Position numbers and translations under genes: made by a program. From NCBI GenBank assembly GCA_043228905.1, contig JBHGNT010000020.1, positions 2,976,001 to 3,040,000 of the forward strand: a stretch of DNA of 64,000 nt, in the 5' to 3' direction. The notes beneath the pieces were generated by a model. The model was not told the origin of the DNA and did not search any database. It was given only the letters and a program-made list of their open reading frames with translations. The stretch comes from Azolla caroliniana. Taxonomy: Eukaryota; Plantae; Polypodiophyta. Of this stretch, positions 1 to 64,000 are shown one piece after another; within the stretch, counting starts at the first letter, position 1; every line of letters begins with the position of its first letter.

Positions 1-415
1 CCGGCCGGTTCGTCAAGTGTCATTTGGTTTCCAGCCAACATCCGGTTTTCAACCGGGTAGGTCCTTGTGTCCTAAGGCCGGTTTTCATTGGATGATCCGG
101 AGTTCATCACCTTCTTCTCCGACTGCCAGTCGGCAATGGTCCTGTCTTCCATGAAGACTATGTCCCGACTCCAGTACACCTTCTTGTCACCAGATCCCAC
201 ACTCGGTAACCGAACTCATTATCTCCGCATCAAAGGAATATGCATGGTCTGGACTTCGGATCCAACTTTGCTCTCTTGTCCTTTGCAACATGCACATATG
301 CGAGACACCCGAACACCTTCAGATGCCGGTAAGATACATCTTTACCGGTCCATAATTTCTGAGGTGAGTCTCCTTCCAAGGGTGCTGAGGGTGATCTATT
401 TATCACATAGGTCAC
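1..415 (-). pseudogene. pol: Ty1/Copia integrase C-terminal fragment
   Basis: ORF 230..415(-) TYVINRSPS...YRHLKVFGCLAYVHV..KLDPKSRPCIFL, similar to the Copia at 17200-17460; abrupt junction at ~416. Confidence 0.85.
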
Positions 416-2187
416 CCTCTCCTTCTGTGTACGTCACCACTTCTTGTTTCATTCGCTCCGTGTTAGCCGCATTCGCTTTCTCTACCCAGGCCTGGGCTGC
501 CTTGCGTATGTCGTCCAGTTCTGTCCATTCTGTGTTTTTCGCTTGACTACGCGTAATGACTTGTTGGACATCCGTTGTGATGGTATGCATGGTTGGGTCT
601 TTGCCTTTATTTCGATGTGGGCATTGTGTCGTGTAGTGGCCTGATTGTTGGCACTCGAAGCAATGTACGTTAGATTCGCCTGTTTCTATTACTGGCGATG
701 TAGGGGGTTCTAGGGGTATGGGTTGCTCTTCTTGTGTCTGCTGGAATCTTTTCTGGATTCGGGGTTGCTAGCGATACTCCCGACGAGGCTCTTGGCACCG
801 TTCATCCTCTGAACTCTCCTCGTAACGGCGGTGGTCCTGCGTCATGCGATTATTGCCGTTCTGTCGAGGCCCAGCTTGTTCTCCACGATTGTTGGTAGGA
901 CGTCGATTGTCGGGCCTTAGTGGAGATGTAAAAGATTTACTTCTTACCTTCCCTGAGGATCCAAAATCCCTTACAGAAGCTATTAGCCGAGTAATACGGT
1001 GTGATAATCGGCATTTTGAGCGTCGGTCCGAGCGACAACAACAACAAACATGATCAATATTTACGCCAACTTATGCATCAGTGACGACCCAATCTCCAAG
1101 GCAACAATATAGCCCCGTCCCAACTCCACAGCAAGCACACAACCCAACACCAATGGATAGCCTGACACCGATGGAGATTGATATGATCCGGCGACGAGGA
1201 CCTTTATCAGATGAAGAGAAACAACGTCGTCGAGCAAATTGACTTTGCTTATATTGTGGAGGTCCAAGACATATTGCCATTCATTGTCCACACAGACCGA
1301 GACGTCAGGTACATCACATTAACTATGATAATAGAAATGAGTCTAGCATTATTGATAATAGAAATAACATTGTTGAAACTGTGCCAACTAGTGTTTCTAA
1401 TAATCCAACTCTATCCAATAAGTTTGAGGTCCTAAGCCAATTACATGAGGAGTCAAACAAATAAGTCTGGCCAAAATCGTAGCCGTTTGGTTGGATAGTC
1501 CTAGATCTGTACAACCTAGTGTGGGTTCCATCTCTTCCAAGCATGTTAGTAGAGTTTTCTCAAGCCAAGTACAAGTTAGGACACCAAGTTGTCAACTTCA
1601 TGTCCCAGCTCTCTTAGATACCGGAGCCAATTCTTGTTTCATGGATAGAGATTTTGCCTAAAAACATCAAATAGCCTTGCATAAACTCCTTGCCCAGTTT
1701 CCGTAGTAGTGATTGATGGATGACCCATAGCTTCTGGAAAGATATTCGAGGAGTTTGAGCCGATACACATACTCTTAGGTGATTTAGGATGTGTGGTCTC
1801 CTTTAACATAATCCGTAGCCTTGAGCATCCAATAGTCCTTGGTTTGCCATGGTTCGAGCTACACAACCCAAGAATTGATTGGAAACGACGAGAAATTAGG
1901 TGCCCTTCAAAAGGAAACATAGTAGTCAAGGGTTGAACCCAGGATCTTCTCCTTGAAAAACATAATGTTACCAATTCACCCTCTACCAAACATGTTGTTC
2001 CTCTTCATCAAATTTCAACCATCACCCTAGAACAATTATGCCAAGAAGGAGCAAAAGAAGATTTATTCTTATTTGCCATATCAATTGCACCTTCTAGTGA
2101 CACTCAAGGGAAGTCAGAGGTCTACATTCCTAAAAAGTACCAAGAATATGTTGATGTCTTCGACAAAGTCAAAGCTAGTGTACTTCC

Positions 2188-2833
2188 TGTTAGGAAGCAG
2201 GTCCCTCCGGATGGGAAGTGAGAAGAATAGTACTGATGAGCAAACTCGGCCGAGGCCGAAACCGGATGACGAGTACCCGGCTACGGAGAGCCGGATGGTG
2301 TAGACCCAGTGAGAACCGGATGACGAGTACCCGACTACGGAGAGCCGGATGGTGCAGACCCGGTGAGAAGCGCTCTCTGGATGAAGAGACATATTCGTAA
2401 ATATGTTTCTGAGAGTCCATCGTGGCTATATTTGTAAATAGCCGAAAAGTCATATTAGTATAAATATGACTTAGGGCAAACTTTTTGATAGTGTGGTTGT
2501 CATTCTTGTTGGTGCAAGATTAGTGCGTGCAACTGTGTACAGAGAGAGTGAGAGAGAGGAAGAGGTCGTTGCCTCTGATTGTAACCGATGCCTGTGGCGA
2601 AGATAACAAGCTCGAGGTCGTGGCCTCGGTGCTTTCTTATTGTACATTTTGACATAGTGATAGTTTGCAGTTTGTGGGTTGCCGTGGTTTTTCCCGAGTT
2701 TGGGTTTTCCACGTAAACATCCTGTGTACTCTTCTCTCCTTTCTGTCGTGCATTTCATTTCCCGTTTTCTGTGTATGATTCTAAGCTCGGTTGTGGCCGA
2801 GCGTTGCGCATAGGGAGTGTGTAGTTCCTGTCA
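2188..2833 (+). mobile_element. Solo LTR related to the Copia at 14601..19285
   Basis: TGTTAGG...CCTGTCA flanked by perfect TSD CTTCC (2183..2187 / 2834..2838); clearly similar to LTR 14601..15296. Confidence 0.95.
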
Positions 2834-3016
2834 CTTCCAAAGCATCAACCATACGATTGTCCCATTGATCTACAGCCAGGAAAAGGTTCACTATGGGGTT
2901 CGATCTACAATTTGTCACCAACGGAGCTTGAGGTTCTTTGAGCATACATCGACGAGAATCTTGCAAGTGGATTTATTCGACATTCAAAGTCTCCAGATGG
3001 TGCTCCTATCTTTTTC

Positions 3017-4555
3017 GTGAAAAAAAAGGACGGCTCACTTCGTTTGGTCGTGGATTATCGAGGATTAAATAAAGTGACAATAAGAAATAGGTATGCTCTA
3101 CCTTTAATTTCCATTCTTTTAGAGCGCATTGGTGGGGCAAAGCATTTTACCAAGATTGATCTAAGGGGTGCATATAATCTTGTCCGTATTCAACCGGGAG
3201 ATGAGTGGAAGACTGCATTTCGCACTCGATATGGCCATTTCAAGTATACAATTATGCCTTTTGGGCTCACAAATGCTCCTGCCGTGTTTCAACATATGTC
3301 AAATGACATTTTCCGAGATTTTCTAGATATCTTTCTTATCATCTATTTAGATGATCTATTGATTTACTCTAGAACACAAGCGGAGCATGATATACATGTC
3401 CGGAAGGTACTCAAACGCTTAACAGAGTATGGTCTTTATGACAAACTAGAGAAGTGCAGTTTTGATTGCAAAGAAGTTGAGTTCTTGGGTTATACCATTT
3501 CATCCAAAGGTATCTTCATGGATCCAACGAAAGTTCAAACAGTATTGGAATGGCATACTCCAAGTTCCATTCGTGATGTCCAGTGTTTCCTCGGATTTGC
3601 CAACTTCTACCGCAAATTCATATGGAATTATTCGAAGATTGTATTTCTGCTTACTCAACTCACCAAGAAAAATCAAGCATTTGTTTGGACTCCTGAAGCA
3701 GACAAAGCCTTTACTCAATTGAAAGAGGCATTCACATCAGGTCCTGTCTTAGCTCATGTTGATTCAGAAAAGCCATTTATCATTGAGGTAGATGCATCTG
3801 ACTTTGCATTGGGGAGCATCCTATCACAACCAGGTGAAGATGGGCACTTACATCTAGTCGCGTTTCATTCAAGAAAGTTTAATGTTGCGGAGATCAACTA
3901 CGAGTTGCATGACAAAGAGTTACTAGTTGTGGTTGACTCTTTTGTGCAATGGCGACATTTCATGGAAGGTTCGCATCATCAAATCATCATTTATAGTGAC
4001 CACAAAAATCTTACATATTTTCAGATGGCTCGAGTGCTAAATAGGCGACAAGCTCGGTGGGCGCAATTTTTAACTCGTTTTGATTTCAAGATCATTTTCC
4101 GCCCAGGGAACCAACAAGGGCAAGCAAATGCTCTATCTCGACGCTCATATTTGGCACTTCGCCTTGGAGATCCAACTTTCGACAATCAAAAGCAAGTTCT
4201 CCTTGGTCCAACAAAGCTACAAGCAACCACGGTTTGTGCCACACCATTGGATTCAAGTCTTCTTGATACTATTCGACAAAAACTTAACTCTGATGATTTT
4301 GCTAAGGATGTCTTCACCCACCTTGGTCCAAATCATGCATTTTGCTCCACATTGCTAGGGACATCTCGACGCTATAAGGAGTTCAAGTGGCAAGATAACT
4401 TACTTTTCTACAAGAATCTACTTTATGTCCCTGATGGATCACCACGCCTTCAAATGTTGGAGCACTGTCATGATGCCCGTATGGCCGGACACTTTGGTAT
4501 TGCCAAGACCATGGAGTTAGTGAAGCGATCATTTTGGTGGCCTCATTTACAATAA
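3017..4555 (+). pseudogene. pol: Chromovirus RT-RNase H-integrase N-terminus (longest uninterrupted pol segment)
   Basis: [46 protein letters not shown] motifs; flanked by premature stops. Confidence 0.93.
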
Positions 4556-5368
4556 TTCGTTGAAGATTATGTTCGCACATGTGACACATGTTGTCGGGCT
4601 AAAATGCCTAGGCATCATCCTTATGGGTTGTTACAACCTTTGCCGACTCCGAGCAAGCCATGGCAATCAATTACTATGGATTTCATTACAGATCTACCAC
4701 CTTCACAAGGTTTTGATGCTATTTTAACCACAGTGGATCGGTTTACCAAGATGGCACATTTTCTACCCTGCATAAAAAGCATCAGTAGTCAAGAAACAAC
4801 AAATATCATTATGCGTGAAGTATTTCGCCATCATGGTCTTCCAAATGACATAATTAGTGATCGTGAACCACAATTTATCTCTCACTTTTGGAAGCACCTA
4901 TGTGACGGGCTCCGAATCTCTTGCAAACTCTCTTCAGCATATCATCCCGAAACTGATGGCCAAACAGAGCGCACAAATCAAACACTTGAGTAGTATCTTC
5001 GATGTTTCACCAGTTATCAACAAGATGATTGGAGTCATATATTGCATCTTGCAGAGTTTGCATACAATAACACCATACACTCTTCTACCAAGGTCACACC
5101 TTTCTATGCCTATACTGGCAACCATCCTCGATGGTGTCTCTTGGACATTCCAGTGATCTCACCAAACCCTAGTGCAGAGCAACACCTCCACCGATTACAA
5201 CACCTTCAGTCTAAGTTGTCTTCACATCTTCAGAAAGCTCAAGCCCAACATAAGGCCCATGCAGATCGACATCGTCTTCCGTCTCCATTCAAGGTTGGTG
5301 ATCGGGTATGGTTGTGATGCCGTCACATAAAGACTACTCTACCGTGTGATAAACTAGATTATAAACGC

Positions 5369-5785
5369 TTGGGTCCTTTTGTCATCACGAAGCAGATTAA
5401 TGATGCAACATTACGTCTTGATCTTCATGCAAGTTTAAGGCTTCATCCAGTCTTTCACAACTCTCTTTTGGAACCTTACCACACCAGCTCAATTCCCAAT
5501 CGTGTCGTGTTGCCACCGCCTCCTCTCCAACTTGTTGATGGCCCAGAGTATGAGGTAGCCTCCATTCTTGATTCAAAGATTGTGCGCAATAAGTTGTATT
5601 ATCTAGTTGATTGGCTAGGCTATACTCTGAGTGATCGCACATGGGAACCCGTCGATAATGTTTGTAATGCTCAAGCTCTTATTGACGACTTCCATTGTCG
5701 CTATCCCAACAAACCCGGCCCTGCATTGTTAACAACTCCTTCCACTTGTCGTTTTAAGAGGAGAGATAATGTCATGAATCTGTGA
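5369..5785 (+). pseudogene. pol: Integrase GPY/F region plus chromodomain
   Basis: GPFVI...HPVFH...EYEVASILDSKIVRNKLYYLVDWLGY..DRTWEP. Confidence 0.92.
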
Positions 5786-6197
5786 ACATTATGTGGCTTC
5801 ACTTGGGCTTGAACCCAAGACCTTGTAATACATAATCAAGAACCTAACCATTAAGATAGAATATGATTATATGAAATAATAAATCCTACTTCCTGTAATA
5901 GACTGATATTGTAAATGTTCTAGAACATCCTAGAACATCTTAGAATATTCTAGGTCTAGAACATTCTAGAACATTATAGAAATCACTAGGTTATTCTATA
6001 GGAACCTATGAATATGGACATACAATTCTTCTCAAAACCAATTCGAATCAGCACCAGTCTTAAGCTCTCATCACCTATCTTGTATCCATTCTTATTCTAC
6101 TTTAATACATTCATTCTTCTCTTATCATTTCATTCCTTTTCTTGTGATCTCTTTATATCTTTCTTCTATCACTTTACCTTCTCTCTTGGTTCTGACA
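5770..6197 (+). repeat. Chromovirus 3' LTR
   Basis: Follows PPT; TG..CA; homologous to 11231..11652 and 38769..39192. Confidence 0.93.
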
Positions 6198-7852
6198 GCG
6201 GTCATTATTCCGGTACTCTTCCTCTTCCCGCTCTTCTTCATCGGAATACGGGTCGTTGTTACGGTGGTTGTGGAACTGTCTTTCTGTATTACGATAACGC
6301 TCATCCTGCCGGCCTTGGTCGTTACGGCAGTACTGCTGTTGCGGTTCCATGTGGTGAACTGTCGGGGTGGGTCTGTTCAACATATTATATTCGCACTAAT
6401 CCACCATATGTGCCCATGAATGGCAAATGGGGCAATGCATCCGCATGTTACATTCCACAGTAGAGTGTCTTGAGTTTTAAGCAAATTGTGCATTGAATGG
6501 CCTAGCAGAATCAATATTCCTCGTCCTAAGGCAAAGCCTGTCGGAGCGATGCCATGGATAGTCCTTCATCTTCCTCCTCTAATTCGAGCTGCAACGCCCA
6601 CTCGATGACCATATCCGCCGTCTCGCCTTTTGCACTGTGTGTGGTCAGCGTAGTCTTGATGTGTCGTCGCAAAGCTGCCAAAAACGTATCCTTGGCCTCT
6701 TCCTTTGTTGGGGCCCGTGTGAGTTGAGGTCGTAGACTCTAGAACCGCAAACTGAAATCTGCTACGGATTCTTTTGGAAGTTGCTTGATCGTATAAAACT
6801 GTTCGATAATTTCTCGTTGTGGCATGCTCCGATGGAAAAACCGCAAGAACACCGATTGCAGTTGGTCGAATGTTGTGAATGCTGTTAAATCTAGTTGGGA
6901 GTGTCTGCACACAACCCGACCATTCAGGGTTAGCCTGAACTCAGTGATCTTTGATTCGTGGGCTTTTGCCTCTGGAAACCGTTGTGGCATGTGGTTAGCA
7001 TTCCAGACGTTGAGGAACGACTGTATGTGGCTCACGGCGTTGGTTTCTCCGTTAAAACGGGGGTATGAGAAGGCCATTCTGGTCGCTACGGTGGTGCTAG
7101 GCCAGGGAAGGTTAATGTGTTGTGAAGCTTGGTCACACTATATTGGTCTCGTTGCAATAAGACTTTGTAATCAACACCGCTCTGTTCTGTGAGCGTGGAG
7201 TCTACCGTGTACTCCTGAAGAGAGGGGGTACGGTCGATGAGGCGGGGTTTCCGTGTAGTGCGTTCTTCCGTGTGGCAGGTAATGGATCTAGTTTGTGGTC
7301 GATCTTGTCGAGTAGGTTCTCTAACACGTCGGCGACTACACATCCATTCCTTGATGCTCGACTGCGAGGATTCACAAATCACCAGGCGTGCTAAAAGTGT
7401 TACCGGTTAGGAACACTGCCCACCCACAATCCTTTGAGGTAGGTTTCAAGGTGATCGTGGTCTAAGCGAATAGGAATGCGTAGTGCGTGAACAGTAAGGA
7501 CTTTACGCAGTAGAGCGGGGTCAAAGTCGTAAGGGAGACAGCTACAGCCGAGCCTCTGACTGTACGTGGATACACAACACACACTTACCCTATGCTTATT
7601 GCTACACAGTCATGTACAGAGAATGAAGTATGAGAGACAAGAGACTGATAGACAAAATACCAAGATCAGAGGAGACAAAAACTATATTAAACGGTGCTCT
7701 CCAAAATACGCTAGCCCTTTTACAGTGTTCTTTCACCCTTTATATACACAGGGCTTCTGATCGGTTACACTTCCTGAGTGAACCATTACATGCATTACTT
7801 TAACGCCCAAATATACTAATCTATTTACAATGCGTTATGGCCGGCGGTTACA

Positions 7853-8220
7853 ATTCCAGCGGATTATCTGAGCCGGATCGGAAACGTAGAAGAAGTGATC
7901 GAAGGGCACGACAACTTTCCGAATACCGGAATCCTGTGAATTTCGGCAAGCGATGCCGAATAAGGCACGCACTCCCTGGACAAATGGCTGGAGGAAATGA
8001 CCTATTTCTTAAGTACGGGATTGCCACCTCCACGCCTATGTACAGATGAAAAGAAGCATTTGGTAGTCAGAAGCCGGAACTTTTGTCTGCTCGAGGGAAT
8101 AATGTATCGTAAGGGGAGCGACAGTATCTGGCGAAGGTGTGTACGCCAGCATGAGAAGAGTGCGGTATTACGAGAAGCTCACCGCGGAATAGAAGGGGGT
8201 CACTACGCAGGGGAGGCAAC
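7853..8220 (+). pseudogene. pol: Gypsy (Tat/Athila-like) integrase zinc-finger fragment
   Basis: YFLSTGLPP...IWRRCV..EKSAVLREAHRGIEGGHYAG; truncated on both sides. Confidence 0.75.
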
Positions 8221-8224
8221 CACA

Positions 8225-10483
8225 GATCGTTGCGTGAGTCGGGTGGAAATTGTCGATGTTTTGGACTAGGAGAAGGAAGAATTTAAAGCAGATAAGATTG
8301 TGAATAGATTGAACGAGAGAGATAAGAAAAATTGTGAATCCTATTAGTATAATGTATTTTATTAATCAATATTTAGATAACAATATGAATTTAGATTGAA
8401 AGAGAGAGAAGAGATATAGAAAACTCGTGAATCCCACGATTATAATTTATTAGATTAATCTATATTTAAAACCCTAATAATCCCCAAGAATTTTTACCCC
8501 AATATTTATCACACCCAAATACATCTTGTTCCCATCCTTATATAGTGATGGGAGAGGCTTAGCACATAGCAATCCATGCTTTTTCTGACTTCATGCTTTT
8601 TTCTAACTTCATGGTTTTTCTAAAGTTATGGACTTTATCCTTTCTTTCTATCATGCTTTTTCTAAAAGTGTTCATGCACACTAGATGTGCTTGAGTAGCT
8701 TTTTCCTAGAAAATATGTGACATGATAACACTTTCTACCCCGAAAACTTTCATGATGTGTTAGTACAATGGTAAGGCTCGAAATTGTCAACATGGAGGTA
8801 CAGGGTTTGAATCTTGCCCTATGCATGTAACATATGTTTTAATATTTTTTCCTATTTCTTCATACTTATTCAATCGGTATTCCATACGTTTTTCACGTAG
8901 TGTACAAATTACACTATGACACTCGCCCCCTCCGAACCTGCACATCCTCCGGTATGTGCCGAAGTTTCCGGTGCTTGATATTCTTCGTCATTCGTAGTGC
9001 CCTCCGTTTCTCCCGCTATGTCGACTTTGTCTCTCCATTTTGAGCACGTCCATTCCTTCCACCTGAACCATTGTTGTGATCCGATCCACCATATTCTTCG
9101 TTCGTTCTTTGCATGGCCATGACCAGTTGTCATGGCTCCTTGTGCTCCTCCTGAGCATAACCCTTCATGTCTCGTCCATGTGCCACCTTCGTCCCGACTA
9201 TCTCCTTGTTCAAGGCACTTCAACATATTATTTATTCTTGTTCCGTGACTTCCTCCTCAAGGCCTTGTCCGAATACTGACGTTGACTTCCCCATGTAGTC
9301 TCTTCAAGTGCATGTCCACCTCTAGATCCTTATGCGACCATACTTCATGCTTCCCACTTTGTCCACCTTCGTTGTACAATCTTGCATTAGAGCCCTCCTT
9401 CTTTGCTGAGATCTCATCTTGGGTAATACCCTTCAAATCCGCTTGGCCCGCTTGGCACTTGTTGTCCCTAGTAGTGCGCCTGCTTGGCCTTTTCCTTGTG
9501 TTCATCAGCCTCGACCATTTCGATCTCCATCTGGGCCGGATTAGCTTCTTTCTAGATTGATCTCGTCCGATTGGCTTCCATTCGGATTTGCATTTGGCCG
9601 AATCGGACTTGGTCGATCGGTTTTGACCGAGTCGGCCCCCTTCCAAGTTGGGTTTGACCGATCAGTTTCCATCCGGGTTGGCTTCCGTTCGGATCAGAAT
9701 ACCGGTCGGATCATCTTCCATCCAAATCGACTTTTAGTTCTTCCTTTCTTTCCGCTCTTTGCCTCTTCATAGAACTCTGCCTTGCCGCAACCTTCCACCT
9801 CTTCGGTCTCATGTTGGTTCTCAAGCACAACTGCCGAAGTCTCCGGAAAAGGTATGGAGGAATCCCTATCTCTTTGATCAATCACAACCACCTCGTAGTA
9901 GTCGCCTGCATTGGCTTGGTCTTCCACTTTTCGCCTACCACCGTCTACCTCTCCGATCTCACGTTGGCCCTCGGGCACAACCACCGAAGTCTCTAGCATT
10001 AGTGGGCAAGAATCCTCGGCATTACTGTCCTCTGTCATTTCGCCCATATCCACCTTCTCGGATATCTCTCCGTCGTATGCTTCGACTTAGATCTTCGTTT
10101 CCTCCCCGCCACCTTCATCTCTTCAATCTCACGTTGGTTCTCAGATGCAGCCACCAAAGTCTCTAGAATTAGTGGGCAGGAATCCTGAACACCACCATAC
10201 ACCATTGAATCGACCTTAGCCACCTTCACCTCGATGTCTTTATCCGTGTCTATATCTTCAACTCCATAAGCCTCATACTCTTTGCCCTCCTCGATCATGC
10301 AAGCTTCGATTATGTTTACCCCTTCGTTACCCAATGTTTCAAACAATCTTGTCCCGAAACCTTCTTCCACCTTTGAAGTAGCATTCGCCACTCTTAAGTC
10401 ATCGGCCTTATTATTGGCCATCATTGTTTCACAAGACAAGAGGGTGTCTTGTTCCACACCCTCTCCCGTGGTAACATCGTATC
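8225..10483 (-). mobile_element. Fragment of pol-less Gypsy derivative: 3' LTR ~8225..8921 plus acidic-ORF internal region
   Basis: LTR start TGTCATAGTGTAATT (-) at 8921 resembles 54614/61193. PPT GGTTCGGAGGGGGCGAG is identical to that before 61193. Internal ORFs resemble 51299..53989. LTR 3' tip missing. Confidence 0.85.
8754..8825 (+). promoter_or_regulatory. tRNA-like (Asp-GTC-like) A/B-box cassette, antisense to its LTR
   Basis: TAGTACAATGGTAAG (A box), TTGTCAA loop, GGTTTGAATC (B box, one mismatch), tRNA spacing; stems decayed, so not a functional tRNA. Confidence 0.65.
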
Positions 10484-10861
10484 TGTCGAAATTAGATCCC
10501 TATGATTCGTGAAAAAGACTGACTGTGAAATACACAATAGTGCAGAAGACAGTAAACGACAAATGCACAGAATACACAATTTTACGTGGAAACCCTAAAC
10601 GGGGGAAAACCATGGGAATAGAGATTCCACTATGCACAAAGAATACAAGATGAGTTCAGAATACAACACTCTTCTTCCCAAGTGTATCAACCATGCAAGG
10701 CTCTTGGTGTCTAACCTCTCTTGGCTATGGTGCCGCCCTCTCTCTCTGTAATACAATAGACACATACAACGACTCTTTCAGTTCTACACTTTGCTCATAT
10801 CTAAAGCTTTGCCCTAAGTGTATTTATACTTATACACTAAATGGGCTATTGAAAAATGTAT

Positions 10862-11078
10862 CCTCTACTACGTTCATTCCTATTATTATACTAATAACAA
10901 TATTAGTTAAATGGTCGACTGGTCGACTAGTTGAATCGACTAACTGTCATGAACACATGACCATTATGTAGCCTCTACTACGTTCATTCCTATTATTATA
11001 CTAATAACAGTATTAGTTAAATGGTCGATTGGTCGACTAGTCGAATCGACTAACTGTCATGAACACATGACCATTATG
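10862..11078. repeat. 110-bp tandem duplication spanning the host/chromovirus junction
   Basis: CCTCTACTACG...CCATTATG at 10862 and again at 10972; includes the first 24 nt of the inserted LTR. Confidence 0.9.
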
Positions 11079-11252
11079 GCGTCACCCGAACTTGAACTTC
11101 GAATCTTGTAATCCATAATTGAAAACCTCAACCATTTTGTTGTCGACGACTTCCATCGCCACTATCCAAACAAACCCGGCCCTAAAATGTTAACGCCGAC
11201 TTCCACTCGGCATTCTCGAAGAAGGGACAGTGTCATGAGCACATGACCATTA

Positions 11253-11325
11253 TGGTGTCACCCGGACTTGAACCTCGAACCTTGTAATCCATAATTGAAA
11301 ACCTTAACCATTAAGATAGCTTATT
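11253..11325 (-). promoter_or_regulatory. tRNA-like A/B-box cassette in family-A LTR U3 (also 5794..5865, 38791..38863)
   Basis: Minus strand: TATCTTAATGGTTAAGG..TTATGGA..AGGTT CGAGG TTCAAGT CCGGG TGACACCA; fits tRNA numbering G18-G19 to T54 without gaps. Confidence 0.7.
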
Positions 11326-11388
11326 ATCACATGAGACAATAAAAGCTACTTTTTATATTACATTGATTATTGTAATAACTGTAGATCA

Positions 11389-11467
11389 TTCTAGAATGTT
11401 CTAGAATGTCCTAGAACATTCTAGAACATTATAGAAATCTCTAAGCTATTCTATAGGAACCTATAAA
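11389..11467 (+). promoter_or_regulatory. Heat-shock-element array plus TATA box
   Basis: TTCtaGAAtgTTCtaGAAtgTCCtaGAAcaTTCtaGAAcaTTAtaGAA (ten in-phase pentamers, two imperfect) at 11389..11436; TATAAA 11462..11467. Confidence 0.75.
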
Positions 11468-11652
11468 GAAGGGCATACATGTATTCTCAAATCAATTCGA
11501 ATCAACACCAGTCTTTAGCTCTCATTACATATCTTGTATCCATTCTCTTTCTTTCTCTATCTTAATACAACCATTCTGCATTTCGTTCCTTTCTTCTCGT
11601 GTTCCCTTATATCCTTCTTCCATCACTCTATGTTTTATTCTTGGTTCTGACA

Positions 11653-11661
11653 GTTTGATTC

Positions 11662-11666
<5 letters not shown>
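11653..11666 (+). promoter_or_regulatory. Self-priming PBS (Tf1/sushi type)
   Basis: GT spacer + TTGATTCGAATT, exact reverse complement of AATTCGAATCAA (11494..11505), which starts 32 nt after the TATA. Confidence 0.85.
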
Positions 11667-11702
<36 letters not shown>

Positions 11703-11726
11703 CTCCTCTGTAACTAGCACGAAACC

Positions 11727-12890
11727 ATGGCCGCCATTAACTCCGAAGAATATCTTACCCTTGTTGCAGAAATGGAGAATCTTAAATCCAAGTTTGCATC
11801 TCTTGAAGTAGAGAATCAACCTCTACTTGGGGATCTACAAAAGGTTACTATAGAGAAGCAACAACAACAAGAGGTGTTCACGTGACGTGTTCAACAGTTA
11901 GAGTTGACAATCGTAGTGTTAAAACAACAAAGGGTCGAAGGTCAAGGACTTATTAAGGAGCCCAAAATCAGCCTCCTCGCTAAATTTGATGGCTCGAGGG
12001 CGCATTTCCGAGGTTTCTTGAATCAAGTACGGTTGGTGATTCAAATGCATCCCACGCGTTATCCGACATATGCATCACGAGTTGGGTTAGTGAGCACCTT
12101 ATTGACTGGCATAACATTGTCGTGGTTTGCTCCATTGCTAGAGACAAATTCTCCTCTACTGAATAATTTCGAGGAATTTATCAAAGAATTTAAGGCTTGT
12201 TTTGGAGATACTGATGGGGTGAGAACAACTATCAACAAGATTTGTACACTACGTCAAGGTGATAAGCCAACTTTGACATATGTAGCCAATATCTGTCGCA
12301 TCGCAAGCGATATTACTTGGGATGAACAAGTCCTAATGGAGCAATTCTGTTCAGGCATTCGTAGTGATGTCAAAGACTTACTTCTTACCTTCCTCGAGGA
12401 TCCAAGGTCGCTTACAAAAGCTATTAGTCGAACAATACGGTGTGATAATCTTCTTTTTGAGCGTCGATGTGAGCGACAACAACAAATAACAAGATCAAGA
12501 TTCACACCAACTTATGCATCAGTAACGACGCGATCATCCCCAAGGCAAACATATAGCCCTGCTCCAACTCTAAGGAAAACACGCAGTCCAGTCCCAATGG
12601 ATAGTTCTACGCCCATGGAGATCGATATGACTCAATGACGAGGACCGTTGTTGGACGAAGAGAAGCAATGACGCCGAGCAAACTGTCTGTGCTTATATTG
12701 CGGAGGTTCAAGACATATAGCCATTCATTGCTTCCGTAGGCCGAGACATCAGGTAAATCAAATTCACTATGACAATAAAAATGAGTCCAACATTTTAGAA
12801 GCAGTTAGTGACTCTAATATTATGAAAAATCCACCATTGTCCAATAAGTTTGAAGTCCGAAGCCAATTAGAAGAGGAGTCAAACGAATAA
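11727..12890 (+). pseudogene. gag: Chromovirus gag (PEG10/sushi-like capsid, CCHC knuckle)
   Basis: EPKISL..KFDGSRAHFRGFL, LRQG, TPMEID, CLYCGG; in-frame TGA stops. Confidence 0.9.
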
Positions 12891-14600
12891 GTCCGCCAAA
12901 ATAGGAGCCATTTGGTTGGACAACCCTAGATATGTACAACCTAGTGTGGGTTCCATTTCTTCCAAGCATTTTAGTAGAGTCTTCTCAGCCCAAATACAAG
13001 TTAGGACACCGAGTTGTCAAGTCCAAGCCCTCTTCGACATTGGAGCCAATTCTTGTTTCATGGATAAAGATTTTGCCCAAAAACACCAAATATCCTTGCA
13101 TACACTTCCTTGTCCAGTTTCCGTAGTAGCGATTCATGGACATCCCATAGCTTTCGGGAAGATATTTGAAGAGTCTTAGCCAACACACATACTCTTAGGT
13201 GATTTAGGATGTGTAGTTTCCTTTAACATAAACCGCAGTCCTGAGTATCCAATTGTCCTCGGTTTGCCATGGTTCGAGCTACATAACCCTAGAATCGATT
13301 GATGGACGCGAGAAATTTGGTGCCCTTCAGCAGAAAATATCATTGCCAAGGATCGAACTCAAGATTATTCTCTTGAAGAATATAGTTCTACCAATGCACC
13401 AACTCCTTTTCATTAGATTTTAGCCATCACATTGCAACAATTGTGCCAACTAGGAGGCAAGGAGGACCTTTTCCTATTTGCAGTATCAATGACACCTTCT
13501 AGTGCCACTCAAGGGAATTGAGACATCCAAATTCCCAAAAAATATCAAGACTATGCTGATGTTTTCGACAAAGTCAAAGCTAGTGTTCTTCCAAAGCCTC
13601 GGCCGTACGACTGTCCTATTGAGATTTCGGGAAGATATTTGAAGAGTCTTAGCCAACACACATACTCTTAGGTAATTTAGGATGTGTAGTTTCCTTTTGT
13701 TAAGAATTAGGTAGGTAATTAAGAGTTAATTAGTACCTAATTATGTGAGAAAGTTAAGTGGAGAAGATTAAGTGATATGTGTGTATGTGTGTGAGAGGAA
13801 AAGAGAGAGAGAGAGAGAGATACACTTATGAATAACACAAGATGGGGGATGAGTAAGTATATTAACTTAGCATTATCATCATCTATCATCAAATACAAAA
13901 ATACCTTCAATGAGGTATATATAGGTTTCATGTGCAAGGGTGTGCACATGTGCTAGGAGAATATAGGTACAACGTGTAAGTCCTATATTAAATGAGCATG
14001 GAGTGGTGGATCTACAATGTATCCCACTCGAGTACAAAATCCTATTTAAGGCTTTATGGTCAACACACTAACTAGATTCTATCTAGGTAACTACTAAGTT
14101 ACATTTGTTGACTAACTAACTAAACTAAGTTGAGCTTGATCTCTCAACACGCCCCTTGAAGCTCAAGTGTGAGGCGGCCGACATGCGGCGTTATTTTCGG
14201 CATTGTCCGACTTTCGATGTCGGCTTCTGTGCGGCTTACGTCCGGCCTTCGGCTTTGTTCACCATGGCAATCTCGAGTCCTCCCCCTCAAGTCGGTGACA
14301 AAGGCTTGTAGCGTGTGGGTAATGGTCAACTACTTCCACCCATCGTGGGTTATGAGCCGCTTCGGTGGAGCTCTTGGGCTCTTGTTCGGCCGCTACCTTC
14401 ATCGCGAAGGCGTAATGATGGGCCATATACTCGTTGTTGTCGAGCCGCGTGACGGGGTTCTTAGCTCTAGATGAGCGTCGAAGTTTTTCGCTCGCCAATG
14501 TGAGCGCCTTCTTTACTCCGGGTGTCCGCATGATGGGTACACCGAACTCACTATCTAGTGAGGGAGCCGATCCATCCGAATCATTGTCGTCGGGGTGATC

Positions 14601-17600
14601 TGTTAGGAAACAGGTCCCTCCGGATGGGAAGTGAGAAGAACAGTACTGATGAGTAAACCCGGCCTAGGCCGATAGGCCCTCGGCTGAAACCGAATGTGGA
14701 CTACCTGGCTACGGAAGACCCGGTGAGAACCGGATGACAAGTACCCGGCTACGGAAGATCCGGTGAGAACCGGATGAGGAGTACCCGACTATGGAGGACC
14801 CGGTGAGAACTGGATGAGGAGTACCCGGCAAGAGCCGGATGGTGAAGGGCCGGTGAGAAGTGCTCACCGGATGAAGGGACATATTTGTAAATATGTTTTT
14901 GAGAGTCCATCGGGGCTATATTTGTAAATATGACTTAGGGAAAACCCTGTTTTGAGTTGTTGTTGTCATTCTTGTTGGCGCAAGATTAGAGCGCAACAGT
15001 GTATAGAGAGTGTGAGAGAGAGGAAGAGGTCGTTGCCTCTGTTGTAACCGCCGCCTGTGGCGAAGATAGCAAGCTCGAGGTCGTTGCCTCGGTGCTTTAC
15101 TATTGTACATTATGATATAGTGATAGTTTGCAGTCTGTGGGCTGCCGTGGTTTTTTCCCTAGTTTGGGTTTTCCACGATAACATCTTGTGCTCTCTTCTC
15201 TTCACTGTGTCGTGCATTCATTACCCGTTTTCTGAGTTTGATTCTAAGCTTGGTTGTGGCCGAGCGTTGCACATAAGGAGCGTGTAGTTCCTGTCAAAGT
15301 GGTATCAGAGCGAAACGACACAGAAAATGGACGAATCGTTGGGAGGCATGTTCAAGCTCACCGGCTCCAACTATTCCGTGTGGAAGTCGAAGATGAGGGA
15401 CATGCTCGTGGTTAAGGATCTTTGGTTGCCGGTTCAGTTCGGGGACAAGAAACCAGATAAAATCGACACCATGATATGGGAGGTGATGCACATGAAGACA
15501 ATGGCGTACATACGGTGCTTCATCGACATGAGCCTATACAACAACTTCAATGAAGAGAGCAAGGCTCATGAGCTCTGGGAGAAGATCGACATTATGTTTC
15601 AAAACAGAAATGCTGTTAATCAGGTTTCGGTATTCCGGAAGCTAGTAAGACTTCGGTACCAAGATGGCTCCAGCATGGCGGAGCACATGAATGCCTTCCA
15701 GGGGCTGATCCACCAGGCAACATCATTGGAAGTACCTCTCGCTGACAAGGTACTAGCACTACTCCTACTCGGTTCCCTCCCAGATAGCTGGGAGACGTTG
15801 GTTGTCACCTTGGGTAACGCCGGGCCGGAAGGGAAACGATTATCCCTAGCAAGAGTGAAGTCGAGCTTGCTAGATGAGGAGGCGCGTCGGAAAGATAAGG
15901 ATACGAGCTCCGACTCCAAAGCGCTCCTTACCGAATCGGAATGCGGAAGACAAAGAAACCATAGTCCCCAGAACCGGGAAAAGTCGGGGACACGGTCAAA
16001 ATCAAGGGGGAGGCCTACTTGCTTCTATTGCGGCAAGCCGGGACACTTCCAGAAAAACTGTCGGCACTTCCGAAAGGACAAGGAAACCGACGGCACCGAT
16101 TCGAAGCGGACACCGGACCGAAACGGTAAAGACCAGAGGGGGCCGGACTGGAAGGGAACGACGGGAATCGCGGCAAGTGAAGAAGAGTTGATGCTCATCA
16201 CAGAGGAGAGTGAGATAAACCTTGCCGGTGACGAGATGACCTGGGTGGTCGACTCCGGAGCGTCGTTCCACCTTACCCCGGACCGGAAATACTTCTCATC
16301 CTACTCAGCCGGTGATCACGACTGTGTCCGGATGGGGAATGAAGGTACATGCCGAATTGTCGGCATAGGAGATGTGTGGTTGACAACGCCAACCGGATGC
16401 AAGCTGCTGTTGAAGGATGTCCGACACGTTCTGGAGGTTCGTCTGAACCTGATATCAGCCGGTCGACTAGATGATGAAGACTACACGGGTAACATCCGGA
16501 ACGGTGTTATGAAGTTCAGCAAAGGGAGCCTGATTGTGGCTCGGGCCCGGAAAGTCAACACGTTGTACCTGATGAATGCCCGGTTATGCCCGGAAGAAGT
16601 GAACGTGACATCCGACACTGCCGGTGAGTTGTGGCACAAGAGACTGTGTCACATGAACGAGAAGGGGATGAAGAGGCTTGCAGAAGACAACCTCATTCCA
16701 GTGAAGAACGTGCACTTGGAGAAGTGCACTGATTGTCTGGCCGGTAAGCAAAACCGGACCTCCTTCCGACCAAGGCCACCGATGAGACGTAATGCACCAT
16801 TGGAGTTGGTGCATACTAATGTGTGTCAAGTGGACACGAAGTCACATGCAGGATCACAGTACTTCGTGACGTTCATAGATGACCATAGCCGGAAGCTGTG
16901 GGCCACATCGTTGAAGACGAAGGATCAAGTGTTATCCGTCTTCATAGAGCTCCACACGAGAGTGGAAAGAGAAACCGGCCGGAAGCTGAAGGCGGTTTGA
17001 GCAGATAATGGAGGTGAATACCGGGGGCAGTTCGAGGAGTACTGTCACTCGAAGGGAATCTGGCTCGAATTTACCGTGCCGAAGACGCCGGAACTGAACG
17101 GACTAGCTGAGAGGATGAACCGGACTATAATGGACCGGGTCCGGAGTATGTTGGCGCATGCAAAACTACCCAAGAAGTTTTGGGCTGAGGCACTGTCGAC
17201 GGCGACATATGTGATAAACAGATCACCCTCAGTACCCTTGGACGAAGACATGCGACAGAGAGTCTGGACCGGTAATGAAGTGTCCTACCAGCATCTGAAA
17301 GTATTCGGTGTCTTGCATACGTGCATGTTGTTCTGGACCGGAGAGGAAAGTTGGATCCAAAGACCCGGCCATGCATATTCCTCGGTTACGGTGACGATGA
17401 GTTCGGCTAACGAGTGTGAGACCTGGCAGACAAGAAGGTATTCCGGAGTCGAGATATTATCTTCCGGTTGAAGAAGAGCTTGTACGGACTGAAGCAGGCT
17501 CCCCGACAATGGTACCGGAAGTTGGACTCCTTCATGACCGATCAAGGGTACCACAAGACGCAGGTCGATGACTGCGTGTTTGTGAAGAAGTTTGAAGGAG

Positions 17601-19285
17601 GCGACTTCCTGATACTCCTTCTGTACGTGGACGACATGTTGATCGTCGGACGGGACCAAGCCAAAATACGGATGCTGAAGAAGGCTCTCAACCGGACCTT
17701 CTTAATGAAAGACTTGGGTCCGGCAAGACAAATGCTGGGGATGCATATCATCCGGAACCGGCCAACGAAGCAACTGTGGCTGTCACAGGAGAAATACGTG
17801 ACAAAGGTGCTTCAGTGGTTCAACATGTTAGAAGCAAAACCAGTCGGATCGACACTCCCGACAAACTGCAGATTATCCGGTAAGCAAAGCCCGAAGACGA
17901 AAGCAGAGAAGGCTGATATGATGAAGGTTCCATATGCCTCTGCCGTCAGGAGCTTGATGTACGCAATGGTGTGTACCCGACCGGATATAGGTTACGCAAT
18001 CGGAGTGGTGAGCCGGTTTATAAGCAATCCCGGCAAGGAGCACTGGAACGCGGTCAAATGGATACTCTGGTACTTGAAGGGCACTTCGGATATGTGTCTC
18101 TGATTCGGTTCCGGCAAACCTCAACTTGACGGTTTTACCAATTCGGACATGTCAGTTGATGTGGATACCAGCCGGTCTACATCTAGGTATGTAATGACAT
18201 ATGCGGGGGGAGCTGTTTCGTGGCAGTCGAGGCTGTAGAAGACAGTTGCGTTGTCAACCACGGAAGTGGAGGACATGGCAGCTGTAGAAGCCGGCAAGGA
18301 AATATTATGGATGAAGGACTTCATCGGAGAGCTCGGTATCCGGCAAGATGAATACCGGCTCTATTGCGACAGTCAAAGTGCCATCCACCTTGCTAAGAAT
18401 GTGGCCTACCATTCCCGGATGAAGCATATCCAGCGAAGGTATCATTGGATCCGGGAAAGAGTAGATGACTAGGAGTTCGCGCTGACAAAGATCTACATGG
18501 CCGAGAACGGATCAGATATGCTGACTAAAGTACTGATACCCGACAAGCTGGATGCATGCCGGAAGCGGATCGGACTAGTAAGACATCCCATGCCGGAGTG
18601 AAGGGGGAGTTTGTTAGGAAACAGGTTCCTCCGGATGGGAAGTGAGAAGAACAGTACTGTGGACTACCCGGCTACGGAAGACCCGGTGAGAACCAGATGA
18701 GGAGTACCCGGCTACGGAAGATCCGGTGAGAACCGGATGAGGAGTACCCGGCTACGGAGGACCCGTTGAGAACCGGATGAGGACTACCCGGCAAGAGCCG
18801 GATGGTGAAGGGTCAGTGAGAAGTGCTCACTGGATGAAGGGACATATTTGTAAATATGTTTTTGAGAGTCCATCGGGGCTATATTTGTAAATACCCGAAA
18901 AGTCATATTAGTATAAATATGACTTAGGGCAAACCCTTTTTTGAGTTGTTGTTGTCATTCTTGTTGGCACAAGATTAGAGCGCAACAGTGTATAGAGAGT
19001 GTGAGAGAGAGGAAGAGGTCGTTGCCTCTGTTGTAACCGCCGCATGTGGCGAAGATAGCAAGCTCGAGGTCGTTGCCTCGGTGCTTTACTATTGTACATT
19101 ATGATATAGTGATAGTTTGCAGTCTGTGGGCTGCCGTGGTTTTTTCCCTAGTTTGGGTTTTCCACGATAACATCTTGTGCTCTCTTCTCTTCACTGTGTC
19201 GTGCATTCATTACCCGTTTTCTGAGTTTGATTCTAAGCTTGGTTGTGGCCGAGTGTTGCGCATAAGGAGCGTGTAGTTCCTGACA
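14601..19285 (+). mobile_element. Copia with two LTRs and an internal deletion, nested in the previous element
   Basis: TSD TGATC (14596..14600 / 19286..19290); LTRs 14601..15296 and 18612..19285; PBS TGGTATCAGAGC 15300..15311; PPT 18596..18609; ~39-bp CCGG-rich repeats in U3. Confidence 0.96.
15327..18600 (+). pseudogene. pol: Copia gag-pol; first half of RT deleted at ~17465
   Basis: CFYCGKPGHFQKNC, WVVDSGAS, LWHKRLCH, NGLAERMNRT, then SRDIIF joined directly to LKKSLYGLKQAPRQW, YVDD, RNase H. Confidence 0.92.
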
Positions 19286-19290
19286 TGATC

Positions 19291-21745
19291 GACTTCGTAT
19301 TCGGGCATCTTACCTTTGCTTTTGTCCAAGTTCGTACTTGGCTGTGACGTGCTTGGGTCGCGTGCGGGCTCTTGTGGCCCATTAAGCTCGGTCGTAATCG
19401 GACTTTCTTTGAACATGTGTTCGAAGCGATCTCCATCTTCTACCTCTTGTTTGGTGGAATACGGGTCAACCGAAGTCGGAGTTGAAGTTGCCTCTGGTGC
19501 ATACCACGATGCGGACTCGTGGAAGACTATGTCTCGATTTACCCGAGCCGCTCGGGTAGAAGGGTTGTAACACTTGTACGCCTTCTTCTCGGAAAAGTAT
19601 CCTATGAGGATACATTCCTTTGACTTCGCGTCGGGCTTTTGTCGTTGCTCATTCGGGATGCGTACATTCGCAATGCTTCCAAACACCTTGAGGTGCGATA
19701 GGATCAGCTTCCTTCCGACAAGGAGCTCGTATGGAGTTAGCTCATGGACTCCATTGGTGGTGCACAGGTTCATGAGATAGACAGCCGTGGATGCCGCTTC
19801 GGCCCAATAGAAATTCGGCATGTGCTTCTCATGCATCATGGCGCGTGCTACCTCGAGTATTTGCCGATTTTTCCTTTCGGCGACACCATTTTGTTGGGGT
19901 GTGTGTTGGCATGAGAATTCTCTAGGAATGCCTTCACTTTGGAGGTAGGAGGTGAATTCATCGGAGAAGTACTCCTTTCCTCCATCCGATCGTAGGCATC
20001 GAATGTGCCGACCGGTTTCTTTTTCGACTTGCCCCTTGAGCTTTTGGAAGTGGGAGAACACTTCACTCTTCTTCTTCATCCGGTAGATCCATGCGTAGCA
20101 CGAGTAGTCGTCGATGAAGGTTACGTAGTATCGGCATCCGCCGATTGTCGACGTTTGAGCCGGTCCCCATACATCCGAGTGTATGACGTCGAGGAGGCCT
20201 TTGCTTGCGGAGCTCTCCTTCGGGAATGGGAGTCGATGTTGTTTGCCGAGTTGACACGCTTCGCATACTCGATCGACTCGTTTCGACTCGAATGTCGGAA
20301 GTCCGATGACGACTCCCTTTGTTTGCATAGATCGGAGCCGTTGGAGGTTGATGTGGCCGATTCTTTTGTGCCACAAGTCGATGTTCGTCTCATTTTTGAG
20401 ACCTTTAGTGTACATTGCCAATTTCACCTCATTCGAATCGAGGATGAACATTCGGTCTTCTCTCCTCCCCTTAGCTACGACTTGACCATGTTTCTCAATG
20501 AAGCATCCTTCTTTGGTGAAGCAGACTTGCATGCCTTGCTCCACGATTTGGCCGATCGAGACCAAATTCTTTGTTATTCTGGGCACGTGCAAGACATTCT
20601 TGATGCAAGTTTGCTCGCTTTCTTTCCCGAATGGGACATTGCCGATGTGCCGAATGGGATGCATGGTGTCGTCTCCTGTCTCTATAAAGCCGGGTCAATC
20701 CGGCGTTCATAAATCGCTAAACCACTCTTTGTGGGATGTCATGTGATGTGAGGCGCCGTAATCTACGAACTACACATCTTCCGGATTGGAGATGCTTGCG
20801 GAGTCGGAGGCTGTCATAGAGTTCACTCTATGCCGCATTACGAATAGTCCGCCGTAATCATCGTATTCGGAGTTGACGGCGTAATTCGTGTGTTGTCGAC
20901 TTGTGGAAGCCGACTCACTTATTCTTTTTCGGCATTGCTCCTCACGGTGGCCGATTTTGCCGCAATAGTTGCAATTTGCAGGCCTCATTTGCCGGCCATG
21001 GTCGGCATGGAAGCTCCCCTTTCTTCCGAAGGTTCCTTGATGGCTTCCGTGAAGGTTTGAGTTCCTTTCATGTGATGGGTCGAATTGACCTCTTCTACCA
21101 TCGTGACCTCCTCCTCGGCCACCGTCCAAATTCAAGAAGAACATTTGTTCTTCCGACATCTTGCTTTTGGTTTGGACGTGGTTCTCTTCGACCAATAGCA
21201 TTGATTGGAGGTCAAAGAATGAAGGAGGGTTTTCTCTCGCCAAGATTTCCGTCCTTAATGGATTGAATCATTGTGCGAGGCCGCCCAAGCATACTTGAAC
21301 CATCTCGTCTTCGTCGACGTTTATTTTGATGGAGCCAAGCAAGTCGCAAATGCTCTTGATCTTTGCAGTGCAGTCCGACACACTCATGTCTTTTTGCCGA
21401 ATGTTGTTCAACTCTTGTCGGAGTTGAAGCTTTCGGGCGGTTGTGTTGGCGGCGAACATTTTCTTTAAGTTCGCCCATGCCTCTTTGGGCGTCTTGGCAT
21501 CTCGAATGTGGCTAAGCATATGGTCGTGGACACATGTTGCAAGGCAATACACGCCTCGACTAGTCGCTTGTTCCCATGTTGCATAGTCGGCGTTTTGTGA
21601 GTCAGGTCAATTTTCTTGAGCGCCATTGATGTAGCTCCAATACCCTTGTCCGACGAGGTATTGGGTCATCTTGTACTCCCAAGATGAATAATTGCTCCGG
21701 TCTAGCTTTTCACTAGGGAGCGAGCTACCCATTTGTGTGTTCATG
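19291..21745 (-). pseudogene. pol: Copia gag-protease-integrase
   Basis: ARKLQLRQELN, CNYCGKIGH, LWHKRIGH, HSDVWGP, LRSDGGKEY, NGVAERKNR; frameshifts and stops in gag/PR. Confidence 0.92.
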
Positions 21746-23957
21746 TTGTTTTGTGTCTTCCTTTTTGGCTCTTCTTTCTTCGATCACGTACTTGTGCTAC
21801 GTAGCGGCACTACGGTAGCAGATGACCAAAATTTGTTGTTGGCGTTTTGAGCACACAATCACGGAGTGTTGGGTGGGCTTAGTGGATATACAAAACCACA
21901 CGCTCTGATACCATGTTAAGAATTAGGTAGGTAATTAAGAGTTAATTAGTACCTAATTATGTGAGAAAGTTAAGTGCGGAAGATTAAGTGATATGTGTGT
22001 ATGTGTGTGAGAGGAAGAGAGAGAGAGAGAGAGAGATACACTTATGAATAACACATGATGGGGGATGAGTAAGTATATTAACTTAGCATTATCATCATAT
22101 ATCATCAAATACAAAAATACCTTCAATGAGGTATATATAGGTTTCATGTGCAAGGGTGCACATGTGCTAGGAGAATATATGTACAACTTGTAAGTCCTAT
22201 ATTAAATGAGCATGGAGTGGTGGATCTACAATGTATCCCACTCAAGTACAAAATCCTATTTAAGGCTTTATGGTCAACACACTAACTAGATTCTATCTAG
22301 GAAACTACTAAGTTACATGTGTTGACTAACTAACTAAACTAAGTTGAGCTTGATCTCTCAACACCTTTAACATAATCTGTAGTCCTGAGCATCCAATTGT
22401 CCTCGGTTTGCCATGGTTCGAGCTACATAATCCTAGAATTGATTGAAGGAAGCGAGAAATTTGGTGCCCTTCAGCAGAAAATATCATTGCCAAGGATCGA
22501 ACTCAGGATAATTCTCTTGAAGAATATAGTTCTAGCAATGCACCATCTCCTTTTCATCAGATGTTAGCCATCACATTACAACAATTGCACCAACTAGGAG
22601 GCAAGGAGGACCTTTTCCTATTTGCAGTATCAATGACACCTTCTAGTGCCACTCATGGGAATTCAGACAATCAAATTCCCAAAAAATATCAAGACTATGC
22701 TGATGTTTTCGACAAAGTCAAAGCTAGTGTTCTTCCAAAGCATCGGCCGTACGACTGTCCTATTGATCTCCGGCCAAAATAGGAGCCATTTGGTTGGACA
22801 ACCCTAGATATGTACAACCTAGTGTGTGTTCCATTTCTTCCAAGCATTTTAGTAGAGTCTTGTCAGCCCAAGTACAAGATAGGACACCGAGTTGTCAAGT
22901 CCAAGCCCTCTTTGACATTGGAGCCAATTCTTGTTTCATGGATAGAGATTTTGCCCAAAAACACAAAATATCCTTGCATCCACTTCCTTGTCCAGTTTTC
23001 GTAGTAGCGATTGATGGACGTCCCATAGCTTTCGGGAAGATATTTGAAGAGTCTTAGCCAACACACATACTCTTAGGTGATTTAGGATGTGTAGTTTCCT
23101 TTAACATAATCTGTAGTCCTGAGCATCCAATTGTCCTCGGTTTGCCATGGTTCGAGCTACATAACCCTAGAATCGATTGAAGGAAGCGAGAAATTTTGTG
23201 CCCTTCAGCAGAAAATATCATTGCCAAGGATCGAACTCAAGATTATTCTCTTGAAGAATATAGTTCTACCAATGCACCATCTCCTTTTCATCAGATTTTA
23301 GCCATCACATTGCAACAATTTCACCAACTAGGAGGCAAGGAGGACCTTTTCCTATTTGCAGTATCAGTGACACCTTCTAGTGCCACTCAAGGGAATTGAG
23401 ACATCCAAATTCCCAAAAAATATCAAGACTATGCTGATGTTTTCGACAAAGTCAAAGCTAGTGTTCTTCCAAAGCATTAGCCATACAACTGTCCTATTGA
23501 TCTCCAACTAGGAAAAGAGCCATCGTGGGATCCGATCTACAATTCATTACCCACTAAGCTTGAGGTTCTTCGAGAATACATCGAGGAAAATCTTGCACAT
23601 GGGTTTATTCGACATTCAAAGTCTCCAGTTGGTGCTCCTACCTTTTTTGTGAAGAAAAAGGACAACTCCCTTCGTTTGGTCGTGGACTATCGAGGCTTAA
23701 ATAAAGTCATTGTCATGATATGGCTAGACTCGAACCTATGAGCTTATGAATATTATTTTCATTTATGTTTTACTATAGAAAATTGATGTATATTCCAGAT
23801 TTCTCTAGAACATTCTAGAAGCTTCAGGAGTACTCCTGATAATATTATAAAAGGAGGCACAATGCATTATTTCGAACCAAATCGGTTCAACGCCAGTCTT
23901 AAGCCTCCTAGCCACTATTGTATATTCTCTTAACATAATATATATCTTTTGTTATCA

Positions 23958-23993
<36 letters not shown>

Positions 23994-26915
23994 ACTCACT
24001 CAGTCCTTCTCTCGAGAGTTCTACACCTCCCTTAGTACTAATCCTCATCTTTTAGTACTAATTCATTCTCTGTCTTAGTACTGTTCCTGACAGTACTTCT
24101 CTGTCTTAGTACTGCTCTTCACAGTTTGAACCGATTTGGGTGTGCTTCTCTTCCTTTATCTGATTACTTCTCCCTCCCTTCATACTAATCTCTTATTCCT
24201 CTTTTCTCTCAAACTATGGCCACTGTTAGTGCTCAAGAATATCAATCCGTTTTTTTCGAGTTGCAATGCTTGAAAGAGAAGTTTCTCGCTTTGGAAGAAG
24301 AAAATCAATGACTGTTGGGGGAGCTTCAACGAATCTCCTTAGAGAAGCAGCAAACGCAACAACAACACAGGGAACTAGCGTTATGCGTGCAACAACTCGA
24401 AGCAATCATAGTAGCAATGCAACAACAAGCAACCATAGTAGCAATCCATAAAGAACCCATGAAATTCGATGAAACGTGATCGCAATTTAGAGGATTCCTT
24501 AATCTGGTACGATTAGTCATTCAAATGCATCCTTCCTGATATAACACCCATGCATCACGAGTGGGTTTAGTAGGCACGTTGTTAAGTGGCTCAACTTTGG
24601 CATGGTTCGCTCCATTGTTAGAAAAGGAATCTCCTTTACTAGACAAATTTGAAGAGTTTTTAAGTGAGTTTAAAGCCTGTTTTGGAGATACTGACAGCGT
24701 AAGGACAACAATCAACAAAATCTGACGATTACGTCAAGGTGATCATCCAACCTCCGCATACGCAGCAGATTTTCGCCTACTCGCCTCGAATATCCCCTGG
24801 GATGACCAAGCACTTATGGAGCAATTTCGTTATGGTCTACGTAACGATGTCTAGGATTTACTCTTGACCTTCCCTGAAGAACCAAAGTCATTGACAGAAG
24901 CAATTAGTCGCGCGGCGAGAGGCGACAATAGTCTTTTCAGTTCTAGATGCCAAGGGCAAGATCAGAGCCCACCTACGCCTTAGTGGTAGCAAAACCTTTT
25001 CCAAGGCAGACATATAACGCATCTCCAGTCAATACTCCAACTTCGAATGAAATTGAAACTACACGTCGTCACAGACCATTATTGGAAGAAGAAAAGCATC
25101 GATGCCCAGTAAATCCACTATGTCTTTATTGCGGTGGACCAGGGCATATTGCAGTGAACTGTCCCCATAGGCCAAGAAGATAGGTGAGCCAAATAGTTGC
25201 TAGCTCTAATTGTACTAAACTCGAGTCTATTTTAGTAGGAATATCTAATAGTCCTAATAGTACTAATACCCCAAATCTATCGAACAAATTTGATGTCCTT
25301 AGTCAGTTAGAAGAAGAGTTAAACAGCCTGCGAAACGATGTAAAAGATTTACTTTAAACCTTCCCCGAAGAACCAAAATCTCTTACGGAGGCAATCAGTT
25401 GAGCGGTCCGATGTGACAACCGCCTTTTCGAACGGCATTCCGAATGTCAATTACAAATACCACGCTCTAGGCCGGAGCCCACATACGCCTCAGTCGTGGC
25501 TAAAGCGTTCGCACGCGACGTACCCTAAGCAAATACTCTGACACCGATGGAGATTGACACCATGCGTCAACGTGGCCCGTTATCGGAAGAAGAAAAGTCG
25601 CCGTGCAAATCGATTATGTCTTTATTGCGGTGGACCAGGGCATATCACAATCAATTGTCCCCATTGGCCATGAAGACAGGTAAATCAAATCGTAGCCTAT
25701 ACTAAACCCGAGTCAATTCTTCCCTTAAGAGTGTCTGATAGTATTAATAGTACTAATAGAGTGTCTGATAGTATTAATAGTACTAATAGCCCAAGTATCT
25801 CAAACAAATTTGAAATCCTTAGTCAATTAGATGAAGAGTTAAACGATTGAGTCCAGCCAAAATAGGAGCCATTTGGTTGGACAACCCTAGATCTGTGCAG
25901 CCCATTAGTGGTTCCATTCCCTCTAAGCAAGTTAGCAATGTGTTCTTAGCCCAAGTAGCTGTTAGTATTAAAAGTACCTCTCCAGTTCATGTCTCAGCAC
26001 CCCTAGATTACGGAGCTACTTCTTGCTTCATGGATAGGAATTTTGCCCAACCTCATCAGATATCCCTAAGAAAACTCCTGTGTCCAGCCTGTGTAGTAGT
26101 CATTGATGGTCGTCCCATTGTTTCCGGAAATATCATAGAAGAGTTAGAGCCCATTAATATTCTCCTAAATAATTTAGTGTGTGTAGTATCCTTTAATATA
26201 ATTAGTATCCCAGAACATCCCATTGTTTTGGGATTACCATGGTTCAAATTACATAACCCAGACATAGATTGAAGAACAAGAGAAATCTGGTATCGACAAA
26301 CCCGAGGATCTACTCATAAGATTGCAACCATTTCGCTACACATCAATTGACGCAAGGAAGAAATGTTTCTCTTCGCAGTATCAGTAAAACCCTCCAACAC
26401 GACTAAAGAGGAGTCCACCGTTCAACTTCCAGAGAAGTATCGTCATTATGCTGATGTGTTCGATAAAGTACAAGCCAATACGCTTCCTCACCATCAACCG
26501 TATGATTGCCCCATCGATTTACAACTGGGAAAAGAGCCACCATGGGGATGGATCTACAATTTGTCACTAACCGAGCTAGAAGTCCTTTGAGCCTATATAG
26601 AAGAGAATTTGGCAAATGGTTTCATTCAACATTCGAAATCTCCAGCCGGCGCACCCATTTTCTTCGTCAAGAAAAAGGATATGGCTCACTTCGTCTTGCC
26701 ATAGATTATCGTGTCTTGAATAGGTCACCATCAGGAATAGGTATGCACTTCCCCTTATCTCAAGTCTTTTAGAACAGATAAATGGTGCAAGGTTCTTCAC
26801 AAAGATCGACTTACGAGGAGCACATAACCTTGTACGAATCCGACCAGGAGATGAATGGAAGACCGCGTTTCGCACCAGATATGAGCACTTCGAGTATACG
26901 GTCATGCCATTCGAC

Positions 26916-27238
26916 TGTCATGATATGGCAAGACTCGAACCCATGACCTTATGGTATATGGGTCGAGCTCTTAACCATCACATCATCTTTTGTAATTTGT
27001 AGGATATTATTTTCATTTATGCTTTATTATAAGAAATTAATGTATATTCCAGATTTCTCTGGAACATTCTAGAAGCTTCAGGACTACTCTTGAGAGCACT
27101 ATATAAGGAGGCACAAGGCATTGTTTTGAACCAAATTGGTTCAACGCCAATCTTAAGCCTCTTAGCCACTTTGCACTTATCCTTCACATAATATATTAGT
27201 TGTTATCATCATCCCTCTCTCTCTCTCTCTCATCCTCG

Positions 27239-27276
<38 letters not shown>

Positions 27277-27280
27277 CTCG

Positions 27281-27330
<50 letters not shown>

Positions 27331-30300
27331 CTATCTTTCTCTCTCGGGAATCTTACGTAGTCCCGTCCTCTTAGTACTAATAGTACTTTTCTTCTTTAGT
27401 ACTAATTCTCTCTCTGCTTAGTACTATTCCTGACAGTTTGAACCAAATTTTCCTCCTCAAGCCTACTTGTCGTTCTCCCTCATCCTCCTACCCTTTTCCC
27501 TATACTATGGCTACTGTTAGCGCCCAAGAATATCAATCCGTTTTCTCCGAGCTACAGTGCCTAAAAGAAAAATTTGTTGCCTTGGAACCTGAAAACCAAC
27601 CGCTGATAGGGGATCTGCAACAAATCGCTCTAGAAAAACAACAAACGCAGCAACAACATGGGGAGTTAACGTTACGGGTACAACAACTCGAAGCAACATT
27701 GCAACAACAAGGATCAAGTCCCCAAGGATTTCATAAAGAGCCGAAGATTGGACTTCCTATGAAATTTGATGGAACGCGATCGCAATTCAGGGGATTTCTT
27801 AATCACGTACGATTAGTTATCCAAATGCATCCTTCCCGATACCCCACTGATGTGTCCCGAGTCGGCCGAGTAGGCACGTTGCTTAGCGGCTCAACCTTAG
27901 CATGGTTCGCTCCGCTTCTAGAAAAACAATTGCCCTTGCTTAATAACTTTGAAGATTTTATTAGTGAGTTTAAAGCCTGCTTTGGAGACACTGACAGCAT
28001 CAGGACGGCGATCAACAAGATCCGACGATTGCGTCAAGGCGATCGTCCAGCCTCTACCTATGCGGCGGATTTCTGTCTACTCGCCTCCGATATTCCCTGG
28101 GATGATCAGGCACTAATGGAGCAGTTTCGCTACGGCCTGCGAAACGATGTAAAAGATTTACTTTTAACCTTCCCCGAAGAACGAAAATCTCTTACGGAGG
28201 CAATCAGTTGAGCGGTCCGATGTGACAACCACCTTTTCGAACGGCGTTCCGAACGTCAATTACAAATACCACGCTCTAGGCCGGAGCCCACATACGCTTC
28301 AGTCGTGGCTAAAACGTTTGCACGCGACGTTCCCCAAGAAAATACTCCGACACCGATGGAGATTGACACCATGTGTCAACGTGGCCCGTTATCAGAAGAA
28401 GAAAAGCAACGACGCCGTGCAAATCGATTATGTCTTTATTGCGGTGGACCAGGGCATATTGCAATCAATTGTCCCCATAGGCCAAGAAGACAGGTAAATC
28501 AAATCGTAGCCTATACTAAACTCGAGTCAATTCTTCCCCTAGGAGTGTCTGATAGTATTAATAGTACTAATAGAGTGTCTGATAGTATTAATAGTACTAA
28601 TAGCCCAAGTATCTCAAACAAATTTGAAATCCTTAGTCAATTAGATGAAGAGTTAAACGATTGAGTCTAGCCAAAATAGGAGCCGTTTGGTTGGATAGCC
28701 CTAGATCTGTACTAACCCATTAGTGGTTCCATTCCCTCCAAGCAAGTTAGCGATGTGTTCCTAGCCCAAGTCATGGTTAGTACTAAAAGCACTCCCCCAG
28801 TACAAGTCCTAACAGTTTTAGATTCCGGAGCCAATTCCTGTTTCATGGATCGAAATTTTGCCCAAGCTTCTAAGAAAACTTCCTTGCCCCGCATCTGTAG
28901 TAGTCATTGATGGTCGTCCCATTGCTTCCGGGAATATTGTAGAAGAGTCAAAACCCATTCAGGTTGTCCTAGGTAGTTTGTGTGTGTAGTATCATTTAAT
29001 ATAATTAGTAGTCCAGAGCATCGCATTGTTCTGGGATTACCTTGGTTTGAACTACATAATCCAGACATAGATTGGAGAACAAGAGAAGTCTAATATCGAC
29101 AACCCCAAGAATCTACTCATCGAGTTTAGACCATTTCACTACGTCAACTACGCGAAGGACACAAGGAGGCAATGTTCCTATTTGCCATATCAGTACATCC
29201 TTCCAAAAATATTAAGGAGGAATACTTAGTGCAACTTCCGGCGAAATATCATCCTTATGCCGACGTATTTGACAAGGTAAAAGCAGGTACTCTTCCTCAT
29301 CATCGTCCCTACGATTGTCCCATCGATTTACAACCAGGAGCAGAGCCACCATGGGGACCAATCTAAAACTTGTCACCCACCGAGTTAGAAGTCCTTCGAG
29401 CCTACATAGAGGAGAACTTGGCAAGCGGGTTTATTCGTCATTCGAAATCTCCGACCGTAGCACCCATCTTCTTTGTCAAGAAGAAAGATGGCTCACTTCG
29501 TCTCGTCGTTGATTACCGCAACTTAAATAAGGTCACCATTCGGAATAGGTATGCACTTCCTCTTATATCAAGTCTTTTAGAGCGAGTTAATGGTGCCAAG
29601 TTTTTTACAAAAATCAATGTATGAGGAGCGTATAACCTCGTGCAGATCCGACAGGGAGATGAATGGAAGACAGCCTTTCGCACGCGGTATGGGCATTTCG
29701 AATATACTGTTATGCTGTTCGGTCTAACCAATGCACCTGCAGTCTTCCAATACATGGCAAATGATATATTCAGAGACCTCTTGGATATCTATTTGATCAT
29801 CTATCCGGATGATCTATTGATTTATTCGAAGACCCAGGAAGAGCACGATTCTCATGTACTATTAGTACCAAACCGACTCCGCGAGAATGGTCTTTATGCC
29901 AAGCTAGAAAAATGTAGCTTTGACTACAAACAAGTGGAATTTCTAGGTTACGTTATCTCCTCAAAGGGCATCTCCATGGATCTAGCTAAAGTGCAAACTG
30001 TGCTAGAGTGGCAAATTCCACGGTTAGTACGAGATGTACAATGTTTTCTAGGTTTTGCTAACTTCTACCGCAAGTTTTTACAGGATTACTCGAAGATTAT
30101 TTTACCTCTCACACAACTTACGAAGAAGGGACAAGCATTTCTTTGGTCCAATGAAGTGGACATGGTTTTTCGGCATCTTAAGAAAGCCTTTACATCAGCA
30201 CCTATTCTAGCTCTTGTGGATACAAGCAAACCATTCATCATGGAGGCCGACACATCAGATTTCGCCCTTGGTAGCATCCTTTCTCAACAAGGAGATAAAG

Positions 30301-32596
30301 AAGAGTACATCATGTGCCTTTCCATTCGCGCAAATTCAATGCTGCGGAAATCAACTACGAAATACATGACAAGGAGTTATTAGCCATCGTGGATTCATTT
30401 GTGCAATGGCGGCATTTTTTGGAGGGCTCTCCACATCAGGTCATCGTCTTCAGTGATCACAAGAATCTTTCTTATTTCCAAAACACCCGTATGGTAAATC
30501 GACGGCAAGCTAGGTGGGCTCAATTCCACACACGTTTTGATTTCAAAATTGCATATCAACCGGGGAAGCAGCAAGGAAAGGCAGATGCACTATCACGACG
30601 TTCATATCTTGCACCTCGTCCTGGTGATCCAACGTTCGATAATCAAAAGCAAGTAATCTTGGGACCAACACGATTGCACACAACGCGAAATTTCCACACC
30701 CCAATGGATTCCCAGATTACTGACACCATACGTGCGAACTTGAAGACGAACAATTTTGCTCATGACATTCTGGCGCACATTGATACCTCTCGGGCATCCT
30801 ATTCCCAGTCTCAACAACCAGGTATGGACTATCGACAATTCGAATATCATGATGGTTTGTTATTCTTTAAAAAGCTTGTATATGTCCCCGATTGGCGGGA
30901 CATTTCGGTAGCATTAAGACGTGGGATCTAGTTCAACGATCCTTTTGGTGGCCCCATATGTGACATTTTGTCGACGACTACGTTCGGACCTGTGATGCTT
31001 GCTGCCAAGCAAAGATGCCATGACACCATCCACATGGCTTGTTGGAACCCTTATCGATGCCAAGTAAGACGTGACAGTCTATTTGTCTTGACTTTATCAT
31101 AGATCTACCGGTCTCGAAGGGGTTTGATGCTATCTTAACCGTCGTCGATCGATATATGAAGATGGCACATTTTGTGCCGTGTACTAAGGCCATCACTAGC
31201 GAGGAAGCCGCCACCCTTGTCATGCGTGAGGTATTTCGGTATCATGGCCTCCCAGACAGTATCATCAGTGACCGAGAACCGCAATTCGTCTCCCAATTTT
31301 GGCAGCATCTCTTCAAGATGCTCAAGGTCTCTTGCAACCTCTCCTTCGGCTACCATCCTCAGACCGATGGGCAGGCCGAACGAACAAACCAAATGTTGGA
31401 GCAATATCTCTAGTGTTTCCTGAGTTATCAACAAGAAGATTGGGCCGAGATTCTCCACTTTGTGGAGTTTGCGTATAATAATGTTCATTCCTCGACTCCT
31501 GTCTCCCCATTCTACGCTTATATTGGTTCTCATCCTCGCTAGTTGGTGATCGACACCTCGGAGCTACCTACCAATCCTCGTGCCGCGGATCATTTGGAGA
31601 GACTATGCAAGATCCAAATGGATCTCTCTACTCAACAGACACAGAAGACTTACGCAGATTGTCATCGGCTTCCCTCCTCTTTTGCCATTGGAGATCGAGT
31701 ATGGGTTTTACGTCGTCCCATCAAGACTACGCGACCGTGCGACAAGTTGGATTATCGCTGAATCGGTCCTTTCCGTATTACCGGTAAGGTTAATGATGTC
31801 ACGTTCCGCCTTGATCTTCCTCCGCATCTTTGGATACATCTGGTCTTCCATGGTTCTCTTTTTGAACCTTATAAAGCAAACACTATTCCCGATCGTGTTA
31901 CACCACCGCCGCCCCCGCTTGAGTTAGACACCGGCCCGGAGTATGAAGTTGTTGCCATCCTCAACTCCAAATTTGTTCACAACAAACTTTATTATTTGGT
32001 CGATTGGCTTGGCTATAGTTCGAAGCGAATGTACTTGGGAGCCCGTCAAGCATGTCACCAATGCTCAGGATCTTCTTGTTGATTTTCACCGACAAACCTG
32101 GTCCTCAATCAACGTTGACTCGTTCCACTCATCGTCTTAAGGGGGGGGATAGTGTCATGATATGGCAAGACTCGAACCCATGACCTTATAGTATATGGGT
32201 TGAGTTCTTAACCATCACACTATCTATTGTAATTTGTAGGATATTATTTTCATTTATGCTTTATTATAAGAAATTAATGTATATTCTAGATTTCTCTAGA
32301 ACATTCTAGAAGCTTTAGGACTACTCGTGAGAGCACTATATAAGGAGGCACAAGGCATTGTTTTGAACCAAATTGGTTCAACGCCAGTCTTAAGCCTCTT
32401 AGCCACTTTGTACTTATCCATCACTTAATATATTAGTTGTTATCATCATCCCTCTCTCTCTCTCTCATCCTCGCTATCTCTCTCTCCTCTTCTCTCTTTC
32501 TCTCTCGGGAATCTTACACAGTCCCATTCTCTTAGTATTAATAGTACTTCTCTTCTTTAGTACTAATTCTCTCTCTGCTTAGTACTATTCCTGACA
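26916..32596 (+). mobile_element. Full-length decayed chromovirus (family B) inserted in RT of B'
   Basis: TSD TCGAC/TTGGC (host TCGGC, one transition each); LTRs 26916..27435 and 32153..32596; gag 27507..28664; pol 28665..32140; G-rich PPT before 32153. Confidence 0.93.
32157..32225 (-). promoter_or_regulatory. tRNA-like A/B-box cassette at the terminus of family-B LTR (also ~26920..26990, ~35075..35145)
   Basis: Minus strand TAGTGTGATGGTTAAGA ... AGGTC ATGGG TTCGAGTC with canonical tRNA spacing. Confidence 0.75.
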
Positions 32597-34656
32597 TTGG
32601 CCTCACTAATGCGCCAACAATCTTCCAGCACATGGCAAATGATATATTCTGAGATCTCTTGGATGTTTGTTTGATCATCTATTTGGATGATCTACTGGTT
32701 TATTCAAAGACCCAAGAAGAGCATGATTCTCATGTACTGTTAATACTAAAACTACTTCGAGAGCATGGTCTTTATGCAAAGCTGGAAAAATCTAGTTTCG
32801 AGTGCAACTAGGCAGAATTTCTAGGCTATGTCATTTCCTCGGAAGGCATCTCCATGGATCTAGTTAAGGTCAAAACGGTGGTAGAGTGGCAGACTCCGCG
32901 TTCGTTGCGAGATGTGCAATGCTTTTTAGGCTTTGCCAATTTCTACCGCAAGTTTATATAGGATTACTCAAAGCTTGTTCTGCCTCTCACACAGCTCACC
33001 AGGAAGGAAAAATTGTTCTTTTGGTTTGAAGAAGCAGACATGCCTTTTGAGGGTCTTAAGAAGGCATTTACATCAGCTCCTATTCTAGCTCATGTTAATC
33101 CGGAAAAACCATTCATCATCGAAGCAGACGCATCGGATTTCTCGTCGGGTAGCATTCTGTCACACAAGGCGATGATGAAAAGTTTGACGCCGCCGAAATC
33201 AACTATGAAATTCATGATAAGGAGCTATTAGCAATAGTGGACACTTTTACGCAATAGAGGAATTTTCTAGAGTGATCTTCTTATCAAGTCACCGTATTCA
33301 GTGATCACAAAAACCTTGCCTACTTTCAGAATGCTCGTGTGTTAAATCGACGTCAAGCTCGGTGGGCCCAATTCCTCACTCGTTTCGACTTCAAAATTAC
33401 ATATCGTCTGGGGAAGCAACAAGGGAAGGTAGATGCATTATCACGACGCTCGTATCTAGTACCGCGTCCTGGTGATTCAACTTTCAATAACCAAAAGCAA
33501 GTAATCTTGGGACCAGCACGACTACAAGCAACGTAGGTCTTCGGAATGCCCTTAGATTCCCACGTTATCGATACCATACGCGAGGACTTGAAGACAGATG
33601 CTTTCGCCCAAGCCATTCTAGCACAAATTGATCCCTCTCGAGCATCTTGTTCACAGTCGCAACAACCAGGTACGGACTATTGACAATTCGAATGTCATGA
33701 TGGATTACTATCTTTAAGAAACTCTTGTATGTTCCTAATGTTTCTTGTTGCCTTCAAGTAGTCCAAAACTGTCATGACACATATACAACTCGGCATTTTG
33801 GTAGTACGAAAACATTAGATTTAGTACAACGATCATTCTGGTGGCCCCATATGCGACAATTTGTCGAACATTTTGTTCGGACTTGTGATACATGTCGTAG
33901 AGCAAAAATGCCAAGGCATCATCCATATGGTTTATTAGAACCATTACCAATTCCAAGCAAGTTGTGGCAATCCATTGCTCTAGATTTCATCACAAATCTT
34001 CCGGTGTCTAGGGATTCGATGCGATCTTAATAGTAGTAGATCGATATATGAAGATGGCCCATTTTCTGCCATGTACTAAGGAAATCTCCAGTGAGGAAAC
34101 CACCGAAACTGTCATGTGTGAAGAATGTCAGCATCATGGCCTTCCCGATAGTATCATCAGCGACCGTGGACCCCGGTTCATCTCGAAATTCTGGAAGCAC
34201 CTCTTTAAAATGCTCAAGGTCAATTGTAACCTCTGCTCCGGCTACCACCCACAAACAAACGGCCAAGCAGAATGAACAAATCAAACAATAGAGCAGTATC
34301 TTCGATGCTTTCTAAGCAATCATCAAGATGATTGGGCGGATATTCTCCACTTCGCCGAATTTGCGTATAATAACTCTGTCCACTCATCGACAAAGGTTAC
34401 ACCATTTTATGCTTATACGGGTTGTCACCCCTGGTGGTGTGTATTTGAAACCCTAGAGTTACCCACAAATCATTGCGCACAGGATCGTTTGGAGTGGTTA
34501 CGCAAGATACAAGCAGATTTATCTACTCATCTACAACAAGCTCAACACACACACAAGGTTTACGCGGATCGTCATTGGCTTCCATCCAGTTTTAACATTG
34601 GAGATCGGGTATGGCTACTTTGACGACATATCAAGACTAGTCGCCCATGCGAGAAG

Positions 34657-35070
34657 TTGGATTATTGGCAATTAGGTCCTTTCTGTATTATCGGAAAAAT
34701 TAATGATGTTGATTTTCCTCTCAATCTACCTCCACAACTTTGGATACATCCGGTGTTTCATAGTTCTCTCCTCGAACTCTATCAAGATAGCACCATCCCA
34801 GGTCGTACTAAACAACCTCCACCCTCGATCGAACTTGAAGATGGACCTGAGTACGAGGTTGCCGCCATCCTCGATTCCAAGATTGTTCGCAACAAGCTCT
34901 ACTATTTAGTCGATTGGCTAGGATATAGTCCTAGTGAGCGTACTTGGGAACCAATAGAGAATGTGACCAATGCTCATGCTCTTCTTGAAGACTTCCATCG
35001 TCAATATCCAGACAAACCTAATCCTCAATCTAAAATGACTCATGACACGCATCGTTTTAAAGGGGGATAA
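34657..35070 (+). pseudogene. pol: Integrase C-terminus with chromodomain (B')
   Basis: EYEVAAILDSKIVRNKLYYLVDWLGYSPSERTWEPIENV. Confidence 0.92.
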
Positions 35071-35551
35071 TGTCATGATATGGCAAGACTCGAACGCATG
35101 ACCTTATATTACATGGGTCGAGCTCTTGACCATTAGACTATTTGTTGTAATACGAAAGATATTATTTTCATTTAAGTTTTACTATAGAAAATTGATGTAT
35201 ATTCCAAATTTCTTTGGAACATTCAAGAAACTTCAGGAGTACTCCTGATAACATTATAAAAGGAGGCACAAGGCATTATTTCGAACCAAATCAGTTCAAC
35301 GTTAGTCTTAAGCCTCCTAACTACTATTGTATATTCTCTTAACATACTATATATCTTTTGTTATCGTTATTCTCTCTCTCTCTCTCAATCTCTCTCTCTC
35401 ACTCACTCTTTCCTTCTCTCGAGAGTTCTACACCTCCCTTAGTACTAATCCTCATCTTTTCGTACTAATTCATTCTCTGTCTTAGTACTGTTCTTGACAG
35501 TACTTCTCTGTCTTATTTTACTCTTGATAGTCACCATAAGGAGTAGGTATG

Positions 35552-36190
35552 TGAAAAGAGAGATGATGATAGAAAAGAGAGAGAAGGAAGATATAGAAAC
35601 CCAAATCTACAAAGATATATTAATAAGGAGTGATGATCATAGAAACAAGAGAAAGAAGATACATAAACTCAAGCCTACAAGGATGAATTGATCACTAGAA
35701 AAAACGCACTACATGAATAGGCAAGAAAAACCCCACAAGAAAAAGGCTCCTCTCACCACCTCACTCTTCTTGCTTTATATGAAGTTCTCCTCTAGTAGAT
35801 AAGTTTCGCTTGCTTTCTTTTCCACGCTTTTTTTACAGCTTTTCCATCTCCTATTCTTAGCTATGATACAACGATCTTCTAATCGTCATATCTCCCTCGT
35901 AGAAGCTCTAAATTTAGAGATTTAAAAACCTATGGATAGCTCTCTTCACAAACTTTCCAACCCATATTTACACATTATATTTGGCTTCCAAACGAATGAG
36001 TTATGAGCGTTCGTTGTAGACTGCATTTTGGTGCCCGCTTTTTTCTTCTTTTACTTTTCTCCACGTGACTTGCTTTTTGTTTGACTTATCCTCAAGACCT
36101 TAGTTCATGTCCTTGTCCTCCAAATGTGAATCCTCCATACCTTATATTCTTTTAGTGTCCAATGGCTTGAATTCTAAAAACAGTTTCACA
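35552..36190. mobile_element. Solo LTR of unidentified family
   Basis: TG..CA, perfect TSD GTATG (35547..35551 / 36191..36195), interrupts RT motif IRSRY|ALPLI. Confidence 0.88.
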
Positions 36191-39100
36191 GTATGCTCTA
36201 CCTTTAATCTCCAGTCTTTTAGAACGCATTGGTAGGGAGAAACATTTTACCAAATTTGACCGGGAGATGAGTGGAAAACTGCATTTCGTACTCGGTATGG
36301 TCATTTCGAGTATATAGTCATGCCTTTCGGCCTCACAAATGCACCCGTAGTATTTCAACATATGGCAAAAGACATTTTCCGAGATTTCTTGGATATCTTT
36401 CTCATCATCTACCTAGATGATCGGTTGATTTACTCTAAAACACAGGACGAGCATGATATACATGTGCGGAAAGTACTTGAACGCCTAAGAAAGTATGGTC
36501 TTTATGCCAAACTTGAGAAATGAAGTCTTGATTGCAAACAAATCGAATTTTTGGGATACACTATTTCATCCAAGGGTATTTTCATGGATCCGGGAAAAGT
36601 CCAAACAATATTGGAATGGAAACCCCCATGCTCAGTTCGGGACGTCTAGTGTTTCCTCGGATTTGCAAACTTCTATCGCAAATTCATACGTAATTATTCA
36701 AGAATTGTGTTGCCCCTCACCCAACTCACCAAGAAAAATCAAGCATTTTTTTGGAGTATCGAAAGAGGTATTCACATCAGCACCTATCATAGCGCATATT
36801 GATCCCGAAAAGCAGTTTACTATTGAGGCGGATGTGTCAGACTTCACATTGGAAAGTATTCTATCGCAACCAGGCGAGGATGGGCAGCCTCATCTAGTCA
36901 CGTTTCACTCGGGAAAATTTACTGTTTTGGAGATAAAGTATGAGGTGCATGACAAGGAGTTACTAGCTATGGTTGACTCATTCGATTCTCAATGACGTCA
37001 TTTTCTAAAATGATCACCTCATCAGATTATCATTTATAGTGATCACAAAAATCTCACATATTTTCAAACAACTCGAGTATTAAATAAACGACAAGCTCGG
37101 TGGGCCCAATTTCTAACGCGTTTCAATTTCAAGATCATTTTTCGCCCTGGAAAACAACAAGGGAAAGCAAATGCGTTGTCTCGGCGTTCGTATCTTGCTC
37201 TTCGACATGGAGATCCAACCTTTGACAATCAAAAGCAGATTCTCCTCGGGCTATCAAAGCTACAGGCAACAACAATTTATGCCACACCACTTGCTTCTAG
37301 CCTTCTTGACACTATTAGGCAACAACTTCACTCTGATGATTTCACTAAGGATGTCTTAGCCCACATTGGTTCAAGCCGTCCATCTTGCTCCACATTGCAA
37401 GGGTCATCTCAACATTATTAGGACTTTACGTCCCTGACGGATCACCCCGACTTCAAGTGTTAGAACATTGTTATGATGCCCCCATGGCTGAACATTTTGG
37501 TATTGCCAATACCATTGACCTGGTGAAACGTTCGTTTTGGTGGCATCACTTGCAAAAATTTGTCGAAGATTACGTTCACACAAAAGACACCTGTTGTCGC
37601 GCCAAAATACCCAGGCATCATCCTTATGGCTTACTACAACCATTACCACCTCCCAGGAAGCCATGACAATCTATTTCTATAGATTTCATTACGGATCTGC
37701 CACCTTCCAAAGGCTTTGATAGTATTTTAACAATAGTGGATCGGTTCACAAAGATGGCACATTTTGTACCGTGTGTAAAGACCATTAGTAGTGAAGAAAC
37801 TGCAAATCTCATTATGCGTGAGGTGTTTCGCCATCATGGTCTCCCAAATGATATTATTAGCGATCGAGGTCCTCAATTTATCTCACACTTTTGGAAGCAC
37901 CTATGGATAGGCCTCAAAATCTCTTGCAAACACTCTTCGGCTTATCATCCATAAACTGACGGACAAACAGAGCGCACAAATCAAACACTTGAGCAGTATC
38001 TTCGATGCTTTATCAGTTATCAACAAGATGATTGGAGCAATATTTTACATCTTGCCGAGTTTGCATACAACAACACCGTACACTCTTCTACCAAAGTTAC
38101 ACCTTTCTTTGCCTACACTGGCAACCACCCTCGATGGTGTTTCTTGGATCTTCCTGAGGTGTCACAAAACCCTAGTGCGGCGCATCACCTCCACTGACTA
38201 CAACAAATCCAGTTTGAGTTATCTTCACATCTTCAAAAAGCGCAAGCACACCATAAGACCAATGTCGATCGGCATTGTCTTAAGTCTCCTTTCAAGGTTG
38301 GTGACCGAGTATGGTTGCTTTGTCGTCACATCAAGGCTACCCGTCCGTGTGCTAAGCTCGATTATCAACTCGATTATCGATCCTTTTGTCATCACAACGC
38401 GGATTAATGATGCAACATTTCGTCTTAACCTTCTTGCACATATGCGGCTTCACTCAGTCTTTCATAGCTCTCTTTTGGAACCTTGTTGCACCTCTTTAAT
38501 TCCTAATCGTGTCGTACCACCACCGTCTTCTGTCCAACTGGTTGACGTCCCCGAATACAAGGTAGTTGCTATTCTTAATTCTAAGATTGTGCGCAATAAG
38601 CTTTATTATCTAGTTGATTGACTTGGCTATCCTCCGAGTGATCGCACTTGGGAACCTATCGATAACATTTGTAATGCTCAAGCATTTTGATGTCGACGAC
38701 TTCCATCACCACTATCCAAACAAACCTGGCTCTACAACTTCAACTCGACATTCTCGAAGAAGGGATAGTGTCATGAGCACATGACCATTATGGCGTCACC
38801 CGGACTTGAACCTCGAACCTTGTAATCCATAATTGAAAACCTGAACCATTAAGATAGCTTATTGTCATATGAGAAGATAAAATCTACTTTTTGTATTACA
38901 TTGATTATTGTAAAAACTGTAGATCATTCTAGAATGTCCTAGAACATTCTAAAACATTCTAGAAATCTCTTAGCTATTCTATAGGAACCTATAAAGAAGG
39001 GCATACATGTATTCTCAAATCAATTCGAATCAACACCAGTCTTAAGCTCTCATTGCATATCTTGTATCCATTCTCTTTCTTTCTCTATCTTAATACACCC

Positions 39101-39649
39101 ATTATTCTCTTAGCATTTCGTTCCTTTCTTCTCGTGTTTCCTTATATCCTTCTTCCATCTATCTTTTATATCTTTTATTCTTGGTTCTAACACTAACCGA
39201 CTCAAGTGTCGACTATCCAGTCAGGCCGACTAGTCGGTCGTGTCTTCGACTTGGATCACCTTTTATACTGTCGACTCCCCCTTGTCATCGACAATCGGCT
39301 ACACCTTGTCTTCGACTGTCGGCTCTCGGCCCGACCAGTCGGCTCCTCCCATAAGAGTGACATATTCCTAACAAACTCCCCCTTCACTCCTATGGGTGGA
39401 GTTGGTTAGTCCTGTCCTTTGTCGACAAAGTCTGAATCTGTCCATTGGTAGGTTCTTAGTCATCATGTCGGATCCATTGTCGTCAGTATGGATCTTCGCA
39501 AGGGTAAAATATCCTTCCTCCACTTCCTCCCACAACCATCGAGATCTCCTCTATATATTCTTGGTCAGGGAATGGTACACAACGTTATTGGCTAGATGTA
39601 TGGTGCTTTGGCTGTCACAATGAAGCAAGAACCCCTTGTGCTTCATCCC

Positions 39650-42600
39650 TGTTGAGAATCAAACTCAACTTCCAATAGGAATAGGTTCACACTAGCCCAT
39701 GGACATACCAGGCTAGTTTTGTAAATAGCAGAAAGGATGCTTGCCCTAGCTTAGTTGGTATATAAACCAACTCATTGTAACTTAGTTGTTGTAGGATGTT
39801 TTATGTTTTTGATACAATTTATCTATCTCTCTCGTAAGAGCTGTGTGTGTGTGTGTGTGTGTGTGTGTGTTGTTACACGTACACACACATACGTTCACCT
39901 TCCATTGCATTGCAATCACCACAAACTCCATTTATTAACATGGTATCAGAGCGTGTGGTTGCCTGATCAAGCATTTTCGATTGTGTTGTGCTGCACACCG
40001 ACGATCAACAGAACCAGCCCATCGACAGAGAAGAAATCACCATGAATACTCAAATGGGAAGCGCTCTTCCTACCGAGAAGCTCGACAGAACAAACTTCGC
40101 ATCTTGGGAATACAAGATGCATCAATATCTTGTCGGAGAAGGCTACTTGAGCTACATCGAAGGAGCTCACGAATCACACCCCAACCCAACACACGCTGAC
40201 TATCCCAGTTGGGAGCAAGCACCAAGCCGTGTGTTGTATTGCCTTGCATCATCCGTTCATGATCATATGCTTGGCTACATTCGAGGGGCTAAAACGCCGA
40301 AGCAGGAGTGGGAAAACCTCAAGAAGATCTTCGTAGCCAATACGGCCGCACGAAAGCTCCAACTTCGACAGGAGCTGAACAATCTTCAACAAAGGGACAT
40401 GTCAATCGGCAATTATACCTTGACGATCAAGGAGCCATGTGACGCCCTTGGATCGATCAAGGTTGTCATTGATGATGACGAACTGGTGCAGATATGCCTC
40501 GGAGGCTTAGCACCGCATTTTGGCGTGATTAGATCAACCATTCTTGCAAGGGAGAACCCTCCCTCCGTCTTCAACCTTCAGTCAATATTGCTGGTCGAAA
40601 AAAATCACGCTCGACAGAGGAGCAACGCATCACATGGTCATCTACTCTACTCCCAGTCGGATAATAGAAGAGATTTTCGCCGTGGAAATAAAGGTTGTTT
40701 CGGACAAGGCCATAACGATCGGCGGAATCAAGGGCGTAACTCCCACCAGTAGCAAGCGGACAGGAACGGGTCCAGAGAGCTTGGCAGAAGGGGGAGTCAT
40801 AATGCCGGACCAAGCAATCGCCGAAACCCAGTCGAGTGCGGGTACTACGGAAAACCCGACCACTATGAAGAAGAGTGCCGAAAGAAGAAACGTGAGGCAG
40901 ACCGACAACTCACGAACTACACCACGAACTCCGACTACGGCGACCATGGAGAAATGTTCATAATGAAGCATGAAGCACACTCGATGACTGCATTTGCGAC
41001 AACCAGCACCTTCACTACTAATAGTGTATGGTTTGTCGATTCGGGAGCTTCCAATCACATGACTTCCCATGAAGATTAGTTCCGGGAATTATGGAAGCCC
41101 GAACGTCCCGGATATGTCGAAACAGGTGATGATACGACTCATCCAATACAGCATATCGGGAATGTCCCATTCGGAAACGATGGCGAACTAACCTACCTCA
41201 AGAACGTACTGCATGTTCCCACCATCACGAAAAATTTGGTCTCGGTAGGCCAGATTGTAGAACAAGGAATGCAGGTACGCTTCAACAACGATGGGTGCTT
41301 CATTGAAAGAGGCGATCAAATCGTAGCTCACGGTAGACGAGAAGGTCGTATGTTCATCCTCAAGTCGAGCAAAGTAAAGTCGGCTATGTACGCAAAGGGC
41401 CAGAAAGTCGAAACCGACTTAAAATTGTGGCACAAGAGAATCGGCCACATCAATCTCCAGAAGCTTCAGAACATGCAGACAAAAGGAGTCGTAATTGGAC
41501 TCCCAAACTTTACGGCAAAGGAGATCACAGGCATGTGCGAAGCATGCCAATTCGGAAAGCAACACCGTCATCCATTCCCAAAAGAGCGGAATGTAAGCAA
41601 AGGGATCCTGGATGTCATACATTCAGATGTGTGGGGACCAGCCCAAACAACTACTTTCGGCGGGTGCCATTACTATGTCACGTTCATCGACGACCTCTCC
41701 AGAAATACCTAGATTTATCCAATGAAGCAAAAGAGTGAAGTGTTCGGCCACTTCCAGAAGTTCAAAGCCGAAGTGGAAAAAGCCACGGGCCGGCATGTAT
41801 GCTGTCTTCGATCAGATGGAGGCAACGAATATTTTTCGGATGAGTTCTCGGCGTATCTCCGCAAGGAAGGAATCCGACGAGAGTTCTCGTGTCGACATAC
41901 ACCTCAACAAAACGGTGTAGCTGAGCGTAAAAACCACCACATAGTAGAAGTCACACAAGCCATGATGAATGAGAAGAACCTGGTGAAATTGTACTGGGCA
42001 GAAGCGGCGAACACAGCCGTATACCTCATGAATAGGTGCACAACCTCAGGAGTACACGACATAACTCATGAGAAGTTCTTTGGAAAGAAGCTGGACTTAT
42101 CACATGTCCGCATTTTCAGTTCTATCGCCTACGTACATATTCCCAATGATACACGACAAAAGCTTGACCCAAAGTCAGAGAAATGTATCCTCATAGGATA
42201 CTCACTCGAACAGAAGGGGTACAAATGCTACAACCCATCTACCTGTATGGTTCGAACAAGTTGAGACGTAGTCTTCGACGAATAAGCATCCTGCTACGCA
42301 CCAGAGAACACTTTGACTCCAACCCCGCTCGACACGGATGACACTGAAATAGAAATAAAAGCTGAGGATCGGCTCACACAGATGTCAAAAGACAACCCAG
42401 TTACAACACGGCTGGATGGGCCATCAGAGCCACCGAGTGATGAAAGCACATCTCGGCCGAGTCTGAAGTTGGACAAAGGCAAGGCAAAAATGCAGGAATA
42501 TGAAGATCATTTCGATCTTGACAGTGAGTTCAATTGCCTTGATATCCACACGGACGGCGTGAAGAAACCCCTAGAATCCGCAAATGACAAGCCACGCCGA

Positions 42601-44765
42601 TCCACGCACGAGAAGAACACCGTAAACCGCTATGGCTATGACAAGTACATGGCGTATCATTACACATTCATGATGAAGGTGGCGTCAGTACGGGAACCGG
42701 AAACGCTTTCCGAAGCCGCAAAGGATCCACGATGGATCAACACAATGAATGAGGAGATGGAAGCGTTATGCAAAAACGAGACATGGGATCTCGTTCCTCA
42801 CCCCCCGAACAAGAAACCAATTGGTTGCAGGTGGATTTATAGGGTGAAGCACAATGTCGATGGTTTCGTAAATCGCTTCAAAGCACGGCTCGTTGCCAAA
42901 GGCTACGCATAGACACACGGCATAGACTACGAAGAAACCTTTGCCTCGGTGGCAAAGATGACGATAGTACGGACCGTAATCGCACTAGCAACAGCAAAAG
43001 GGTGGCACCTCCATCAGATGGACGTGAAACACACTTTTCTCCAAGGAGAGCTAGAAGAAGAGGTGTATATGACACAACCACCCGGATTCGAATGGCGTAA
43101 TCATCCGCACGCCGTATGCCGACTCAAGAAGCCACTCTATGGCCTCAAACAAGCACCGCGTGCTTGGCATTCGAAGATCACGCAGTATCTTCACCAAGTC
43201 GGATTTCGGATGTCAAAACGAGTCAGATAGCCTGATCTATACATTCAAAACGAGTCGGATAGCCTGATCATCATCCTCATGTGCGTGGATGATTTCGTCA
43301 TCGGAGGAAAGGATCTCGTCGAGATCAAAAAAGTCAAATCACTTCTTTCCAGAAAATTCGAAATGAAAGTCTTACACGAGCTCCATTACTTCCTAGGTAT
43401 TGAAGTAATTCGGACACCAATCCGAATAATGATCTCTCAACGGCAATACATTCTCAACTTACTTTACAAGTTCGGAAGACGAAGTGCAAGCCTGTGTCTA
43501 CCCCTCTTGATCGCAATATCAAGATTGATGCCAGTTCCGGCACGACCAAGACTGAACCGACTCAGTATCGCCAACTAATCGGTAGCTTGATCTATCTCAC
43601 CATTACGCGACCCGCCCTAAGTTATTTCGTTGGCTTACCTAGCCAATTCACACAGAATCTGTGTAACCTTCATCTTGATTGCTCTAAGAGGATACTACAG
43701 TATGTTAGTATGACAATGGATCACGACATCTTATATAAGTCGAATACGAGAGTTCGACCGCGGGCAGGGCAAGATACCAAGCAGATAGACGATCCACATC
43801 CGGATTCGTCTTCTCTCTCAGCAATAGAGCGATCTCCTGGAGCAGCAAGAAATAGCCGACAGTCGCACTGTCGAGCACAGAAGCCGAATACAGGGGTGCG
43901 GCAGTCGCCGCATGTGAAGTCATATGGCTTAAGCGCGTACTAAAGGATCTGGGCGTTCCCATCAAAGATCCAATACGCCTGTACTACGACAACATGAGCA
44001 GTATCTACTTGGCACGCAACCCCGTATTTCATGCATGGACTAAACACATCGAAGTGCACTATCACTTCATCCGCGAGCGCGTACAAGCCGGAGAAATTGA
44101 TCTCCAACATATTAGCACGCACCTTCAGGTTGCTGATATATTTACGAAGGCCTTAGGAGTAGACAAGCTCAGGAAATTCGCATCGGATCTTGGTCTTATG
44201 CCGCCTACATTGCCGAGCTTGAGGGGGAGTATGCAGAGTACGCATTGATATGCAGATATGTATGCCGAACTTCAAACCGAACAGATGGAAGTTGTGTTCG
44301 AAGGGGCGTGTTGAGAATCAAACTCAACTTCCCATAGGAATAGGTTCACACAGGCCCATGGACATACCAGGCTAGTTTTGTAAATAGCAGAAAAGATGCT
44401 TGCCCTAGCTTAGTTGGTATATAAACCAACTCATTGTTTACAACTTAGATGTTGTTGGATGTTTTATGTTTTTGATACAGTTTATCTATCTCTGTCGTAA
44501 GAGCTCTCTCTCTCTCTCTCTCTTGGTGAAAACACACAATTATATTAATAAATGTGTGTGAAAAACACTACTTACAATACGTGTGACAATGGAGTATGGT
44601 CACACACTAACCAGACTACACTACATGGGTAGTGGAACATGTTGAATTGCCAATAGGCAAGACGAACACTCCACCGAGGAAAGAATTTCCACTTGTTCCA
44701 ATAAATATCTCAATATCTCAGAAATAGGAAAACAATCTCCATCTCTGATTTTGGGTCAGCCAGTG

Positions 44766-44845
<80 letters not shown>

Positions 44846-44914
44846 GTTACACGTACACACACATACGTTCACCTTCCGCTGCATTGCAATCACCACAGAC
44901 TCCATTTATTAACA
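39650..44914 (+). mobile_element. Full-length decayed Copia, related internally to 13698..22363
   Basis: TSD ATCCC (39645..39649 / 44915..44919); LTRs 39650..39940 and 44309..44914; PBS TGGTATCAGAGC 39941..39952; gag, PR (FVDSGAS), IN, RT (FKARLVAKGY), RNase H (KHIEVHYHFIRE). Confidence 0.95.
44524..44769. other. 246-bp foreign insert inside a (CT)n tract of the 3' LTR
   Basis: Absent from the matching 5' LTR; flanked by (CT)n on both sides; no TIR or TG..CA pair seen. Confidence 0.8.
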
Positions 44915-47041
44915 ATCCCCAACTGACTATGAAATTTCTCGTATAGATCAACTGACCGATGCCATTTTTGAAGTTGTGACTGCCATGACACCGCTCCCCC
45001 TACATAGGTCATCACGTACCCTAAAGTGGATCGACTTGAGTTTGTGTCCCTCAACATGTTGTTTCGAAAGCTACCACTGTAGCCTTCATCATCCAACTTT
45101 CCAGTTGATATCAGATTCAATCTATTATTGGGGACATGTTGAACTTCCCTCAAAGTCAGTCGACAACCTATCAACGTCATTAGGCTTACAATTCCTATGC
45201 CAACTGTCTTGCACTCATCATTATCTCCCATCTTGACGTAGCCATGGTCCCCGGCTATGTAGGTCGAGAATCACTCTCTCGACGGAGTGATATAGAAGGA
45301 TGCACCGGAGTCAATCACCCAGGTGCACTCTTCTCTTGCAAGATTTGTGCTTGCATGCTCACAAATGAACATGATCTCCTTTGCACTCATAGCTATGACT
45401 GATCTTCCCTTTTCATCAGGAATCTTCTTGGGTTCAACATTATTACCAACACTCTTGTCCTTCTTGAAGTGTTCACAGTCCTTTTAGAAGTGTCTAGGCT
45501 TTCCACATTAGAAACATGTTAGTTTTCCTCTGGACTTGGATCTAGCATGGGACTTTGTCCCTTGTTTGTGGACTTCTTTGTCTGTTCCTTCCTCTGTCGG
45601 TATGTTGAGTCAAGTTTAACTCCGACTAGGACAAGACTGTTGAGAACGCGACTGTCTAGGTGGGGAACAATCTCAACACTCTTTTGTGAGGAGATCATTA
45701 ATAGATGCAATGAAGAAGATTGATGGCAACTAAACACAGAATCAAGAAGGAAGATCAACAAGAACAAAAGAGAGAGAGACGTTAGGCACAAGATGAACTA
45801 TATTTGCGACAACCAGAAAGCTAGGTTACAAAGTCGGTTTATATACTAACTAACTTAGAGCAACTACCCTTCTCACTATTTACATAAATAGCCTAAACCT
45901 AGTGTGTACAAATGGAGACAATGTGAATACGTTCATTAGAGACCCGCATTCAACACTCCCCCGTAATGGGTGTATATATCGAAAATCCGTAAATCGAAAT
46001 AAATGTACAATACAGATTGATACAAGGTTTTTCGAACAAATTGAAAATTTCGTTTGAGTAGGTGAACTTTGAAAAACAAAAGGATGAATTGGCCAAGATT
46101 GGGAAAACTAAGATTGAGCTTCAAGCTGTCAAAGTCGATTATTCAAAAAACATCCTGAGTGTCTGAATTAATCGGACTGGTTCTTAGTTACGCCCATCTC
46201 GTGCCGTCAGTTGTAGATATCTTTTCGAGGCCGACTTTTCCCGAGATGATGCAGTCCCGAACAAAGTGATATCAAACTTCGATATTCTTGGAGGCATTGT
46301 GATGAACCGGATTTTTTGACAAAGCAACAACACCCTGATTGTCACTACAGACAACAAGAGTCGAGTCAGATTTGACTTGTCGAAATGTGCAAGCCAATCG
46401 ACCGAGCCATAAGGCTTCTTTTGTTGCATTGGACGTAGCTACATATTCAGTCTCGATCGTTCATGTGGCAGTGCACTCCCTTGAGATTGCTCCATTACCT
46501 AACTTAAAGCAGTATCTGGTTGTCGATTTTCGACTATCCACACATTCAACAAAGTCTGAGTCGGTATAGCCGACTATGCCTGAGGAGTCGTTCGGGCTGA
46601 ATAGAATGCAAGGTCTTTTGTGCCCACCAGATATCTGAACACATGCTTTACTGCATTCCAATGCAATTGGCCAGGGTTGTGCATGAATCTACTGACGACT
46701 CCTACGGCGTGAGCAATGTTAGGCCGTGTTGCGACCATCGTGTACATCAGGGAGCCAACTACCGGTGTATACAGTACCTACTTCATGGTTTCCCCCTCCA
46801 AACCGAATGTCGGACAGTCTCGCTAAGATCGCCGAAGGCTAATGGGGAGTGGAGTCGAAGCAAATTTCGCCGATTGCATGTTGAAATGGTCGACAACATG
46901 TCTAATATAGTTGGATTGGGACAGAAACAATTGTCTTCGATTTCGGTTCCGACTAATCTTCATGCCAAGAATGTGTCTTGCCGGACCGAGGTCCTTCATG
47001 GCAAACTTCAACCGAAGTTGTTGAACGAGTTCGGCAAGCTC

Positions 47042-48613
47042 TGTCACGGACACACCAACCGCAGACTAGGACGGAGCACGGATGACAAGGCTACGAGGAA
47101 CTTAAGAAGTTAGGAACGACATAAGAGAATGAAGATAGAGATGAAGAAGGAGACGAGATGGAATGAAACGACACTACTAGATTGATGTGTCAATAAATGG
47201 TGTTGAATCCCTTGAAAGGGACAAAGGCGGTTACAAGTATTTATACTTTGAGTTGAAGTACATGCATTAGAATATTCTGGAGATTATTCGGGAGAATATT
47301 CTAGAACCCTCTAGAACCTTCTAGTTCTAGAACTTTCTAAAAGGACTTGAAATCGATAATCTACTATTAATCTACTAAGATATGTATAACATGATTATAT
47401 ATTTGGTTGTGTTGGTCAGAACACAACACTTGACTATATACAAGAGGTCAAGAGTTCAAATCTTGACATGATTGTTGTCATGTCTGTGACATTATCCTCC
47501 CCTTCACGGCCGCCTTTTCGAAAGCGTAGTGTAGGGGTGAGCTGAAAGAGAAAACCAAAGTACATTGAGGAGTGAGTGACTATGAGCAGTCCTCACCATA
47601 AATAGGAGTACGGATGAACGCGAGCGACCGTGTGTGATCCTCACCAGAGACTAGAACACCAACGAGCATGAGAGACCATGTACAATCCTCACCGGAGACA
47701 GTAACACCAATGTGAGTGTGAGTCACCATGTTTGGTCCACACCGGAGACTAGAACACCAATGTGAGTGTGAGCGACAATGTATGTGAACTGAAACACAAA
47801 CGGGCATGAGCAACCATGTACGGTCCTCACTGGAGATTGAAACACCAATGTGAGTGACCATATGCGATCCTCATCGGAGACAGGAACACCAACGGATGTC
47901 AGCGACGACCATGTGCGGTCCTCACCGGGAACTGGAACACTAACGGACGTGAACGACCATGTGCGGTACTCACCGGGAATTGGAACACCAATGGGTATGA
48001 GCGACCATGTACGGTCCTCAATAGAGACACGAACACCAAGGGCGTGAGAGACCATGTACGGTCTTCACTGGAGACAGGAAAACCAATGGAAATGAGCGAC
48101 CATGTACGGTCCTCATCAGGAACTAGAACACCAACAGGCGTGAGCAACCATGTGCGGTCCTCACCGGAGACACGAACACCAACGGACATGAGCGACCATG
48201 TGCGATCCTCACCGGGAATTGGAACACCAATGAGCCTGAGAGACCATGTACGGTCCTCACCGTAGACACGAACACCGAAGGGCGTGAACGACCATGTGCG
48301 GTCCTCATTTGGTGTGTCCATGACAGTTTGAATCCCTTGAAAGGGAAAAAGGAGGTTACAAGTATTTATACTTTGAATCGAAGTACATGCATTAGAATAT
48401 TTTGGAGATTATTCGGGGGAATATTCTAGAACCTTCTAGTTCTAGAACTTTCTAAAAACTCCTAGGAATTGAAATCAATAATCTACTAATAATCTACTAA
48501 GATATATATAGCATGATCATATATTTGGATGTGTTGGTTAAAACACAACACTTGACTATATACAGGAGGTCAAGTGTTCAAATCTTGACATGACTGTTGT
48601 CATGTCTCTGACA
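47042..48613 (-). mobile_element. 1.57-kb non-autonomous chromovirus-type mini-element
   Basis: TSD AGCTC (47037..47041 / 48614..48618); complete 3' LTR 47042..47491; PPT GAAGGGGAGGATAA (-); 5' LTR only U3 + R start (48328..48613); no gag/pol. Confidence 0.9.
47575..48308. repeat. 48-bp minisatellite, about 15 degenerate units
   Basis: Unit ~GAGCGACCATGTRCGGTCCTCACCGGAGACACGAACACCAACGGGCGT; period 47-48 counted at 48003/48050/48098/48146; translates as a 16-aa repeat (EDRTWS...). Confidence 0.92.
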
Positions 48614-50454
48614 AGCTCTCGGGCTTGCCGACCAGAGATTAGCATGTCGTCTACGTCGATGATGAGGAAGATGGGTGACCTATCTCGAGTTGTTTTCGTG
48701 AAGAGGTAGTGGTCCTCATCGCTCTTAGAGAAGCCGACCGGCTGAATGAAGTCATCAAACTTCTTATACCACTCTCGCGATGCTTGTTTCAGGCCATATA
48801 GTCTCTTCTTGAGTCAACACACTAGATGTTCTTGGCTAGGTGCCACTAAATTTCCTCCTCTGGATCACCATGGAGGAATGTTGTTTTGACATCTAGTTGA
48901 ATCAGCTCCAAGTCCTCAGCTGCCACGACGCCCAACATGAATCTAAGGGTTGTCATTTTCGTCATTGGTGAAAAGATTTCGTTGAAATCAACACCATATT
49001 CCTATCAAAAACCCTTAGTTACTAGTCTGGCCTTGGGTGGCCGAATCAAACGTCTCTTTGACTCGATAGACCCAATTGCACGGAAGAGCATGTTGATTCT
49101 TCTTGAGCTCGACCAAGTCCCAAGTTTGGTTTGCTTGAATGGAGTTCATCTCAGACTCCATTGCCAGATGCCAGGTGGCCGAATTGGTAGATGTTGATGC
49201 TTCTACGTATGACGTTGGTTCTCCGGTGTCTGTAAAGAAGATTCTAGGAGAGTATCTCTCTGTGGGCTGCGATAGTCTCTCGGATCTTCGAGGTATGACT
49301 GGACTAGTCGCATCGGTGTCGAAGTCGTATGATCCAAAGCTAAACCATTCGGTTGTTCCGAGTCTAGCGTTGTCGAGTCGGGGCAGAAGGATTCGCCTAC
49401 CCGTGAGGCCGATCTCGTGTTATGGGTTGGGCCTTCATGAAGGGTCGGCACTTCGGAAAAAGTTACCCTTCAGACTTCAATAGGCCTTTCGACCGTCTTA
49501 TGCATAGCCGACTCATTGAACATTACATTCGAACTTCGAACAATTGTCTGTGCTCGGGGGTCCTAGAGTCGGTATCCGATTTCACCATCTGATCCATAAC
49601 CTAGGAAAATATATTTCCTGAACCTTGGCGCAAGTTTGCGGCGATCATCTTTTGGTATGAGGGCGTATGCCTCACACCCGGAGGTCCTCAGCTTGTCGTA
49701 ATTCGGTTTACTACCAATCCAGAATTCCTAAGGTATCTTAAGTCCTAGAGGCCTACTCGGCGACATATTGATAATGTGTACTGCCGTAATTAGGGCCTCC
49801 ACCCAGAAGCCATCTGACAATCCAGAATGGTGGAGCATGGAAACTATCCTTTCTTGATTTGTTTGATTCATCCTCTCGGCAATTTCGTTCTGCTCCAAAC
49901 TATAGGGTGCCGTTGTCGTGAAGATTTTCGTCCATAGGCGGAAACCGGGGTGGAAAGGGTAAGTCGGTGGTGTGCAACATGTGCGCACGTATACTGGGAA
50001 ATGGTGTATAGAAATAAGAGGGGAAATTTTATCCCACATTGTAAGGTCCCTCCCTCCTTGGGCTATAAAAGGAAGGGAGGGGTCGCTCATGAAGGGTTGC
50101 CTATTTTGCGTATGAAAGGTATACCACTTAGTCTAGAGTTCTTACCATTTTAGGGTTAGGGTTTCGTTTAGGGTTTTCTCATAGTCGTTTGGTGCGGCCC
50201 ATGCAACCACCATTGTTGTAATCATTCGTTTGTTTTAATATATCTTGTTGAGTATCTTGCCTTGGCCGATCTCTCCTTCTATGTCATGATCTTATTCTTT
50301 CTTCTTCTCCTCTTGAGCTAAGCTTCCAAAACATATCTTATTCTTTCTCCTCTACTCCCTAGTCCGAGACCCCCGTGGTCCCGCCCCTTCTACACGCACA
50401 CGCGTAACAACGCGACATCTTTGGTGAACCCGACATGAAGGGCGGCAAGGGAAC

Positions 50455-51105
50455 ATGGAGATGGAAGAAGACTTCAACTTTGAAGAGATGATGGCAAAGA
50501 TCGTGATGGAAGCCGGACGGAAGATGGCGAAGCAAGATGCGGCTCAACAAGCCGTCAAAAGGGTGGTCGATCGAGTTGGCCGGTTCAATGGGAATGAGGT
50601 TCCAAAATTTTTGGAAGCCTACATGGCCGAGATGGCGAAAGGGGGCGTGGACGAGGCGATGCGACTAGAGTATTTTCCTCGAGTGGCGGCAGTATCGGTG
50701 CACAAGGAGGTCAAGGAGCTACGAGAAGCTCATGAGTCGTGGGTGGCCTTTGAGGGAGCCCTATTGGAAGTGTACGGGTATGTGAAACCGGACGGGCGAG
50801 GTCGGCATGAGTTGGACCGATGGGTGGCGTCGATGGAGCGCCATTGGAGCACAATGGATGCATTCCGAGAGTTCGAGCGCCGTTTCTCTCAACTCTCGGA
50901 GCGAGATCGGAGATCGGTGGGGGCAGACAAAGTCCTCCTATTTTTGAAGAAGATCCATCAAGAGGAGAGGATGGACATCTTATTCGAGCTTCAAGATGAT
51001 TATGGAGCACATGGTCTCACAGAGGAGTGGTCCGAGGTGGAATGGGTGTGCCGGCAACATGATGCGAGGCGGTCGGCCACAACACGGCCCGCGAGCGGCA
51101 AGTGA
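50455..51105 (+). CDS. gag: Gag-like capsid N-terminal ORF
   Basis: AVKRVVDRVGRFNGNEVPKFLEAYMAEM aligns with AVERLVQRIGQFNGKDVSRYLRDYKAEM in the gag at 55564. Confidence 0.8.
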   Translation: MEMEEDFNFEEMMAKIVMEAGRKMAKQDAAQQAVKRVVDRVGRFNGNEVPKFLEAYMAEMAKGGVDEAMRLEYFPRVAAVSVHKEVKELREAHESWVAFEGALLEVYGYVKPDGRGRHELDRWVASMERHWSTMDAFREFERRFSQLSERDRRSVGADKVLLFLKKIHQEERMDILFELQDDYGAHGLTEEWSEVEWVCRQHDARRSATTRPASGK

Positions 51106-53989
51106 CTACACACTACCACCGGAAGAGAGCTCAACGCGAAACGGTTCGGAGGAGCTCGACCTAGAAGCGCTAATTCGGGAGGCATGCGAGCTTGTGAAGG
51201 CGAAAATCGAAGCCGAAGAAGGGCTTATTATGGAGTCGGGCCGGAGGTGATCGGAGGATGCGGAGGAAGAAGCCTCCCTAAGCATAGAAGACGGTGACAT
51301 GGGAGAGGGTGTGGAACAAGCGACCCTCTTGCCTTGCGGTGAAGGGACGGCCATGGAGGCCGGTAACTACGGATTCGGGACATGGCGGCCCGAAACATCG
51401 AGTGGGGAGGAGACAAGCGGTGGTGCCGCGACCTTACACACACCCGTCCTAGAGACTTCGGCATCCAACCCGAGAGCCGGTGTGAGACCTAGAGTGATGA
51501 ACGGTGGCGGCGGCAAGGCGGGCAACCGAGACGACAACATGGAAGAGACGGCGGCAAGCGTAATCGAGGCTTGCACGATCGGAGGCGGGGTAGCCGCGGA
51601 CAACAACGTCCGGACGGAGGCGGCTACGGACACAACAAGCGGTGGTGCCGGGTCCTTACCCACACCGGTCCTAGAGGCTCCGGCGGTCGGCCCGAGTGCC
51701 GGTGTGAGTCCTAGAGCGACGGGCGGTGGTGACGGCAAGGTGGGCAACCGAGACAAGGACGAGGACGAGGAGGTAGCAAGCATAATCGAGGCTTGCGTAA
51801 TTGGGGACGAGATAGCCCCGGACCACGACATCCGAACGAAGGTGGCTACAAACATGACATCAGCGAGTGATGGTACCGAGACTTTTCCCACACCTATTCT
51901 AGAGACTTCGGTGGTCGGCCCCGAGAGCCCGCGTAAGACCGGAGAGACGGAAGGTGGCGGCGGCAAAGTGGACGATCGAAACGACGATGAGGAAGGTCAT
52001 AGCGGACGGAGGAGAAAACCCCTCAACACCGAGACCGGAGACTACGGCGGTTGCTCTTGAGTGCGGACATAAGACCGGAGAGATGGGCGGTGGCCGTGAG
52101 AAGGCGTGGCCCGGAGCGGGCACATACGAAGAGGATGTGAGGCCCGGAACAAGCATACCAAAAGGTACCGAAGGACAGGCCGGGAGCGGCAACAAGGAGA
52201 GAGTCGGGAACCGACCCAAGCGGAAGATGAACCGGTCGGTAATCAGACACGACCGGAAGACAACGCGGAAGAAGATTGGAGCAAGGGCCGGTCAACCGGG
52301 CCCAAATGGAAGAAGAGCCGGCAAGGCCGGAATTGTTTTGCCGAACCCTTACTGGCCGGTTACGATCACGGAAGGGAGCCGACCGAACCGGAACATGATA
52401 AATCGGGAATCGGGCAAGGACCAAACCGGCATGATTGGAGATCGGGGAAGACGAGTCGCGACACATGGTGGGAGCCGATGAGCACGAGAAGGAGGCCAAG
52501 CGGGCATGATGACTACGGTTCCGTGGAAGACCGGAAACGAGCGGGACCCTCCCCACCTATTCTAGAGACTTTGGCGGTTGCGGATCAACATAAGACCGGC
52601 GAGACGGCGGGTGGCGGCGAGGAGTCGGAGACCGGAACGGACGAGGCTACCGGAACGGGTACCCGATGCGTGACGACGGACGAGCACGGCCAAGAGGGCC
52701 AAACGGAGACGGAAGAGTGTACGGCAACGAAGGACGAAGAGACCGACGCTGAGGTCGGGTCTATGGTGGATGAGGCACGTAATACGAAGTATGCAGTACG
52801 GCGTAAAACGGAGCATGCACTACGGCCGACGAAGGGCCAAAAAGCGAGCATGCACCTGGAAGAGCGGCAACGAGTGACCGGCAACGGCGAACCAGTCGAG
52901 CCTTTGAGAGGCAAGCACACGGCAAGAGACGGAGCGGTGAGTTGCCGGGATCGGCGGATGAATGACGAGAGCGGAGGATGGTGTGTGGAGAGCAAAGAAC
53001 TACACACCGGGGAGAGAAAAAGCGACGTCCCGGAGGACGTGCGGGGCCAAGTGGGCCAAGAGGATGCGAGTCGGGATGAAGCGGTAACGAGAGCCGCGAA
53101 GAACCCCGACACGAAGGTCGAGATGACGATACGCTCTACTACGAGAGAGCACGGAGAGCAAGGGAGAATCGAGGTGCGCGTAATGGGGTCACCTAAGGAC
53201 CAAAGAATGAGTGTGCATTCGGAGGAGCCACAACGAATGACCAATGATGACGGTCGGAGGAAGCCTTCGAGAGGCAAGCACGGGACGACGAACGGTGCGA
53301 CGAGACGCCAAGATCGTCGGAACGAGACGAGTGTGATTGGCATGAACGAAGGATTGTGTCTGGGAAAACGGAGCAGAAGCGTGGAGAACGGAGGGCCACA
53401 TACCATGAAGAGCAAACAGGGCATCCCAAAGGATGTGTGCAGCCGAGTGGGCCAAGCAGACCAAGAGGGTGTACCTCAGGGCGAAGCGGCAACATCGGAG
53501 GTTGCGGAGGACACCGAAGACGAGAGCACCGACACGGATGTCGGGGAAGCAACGTACCTTTCTGAAAGGGTAGGCAGAGCGGAGCGGAGTGCAAGACGTG
53601 CGATGTGGCCACATAAGGGCCGAGCGACGAGCACGAGGATGATCGACAACGAAGTTCCGCGCGTGACAGTGTCGTGTCGAGGAAGCGGCCGAGGCAAGAC
53701 ATGCGTGGACGAAGAGCACACGGTGCGATATTCGGCAAACAGTCGGGAAGAACGAGAATTCTCCAAGGTCCCGCGCGGAAAACGAAGGAAGACAAAGAGA
53801 GGTGTGCAAAGACCGGGTCTGGCGGACCGGGCAGAGACAATGGTTCGGCGAACTTCGTCGAGTATGGTGGATCGGATGGAGCCGATGGTTCGAGAGCATA
53901 TGAAGAATATGGCGGACCGGGAGGCTACGGTGGTCGATGTGGGACGGATGGGCTTGCTCGAAGTGGCAGACGAAGTCGGGAAAAGCTGA
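51106..53989 (+). pseudogene. Long low-complexity E/G/T/R-rich ORF of unknown function
   Basis: ORFs 50996..51250, 51299..52060 and 52106..53989 share one frame; repeated PTP(V/I)LET motif; homologous sequence at 8922..10483(-). Confidence 0.55.
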
Positions 53990-54950
53990 CAAAGACGCTA
54001 AGGACTCGGTTGATCGCCATGGCCGAAAATCTCACCTCTTTCCCCTTCTTGGCACATACCGGTGGATGTGCGGTTTGGTGGGGGCGGATGTAGTGAAGAT
54101 TTTCATCCATAGGCGGAAACCGGGGTGGAAAGGGCAAGTCAGTGGTGTGCAACATGTGCACACGTATACTAGGAAATGGTGTATAGAAATAAGAGGGGAA
54201 ATTTTATCCCACATTGTAAGGTCCCTCCCTCCTTGGGCTATAAAAGGAAGGGAGGGGTCACTTCTGAAGGGTTGCCTATTTTGCGTATGAAAGGTATACC
54301 ACTTAGTCTAGAGTTCTTACCGTTTTAGGGTTAAGGTTTCGTTTAGGGTTTACTAGTTCATCCCCGGTTAGGGTTTTCTCATAGTCGTTTGGTTTGGCCC
54401 ATGCGGCCACCATTGTTGTAATCATTCGTTTGTTTTAATATATCTTGTTGAGTATCTTAACTCCGCCGATCTCTCCTTCTATGTCGTGATCTTATTCTTT
54501 CTTCTTCTCCTCTTGAGCTAAGCTTCCAAAACATATCTTATTCTTTCTCCTCTACTCCCTAGTCTGAGACCCCCGTGGTCCCGCCCCTTCTACACACACA
54601 TGCGTAACAACGTTGTCGTAGTGTAATTCGCACACTACGTGAAAAATTACATTTTTGGTTTCTCCGGATAGGATATAAAGTACCCAGTGAGAACTGGAAG
54701 GAAGAACTGGTGAGGACCGAAACCGGTAAGGAGAACGGCAAGAGCCAGATGAAGAAGGCTGGTGAGAGTCGGTGAGAAACGGACGAAGAGGACCGGTAAG
54801 GAGGATCCGGTAAGAACCGGATAAAGAAAACCGGCGAGGACCGGATGAAGCAGAACCGACAAGAGCCGGATGAAGAAGGCTGGTGAGAGTCTCTCACCAG
54901 ATGAAGAGACATATTTGTAAATAGAAGAAAGTATAAAATTATATATTACA

Positions 54951-55022
54951 TGGATAGGACAAGATTCGAACCTTGCACCTCCATGTTAATAATGTTAAGC
55001 CTTATCATTATACTAGCGTATT
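54951..55022 (-). promoter_or_regulatory. tRNA-like A/B-box cassette in U3 (also ~61373..61444)
   Basis: Minus strand TAGTATAATGATAAGG ... GGAGGTGCAAGGTTCGAATCTTGTCCTATCCA. Confidence 0.65.
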
Positions 55023-55563
55023 ATCAATTTTCAAGTTATACTAAACTTTATCCCATGTAAAATTTCTAGACATGCATGGTACAAAAAGTTATTCATGCAT
55101 AGACACTCGAGTTAAGAGAAAAGATGAGATAGAAAGCTAATCATGCACATGCAGTGTGCATGAAAACTAAAGATAGGAAAAGCATGATGCTTGCATGTGA
55201 TAAACTTAGACTCTTCCAACACTATATAAGGAAGAGAGAAAGATGTATAGAGGTTGTTGATTATTTTACAAGGATTTTGATCAATCTAATATATTCATGG
55301 GATTCACGATGTTTTTTTCCATCTATTTCTCTCTTACATTCTAAGTATAAATTAATAGTAACACTATACTCGTGGGATTCACGAGTTTCATATCTTCTTT
55401 CAAATATTTCTCTTTCTTGCAATCGATTCATAAGGAGCCTTATCTCATATTCTTCTTTCTCCTAGTCCAAAACCTCAGCGGTCCCACCCGACTCACGCAA
55501 CAATCCGGAACCGAAAGGCACGACACAAGTGGTGAACCCGACGTGAACACGAGTGGCAAGGAG

Positions 55564-57606
55564 ATGGAAAATCAACCGGAGGCTAACAACATGATGATGA
55601 TGTTCGAGCGGATGCTTCAAGAACAACGTGCGATGTCAGAGATAGTGGCGGCAGTAGAGCGGCTCGTGCAACGGATCGGGCAATTCAACGGAAAGGACGT
55701 ATCACGCTATCTTCGGGACTACAAGGCAGAAATGCTACGGTGCGGGATTTCGGAAGGACTGCAAGTGGCATCCTTCAACCGGGTTGCTACCAACGGGCTT
55801 CAAGCAAGTATCCACGGGCTACGACAACAAAATCCAACGTGGGAAGCGTTTGAAGAGGCGCTAAAGACCACGTTCGCTATCGAGGACTCCTCCAAGGCAA
55901 CGCGGAGAGGATTCGAGGATTGGGTAGAAACGCCGGACAAGGGGATGAAGGTCCTTGATGTGTTTTCGGCATTCGAAAGTCGGTTCGGGAGGTTGTCTGT
56001 GAGAGATCAAGCTATCCTCGCACCAGACAAAGTTATCATGTTCTTACGAGCCATAGACGTCCGGGACTGGAAGGATCTTGGAGTGCTCCTAAAGGACTCA
56101 AATACCGAGAGTGGCCTCACCGAAACATGGGAAAGCGTGCGGGATATCGTGGCACGATACACAAAGAGGGGGCAATGGCTTGCCAACGAAGAAAAGAGGG
56201 TTTCGGAACCGATTCTGAAACCGAGATCCGGATCGGAAGACCATCAACCGCGGGCTCGGGAAGCTACGACTGAGAAGGGAATCGATGCAACTAAGGTGGA
56301 GCAGTTGCTGAAGGAGATGGAGAATCTAAAAATCGCGATGGTGAAGAAGTCGGATGACTGTCCCACAAGTTCCAAGTATATGGACCGTCGATGCATATGG
56401 TGTGATAGCACCGAACATGATCGAAGGGATTGCAACGAGCACAAGGAAGCGCTACAACAGGATCTTATCTACTATGAGGGAAATCGGATTCATTCGATGG
56501 ACTCTCGGAAGCCACTCCGACCGAACTTCCGAAAAGGCGGCATGAAGAAGGTCCTAGAGGAGGAAATAACGGCGAAGAGCAATTACGTGACAACCGCGGA
56601 AATACGTGTCAAGGAGTCATCGGGAGCAAAGGTGTCTTTTTGGCCGGAAATGCTAGAAAACACCGAGAAACCCGACTCTAACGAGATCCGAAGCACCGCG
56701 GAAGGCATCCAAGAAGCTATAGGATGGGAGTGCCCCGTCGATAAGAATAGCATGTTTGCTTTATGCCAATTGCATGAAGTGTATGTAGATGAGAAGCGAC
56801 GGCGCACGGATGAGGCGGCCGGTCCATCGAAGACACCGGAAAACTGGAACTCCGGAGGTAAGGGAAAAGAAAAGATGATTCCGGCATTCAAGCTCGCCTC
56901 GGACATCGAACAACAAACGGACTTGAAAACGGTGTTCGAGGAGAGAATCCTTGACAGCCGGGTAGAATTTTCGCTTCGGGAACTACTCAGAATAGCAAAA
57001 AAAGAGTTCCATGATCTTCTTGTGGATCTCGTGAAGAGAAAAAGGCAAAGTACGGAGGAGAACGCTCCAAGGGTGAATGCAAATACCGTTCTAATGAATG
57101 AAACCGAATTGGAGGACGAAATACTGAATTCTCACTACACAAAACCACACTGGGCACGCGCAACTACGGAGACTCTGGTCCGAATCGGTAACATCAAAGA
57201 ACCCGTGCTAGCATTGATTGATCACGGATCGGAGATCAACTTGAAGTCCAAGGAATTCTGCCGGAAGGGTAAGTGGCCTATTAACACGAATCATGGGTGG
57301 AAGATCCGGGCGGCCACTAAAGCAACGGAAGATCTATTTGCGGCTTGTCCGGATGTGACGGTGAAGATCGGGGATGTCGAGATCGACCAAAATTTCTTCG
57401 TACAAGATGAGGTCTCACACTCCGTGATCCTCTGGCAACCTTTTATCACGGCATCACGAATGGAGACGAAGGTGCTCGATAGCGGTGCGGCTTTTGCACG
57501 AATTCGGAGCCAAAACGGAGGGAAATCCGTCCAATTCCTAACGGTGCCGGCAAATCATGAAAGGAACAAGAGAGAGCTCTTGTCCCAAACAAGAATGAAT
57601 TTTTAG
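55564..57606 (+). CDS. gag: Gag-protease ORF, uninterrupted
   Basis: Capsid region, CIWCDSTEHDRRDC knuckle, aspartic protease LALIDHGSEINL; ATG at 55564 is the first after the PBS. Confidence 0.88.
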   Translation: MENQPEANNMMMMFERMLQEQRAMSEIVAAVERLVQRIGQFNGKDVSRYLRDYKAEMLRCGISEGLQVASFNRVATNGLQASIHGLRQQNPTWEAFEEALKTTFAIEDSSKATRRGFEDWVETPDKGMKVLDVFSAFESRFGRLSVRDQAILAPDKVIMFLRAIDVRDWKDLGVLLKDSNTESGLTETWESVRDIVARYTKRGQWLANEEKRVSEPILKPRSGSEDHQPRAREATTEKGIDATKVEQLLKEMENLKIAMVKKSDDCPTSSKYMDRRCIWCDSTEHDRRDCNEHKEALQQDLIYYEGNRIHSMDSRKPLRPNFRKGGMKKVLEEEITAKSNYVTTAEIRVKESSGAKVSFWPEMLENTEKPDSNEIRSTAEGIQEAIGWECPVDKNSMFALCQLHEVYVDEKRRRTDEAAGPSKTPENWNSGGKGKEKMIPAFKLASDIEQQTDLKTVFEERILDSRVEFSLRELLRIAKKEFHDLLVDLVKRKRQSTEENAPRVNANTVLMNETELEDEILNSHYTKPHWARATTETLVRIGNIKEPVLALIDHGSEINLKSKEFCRKGKWPINTNHGWKIRAATKATEDLFAACPDVTVKIGDVEIDQNFFVQDEVSHSVILWQPFITASRMETKVLDSGAAFARIRSQNGGKSVQFLTVPANHERNKRELLSQTRMNF

Positions 57607-60600
57607 AGCGGACTGTTGCGGAGTGGGGAAGTGATAGTCCGAGAAGCCCTGATACCCCACACAGGAAGAAACCTCTCGGTGCAAAACAAGTACGAATCGG
57701 TCCGGATGGGGCATCCACGTACACGGCCGTAACCGGAGGAATGAAGAAAGAATACCGAAAAGTGGAGGATAAGTTACGGTCGGCATCAATAATAAAAGAA
57801 GACGAAGAAATTGTGGGAATAGTCAAAGAAGTGTTCTATGGGAGCACACTACAACGGCTTGAAGAGATCGCGGAAGATACAAGCCAGGGAAACCGGGTAA
57901 TTCCGGTGGAGTCGGTCGAGATGTACGAGATCATTGTGAAAATGGGGCCGGATGCGCTCCGCAAAGAAGAAGCAATGGTGAGTACGAAATACAAGACTGT
58001 GGAGAAGAAAGTGAAACCGGTCGCGGGACCGTTACCCGCAGATAGTGAACAAAAGAGGAAAGAAGTCTCGGGGGATCCGACACTTCGGAAGTCCATGGAT
58101 ATCGGACATGCCTTCACGGATGAGACCCGGAAGAAACTTCAGATCGGTGGAGGTGGGTTCCTATTAAAGAATGAAGAAGAACGATTCTGTGGGATGCTAG
58201 AGCGACATGGGAGAGCATTTGCATTTACATCGAAAGAAATAGGATGCGCTGACCCGAAGATAGTGGAGCCGATGGTGATCTTCACGATTGACCATGTGCC
58301 GTGGAACCTGAAGCCGATTCCGGTGCCACGGGCGCATATTCCGAAAATCATCAACTTGCTCAAGGAGAAGGTGGCAATGGGGATTCTAGAGCCATCAAAT
58401 GCTCCGTACTCAAATCGATGGTTTACGGTTCCGAAGAAGAATGGGTCACTCCGATTTATTCAAGATTTGCAACCGGTGAACAAGGTCACGATCCGAAACT
58501 CCGGAGTCGGTCCGATAGTGGACGAATTTGCGGAAGCATTTGCCGGTCGCGCGATATACTCCATCGGAGACCTATACTCCGGATATGACCAATTCCAACT
58601 AGTTGTGAAGAGCCGAGACATCACTACCATGCGGACACCGATAGGATTAGTCCAGATGTGTACGCTACCACAAGGCGCAACGAACTCATTCGCACATATG
58701 ATGAATGCGATGAACAAGGTGCTCCGGGATTGCATACCGGAGATAACGATGTCGTTCCTAGATGACATTCCGATGAAAGGGTGTGCGGTGGACGAAAAAG
58801 ATGAAGCTATGGATGAACGGGGATGCCGAAGGTTTGTAGTCAACCATATCCGTGATTGTGAGAAAGTGTTACGGAAGTTAGAAGATGTGCATCGAACACT
58901 TTCCGGAGAGAAATCGGCATTCGGACAAGAAGAAATATTGGTAGTCGGACATTTATGTGGACCCTACGGCCGAAGACCGTCACCAACCAAGATTGACGCG
59001 ATTCAAGCTATGAAAGAAGTATGCGAGTCACAATCCAAAGTTCGAAGGTTTCTTGGAGCATGTGCATTCTACCACATATGGATTCCGCACTATGCACATA
59101 TAGCGGACCCACTCTATCACTTGTTGCGGAAGGGTAAGAAGTTTGAATCGAAACCGGAGCATACCAAAGCCGTGAAGAAGCTCAAGAAATCACTACGGAG
59201 GGCAGAAGCACTAAAGAAGCCGAGCTATGACCAACCAATCATAGTAACGGTTGACACAAGTCCAACCGGAATCGGATGGGTCATCAATCAAGCCGATCCG
59301 GAAGGTTCGCGATATCCGATCCGATTCAGAGCAAAGGTTCTCAACGAAAGGCAACGCGGATAGGCACAAGTAAAAAGAGAATTATGGGGAGTTGTGTCGG
59401 CAATCAAATCGGATTGAGATTATTTGATCGGAGCCGAAGTAGTGATCGAAACAGATTGTCTTCCGATACTCGGGATGATGCGGTGTTGCATGATACCGGA
59501 TGTGGCTATGCTAAGATGGATTGCATATGTTAAGTCACTTAATCCGGAGGTAAGACACATCTCCAGAAAAGACAACGCTATAGCGGATATGCTATCAAGG
59601 GCGCGGTTTGGAGATGACATAACCGAATCCGATAATGAAGAAGTTTCCGAACACTACTTTGCTTCGGAGCACATATGCCGGGTGGACATAATCCAAGGAT
59701 TCCGGGAAGAAGAATACAAGGGAGAAAGCTTGTTGATCGGGAAAATGCTACGAGAAATCGAGGAATCATCGGACAATAAAGAGAAGAGAGTCGAGATCCG
59801 AAGTAAAAAACGGCAAGTCCGAAAGTTCTTCTTGAAAAATGGATTTTTATGGAGGGAGCCGAAAAGACCGGGTGGCATACCACTTCGAGTAGTCGGGACA
59901 AAAGAGCAACGAAACCAGGTAATGTCCAAAATTCACGAATCTGATTGGGCTGGACATCGGGGAACATGGGCAACATTTGGGAAGATCAAGCAAAGATATT
60001 GGTGGAAGAATATGTACAAAGATGTCGCGGAGTTCACGGAAAGCTGCGAGAAGTGTCAAATCTACTCCGGAGTTCGACACCGAGATGAGTTACATCCGAC
60101 ATTCTCACCGACAATCAACTTCAAATGGATGGTCGACATTGTAGCTATGCCAACCAGGATCAAACAAAAGAAGTACTTGGTGTTAGCTCGGGAAGATCTC
60201 ACAAATCAAGTAGAAGGTCGGGCGCTACGAAGAAAAACGTGTTCTACAGTATGTCAATTTCTTTTGAAAGAAGTGTTTTGCAAGTACGGGTGCGTAGGAC
60301 AAGTGATTGCGGATCGGGGAGAACTTGACTCTGATAAAGCTAGGGGATTCTTCGCCAAACATGGAGTTCGGTTAACACTAACAACAGCATACAATCCGGA
60401 AGCCAACGGGAAGGTCGAGTGAGGACATAGTCCGATCGTCAAAGCACTTGCCAAAGCATGCGATGGAAGGGTGATGGATTGGCCGCAAATGCTCCCGTAT
60501 GCACTATGGGTGGATTGGACAACGCATAGCTCCGTAACCGGTTATATGCCGGCAGAACTTATGACCGGACAAGCATCGGTAATGCCGACGGAAACCGCAA

Positions 60601-61136
60601 TCACGACATGGACAATGCTACCATGGAAGGAAGAGATGAGCCGGGAAGAACTACTAGCGGTCCGGATACGACAACTGGAGGGAAGACCGGAAGATGTAGC
60701 GGAAGCGTCACGCCGACAACAAGAAGCGCGACTCCGGAATAAAAGCCGGTTCGACACCAAGCACCGACTACGACCACGGAAGATTGAAGAAGGAGATTGG
60801 GTGATTGTCTATGACAATAGTTTGGATCATCAACATACAATGGTACGGAAGTTCGCAAAAAGGTGGTTCGGCCCATATGAGGTTCAGAAAGTTTTCGACA
60901 ACAGAACTTACCGACTATGCGAGTTGGATGGAACGATGCTACGAGTGCCTATAGCCGGGAAACGGGTGAAGATTTTCAAGAAGCGAACTGAAGAAGAACC
61001 CTATGTGATCCTAGACAAGACCGACAAGGAGCAATCGGACGAAGATCGCGGTGATGCGGAAAGCGAGGAAAGTGGATTACAACTCATAGTCGACTTAAGC
61101 GGAGAATTGGAGGAAGCTTCGGATGAAGGTGGATAG
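57603..61136 (+). pseudogene. pol: RT-RNase H-integrase in the -1 frame relative to gag-PR
   Basis: QDLQPVN, DLYSGYDQF, LPQGATNS, FLDD, VDTSPTG, GHRG, YNPEANGKVE, WFGPY; no chromodomain; in-frame stops at 59361, ~59415 and 60420. Confidence 0.92.
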
Positions 61137-63458
61137 CAAGCATCGGGGACTTCGGCACATACCGAAGGATGTGCGGGTTCGGAGGGGGCGAGTGTCGTAG
61201 TGTAATTCGGATAGGATATGGAGTACCCAGTGAGAACCGGAAGGAAGAACCGGTGAGGATTGAAACCGATAAGGAGACCGGCAAGAGCCGGATGAAGAAG
61301 GCCGGTGAGAGTCTCTCACCATATGAAGAGACATATTTGTAAATAGAAGAAAGTATAAAATTATATATTACATGCATAGGACAAGATTCAAACCTTGCAC
61401 CTCCATGTTAATAATGTTAAGCCTTATCATTATACTAGCATATTATGAATTTTCAAGTTATACTAAACTTTATCCCATGTAAAATTTCTAGACATGCATG
61501 GTACAAAATGTTATTCATGCATACACACTCGAGTTAAAAGAAAAGATGAGATAGAAAGCTAATCATGCACATGCAGTGTGCATGAAAACTAAAGATAGGA
61601 AAAGCATGATGCTTGCATGTGATAAACTTAGACTCTTCCAACACTATATAAGGAAGAGAGAAAGATGTATAGAGGTTGTTGATTATTTTACAAGGATTTT
61701 GATCAATCTAATATATTCGTGGGATTCACGATTTTTTTTTCCATCTATTTCTCTCTTACATTCTAAGTATCAATTAATACACTATACTCGTGGGATTCAC
61801 GAGTTTCATATCTTCTTTCAAATATTTCTCTTTCTTGCAATCGATTCATAAGGAGCCTTATCTCATATTCTTCTTTCTCCTAGTCCAAAACCTCAGCGGT
61901 TCCCACCCAACTCACGCAACAATCCGGAGCCGAAAGGCACGACAACACGACACCGTATATTCACGTCAAATGCACGTTGTCGACAAAATTTGACGAATTC
62001 CTTATATTTGAACTCTCCTCCATTATTGGTCCGAAGACATTTGAGTTTTTGGCCGGACTGATTTTCGACCATAGCGAGCCAATCAGAGAAAATCAAGAAC
62101 ACTCAATCTTTGGTCTTTATCGGATACACCCACACCTTCCGAGTCGAGTTGTCAATAAAGTTGACAAAATACAAGGCACCTCCGAGAGACAGATGTAGCA
62201 TAGGGCCACAGATGTCCAAGTGGACCAAATTGAGTGGACTTGATTCTCTTAGTGCTGATGTCGGGCGTGATGCGGCTATCTGTTTGTCGTACTGACAAAT
62301 GCTCGCAAAACTGATGATCAGAGAAGGAGAGTTTAAGGATGTATCCAGCTCTGGATAAATGCATGATGCCAGCCTTGCTGTGGTGTCTGAGTCGTCTGTG
62401 CCATAATGATGACACGGGAATGTCAACCATGAATAGGCCACTCTCTCTGAGTGTGGCGTATAACGGGTACAACGAATGTACTTTCGGTCCTCGAGCAAGT
62501 AGGAGGTTCCCCATGTGGAGTGTCCACCCTCCTGATGAGAGGCTGACATGGATGCCATCTTCGTCCAGTTGTCCAACCGAGATCAAAGGTCTTGGGAGCT
62601 CAGGTACGTATCAGACATTGTGTAGTACCAATGTAGAGCCACCTAGAAGGTTGAGCTCTACAGTGCCGATTCCGATTATCGCACAGTGTTGCGAATTTCC
62701 GACTCGGACTGAGTCGGAATATTGGGCCGAGTATTGCCGAAATTGGGATCGATGAGGAATCACGTGATATGAAGCACCCGAGTCCAAGAACCAAGTGCTT
62801 GACTCTTTAGTCGTAAGCTGAACTTTTGATTCGACTGATTTTTTGATGAACAAGATGTTCGGGTCGTTTGACAGTATTTCGGCCGAAGAGTCGACGTAAT
62901 TGACGTCCTCATGCCAACCATTCTTCTTATCAGCTCACTGAGCCTTATCGTTTTTGGCTTTGAGTGTGTGGCAATCGGTTTTGATGTGTCAGGGTTTCTT
63001 GGAATAATTGCAGACTCGATTATCCTGGGACATGCTCCGAGTTCGTTGGTTGTTCGGTTGTTGTGAAGAACCTCTTCCTCGACTGTGAAGAACCTTGTAC
63101 TACGTAAGAGTCGTTGGCGGAATCGTTCACAAAAGATTTTCTTTGAGTTGCTTCAGTTAGAATTGCACTTGTGACTAGGAGTACTTAACGGCAACAATTG
63201 ATGCATTGCACACAATTGTAACGAAAGTTTCCCACGAAGGGGGGAGACTACTCATAAGCAGCATTGCTCTTAGTTCATACTCAATAGTCTTCCCTTGAGC
63301 CGTAATTTGGGAACTTAAGCTTTCGTACTTGTTGAGGTGTGCCTAGACCGAATCAAATTCTTTCATCTGAAGGTTATAAAGGTACCGAATCAGATATATC
63401 TTCGTAGCGGCTACCTTCTTTTCGTAGGTGTCTGAGAGTGTCTTCCATAGTTGGAAGG

Positions 63459-64000
63459 TGATGATGAGAGAAAGAAAAAAGATAGAGAAGAGAAGAGGAA
63501 GAGAAAAGAATACTTCAATATACTATTAGGAAAACAATACAATCCTCTTAGACTCCAAAAGTAACAACCCCAAATAACTACTTCAATATACTATTAGCCA
63601 AAATAGTCTTTCCTTCTTCTCTCTTTCTTCAACTAATCTTCTTCTCACTTCTTCTAATCTTCGTATTCTTCCTCACTTCCTCTTGTAGATATTCTCTTCT
63701 TACTCCCTCCTTCTCTTTTAGATCTTCTATTCTTCCTTCCTCCTCCCAATTGCTAAGAATACCTTCATATTTATAGGTTTTTGGTTGCGTTATTCTTGCT
63801 TTTTTCTTTTCTTTTCTTTTACATATCCTCGAGTTTGTGTGGTGTGTTTTTCATATCATTATTTTTCTTTTTTCATCCAAATTTGTCACACAAGAAAGCT
63901 CTCTTTGTCAGCTTTCTTAAGAATCTTTTCTTTTCAAATTTGGACAAGAGATGAAGAAGTTATGAGCTTTTTTCACTACCTTGCTTTTTCTGCTTAATTT
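63459..64000. mobile_element. Probable LTR of another insertion, running off the window
   Basis: Abrupt switch from Copia gag to purine/pyrimidine-tract non-coding DNA beginning TGATG; other end not visible. Confidence 0.5.

What the first reader, a model, noticed from the sequence alone, without database searches (positions are those of the whole stretch)
32153..32225. Antisense tRNA-like Pol III cassette built into the U3 start of chromovirus LTRs
Seen: the chromovirus-type LTRs (5770, 11231, 26916, 32153, 35071, 38769, mini-element 47404..47473 and ~48524..48595; partial at 11055 and 23711) carry a ~70-nt minus-sense unit within ~25 nt of the terminal TG. It has an A box (TAGTGTGATGG, TATCTTAATGG), an AGGT(C/T) variable loop and a B box (GGTTCGAGTC, GGTTCAAGTC, AGTTCAAATC). 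Spacing is canonical in A and B and ~5 nt longer in the mini-element. Boxes and spacing persist while acceptor and anticodon arms have drifted. Family A resembles a C>T-decayed tRNA-Arg(ACG) from memory. Established: Cassandra TRIMs carry 5S Pol III promoters in their LTRs, and B-boxes/TFIIIC can act as chromatin barriers. Inference: a tRNA-type analogue arranged tRNA-like > HSE > TATA > self-primer, possibly insulating the promoter in heterochromatin or making outward/antisense RNA. I know of no description of this but cannot search.
Basis: partly seen in the sequence, partly recalled or inferred. Interest (0 to 1): 0.85.

Follow-up and report, generated by a model that had tools for sequence, protein, structure and literature searches.

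The report
Backwards tRNA promoter in retrotransposon LTRs
Many families of protein-coding plant jumping genes keep, at the outer edge of their end repeats and pointing outwards, the two promoter boxes of a tRNA gene at tRNA spacing while the tRNA fold has decayed, and these boxes likely bind the tRNA-gene transcription factors and would help keep the element's own promoter open in silenced chromatin.

Summary
All 8 intact window copies beat 300 of 300 shuffles of a tRNA A/B-box profile. The unit is also in 14 of 20 chromovirus LTRs from one record series and in 0 of 20 from other records. Across 11 families, box positions are 85-95% conserved and stem positions 51-61%. A-to-B spacing is canonical in 11 of 11, and acceptor and T stems do not pair. 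It is therefore a promoter relic, not a tRNA; Rfam and ARAGORN miss it and covariance scores are weak. The unit is antisense to the element wherever I found it. It occurs in two separate chromovirus clades and in a non-chromovirus LTR, and probably also in frame inside one pol gene. The closest known elements, Helenus TRIMs, carry tRNA promoters in sense and are non-autonomous, so this is a new variant. Best reading (0.45, untested): a TFIIIC/TFIIIB site back to back with the Pol II promoter that shields it. The scan noted LTR-borne Pol III boxes before, in a gut-fungus-like genome.

The parts
32158..32229 (-). tRNA-like unit (positions 1-72) in the 3' LTR of family A1
   Evidence: 24.8 bits, 0 of 300 shuffles reach it; parse
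32212..32222 (-). A box (tRNA positions 8-19)
32182..32186 (-). variable-loop pentamer (44-48), part of the extended B-box signature
   Evidence: extended consensus in PMC3159450; match
32169..32177 (-). B box (53-61)
   Evidence: no variant at 5% or more at the matching sites in 4 runs
32230..32274 (-). AT-rich stretch upstream of the unit, predicted TFIIIB seat
   Evidence: 84% AT; 78-87% in 10 of 10 families with enough flank, plus copy A2
32139..32152 (+). polypurine tract before the 3' LTR
   Evidence: sequence
32153..32596 (+). 3' LTR of chromovirus A1
   Evidence: 95% to 26916 over the first 358 nt; target duplication 3 of 5
32299..32317 (+). HSE-like nGAAn/nTTCn repeats
32337..32343 (+). 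TATA box of the element's predicted Pol II promoter
32373..32381 (+). predicted self-primer (complement of the PBS after the 5' LTR)
   Evidence: 9-nt match in A1, 14 in A2, 12 in B1, with different sequence in each family
26921..26992 (-). unit in the 5' LTR of A1 (26916)
   Evidence: 20.6 bits
35076..35147 (-). unit in the 3' LTR of A2 (35071)
   Evidence: 23.1 bits
11254..11325 (-). unit in LTR B1 (11231)
   Evidence: 22.3 bits profile; CM 14.7 bits, E 0.047
38792..38863 (-). unit in the 3' LTR of B1 (38769)
   Evidence: 19.2 bits; CM 12.3 bits
5795..5865 (-). unit in the 3' LTR of B2 (5770)
   Evidence: 15.3 bits
47397..47472 (+). unit in the mini-element LTR; the element lies on the minus strand, so the unit is antisense
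   Evidence: 16.0 bits; CM 13.3 bits
48517..48595 (+). unit in the second mini-element LTR (approximate ends)
   Evidence: 7.2 bits, 0 of 300 shuffles reach it
11055..11136 (+). partial LTR B1, broken inside the A box
23711..23750 (+). start of the 5' LTR of A2; B box kept, A box deleted
54953..55022 (-). antisense unit in the LTR of a non-chromodomain Ty3/gypsy element (not in the finding)
   Evidence: 18.3 bits; no Chromo hit in its ORFs
61375..61444 (-). same unit in that element's other LTR
   Evidence: 13.5 bits
8754..8823 (+). unit in a related non-chromovirus LTR lying on the minus strand
   Evidence: 20.1 bits; inverted similarity of the LTR
13337..13408 (-). probable second unit, in frame in the protease-RT linker of family B; also near 22481-22552, 23215-23286 and 1918-1989
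   Evidence: 12-18.5 bits; coincides with the 22-27-residue insert relative to family A; not above the reversed-window maximum on its own

Best explanation
The unit is a decayed tRNA gene, placed backwards at the outer end of the LTR, whose promoter boxes are conserved across families and likely bind TFIIIC and TFIIIB, which would help keep the element's neighbouring Pol II promoter open in heterochromatin. Shown: (1) tRNA-type boxes at class-I spacing; (2) conservation of boxes, not of fold; (3) antisense orientation; (4) an AT-rich stretch where TFIIIB would sit, 20-150 nt short of the TATA box; (5) carriers are coding, self-priming chromoviruses sitting in a nest of retrotransposons. Inferred: TFIIIC binds A+B and loads TFIIIB inward, giving a divergent Pol III/Pol II promoter pair. 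The complex would act as a nucleosome-poor barrier against silencing that spreads from the flank, as the fission-yeast centromeric tDNA does. The antisense orientation likely keeps a tRNA-like RNA and a co-directional Pol III start out of the element's own transcript. Any outward Pol III RNA would be a by-product.
For: Modal frequency over 11 families: A box 0.88, B box 0.85, positions 44-48 0.95, against 0.51-0.53 for acceptor and anticodon arms (Mann-Whitney p 9e-7, families not independent). Spacing is 34-35 nt in 11 of 11. Watson-Crick pairing of the acceptor (0.25) and T stem (0.45) equals the swapped-family control (0.26, 0.43); real tRNAs give 0.83 and 0.89. The extended internal B-box consensus of PMC3159450 is met exactly in 6 of 11 and with one mismatch in 5 of 11. 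In 360,710 nt of loci, 15 of 16 hits at 9 bits or more are antisense, and 12 lie 69-93 nt from an LTR start. Upstream AT is 78-87% against 46-71% for the next 100 nt and 40-76% at the same offset in 23 LTRs without the unit; plant tDNAs have AT-rich upstream motifs (PMC7544208). In family A, positions 44-65 show one variable site of 22 at 5% or more in 4 runs, against 10 of 15 just upstream. A tDNA barrier needs the A box and upstream TATA and works in either orientation (PMC2040200). Self-priming removes the need for a tRNA partner.
Against: No binding, chromatin or reporter data were tested. The unit is absent or decayed in 6 of 20 LTRs of the same record series, two of them named as high-coverage contigs (L132, L135), and in 20 of 20 from other records, so it is dispensable. 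The plant CAA motif is in only 2 of 10 families, and a TATA-like word at -45 to -15 in 5 of 11 copies tested. Sister LTRs show no significant protection of the boxes after insertion (2 of 109 against 87 of 1837, p 0.23). Within family A the 5' half of the anticodon arm is as invariant as the boxes, and A-box positions 8-14 all vary. Arabidopsis tDNA clusters in heterochromatin are themselves silenced by methylation (PMC7544208), and B2 SINE boundaries can lower neighbouring expression (PMC8136502). A barrier does not need a fixed orientation, so that has to be explained separately.
Confidence: 0.45

Rival explanations
1. The outward Pol III transcript is the selected product: an antisense RNA over U3 and the polypurine tract that regulates the element or feeds small-RNA pathways, as foamy-virus U3 Pol III genes make functional RNAs.
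For: A box, spacing and fixed orientation are all kept, which suits real initiation. Pol III genes in U3 of autonomous retroviruses are shown (PMC3993851).
Against: A T4 terminator lies within 40 nt in only 5 of 11 families. From a 5' LTR the RNA would run into arbitrary flank. The transcribed body is not conserved in sequence or in acceptor/T pairing.
Confidence: 0.2
2. The unit acts in the genomic RNA as an anti-tRNA that pairs with a host tRNA or tRNA fragment to aid packaging or strand transfer, like the Ty3 bipartite PBS or the tRNA-Lys3-like segment of HIV-1 U3-R (both recalled; the paper was not held).
For: Orientation and place in U3 fit, and the longest conserved run (44-61) is the part that is most alike among tRNAs.
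Against: The chromoviruses self-prime (PMC6317226). Conservation is punctate: stem positions between the motifs vary, which would break a duplex.
Confidence: 0.1
3. The unit is a landing pad for Pol III-targeting elements, as earlier scan notes propose for a fungal genome.
For: Ty3 and TRE5-A target TFIIIC/TFIIIB sites (PMC3159450). The window is full of nested insertions. The scan notes are a lead only.
Against: In 8 of 8 sister-copy alignments across the unit and its upstream stretch, the largest gap is 0-20 nt, so no element has inserted there. Being a target would not by itself keep the boxes under selection in the carrier.
Confidence: 0.08
4. The unit is a neutral relic of a tRNA or SINE-head insertion, kept because the LTR tip is constrained for integration or because another protein binds there.
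For: LTR ends are conserved anyway. Losses occur. D and anticodon stems keep slight pairing above the control (p 0.02, 0.04), as a relic would.
Against: The B box lies 24-48 nt from the chromovirus LTR end and about 175 nt in for the non-chromovirus LTR. The inner U3 of most family pairs does not align (4 pairs with hits among 10 families), yet boxes and spacing persist.
Confidence: 0.17

Closest known systems
Helenus TRIMs (TRIMp3; Kojima 2024, PMC10886601; parts 1-4 and 6 of 6 read, supplement passages seen)
   Same: tRNA-derived sequence in LTRs, boxes A and B conserved, tRNA function unlikely, present in a non-seed plant (Helenus-1_SMo).
   Different: Helenus is non-autonomous (311-1263 bp) and tRNA-primed. 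Its unit is in sense in the four LTR entries I saw in the supplement and is proposed to transcribe the element. Here the carriers encode gag-pol, self-prime and keep a TATA promoter, and the unit points outwards. The paper expects autonomous partners not to share such LTRs. It also says 'not a few LTRs' in Repbase hold part of a tRNA and followed up only the TRIMs.
Cassandra and Ajax (5S-type TRIMp3; as described in PMC10886601)
   Same: Pol III internal promoter inside the LTR.
   Different: 5S (type 1) boxes, non-autonomous, used to transcribe the element itself.
Tcn1-clade chromoviruses of mosses, lycophytes and ferns (PMC2864245, PMC6317226; passages read)
   Same: Chromodomain with aromatic cage, self-priming, TG..CA LTRs of about 420-520 bp, PPT.
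   Different: The passages found by my search terms mention no tRNA-like unit in the LTR. Their supplements were not read.
Foamy-virus U3 Pol III miRNA genes (PMC3993851; passages read)
   Same: A/B-box Pol III promoters inside U3 of an autonomous retroelement, beside its Pol II promoter.
   Different: They have hairpins and terminators and yield defined miRNAs. No tRNA layout is described in the passages seen.
S. pombe cen1 tDNA-Ala barrier (PMC2040200) and B2 SINE boundaries (PMC8136502); passages read
   Same: Works-like model: a tRNA-type promoter at the edge of a Pol II unit limits the spread of chromatin marks.
   Different: These are host loci or SINEs, not a built-in part of an LTR. 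The yeast barrier is an intact tRNA gene.

Membership tests
Helenus (TRIMp3) | tRNA-derived sequence with boxes A and B in the LTR | tested here: met
Helenus (TRIMp3) | short non-autonomous TRIM without coding capacity | tested here: not met
   gag, RT, RNase H, integrase and chromodomain between the LTRs; the non-coding mini-element is 1.57 kb
Helenus (TRIMp3) | unit in sense, able to transcribe the element | tested here: not met
   15 of 16 hits antisense in loci; sense scores at most 1.9 bits in 44 LTR starts; Helenus entries seen are sense
Helenus (TRIMp3) | tRNA-complementary PBS | tested here: not met
   the PBS matches the element's own R start in A1, A2 and B1
Functional tRNA gene | cloverleaf with paired acceptor, anticodon and T stems | tested here: not met
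   WC pairing 0.25, 0.38 and 0.45 against 0.83-0.89; ARAGORN and Rfam blank
Type-2 Pol III promoter | A box and B box at tRNA spacing | tested here: met
   11 of 11 families
Type-2 Pol III promoter | plant upstream elements (AT-rich/TATA-like, CAA) and poly-T terminator | tested here: inconclusive
   AT-rich in all tested; CAA 2 of 10; T4 5 of 11
Type-2 Pol III promoter | TFIIIC/TFIIIB/Pol III occupancy and transcription | not testable with these tools
   needs ChIP or raw stranded RNA
tRNA-derived SINE | head followed by body, tail and its own target duplication | tested here: not met
   no shared sequence after position 72; the LTR ends 5-25 nt later in families A and B
Tcn1 chromovirus | chromodomain with aromatic cage | tested here: met
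   PF00385 E 1.6e-12; Y, W, Y residues seen in one copy
Tcn1 chromovirus | self-priming instead of tRNA priming | tested here: met
   9, 14 and 12 nt; A1 falls just under the 10-nt rule of PMC6317226
Tcn1 chromovirus | RT-RH-INT groups with reference Tcn1 elements | not tested
   no reference sequences on hand; named hits are fungal and amphibian Tf1/sushi-like proteins at about 45-60%
tDNA chromatin barrier | blocks spread of silencing, dependent on the boxes | not testable with these tools
   needs a reporter or methylome data

The most novel reading that the evidence does not exclude
Autonomous LTR retrotransposons that live in heterochromatin have repeatedly captured a host tRNA backwards and kept only its promoter as a built-in, mobile insulator. 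It would have been gained separately in chromovirus and non-chromovirus LTRs and once more in frame inside pol, and it would seed the genome with very many TFIIIC sites.
Probability: 0.4. Interest if true: 0.82.

Novelty: new variant of a known kind. Interest (0 to 1): 0.64.

Why it matters
How chromodomain-guided elements are transcribed from inside heterochromatin is an open question; that chromodomains target heterochromatin is recalled knowledge. A conserved Pol III factor site beside the Pol II promoter gives a direct test: mutate two short boxes and read expression and methylation. It also extends Pol III promoters in LTRs from parasitic TRIMs to autonomous elements, against the expectation stated in PMC10886601. 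Because family A is very abundant in four organisms' runs, the units could be a large pool of TFIIIC sites that tRNA finders miss.

Tried and rejected
Rfam scans of the whole window and of the 106-nt stretch gave no tRNA hit. ARAGORN at lowered thresholds was noise: 35 calls at -ps80 and 118 at -ps75. My covariance model was weak per copy: window best 14.7 bits; in 26 loci best 22.3 bits, E 4e-4, with 12 of 22 hits antisense at LTR starts. No whole genome is held, so no genome-wide counts were possible. No RNA holder was listed. Viral contigs gave 1 chromovirus-like locus. Nearest-tRNA search against 233 viral tRNA calls gave no consistent isotype. Sister-LTR substitution test was not significant. 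Single-contig deletions of the unit are no rarer than deletions elsewhere in U3, so they say nothing. Nine other LTR stretches in the window score at most 5.4 bits. No structure or complex jobs were run, as no protein binding is claimed. Literature searches that returned no description of an antisense unit in autonomous LTRs. The library lacks most subscription papers and Repbase Reports.

Full report
SETTING. The window is a nest of LTR retrotransposons. Of 27 ORFs scanned, all those with Pfam hits are gag, pol or chromodomain pieces of Ty3/gypsy and Ty1/copia elements, apart from two DUF families on the same ORFs. No whole genome is held. The host is likely a non-seed plant (inference): the closest named relatives of one pol are from Riccia, Adiantum and Calypogeia. 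The chromoviruses have an aromatic-cage chromodomain. They also have a PBS complementary to their own R start, over 9, 14 and 12 nt with a different sequence in each family. PMC6317226 (passages) gives both features for the Tcn1 clade.

IS IT REAL? ARAGORN and Rfam find nothing. I therefore fetched viral tRNAs and kept 77 class-I genes of 233 calls that do not match my search pattern. From them I built a covariance model and a box-and-spacing profile. The covariance model is weak per copy: best 14.7 bits in the window, and 32153 is not among its 15 hits. The profile is clear: 8 of 8 intact copies beat 300 of 300 shuffles of their own first 140 nt, while the two broken copies score below zero. 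The best window scores (20-25 bits) exceed 12 shuffled windows (maximum 15.7) and the reversed window (17.8).

UNBIASED SURVEY. I fetched 81 loci by their chromodomain, not by their LTR. In 360,710 nt the profile gives 16 hits at 9 bits or more. Fifteen are antisense: 12 lie 69-93 nt from an LTR start and 3 lie in a pol linker (one of these a duplicate contig). One is in sense at 9.1 bits. An LTR start could be set for 40 of the 81 loci. Of these, 4 were set by hand; 2 further automatic calls were dropped, and 29 mostly low-identity loci were not put through the looser rule. Of 20 LTRs from one record series (names beginning ERZ), 14 carry the unit, in about 10 families; of 20 from other records, none does. 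On a tree of 44 integrase-chromodomain rows the carriers fall in two supported clades (97/94 and 100/97), and the second is sister to elements without the unit. That means two gains, or one gain with losses; I did not run a one-clade test. A non-chromovirus LTR in the window carries the same kind of unit, also antisense. Nine other LTR stretches in the window do not.

WHAT IS CONSERVED. I compared 11 family representatives, chosen because they carry the unit. Modal frequency is 0.88 (A box), 0.85 (B box) and 0.95 (positions 44-48), against 0.51-0.61 for the arms. Spacing is 34-35 nt in 11 of 11. Acceptor and T stems pair no better than strands swapped between families; D and anticodon stems are slightly above (p 0.02, 0.04; not corrected for kinship) but far below real tRNAs. 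The conserved pentamer matches the GTC signature of tRNA-internal B boxes in PMC3159450 (passages): exact in 6 of 11, one mismatch in 5. Across contigs of four DNA runs, family A shows one variable site of 22 over positions 44-65, 4 of 17 in the anticodon arm, 0 of 5 in the A-box core, 7 of 7 at positions 8-14 and 10 of 15 just upstream. At positions 9, 10 and 14 the common variants stay within the tRNA consensus. Positions 21-35 are also invariant, so within one family the boxes do not stand out; the cross-family test carries the claim. The 45 nt upstream are 78-87% AT. CAA (2 of 10) and a T4 terminator (5 of 11) are not conserved.

A SECOND CAPTURE. The protease-RT linker of family B is 103-108 residues against 78-81 in family A. 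The extra block coincides with codons 27-51, whose antisense strand is another tRNA-like unit. Its scores (12-18.5 bits) are at the level of the reversed-window maximum, so it is probable, not proven. Copying of a packaged tRNA during plus-strand synthesis would give this orientation (inference).

HOW IT LIKELY WORKS. Motifs and spacing kept, with fold lost, point to protein recognition of DNA. TFIIIC binds A+B and loads TFIIIB upstream (PMC2040200, passages). Here upstream means inward, on the AT-rich stretch next to the HSE-like repeats and TATA box. The simplest benefit to an element living in a retrotransposon nest is an open promoter. The fission-yeast tDNA barrier needs the A box and TATA and ignores orientation. 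Against this, plant tDNA clusters can be silenced by methylation (PMC7544208, passages), many relatives lack the unit, and sister LTRs show no significant protection of the boxes. I put this reading at 0.45, a functional outward RNA at 0.20, a relic or other constraint at 0.17, anti-tRNA pairing at 0.10 and a landing pad at 0.08. The landing pad came as a lead from scan notes e1-10420520 and e1-10420559. Eight of 8 sister alignments here show no insertion upstream of the unit.

COMPARISON AND NOVELTY. This finding fails three Helenus features: it is coding, antisense and self-primed. The paper notes that other Repbase LTRs hold tRNA parts, without analysis, so the bare fact may be known to curators. 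Foamy-virus U3 Pol III genes (PMC3993851, passages) show that such promoters can work in autonomous retroelements. Seven searches returned no description of a conserved antisense unit in autonomous LTRs. Supplements of PMC2864245 and PMC6317226, which hold element sequences, were not read and could bear on its distribution. The scan has no look-alike of this sequence but noted LTR-borne Pol III boxes in another genome. Verdict: real, selected, a new variant of a known kind, function untested; interest 0.64.

Noticed in passing
window 13337-13408, 22481-22552, 23215-23286, 1918-1989; L122:998-1070 and 6322-6391: Family B has a 22-27-residue insert in the protease-RT linker whose antisense strand is a second tRNA-like unit, in frame; the residues shared by B1 and B2 fall on the boxes.
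   Followed up: partly
window 54797-55525, 61217-61944, 8225-8830: A non-chromodomain Ty3/gypsy element (closest named relatives in liverworts and a fern) also has an antisense unit in its LTR; its PBS looks tRNA-type (Trp, from recall).
   Followed up: partly
window 47042-48613: The mini-element has a perfect 5-bp target duplication. Its first LTR stops at the self-primer and runs into an inverted copy of the U5 end, then 48-bp tandem repeats: a possible fossil of the self-priming hairpin that still moved as a unit. Its LTR resembles that of coding element L145.
   Followed up: partly
window 11050-11230 and 39193-39197: The 'partial' LTR at 11055 is the true left end of a 28-kb nested B1 element (5-bp duplication matches at 39193); it jumps from the A box to the chromodomain tail and a second LTR.
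   Followed up: yes
window 32373-32383: The predicted self-primer of family A itself reads like a B box on the sense strand; family B's does not, so this may be chance.
   Followed up: no
L142, L146, L147, L152, L134, L136, L139, L140, L141, L151, L188: Chromovirus LTRs from other records start with short tandem repeats where these families have the tRNA-like unit.
   Followed up: no
L132, L138, L143, L163: Decayed or distorted units (B-box remnant, shifted spacing) in related families suggest stepwise loss.
   Followed up: partly
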